NCBI GenBank assembly: GCA_018238625.1
Contig: JABCSY010000111.1
Coordinates: forward strand, 1 to 12,610
Source: Promethearchaeota archaeon
GTDB lineage: Archaea; Asgardarchaeota; Lokiarchaeia; Sigyniarchaeales; SOKP01
Direction: 5' to 3'
DNA: 12,610 nt
This document shows positions 1 through 12,610 of this stretch, piece after piece; within the stretch, counting starts at the first letter, position 1, and every line of letters begins with the position of its first letter. The translations under genes were made by a program, and so were the position numbers. The notes below the pieces were generated by a model that was not told where the DNA came from, did not search any database, and worked only from the letters and a program-made list of their open reading frames with translations.

Positions 1-139
1 TTGGGTCATTGGAATTTATTTGTATTTTGTTATTTGTTGCTTGTAATTTATTTCGTTACAAATTTTTATACAGTATTTACTACAAAGTTTTTAATATTTT
101 TCACAAGCTGAATATTTACAAATATTTTATATCAACAAT

Positions 140-592
140 CTATCTATTAACCGGTGTTGCTTTAGCATCAATTGTTTTTTCCGGTAATGCTTCCTTAGGT
201 TTTGCAACTACCTTACCTTTAATTCTTAAAACAACCGATTTGTTCTTTGCATTTGAATAAATTGTTACGGATTTATTAATTATTCCTACTCTTCTTGTAT
301 TATAAGTAATTTTTATAACATCATCATTTCCGGGTAGAATTGGTTGTTTGGGCCAGGTTGGAACTGTACAACCGCATGATGATCGTGGTTTTGATAAAAT
401 TAAAGGTTCTTTACCTGTGTTTGAAAATTTTAACTCACAGGTTCCATTACTTCCCTGATGAATAGTTCCATAATCGTGAACTACTTTCTCAAAAGTAATT
501 TCAGGGGCATTTGGATTTTTTGCTTCAGGGTTTTGAGCATTAACGGCAAAGAATGTAAATAACAAAACACAAATTGATAAACTATCAGCCAT
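140..592 (-). CDS. DUF1573 domain-containing secreted protein (Bacteroidota-type); native 5' end probably missing
   Basis: Translation has the DUF1573 pattern 'FEKVVHDYGTI...FSNTGKEPLILSKPRSSCGCTVPTWPKQPILPG...IKITYNT...NKSVTIYSNA'. A hydrophobic signal-peptide core ends in AVNA/Q. The available starts (ATG 610 or 592) give an acidic N-terminus with no basic n-region. Confidence 0.85.
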   Translation of the reverse strand: MADSLSICVLLFTFFAVNAQNPEAKNPNAPEITFEKVVHDYGTIHQGSNGTCELKFSNTGKEPLILSKPRSSCGCTVPTWPKQPILPGNDDVIKITYNTRRVGIINKSVTIYSNAKNKSVVLRIKGKVVAKPKEALPEKTIDAKATPVNR

Positions 593-632
593 AACGGAGA
601 AACTGTCCATTTTAATTCATATTTTTTCAGAG

Positions 633-857
633 GTGAATATTCATGATCATCCAAGATTCCTTAAATTCGTTGTTGTGCTAGCAAAAAACATTTGTTTAGT
701 GAAAAAATGCCTATATGCAAAATTCCGCGAATTTTATAAAGAACTTGAAATAAACTATCATGGTTTAGAAGGAGAGCTGGATAACCTATTAGAACCAACG
801 CCAAGAGATAAGATTAAAAAATCAATAAAACAACTCGAGGAGCGATTAACCACATGA
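633..857 (+). CDS. small hypothetical protein, translationally coupled to the downstream gene; start uncertain
   Basis: The TGA stop overlaps the next ATG (ATGA at 854-857). The C-terminal half is helical and protein-like. The called GTG lies inside a GAGGTGA Shine-Dalgarno-like motif that points instead to an out-of-frame ATG at 643. Confidence 0.55.
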   Translation: MNIHDHPRFLKFVVVLAKNICLVKKCLYAKFREFYKELEINYHGLEGELDNLLEPTPRDKIKKSIKQLEERLTT

Positions 858-3463
858 AAGCATACACCAACGTGTCACGAAAAACCGTGGGAGAAGACCG
901 CATAGCAATCTGCCCAAACTTCGGGTGTGAGTTTATGACAAGAGTTAAACCTCTTAAATTGAGATTTTTTGGTTTTGGGAAGTATCCTAAATGCAAAAAA
1001 CATCACATTCCTTTAGTTTATGTCGATCAAAGGATCGGTGATTTCGTGGATGCTGCATTATCATGCTTGTTTGATAAAGCTGGACTACCTCCCCGTGAAT
1101 TAATTGAAAGCGTGAAATCAAGATTCCTTGATGAAATGACCTCATTTGTAGAAGGATGGGTATATTGCATAACAGTTGGAAGGGGAGTACCCATAGTTTC
1201 ACGTTATATGGATACAATTTCTAATGCTTATCTCAAGCAATTAACCAAGAAACAAATTAAAGCAATAAAAAAAGGAGATAATTCTAAATCAAATCTCGTG
1301 AATAAAGCAATTAAGGATGGAATGGATGAAATAACTATCCAATATACAAGAATTCTCAAGCATCTGAGAGCTCATTCCGAAATCCTTTCTAAACCTGAAA
1401 ATCTTAAACCACTTTCAAAACATCTTCAAAAATATTTGAATGAATGGCAAAAGAACATGTTGAAGAGTAACGAGTTATTAATTATGTCAGAAAACAATCG
1501 TGAAATGGGGTTAAAAGAGATGAAGCATAGTTATGATCAAATCCTAAACATTGGTACGTGTCGCTGTCTTCTCGGATTAAATCCTGAAACTAAAGGAAAT
1601 AAGAAAGCAAAGGTATCTGCCTTCGACAGGTTTTCCGCATATCATGAATTCTTTAAGGAAGATTTAACTTCAAAATTTACTAAATCTGATGTTTTTAACT
1701 TACTGAGAATGAATAACAATTATCAGAAAGACATGGACGAAAAATCTGAAAACTTTGAAACACTTAAAATTAATGAAGAATACAGGGAATCTTTCAATAA
1801 TGAATTAAAAAATGAGTTCGTAAATTCCATGAAACAAAGAGAAGGGCAACCAAGAGAAATTAAAAAAATCGATATGATAGCTCTAGAACATTATAAAGAA
1901 TTTATTGAGATTCATTTTTCAAATGCAAAGAATACCAAATTCATATCAAAGGGTTTTCTTGAGAATCTAGTAAAACAAATTAAATCATGTCAAGGAGTTC
2001 TGCCAGATAATAGAATTGCCGAGATGCTTTATGGTACATCTAATGGTTCTGAAGTTTTAGCTTTTGCTACTTTAAAGTCTAATAAATATAAAAGACCTAA
2101 CTCTTTAATAGATGAAAATATTTTAGATAATTGGTTTTTTAATCTAAAACAAGAGTTTTCAAGTAATTATATTGTTTTTTTTAATTTAATACTCGATTAC
2201 AAATTAATGCGTGCTGAAAAACGTGTTTTTAGCTTAGTGAAGAAATGGAATTCCTATTGTAGTAAAATCAATTCTTTAGGACTTAATATGGAGACGAATG
2301 TATTTGATTATTTAGAATCTGTGCTAACAGGGACTCTTATAGAAAACTTATCATTTGAACTTTCTTGTAAGTGTTCCAACCATGAAAAATTTAGTGTAGT
2401 TTACAAACATTTATATCGCGCTGTATGCCCTCTATGTTCAAGAATTAAAAAGTCCCATTCATATCAGGATTTTGTTAGAGAAGCGGAGTTGAGGAATGCA
2501 AGATTTAAATTTACTGAAACTGAATTTATAGCTCGAATAAATCAGGAGTTAAAAAAATCTCGTGATAAACAGCAAAAAGTCTCTGAAATATTATTCCCAT
2601 TTATTTGTAACAGACACGGGGAATTTTATATTAGTATGGAGCGCATTAAAGATTATGATAACTGGTGTGCTGAATGTTATCACGATAGTCATAGATTAAC
2701 GAGTGAACAAATTATCGCTCGAGGTGATAAATATAATTTTAATCTGGAAACCCCGTTGAGTTATATTGAGAAATTAAAACAGCCATCCAGAGAAGTTTAT
2801 CTATGGTCTTGTAAATATCATCCAAGTTTTAGATTTAAATCTAAACCTGATGAGTTTAATTTAGATCTAAAATCTTGTGAAATATGTTCGGGAGGAAAAA
2901 TAACAAACGAACGGATAATGCGCTATTTACTTTCAAGATTATTTCATAAAAATTTTGGTGAAAAACCAACATCATTATATGAAATTCTTCCTTTTGATAA
3001 GGTTGATAATTTAGTGCCTAGCGATTATAAAACATTAAGGAGTTATAAGCGAATGCATTTTGACGCTTTTGCTTATATTAGTATAAAGATAGGAGTGCTA
3101 AGTGTCGCAGGGGAATATTGGGATCGTGAACATTCATCTTTAGAAGAATATGTTGATAGATTCAAGCATAGAACTCCTCGAAATGGATCTCTCGTCAATG
3201 ATTATCAGCATTTAAAATCTAGTGATAATTTTAAACAAAACCTAAAAAACAATGGATTTATCGATATTTATATCATAGTTGATCATACAATACGACGTGA
3301 TAACTATCTAAAATTCATAATTTCCGAGTTTGAGCAACAAGTAAGGAAATTATTTAAAATAAATAATTATCGTCTTAGAAATATTCCCCATTGTAATTGG
3401 AGAGATCTTAAACAAATCGACAAGCTAAGACAAACTTATGGTGATATAATAAGATTTCTGTAA
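854..3463 (+). CDS. large multidomain protein: N-terminal Cys/His domain, three CxxH...CxxC zinc-ribbon repeats, C-terminal Vsr/EDxHD-like (PD-(D/E)xK superfamily) endonuclease domain
   Basis: 869-aa ORF. N-terminal CPNFGC...CKKH. Repeats CSNH..CPLC (2372-2437), CNRH..CAEC (2606-2677) and CKYH..CEIC (2810-2887). These are followed by NER...MHFDAF...AGEYWDREH...DNFK, matching the E/D/ExxxxH/D order of Vsr-like nucleases. The CDS is clear; the function is inferred from motifs. Confidence 0.7.
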   Translation: MKAYTNVSRKTVGEDRIAICPNFGCEFMTRVKPLKLRFFGFGKYPKCKKHHIPLVYVDQRIGDFVDAALSCLFDKAGLPPRELIESVKSRFLDEMTSFVEGWVYCITVGRGVPIVSRYMDTISNAYLKQLTKKQIKAIKKGDNSKSNLVNKAIKDGMDEITIQYTRILKHLRAHSEILSKPENLKPLSKHLQKYLNEWQKNMLKSNELLIMSENNREMGLKEMKHSYDQILNIGTCRCLLGLNPETKGNKKAKVSAFDRFSAYHEFFKEDLTSKFTKSDVFNLLRMNNNYQKDMDEKSENFETLKINEEYRESFNNELKNEFVNSMKQREGQPREIKKIDMIALEHYKEFIEIHFSNAKNTKFISKGFLENLVKQIKSCQGVLPDNRIAEMLYGTSNGSEVLAFATLKSNKYKRPNSLIDENILDNWFFNLKQEFSSNYIVFFNLILDYKLMRAEKRVFSLVKKWNSYCSKINSLGLNMETNVFDYLESVLTGTLIENLSFELSCKCSNHEKFSVVYKHLYRAVCPLCSRIKKSHSYQDFVREAELRNARFKFTETEFIARINQELKKSRDKQQKVSEILFPFICNRHGEFYISMERIKDYDNWCAECYHDSHRLTSEQIIARGDKYNFNLETPLSYIEKLKQPSREVYLWSCKYHPSFRFKSKPDEFNLDLKSCEICSGGKITNERIMRYLLSRLFHKNFGEKPTSLYEILPFDKVDNLVPSDYKTLRSYKRMHFDAFAYISIKIGVLSVAGEYWDREHSSLEEYVDRFKHRTPRNGSLVNDYQHLKSSDNFKQNLKNNGFIDIYIIVDHTIRRDNYLKFIISEFEQQVRKLFKINNYRLRNIPHCNWRDLKQIDKLRQTYGDIIRFL

Positions 3464-3468
3464 TAATC

Positions 3469-3476
3469 CTTTTTTC
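3469..3476 (+). terminator. oligo-T archaeal-type terminator candidate for the 869-aa gene
   Basis: T-tract starts a few bases after the stop codon at 3463. Confidence 0.35.
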
Positions 3477-3527
3477 TATTCTTTTACCGATTTAAGCTTG
3501 ATTAATAATAGATTCTTGTAATTTTAT

Positions 3528-3538
3528 AAAAAAAAAAA
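3528..3538 (-). terminator. oligo-T terminator candidate for acr3
   Basis: A11 on the + strand (T11 on the - strand), about 18 nt downstream of the stop of the predicted second exon (3556-3558). Confidence 0.45.
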
Positions 3539-3555
3539 TTTAAAATTTGGATTCT

Positions 3556-4645
3556 TTAATCTGTCCTATCTCCTGAATTCTCCCAAAAACCTCTTTTCTT
3601 TAGAAATCTTCCGAAGTAGACTATTGACAGCATTACTGGAACTTCCCAGAATGACCCTTTCATAGGAAAACTAAGAATCGTATAGTCCCATGGTAGTCCC
3701 TAATGCAGCAATAGAGCCAATTCCATACATAGCTATCGCAGTAGCAATCGCAATTTCAAAATGACTTGAAGACCCTATTATTACTGTAATTACTGCTTCC
3801 TCATATTTCAACTTAAAGAGTTTTGTAATTATTATATTATAACCAACAACAATTACAAATCCCACTAAAAGAGGTATAGAAACTAATAACAATAGATCGG
3901 GATTATTTATCAAGACCGTTCCATTTAGCGAAAAAAGAACAATTAGAGTCGTTAGTAGTGCTACGATCGAGATTTTTCCTACAATTGGCCTATAAACATC
4001 GTTAAACCAAGCATCTCCCTTAATTGAGATAATAATTTTTTTACTTACTATACCCAATAATAACGGTACTCCTATAAATAACACCAAAGAAATCAGCAAA
4101 AGCAAGATATCTATTGGAATATTTTTAATGCCGGTTAATAATGCGACTAAAGGGACGTAACCGAATATGATAGTTATTGTATTTAAACTGGTATTAATTA
4201 CATTTTGTTCTTGATTCCCTCTTCCCATATAACCCCAGATTAGGACCATAGCAGTACATGGGCTTGAACTTAGAAGGATAATTGCAACTATAAGCTGTTC
4301 ATATCCAGGCAAAAAAATGTTTGCCATTGCTAACCCTACGAAAGGAGCAACGACCCAATTAGATATAAGGGTCAATACAATTGGTTTTGGATTTTTACCT
4401 AATTTTTTCAACTCAGAAAATTGAAGATTCAACATAGCGGGATACATCATTAGGAATAAACATATTCCAATGGGAATAGAAATTCCTCCTATTTGTAAAG
4501 AATTAATAGCTTCGCTAATTTCAGGGATGAGCTGAGAAAGAATAATTCCCACAATTATACATAATGCAACCCATAACGGAAGAAATTTTTCAAAATAACT
4601 AATTTTTTTTGATTCTTCTTCTTCTTTTGGTTCTTCTGATTTCAT
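3556..4645 (-). CDS. acr3: Acr3-family arsenite efflux permease, split gene: exon 1 4645-3682, exon 2 3650-3556; 352 aa after removing the 31-nt insertion
   Basis: Acr3 motifs: FEKFLPLWV, GICLFLMMYP, SNWVVAP, SPCTAMV (catalytic Cys) and GSSSHFEIAIA. The ORF track stops at ...GTTMGLYDS*. The missing last helix FWEVPVMLSIVYFGRFLKKRGFWENSGDRTD* is encoded immediately downstream in another frame. Exon lengths 964 + 95 = 1059 nt = 353 codons. Confidence 0.93.
3651..3681 (-). other. predicted 31-nt bulge-helix-bulge (BHB) intron in acr3 pre-mRNA
   Basis: Intron sequence ACGAUUCUUAGUUUUCCUAUGAAAGGGUCAU. Central 4-bp helix GACU (3687-3684) / GGUC (3656-3653). 3-nt bulges AU|A (3683-3681) and AU|U (3652-3650). 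Flanked by an exon-exon helix and an intron hairpin. Cleavage after the second base of each bulge gives GGA CUA U|UC UGG GAA = G-L-F-W-E. Confidence 0.8.
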
Positions 4646-4745
4646 TTCTAATTCATTCTTTTAAGATTGAATAATTATTATTTGATAAAAGTCATACTTC
4701 AAATTTAAGGTTGTCGATTTGAGTGTAAAGAAAACTTAAAATGTT

Positions 4746-4780
4746 ATAGATTTATATTTATCGATTTACTTTTATATACA
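4746..4780. promoter_or_regulatory. divergent acr3/arsR promoter region with imperfect palindrome (possible ArsR operator) and TATA-like element
   Basis: ATAGATTTATATTTATCGAT (4746-4765) is self-complementary at 14 of 20 positions, and TTTATATA lies at 4771-4778. Both are weak signals given the AT-rich background. Confidence 0.3.
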
Positions 4781-4823
4781 AGATAAAAGTATTTTGTAAA
4801 AAATATAAAAAGGAATTAAGTTT

Positions 4824-5216
4824 ATGAAAGAAAAACGCGAATCAGAAATTAAGATAATGCTATGTGCTTGTAAAGAATGCTCTAACTCAAATGGTTTCTT
4901 TAATAATTTACTAAAATTGGGGAAAGGATTAGAAGAAAATAAAACATTTGATGCAATTGAGAAATTCACATTAGCTTTAGCGTCCAAAGAAAGGTTGATC
5001 ATTATTAATGCTTTAAAAGAACAAGATAGATGTGTATGCGAATTAGAAACTATATTAGATAAGTCTCAATCGACAATATCCCATCATTTAAGAAAGCTTG
5101 TGGTAGCAGGATTAATACAAGGATATAAAAAACAAAAATTTACGTATTATCATCTATTTAAGGAAGAACTTGTTAAAAATTTAGATATTTTAAACCAGAC
5201 ACTACATGTTATTTAA
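4824..5216 (+). CDS. arsR: ArsR/SmtB-family metalloregulatory transcriptional repressor
   Basis: ALASKERLIIINAL...RCVCELETILDKSQSTISHHLRKLVVAGLI...FTYY is the ArsR winged-HTH with the CVCEL metal(loid)-binding box. There is an extra N-terminal CACKEC. The gene is divergent from acr3. Confidence 0.92.
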   Translation: MKEKRESEIKIMLCACKECSNSNGFFNNLLKLGKGLEENKTFDAIEKFTLALASKERLIIINALKEQDRCVCELETILDKSQSTISHHLRKLVVAGLIQGYKKQKFTYYHLFKEELVKNLDILNQTLHVI

Positions 5217-5290
5217 TTTAACATCCTATGTTTTGCATAATGAAAGCCTAAGGTTATGCTAACTCTTAATAAGTTATAAATTCGGATATT

Positions 5291-5467
5291 TTAATGTATT
5301 AAATTATTGGAATTTTTTGAAAGTGGGTACAATATTGGTATCTCGGAAGCTGTAAGAAAATCGAATATATTGTGCATGTTATAAAATAAGAATCCGATTA
5401 ACCATGCTAGAACGAACTGTTCTCCTGTAATTATTGAAAATGGCCCTAAGTCTAGAATAACTTTTTT
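5291..5467 (-). pseudogene. 3' remnant of a membrane-bound metal-dependent hydrolase (YdjM/DUF457-like)
   Basis: 58-codon open frame with no 5' start: KKVILDLGPFSIITGEQFVLAWLIGFLFYNMHNIFDFLTASEIPILYPLSKNSNNLIH*. It matches the family's C-terminal G...HxxxDxxT...PxxxPxS pattern. Confidence 0.45.
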
Positions 5468-5474
5468 TTAATTT

Positions 5475-5615
5475 TTAAGTCCATCTCGACGCAGTACTTT
5501 TAATAACGTCCCAAACTGCTTGGTCTTCAATTTCATAAGGTTTTTTATTTTCGGTTGGTTCAAGTAGTTTTTTAATGACAGATTTGATTTTTTTATATCT
5601 ATCTTTTATATTCAT
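5475..5615 (-). CDS. small hypothetical protein (46 aa), below the ORF-track size cut-off
   Basis: MNIKDRYKKIKSVIKKLLEPTENKKPYEIEDQAVWDVIKSTASRWT*. ATG start, purine-rich coding-like composition in an otherwise stop-rich region, and AT-rich promoter-like DNA upstream. Confidence 0.5.
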   Translation of the reverse strand: MNIKDRYKKIKSVIKKLLEPTENKKPYEIEDQAVWDVIKSTASRWT

Positions 5616-5645
5616 TTTTTATACTCATTTTTTTTATATTAATAA

Positions 5646-5671
5646 ATATATAATAATATATTATTATATAT
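5646..5671. promoter_or_regulatory. perfect 26-bp palindrome (candidate operator or cruciform)
   Basis: ATATATAATAATATATTATTATATAT equals its own reverse complement at all 13 pairs. It lies 30 bp upstream of the 46-aa ORF. Confidence 0.45.
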
Positions 5672-5982
5672 AGACCTCACTAGGTAATAAGAAATATGGT
5701 TCTATAAAATTAACTACAATAATTCGGAATATATAACAGAATTGAATTTAATTATTTCTATTATTTTATTATTATTCTTTTATTTATTATCAATATTATT
5801 GTAAATTCCTTTACCCTATTTGATTTAAATAAATTTCCGTAGTGAATTTAATAACTAAGAAGTTTGTGTTTTAAAATCGTGTATTTTAATGCATCTATTT
5901 TTGTCGGGAGATGAGCTATCGCTAAATATATATGTGATAATTGTCATGAAAATAATGTTCAAAAAAATTAATTAACAAGTAG

Positions 5983-7272
5983 ATGAAATTCTCTATGGAA
6001 CGTTCAGATAACGAATTGAAATTCTCTAAATACTATCGATTAATTACGCCAAATGAATTTGATATTGATCGAGAAGATATTTTCTATCGCGATAAATACA
6101 ATGAAGTCATTAATTATTTGAAAATAATGTTGACAAACCACGAGGAGTCAATTATCCAGAGTTATGCTAAATTTATACAACCAAAAGGCACTCTTCTAAT
6201 TAACATAAATTCTGGAACTGATATTACTGATTATTTAAAATTAATTTCAAATAATTATTATTTGGATTTTATTGAATTAAATCAAGAGGAAATCGTTAAA
6301 TCCCCTGAAGATTTTTTTAACAACTTTATATCCATTCTAGAAAATATTGTTAGGAATAAGGAAATATTAGTAAAAAATGATATCGAAAATGGCAAAGTAT
6401 CCCCGATAAATGAATATAAAAAAGAAGAAAGCAAAATAAAAAGATTGTTGGTGATTAATCAACATAATTTTTCTGAGGTTTTATTAAAAGAAAAAAATCT
6501 ATTGGAACACTTTATAGTTTCTTTTAAAGAAAAGAAGTCACTAATAAAAGACGGCTTAATTTTAATCTGGATCAATAATAAATTTCAAGAAATCGAAACA
6601 AATTCAAGATTGATTTTTGAAGCTTTTGATTTGTTCATAAAAATCCCTTTGATAGATAAAATCGAAAGAGAGACTATTTTAAGAAACTTTTCAGAAAAAA
6701 ATCCGAAAATCGTTTTTGATATTAAAACCTTAGTAGAATACACCAGTAATTGGGAAGTTAAAGACTTAAACCGATTATTGAGAGTGGGCATATTTAAACA
6801 CTTCCTTAATTCGGAGTTAAACGAATCAAGCAACGAAATTACAGATATATTAATCAACTTAATAGAATCTGGCGAATTTATACCCTCATTTTCCAAAACA
6901 ATTACTGAAAGGGAAGTTATATACGGAGGGACTAACGACAAACAAAATTTGATTTCTAATATTTCAACGAAAGAAAGAAATGAGATAATAAATACTACTA
7001 ATATCAAAAGTTTTATAGACCAGATAAAAGAAGAGAGGGTTTCAGATTTTATACTAAGCCAATTATACGAAAGTGCCGCTTCTAAGAATTATAGTGAGGT
7101 TTTACTTATAATAGACAAGTTGAATAAGCAAGAACCGCTAGAAGAGAACGATAGAAAGATTTTGGCTAAATATTCTTTCGTTTTAAACGATAGCCCCAAG
7201 ATGGCTCAAATTAATTTAGAAAAGGCTAAAAAGCGTATTGATAATTTAAAACGAGCATTTGGAAAACAATAA
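5983..7272 (+). CDS. degenerate AAA+ domain protein (probable pseudo-ATPase, classical CDC48/Vps4/PAN-like fold)
   Basis: The AAA scaffold is recognisable: QPKGTLLI(NINSGTDIT)...FIELNQEEI...RLLVIN...FDLFIKIPLIDKIERETIL...DIKTLVEYTSNWEVKDLNRLL. Walker A GxxGxGKT, Walker B DE and the arginine finger are all absent. Confidence 0.7.
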   Translation: MKFSMERSDNELKFSKYYRLITPNEFDIDREDIFYRDKYNEVINYLKIMLTNHEESIIQSYAKFIQPKGTLLININSGTDITDYLKLISNNYYLDFIELNQEEIVKSPEDFFNNFISILENIVRNKEILVKNDIENGKVSPINEYKKEESKIKRLLVINQHNFSEVLLKEKNLLEHFIVSFKEKKSLIKDGLILIWINNKFQEIETNSRLIFEAFDLFIKIPLIDKIERETILRNFSEKNPKIVFDIKTLVEYTSNWEVKDLNRLLRVGIFKHFLNSELNESSNEITDILINLIESGEFIPSFSKTITEREVIYGGTNDKQNLISNISTKERNEIINTTNIKSFIDQIKEERVSDFILSQLYESAASKNYSEVLLIIDKLNKQEPLEENDRKILAKYSFVLNDSPKMAQINLEKAKKRIDNLKRAFGKQ

Positions 7273-7289
7273 ATAAGGGATGAGAAAAA

Positions 7290-10200
7290 ACGGCTGTTTC
7301 TTCTGTAAATAAAGCTAAGGAAAACGATAAAAGTCAAGCGATAAAAAATAGTGTTTTTATCCGTAAAGTTATTTTAGAGAATTTCTTATCTTTTCAAAGA
7401 GACGAAGTGGATTTCTTGGCTCTGAAAGGCCAGGATGTACCTCGCTTTATTTTAATAGTAGGTCCGAATTGGAGCGGGAAAACCTCAGTTTTTCAAGCAA
7501 TTAAATTTGCTTTAGGTAGTAACGAAAGAGACGAGCGTTATAAGAAATGGTCTGATTTTATAAGAGATGGGCAGGATCATGCTATGGTGGAGCTTCATGT
7601 TCAATACCATAATGAAGTAGTTAAAATAAGAAGAACGGTAATAAGAGGAAAGTCTCCATCTTTTGAGATTCAGTTAGAAAATGATAAAAATTTCAAAAAG
7701 GTTCACGCAATTGAAATTCAAAAACTTGTGTCAAAGTTAGAAATTAATCCAGATAATCAATTTGCATTTGTAAGCCAGGGCAAAATCGATACTATTAAAA
7801 GTTTAAAACCGATCGAACTCTGTTCCTTTTTAGAAGAGGGAATTGGGCTTAAAGGTTTACGAGAGGAGATTTTACAACAAAAGAATAGCGTATATACATT
7901 AAACACGGAGTTTAAATCTTTAATTACCCGGAAAAATTCTTTAAATATAAACCTCGACTTCTTAATGCCAAAATTAGAACGTTTAGATGAGAAAAATAAA
8001 TTACTAAAAATTAGAAAAAAGTATAACGATGAACTATTGTGGGCAAATAAGAGCATGCTTCAGAAAGACATTGAAGTTCTCGAGTTAAACGTCAAAAAAA
8101 GCCAAGATCAGATAAATATAATTACCAATGAAATCGACAAGTATCGAAATTTAATCAAAGAAAAAGAGAAAAAGATTTCTGAAATAGATAGCAACCTTAT
8201 TAGTTCATCAAAAAAAGTAGGAGAATTAAATTACAGAAAAAAGGAATTAGTTAATAAAATAGATGCGTGGCAAAATGAAAAAATAAGAGCAAAGCAAGAA
8301 TTGGACGTCTTATCTGAAAAAATCTCTGAATATGAAAAAAAAATAGATAAGCTAGAAAAGCACAGGAAAAACATAACAAGTGAGATCGACATAGTTAAAA
8401 AGAAGAAAATTTCAATTAAAAGCAAAATTGATAAATTAATTAAAGAACAAAATGAAATTACGCTAAAGATTAAAGAAAATCAAGATTTTTTAGAAAAATA
8501 TAACCAGTTAGCCTATGAAAAGGAAAATTATGTCAGGAAAATCCAAGACAACGAAAACAATATTAAAAATATTAAAAGAGACATCAATGATATTTTTCAG
8601 AGTTTGACCGACATAGATTACAAACTAGAAAAGAATAGGTGGTTTTTAGAAAATCCTACAAACGATTTGTTGACTCAACTAGATAAGGACCTTAAGGAAG
8701 TAACCGTAAACTTATTTAAATTAATATCTGAAGTGGAACAGTTAGAATACGAAAAAACAAAAAAGATTACAAAATTCAAACTACTTCAAACTGCGTTAAG
8801 AGAACGCAAGATTGTTCTTTCAGCTAATATCAACATTCTTAAAGAGGAAATTAAGAAAAGAGAACTTGCCGATAGAGTTAAAGGCCCAATAATTGAATAT
8901 TTAAAATACGACGACGAGTTAAGCTATGCTATTGAATCAGTTTTGGGAGAAAGGTTACTTAATAGCTTTATTGTGAACGATTGGGATACTCTAAATTTAA
9001 TAGAGAAATTAAAAAAGAAATATAATGCTTATTGCAACATATACATACCTAAGGATGTCAGAGTTGCTCCATTACCAAAGATTATGGCGCAGGGCGTAAT
9101 TGGCTATTTAGCGGAATTAATTAAAGTTGTTGGCGGCGATTTAGACGTTCAAAAAATTATTTATTCAAAAATTAAAAATTGTGTTGTTGTCAGGGATTAC
9201 ACCTCCGCAAAAGAGCTCTATAGAAGCCATAATTTCAAAGGTAAGTGTGTGACTTTAAAAGGAAAACAAATTATATCATACAAATACGCATACGAAAGTC
9301 CATTTATAAGACGGTTAAAAGGGCTATTAAGTCCAGGAACTCAAAAAGAACAATCAAACCTTTTAGAAAAAGAAATTGAATCGCTAAACGAGAAGAATTT
9401 AGAGTTAAAAGTAAAGCAATCACAGTTAGATAAGGTACAAGGTGAGATTTTCAGGAAAAAAGAATCGTTTAACGACCTTTTATACAACTTCAAACAAAAA
9501 GAAAGGCTGACTTCAAAAAAAAATCAGTTTTATAATTTAATTTATACATTAGAACAAAATATTACCGAGACAAACGAGAAAATTGAAGACATAGTAAAAA
9601 AAATAAACGAGTTAGAATCACAAAAAGAACCCGAGTTTTTTAAATGGAACGAAAGGATAAAGGAAATACCTATCGAACTAAACAATCTAAACAATGATTT
9701 AAACAAATGGGATACGAAATTAGATGGTAATCTAGGAACACTAAAAGATATTGACGTAAGGATAAACCCCCATAAAAACGAATTAAGAATATTAAAAAAA
9801 GATTTCGATTTAAAAAAAGTAAATTTCAAAAACTCGGATAAAAAAGCATTTGAAATTTATAGAAAATTAGAAACTGTTGATGAAGAGATTAGCAAGGTTA
9901 ACGCTAATATCTTAAATTTACAAAACCAAAAAATTGTATTTCAAAAAGATAAGAGCGAAATCGATGAAAAGCACATTCAAATTAAATTAAGCTTGGAGCA
10001 AGAAAGTTTTAAGCGATCTTCTATAAAACTTGAATTGGGAGCGAAGAAAAACGATTTAGAACGTATCAATTCTGAAATAGGTCCCTTAATTTCAGAAAAA
10101 AGAATGGAGATTCGCCCAATAGAGGAAATTGATCAGGACATTCTAATAATCGCCAAAAAGCTTTTAAATTATTTAGATGTTAATGATTCGATTTTAGTAG

Positions 10201-10784
10201 AAAAAGAACAGATTTTAACTGGGCTAAAGGAAATCACTAAAAATCAGAAAGACATAGAAAGAGACATTAAAGCTGCGATTAAAACTGAAAATAAACTGGA
10301 AGAAACTTACTACAACAAATTTAAATTGGTATTAAAAGACTTAAATTTAAAAATTAATCAAAAATTTATTTCCGCAAACATTAAAGCGTATTGTACTCTG
10401 GATTTAATGGGAAATTTTGAAGCATTGGGAATAGATATTAAAGCCGCCATCTCTAAGGATAAATTAAAATCTTGCACCGCTTTAAGCGGAGGTCAAATTT
10501 CGATGATTTCTATTAGCTTAATTTTATCGCTTCAGGAGATCAAACCCTCTCCATTATGTATGTTTGACGAGGCAGGAATGTTTTTAGACGAAAAGAATTC
10601 CGAAGCTTCGTATCAAATGATAAGAACAACGATTGAGCATAATGCTATTCAAATGTTAATGTTTCTACCAAAATCTTCAAATCCATTATATTTACTGGCT
10701 GATAAGTTAATTGGAGTCGCCAGAGTTGGCAAAAACGAAGTATCGACTATTTTTAATCCTAAAATCGTGAAAGAAAGCAAATGA
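7290..10784 (+). CDS. smc: SMC5/6-type SMC ATPase (true start lies upstream of the called GTG at 7407)
   Basis: In-frame upstream strand FIRKVILENFLSF (7356-7394). Walker A GPNWSGKTS, Q-loop NPDNQFAFVSQGKI, long coiled coils and a central hinge (VKGPIIEYL...AIESVLG). Signature LSGGQ, Walker B/D-loop PSPLCMFDEAGMFLD, and switch region QMLMFLPK with Pro in place of His, as in SMC5/6. Confidence 0.9.
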   Translation, partial: TAVSSVNKAKENDKSQAIKNSVFIRKVILENFLSFQRDEVDFLALKGQDVPRFILIVGPNWSGKTSVFQAIKFALGSNERDERYKKWSDFIRDGQDHAMVELHVQYHNEVVKIRRTVIRGKSPSFEIQLENDKNFKKVHAIEIQKLVSKLEINPDNQFAFVSQGKIDTIKSLKPIELCSFLEEGIGLKGLREEILQQKNSVYTLNTEFKSLITRKNSLNINLDFLMPKLERLDEKNKLLKIRKKYNDELLWANKSMLQKDIEVLELNVKKSQDQINIITNEIDKYRNLIKEKEKKISEIDSNLISSSKKVGELNYRKKELVNKIDAWQNEKIRAKQELDVLSEKISEYEKKIDKLEKHRKNITSEIDIVKKKKISIKSKIDKLIKEQNEITLKIKENQDFLEKYNQLAYEKENYVRKIQDNENNIKNIKRDINDIFQSLTDIDYKLEKNRWFLENPTNDLLTQLDKDLKEVTVNLFKLISEVEQLEYEKTKKITKFKLLQTALRERKIVLSANINILKEEIKKRELADRVKGPIIEYLKYDDELSYAIESVLGERLLNSFIVNDWDTLNLIEKLKKKYNAYCNIYIPKDVRVAPLPKIMAQGVIGYLAELIKVVGGDLDVQKIIYSKIKNCVVVRDYTSAKELYRSHNFKGKCVTLKGKQIISYKYAYESPFIRRLKGLLSPGTQKEQSNLLEKEIESLNEKNLELKVKQSQLDKVQGEIFRKKESFNDLLYNFKQKERLTSKKNQFYNLIYTLEQNITETNEKIEDIVKKINELESQKEPEFFKWNERIKEIPIELNNLNNDLNKWDTKLDGNLGTLKDIDVRINPHKNELRILKKDFDLKKVNFKNSDKKAFEIYRKLETVDEEISKVNANILNLQNQKIVFQKDKSEIDEKHIQIKLSLEQESFKRSSIKLELGAKKNDLERINSEIGPLISEKRMEIRPIEEIDQDILIIAKKLLNYLDVNDSILVEKEQILTGLKEITKNQKDIERDIKAAIKTENKLEETYYNKFKLVLKDLNLKINQKFISANIKAYCTLDLMGNFEALGIDIKAAISKDKLKSCTALSGGQISMISISLILSLQEIKPSPLCMFDEAGMFLDEKNSEASYQMIRTTIEHNAIQMLMFLPKSSNPLYLLADKLIGVARVGKNEVSTIFNPKIVKESK

Positions 10785-11431
10785 CAGAAAATATAGATTT
10801 ATCAGAGGAATTAAATAAAAAGATCGAAATTATTAAGGATGACGTTCTTTCAGGCAAAATTTCCTTGTTAGAATTAGAATTGAACCCTCTATTTCATGAT
10901 CTTAAAGATTCACTTAGCATTTTCAACATCGAAAATTATTCTGTAACCTACAAAAATGCGTGCGAATTACTCAACGAAAAATTCGAGGAACTAAAGAAAT
11001 TACTCAGTTCTTTAAATATTGACGAAAAATTCTTTGAATATATGAGGACTCGCCCTGAGGATGAGGAGATATTCGATATTTTTAAAGGATGTTGGAGGAA
11101 AGTTTTCTACATGGATGGAATGTCCATAAATTTCTTGGAGTACGCTTCAGATCGTTTTTGTAAAGAAAGAACGGTGGATTTAGAGATTAAGCATTTGAAA
11201 AAAGGAAAAATAGACGACCAATTTTTATTAGAAATTCCAAAATATAAATTTACTGAAAAAATGACATCATTCTTTAATAAAATTAAAGAAAAACTCCCAT
11301 GTTATTTTGAAGATGTTTTTGATGATGGGCTAGATCAAATGGAAGTCTACGAATATTTTGTGTACTTATTGCACCTTTTACAGCTAGGCAAAATAAAATA
11401 TGAAAAAAATACAAATACATTATATATTTGA
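10781..11431 (+). CDS. kleisin subunit (ScpA/Nse4-like)
   Basis: ATGA overlap with smc. The C-terminal winged-helix pattern FEDVF...VYEYFVYLLHLLQLGKIKYE is typical of kleisin C-termini. Confidence 0.7.
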   Translation: MTENIDLSEELNKKIEIIKDDVLSGKISLLELELNPLFHDLKDSLSIFNIENYSVTYKNACELLNEKFEELKKLLSSLNIDEKFFEYMRTRPEDEEIFDIFKGCWRKVFYMDGMSINFLEYASDRFCKERTVDLEIKHLKKGKIDDQFLLEIPKYKFTEKMTSFFNKIKEKLPCYFEDVFDDGLDQMEVYEYFVYLLHLLQLGKIKYEKNTNTLYI

Positions 11432-11444
11432 GGTTACAAAAAAA

Positions 11445-11960
11445 ATGAATGAAATTTCAATCCTAATGCATTTATTAAGTAGAAAGAAAAGTTTATATCA
11501 AATAGGAGCTACAAAAGAAGATATTTTAGAACAATTAAATGCGAATCATAAGAACAAATCTATTTATTTCCAAAACCTAATTACTGGACTATCAACTTAT
11601 CTTGAACCACTAGGTTTTCAGATTAGGTTTAATCCTTTAGATTCTCATTGGTTTTTAAATTATGATCCTGAAATTTCGGAATTGATTTCAGCTAATCCCT
11701 TCGAAGGAAAGCCGAGTTTGGCAGCAACGCTATTATGTACATTAACTTTATGCCTTAAAAATTCGGGTGTTTCTTCAATTCATGAGATTAGTAAATTAAG
11801 ACGCAAGAAAGATGTAAATGAAGATTTAAAAGCATTAGAAAAAAAAGGATATCTTTTAATTGATAAAAATAGCGGCCATGTATCATTGACTCCTTTGATA
11901 GGCTATCAATTAGATATGCATAAGGTGTTTGTAAAATTAGCCTTAAAATTAAAAGAATAA
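11445..11960 (+). CDS. KITE-family tandem winged-helix subunit (Nse1/Nse3/ScpB-like)
   Basis: Follows the kleisin. GAGGT at 11430-11434 precedes ATG 11445, preferred over 11400. Two winged-helix-like halves: FQNLITGLSTYLEPLGFQIRFNPLDSHWFL and DLKALEKKGYLLID...VSLTPL. Confidence 0.68.
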   Translation: MNEISILMHLLSRKKSLYQIGATKEDILEQLNANHKNKSIYFQNLITGLSTYLEPLGFQIRFNPLDSHWFLNYDPEISELISANPFEGKPSLAATLLCTLTLCLKNSGVSSIHEISKLRRKKDVNEDLKALEKKGYLLIDKNSGHVSLTPLIGYQLDMHKVFVKLALKLKE

Positions 11961-11984
11961 GAGAAAAAACATAAATTTATTGAT

Positions 11985-12610
11985 TTAACGAGATGTTGTT
12001 ATCTCTAAAATCATCTCGGCAACATGGTTATTGAATTCCTCAACCTCTTCAAAATTAGAAACAGTTTCACCGCAAGTTATAAAATAATCAGAAACCGATA
12101 TTTTTCTTTTATTAAAGAAGTTAGTAATCTTGCTTTTAATATCTTCTAAACCTTTATCTCTGTCTCCCTCAAGTAAATCAATTTTGTTTATACAAACGGA
12201 TATCTTTTCAGGAAAGAACCTAACATCTGTGAAAAATTCAAATTGTCTTTCAAGTTTACGATCCAAAGAAAATACAGCTATAATCTGAGTTGCGATACGA
12301 GAGATAGTAATTATTCCCATTTTAACAACTGCCCTTTGCCGATCTCCTCCTGGGGCGAAGATGGTATGTGCTTTTCCCGATTTATCTTCTCTAAAAACAA
12401 TTCTATTTGGATGAATTGTTTTAGTTTCTTTTTGATTAAGAGAATCTTCTTTATCCCCTCTGGGCACTGTTGCTTCTCCAGAAAAATCAGTCTTTATCAC
12501 TGTACATTTCTGTCCTCCTTTAACTTTTTCTATGTCACCAACTTTTAAATATCTTACGAAAAGACGGAGAATACTAGTTTTTCCGACAGATATATCACCT
12601 AAAAGCCCAA
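11985..12610 (-). CDS. Ras-superfamily-like small GTPase, 5' end outside the window
   Basis: The frame stays open beyond the called GTG at 12500 up to the window edge: GLLGDISVGKTSILRLF (G1 P-loop). Further motifs: TKTI (G2), IFAPGG (atypical G3), IIAVFS, INKID (G4) and ITCG (G5). Confidence 0.85.
   Translation of the reverse strand, partial: GLLGDISVGKTSILRLFVRYLKVGDIEKVKGGQKCTVIKTDFSGEATVPRGDKEDSLNQKETKTIHPNRIVFREDKSGKAHTIFAPGGDRQRAVVKMGIITISRIATQIIAVFSLDRKLERQFEFFTDVRFFPEKISVCINKIDLLEGDRDKGLEDIKSKITNFFNKRKISVSDYFITCGETVSNFEEVEEFNNHVAEMILEITTSR

Follow-up and report, generated by a model that had tools for sequence, protein, structure and literature searches.

The pre-mRNA of cbf5 in Crenarchaeota is said to contain an intron, an observation reportedly due to Watanabe in 2002 and Yoshinari in 2006. 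As set out in one study of Desulfurococcales and Sulfolobales (Yokobori 2009, PMC2738675), this intron is short, lies within the coding sequence and has a (relaxed) bulge-helix-bulge motif at its borders, and cuts predicted between the second and third residues of each bulge give the correct reading frame. It belongs to hosts with a hetero-oligomeric EndA and is distributed patchily among relatives, with gain and loss. A second archaeal mRNA with a bulge-helix-bulge motif, that of HVO_1309 in Haloferax volcanii, is a substrate of the splicing endonuclease, and where two papers list mRNA substrates of this enzyme they name only cbf5 and the 5' untranslated region of HVO_1309 (PMC7714728, PMC10485636), the latter paper, a review of 2023, adding that further mRNA substrates are to be expected. 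Non-canonical tRNA introns of Asgard archaea, as described in a preprint (10.64898/2026.10.13.758758) and a further paper (PMC5829648), share the same motif, size range and set of enzymes; the main text of the former does not contain the words "mRNA" or "cbf5", and its sole use of "protein-coding" concerns genes that neighbour tRNA loci.

The gene for the arsenite efflux transporter Acr3 (acr3) of a Promethearchaeota archaeon, located in a stretch of 12,610 nucleotides that was analysed as a whole (the window), is split by a 31-nt insert that resembles all three systems. Like the cbf5 intron, the insert is short, interrupts coding sequence, has a relaxed bulge-helix-bulge motif at its borders, occurs patchily among relatives with apparent gain and loss, and resides in a host with a putatively hetero-oligomeric EndA. 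It differs in that cbf5 encodes an RNA-modification enzyme whereas acr3 encodes a membrane transporter and belongs to a resistance operon of the accessory kind, in the Asgard phylum, in that the acr3 family appears to have two intron positions and a link between the intron and a distinct variant of the second exon, and in that splicing of acr3 is predicted from sequence rather than from cDNA. The HVO_1309 intron lies in a 5' untranslated region and is cut by a homodimeric enzyme, whereas the acr3 intron interrupts the coding sequence and its removal would be needed to restore the frame. Unlike the Asgard tRNA introns, the acr3 element would have an mRNA as its substrate, so the exon parts of its motif must encode protein as well. 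The element very probably belongs to the known type of bulge-helix-bulge mRNA intron, with a gene and an Asgard host that would both be new, and comparative support for this assignment is strong. The preliminary description of this DNA knew of no case in acr3 or in Asgard mRNAs, and full-text searches, subscription journals and supplements aside, found none in acr3 or in Asgard protein genes. An intron in an Asgard transporter gene would carry the phenomenon into the lineage closest to eukaryotes, and into a gene that is accessory and moves horizontally.

The host of the window is an Asgard archaeon, and the loci nearest to it are from Promethearchaeota metagenome-assembled genomes. Its acr3 gene lies on the minus strand, and the parts of the locus are as follows.

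3682..4645, minus strand: acr3 exon 1 (321 codons and the first base of the Phe codon), matched by Pfam SBF and an NCBIfam profile, with the SPCTAM and HFE motifs inside
3651..3681, minus strand: predicted bulge-helix-bulge intron of 31 nt, with an in-frame TAG at 3671-3673 and shifting the frame by one
3556..3650, minus strand: acr3 exon 2, encoding the last transmembrane helix and tail (second and third base of the Phe codon, then 30 codons reading WEVPVML...GDRTD, then TAA)
4824..5216, plus strand: ArsR-family regulator, divergent and upstream of acr3 (HTH_5, 4.3e-17; NF033788, 6.9e-19)

Read literally, the gene is an open reading frame of 324 aa (3671..4645, minus strand) that matches Pfam SBF (3.7e-38) and positions 2-312 of the 327 positions of the NCBIfam acr3 profile TIGR00832, with a score of 268.6 bits that is just below the curated cut-off of 282.8. 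It closes with ...AALGTTMGLYDS at the TAG, i.e. after ...TTMGLYDS, and the remainder of the last helix (WEVPVML...) is found in another frame, WEVPVMLSIVYFGRFLKKRGFWENSGDRTD, which runs to a TAA at 3556-3558. The intron-less homologue P0001, 95% identical, is covered by TIGR00832 from position 2 to position 325 of 327, the part corresponding to exon 2 included; exon 2 of the window has no NCBIfam match on its own because it is too short, and it aligns with the last helix of Acr3 homologues. Uninterrupted homologues read GLFWEVP at this place, and the window therefore has 31 extra bases relative to the family (3651-3681, or equally 3652-3682, the boundary being ambiguous by 1 nt from sequence alone). 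Without 3651-3681 the gene encodes 321 + 31 = 352 aa. The Cys of the SPCTAM motif (C130) and the Glu of the HFE motif (E297), which we take to have a role in transport, are invariant in an alignment of the window protein with 24 homologues. The ArsR-family gene marks the locus as an arsenic-resistance unit.

The truncated literal reading, with its score below the profile cut-off, is what would be seen if acr3 were dead or dying, the insert being a neutral scar or a small inactivating insertion and its fold a coincidence. This is very improbable: the 4.29-Mb genome has no other acr3 gene, this one adjoins arsR, and more evidence against such decay comes from the exons and the fold, discussed below. 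On the preferred interpretation, the acr3 pre-mRNA very probably contains, at 3651-3681, an intron of the archaeal tRNA type (bulge-helix-bulge), with splicing predicted. The message is very probably spliced because the insert has the shape of the cutting signal of the archaeal tRNA-splicing enzyme, of which the elements, in the order of the transcript, are the following.

3688..3700, minus strand: outer exon-exon helix h, 5' strand (97.6% of cells paired, 15 alleles)
3684..3687, minus strand: central helix H, 5' strand GACU, contributed by two exon-1 codons, Gly and Leu (pairing kept in 15 of 15 alleles)
3681..3683, minus strand: 5' bulge AUA, with the predicted cut between 3682 and 3681
3657..3680, minus strand: intron hairpin h', from folding and alignment
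3653..3656, minus strand: central helix H, 3' strand GGUC, inside the intron, in 4-bp pairing with GACU
3650..3652, minus strand: 3' bulge AUU, with the predicted cut between 3651 and 3650
3638..3649, minus strand: outer exon-exon helix h, 3' strand, partner of 3688..3700 (11 pairs)

The two exons would base-pair to one another as well as to the intron, forming the outer helix, the 4-bp central helix with 3-nt bulges on opposite strands, and the intron hairpin. Both bulges sit 3' of their own helix strand, as in tRNA introns, and in the window allele the motif is of a relaxed form, with a single pair of the intron helix h' touching the 5' bulge before the hairpin. A heteromeric (alpha-beta)2 EndA would cut each bulge between its second and third base, and RtcB would ligate the exons, regaining the Phe codon and the frame of the last transmembrane helix in an Acr3 of 352 aa, whereas the unspliced message would yield the 324-aa protein devoid of that helix. 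Cleavage and ligation in the cell are what we infer from this arrangement. The preliminary description, made without database searches, had proposed a 31-nt insertion with an in-frame UAG that shifts the acr3 frame, an RNA of four elements (an 11-pair outer helix, GACU/GGUC, the bulges AUA and AUU, and a hairpin), and an EndA cutting rule that leads to a motif-restoring junction. Each of these holds up: the reading frame stops at TTMGLYDS with WEVPVML in the next frame, all four elements are present, and the rule given for cbf5 (PMC2738675), a cut past the second base of each bulge, places the boundaries exactly where the protein alignment demands them, regaining the Phe codon and the GLFWEVPVML of intron-less homologues, with the same junction as in intron-less genes.

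Such a geometry is rare by chance. With a criterion of four of four central pairs, at least three outer pairs and at least one inner pair, a 31-nt insert at arbitrary places in the same genome satisfies it at 5,374 of 8,548,324 places (6.3e-4), or approximately 1.3e-3 if the two equivalent placements of the boundary are allowed for. Modelled folding energy is unremarkable and does not on its own single out the fold: the 63-nt stretch has a minimum free energy of -13.9 kcal/mol (z = 0.27), 114 of 200 shuffled sequences fold at least as well, the constrained bulge-helix-bulge fold is less stable than the minimum by 1.9-3.6 kcal/mol, and the predicted probability of the central helix ranges from 0.04 to 0.47 with the length of the flanks. 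This ordinary folding energy is a point in favour of a gene that is decaying.

The best homologues of the window's Acr3 are from Asgard archaea, the named ones from Promethearchaeota or Lokiarchaeota. As the preliminary description had anticipated, alignment of homologues uncovers intron-less alleles: 20 of the 24 read ...TTMGLFWEVP... without interruption. The other four, all of 318 aa, end at GLYDS or GLYYS as the window's open reading frame does. Gene callers truncate intron-bearing acr3, and the earlier suspicion that annotation would do so is borne out by the aligned 318-aa homologues (four of the five of that length in the homologue list) that end at the same site. Of 80 related genome loci, one could not be scored; an insert of 31 nt occupies the same nucleotide position in six, and the other 73 have none. 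A pattern scan of metagenome contigs returned 88 stretches, of which 13 are acr3 genes with an insert at the site (31 nt in 11, 32 nt in one and 34 nt in one), 27 are intron-less acr3 genes caught through an upstream ATGGG, and 48 are unrelated sequence; one chance match to the pattern, L092, is a threonyl-tRNA synthetase gene and not acr3. With a stricter pattern, eight of 400 Asgard genomes have the insert, the window's included, and these eight belong to one family (7 of 134 genomes without the window's) and three genera. Assemblies made independently of one another contain the insert, at 6 genome loci, at 13 metagenome loci and in 8 of 400 Asgard genomes, as would be required of an intron. 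In total, 20 insert alleles in 15 distinct contexts are available, with lengths of 31 nt (18 alleles), 32 nt and 34 nt, and the insert is always at the same nucleotide of acr3.

The fold is conserved among these alleles, in line with the expectation that intron-bearing homologues would keep a 3-4-3 geometry and show covariation: all 15 distinct contexts have four of four central pairs, bulges of 3 nt and an outer helix of at least three contiguous pairs, and compensatory changes are seen. At least two pairs of the intron helix h' adjoin the bulge in 10 of 15 alleles. Aligned cells are paired at 93.3%, compared with 31.5-60.9% if partners are slid by one to three columns, and RNAalifold, blind to the proposed structure, recovered both the outer and the central helix as well as the hairpin. 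In the central helix, allele L151 has exchanged an A-U pair for G-C, the change on the exon side being a synonymous change of the Gly codon. Two alleles have replaced U-G with U-A, keeping the pair. The outer pair 6-68 occurs as AU (seven), GU (seven) and UA (one), and the pair 25-50 beside the bulge as UA (seven) and GC (three), being unpaired in five; a U.U mismatch in the hairpin h' is repaired in other alleles by changes at two positions. Pairs with double changes number three to four, among related alleles, and the observed values are reached by 1 to 28 of 500 shuffles; the covariation, consisting of a few events among related alleles, counts as support and not as proof of the proposed fold. 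This survival of the fold through changes of sequence and length argues against a decaying gene.

Protein coding and an RNA processing signal appear to constrain the same nucleotides of acr3. Across the Gly-Leu codon pair, GACT is found in 13 of 14 intron-bearing contexts as opposed to 6 of 92 intron-less ones; the Leu codon is CTA in 14 of 14 versus 9 of 92, the Phe codon is TTC in 14 of 14 versus 43 of 92, and all three free outer pairs are formed in 10 of 14 versus 7 of 92, with the qualification that Fisher tests on these counts ignore the kinship of alleles. The pattern indicates that synonymous sites of the exons track the fold. The claim that the exons are otherwise intact also stands: both are intact in 20 of 20 alleles, with exon 2 open to its stop in every one, while exon-1 proteins differ by up to approximately 30%. 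Across 16 distinct intron-bearing cores, exon 2 has a pS of 0.62 and a pN of 0.10, a ratio of 0.16 that signifies purifying selection; it follows that ribosomes read exon 2, in its own frame, despite the insert that breaks the frame. Intact exons at such divergence, and a pN/pS of 0.16 at a pS of 0.62, are contrary to what a dead or dying acr3 would have.

Translation of exon 2 could also be achieved by recoding, either a programmed +1 frameshift or hopping (bypass), to produce an Acr3 with about ten extra residues or none. In 14 of 15 distinct alleles, the window's among them, no stop closes the exon-2 frame within the insert, and a single shift ahead of the TAG is formally possible, but L117 (34 nt) offers no path of this kind, and in L151 (32 nt) the shift would have to go in the opposite direction. 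Variation of the insert preserves RNA pairs and not codons, and the extra residues of a frameshift product, about ten, would fall within the last membrane helix, a place at which 73 of the 79 scored genome loci have none. In programmed translational bypass of the T4 gene 60 type, matching take-off and landing codons flank the skipped stretch; in acr3 the take-off codon would be CUA, and the UUC at which reading resumes is not directly preceded by a codon matching CUA. On these grounds recoding is a highly improbable explanation, and removal of the insert from the RNA by splicing is the preferred one.

Patchy occurrence of the insert on the Acr3 tree could be taken as a sign of inactivating insertions in dying genes, or of a small mobile DNA element, such as a MITE-like sequence or a remnant of a homing cassette, that is kept in the RNA or is a target of EndA solely so that the message is destroyed. 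A rapidly built maximum-likelihood tree holds 89 of 90 exon-1 protein rows, the remaining one having been too short; on this tree the intron undergoes 10 changes of state, of which at least five to six are forced by well-supported branches. L119, the row nearest to the window with a protein 97% identical, has no intron. Intron alleles are associated with a distinct exon-2 tail, GFWE..., found in 19 of 20 of them versus 9 of 100 intron-less alleles, and DNA identity between the window and L119 is 92% for exon 1 but no higher than 66% for exon 2. The repeated changes of state and the tie to the GFWE... tail, which suggests movement by recombination, are both compatible with mobility, but in the 4.29-Mb genome the 31-nt insert has no further copy beyond chance words, it occupies the same nucleotide of the same gene every time, and no endonuclease gene is contained in it or recognisable beside it. 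Selection on exon 2, moreover, requires that the exons be joined and translated. A mobile element of this kind is therefore a most unlikely source of the pattern, and for the tRNA-type intron the simplest reading is that intron and distinct exon-2 tail may move together between acr3 alleles by recombination. The natural polymorphism for presence and absence, in alleles whose proteins are 97% identical, is ideal for experiments.

The enzymes on which the predicted splicing depends are encoded in the same genome. It has two EndA paralogues of 200 and 201 aa, 35% identical to each other (matches at C58:7294-7518, 97.7 bits, and C7:25627-25875, 73.8 bits), which score 117 and 88.5 bits with TIGR00324, both above the endA cut-off, and the second paralogue also matches the beta-subunit model. 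RtcB is encoded at C24:7978-9285 (E = 4e-167), intact and without internal stops. One study describes Asgard archaea as having an (alpha-beta)2 EndA with an L1 insert that is linked to a broad substrate range (PMC5829648). ARAGORN predicts only 19 tRNA genes, 11 of them with introns, in this genome, which is rated 97.9% complete; this fits the heavily interrupted tRNA genes of Asgard archaea as they are portrayed in the preprint (10.64898/2026.10.13.758758). No Rfam family matches anywhere in the window.

In the assembled contigs of four sequencing runs no joint between the exons was found, and a single contig from an RNA library reaches the acr3 site. This contig passes from Gly-Leu straight into Phe-Trp-Glu, with approximately 93% identity and different Gly and Leu codons, and comes from an intron-less relative. 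A blind scan for bulge-helix-bulge motifs at fusible split frames, covering 2.21 of the 4.29 Mb, gave 4124 candidates versus 4072-4182 for decoys with slid partners; one post-hoc subset gave 209 versus 153-168, an excess that was gone after a codon-usage filter. The window's own exon 2 is rated low by this filter, and the scan is therefore uninformative about introns in other genes. The cbf5 gene of the window genome is uninterrupted.

Four intron-bearing relatives (L006, L087, L151 and L160) have a further insert of 33 nt elsewhere in acr3, between ...VLVWG and MAKGNQEQN, which is absent from the window's allele and from all 75 intron-less alleles scored at the site. It is in frame but contains either one in-frame stop or two, according to the allele, and its predicted fold has a central helix of GGGG with CCCU or CUCU (four of four pairs), a 5' bulge AUA and four to five inner pairs; cuts made by the rule used for the 31-nt insert regain WG(W/Y)M. 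Two separate intron positions are thus indicated for the acr3 family. The second insert also bears on recoding, since although it is in frame, translation through it would need readthrough of its one or two stops. It is possible, though doubtful, that tRNA-type mini-introns are a recurrent feature of Asgard protein genes, spread by recombination, of which acr3 alone has two positions. If so, the closest prokaryotic relatives of eukaryotes would already cope with split protein genes whose RNA has to be cut and ligated, and splicing could gate the expression of accessory genes such as that of an arsenite pump. In two of the four alleles with the 33-nt insert, the 3' bulge can be absorbed into a longer helix, giving a relaxed motif.

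A distinct, acidic C-terminal tail (GFWE.SE..., encoded at 3556-3650 of the window and at the corresponding position of related loci) is common to the intron-bearing alleles of acr3, whereas intron-less alleles with a near-identical exon 1 end in GFWKS. The occurrence of differing tails on near-identical exon 1 sequences suggests that a 3' cassette, consisting of the C-terminal intron and exon 2, has been swapped between acr3 alleles by recombination.

A second insert of 33 nt, bulge-helix-bulge-like and containing in-frame stops, was found in four acr3 loci of related genomes or metagenomes (L006, L087, L151 and L160), and is positioned in the first of these as follows:

L006, about 2010-2060: second acr3 insert, between the segments encoding VLVWG and MAKGNQEQN

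This insert is restricted to alleles that also have the C-terminal intron, being present in 4 of the 15 such alleles scored versus none of the 75 intron-less alleles; the acr3 gene of the window lacks it at the corresponding site (about 4215-4230). The C-terminal intron of L006, a record labelled Odinarchaeota, is identical to that of the window. Because all intron-bearing genomes in a stricter pattern search of 400 Asgard genomes belong to one family, the Odinarchaeota label may be a misassignment.

The window is 96% identical to a same-genus genome locus (L178) over 2138-5197, and likewise 96% identical to the related locus L004 over 2174-5258. Other open reading frames of the window include:

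854-3463, + strand: 869-aa ORF, convergent with acr3, no Pfam match
5983-7272, + strand: 429-aa ORF, no Pfam family
7407-10784: SMC-like ATPase, flanked by the 429-, 216-, 186- and 207-aa ORFs
10781-11431, + strand: 216-aa ORF, no Pfam family
11400-11960, + strand: 186-aa ORF, no Pfam family
11985-12608, - strand: 207-aa ORF, no Pfam family

Only 19 tRNA genes, 11 of them with introns, were predicted by ARAGORN in the entire genome from which the window derives (rated 97.9% complete), the majority of its tRNA genes probably being masked by non-canonical or multiple introns.

The intron-less allele L024 (RDOE01000006.1) has a deletion with a frameshift in the last helix (…FWEVPVMLKSWILEIKSD), probably because the copy is damaged or was misassembled. 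In metagenome-assembled genomes labelled Anaerolineae or Chloroflexia (loci L044, L046, L048, L049, L051 and L062), the acr3 genes have 66-70% identity with their Asgard counterpart, which could reflect either gene transfer between the groups or binning error.
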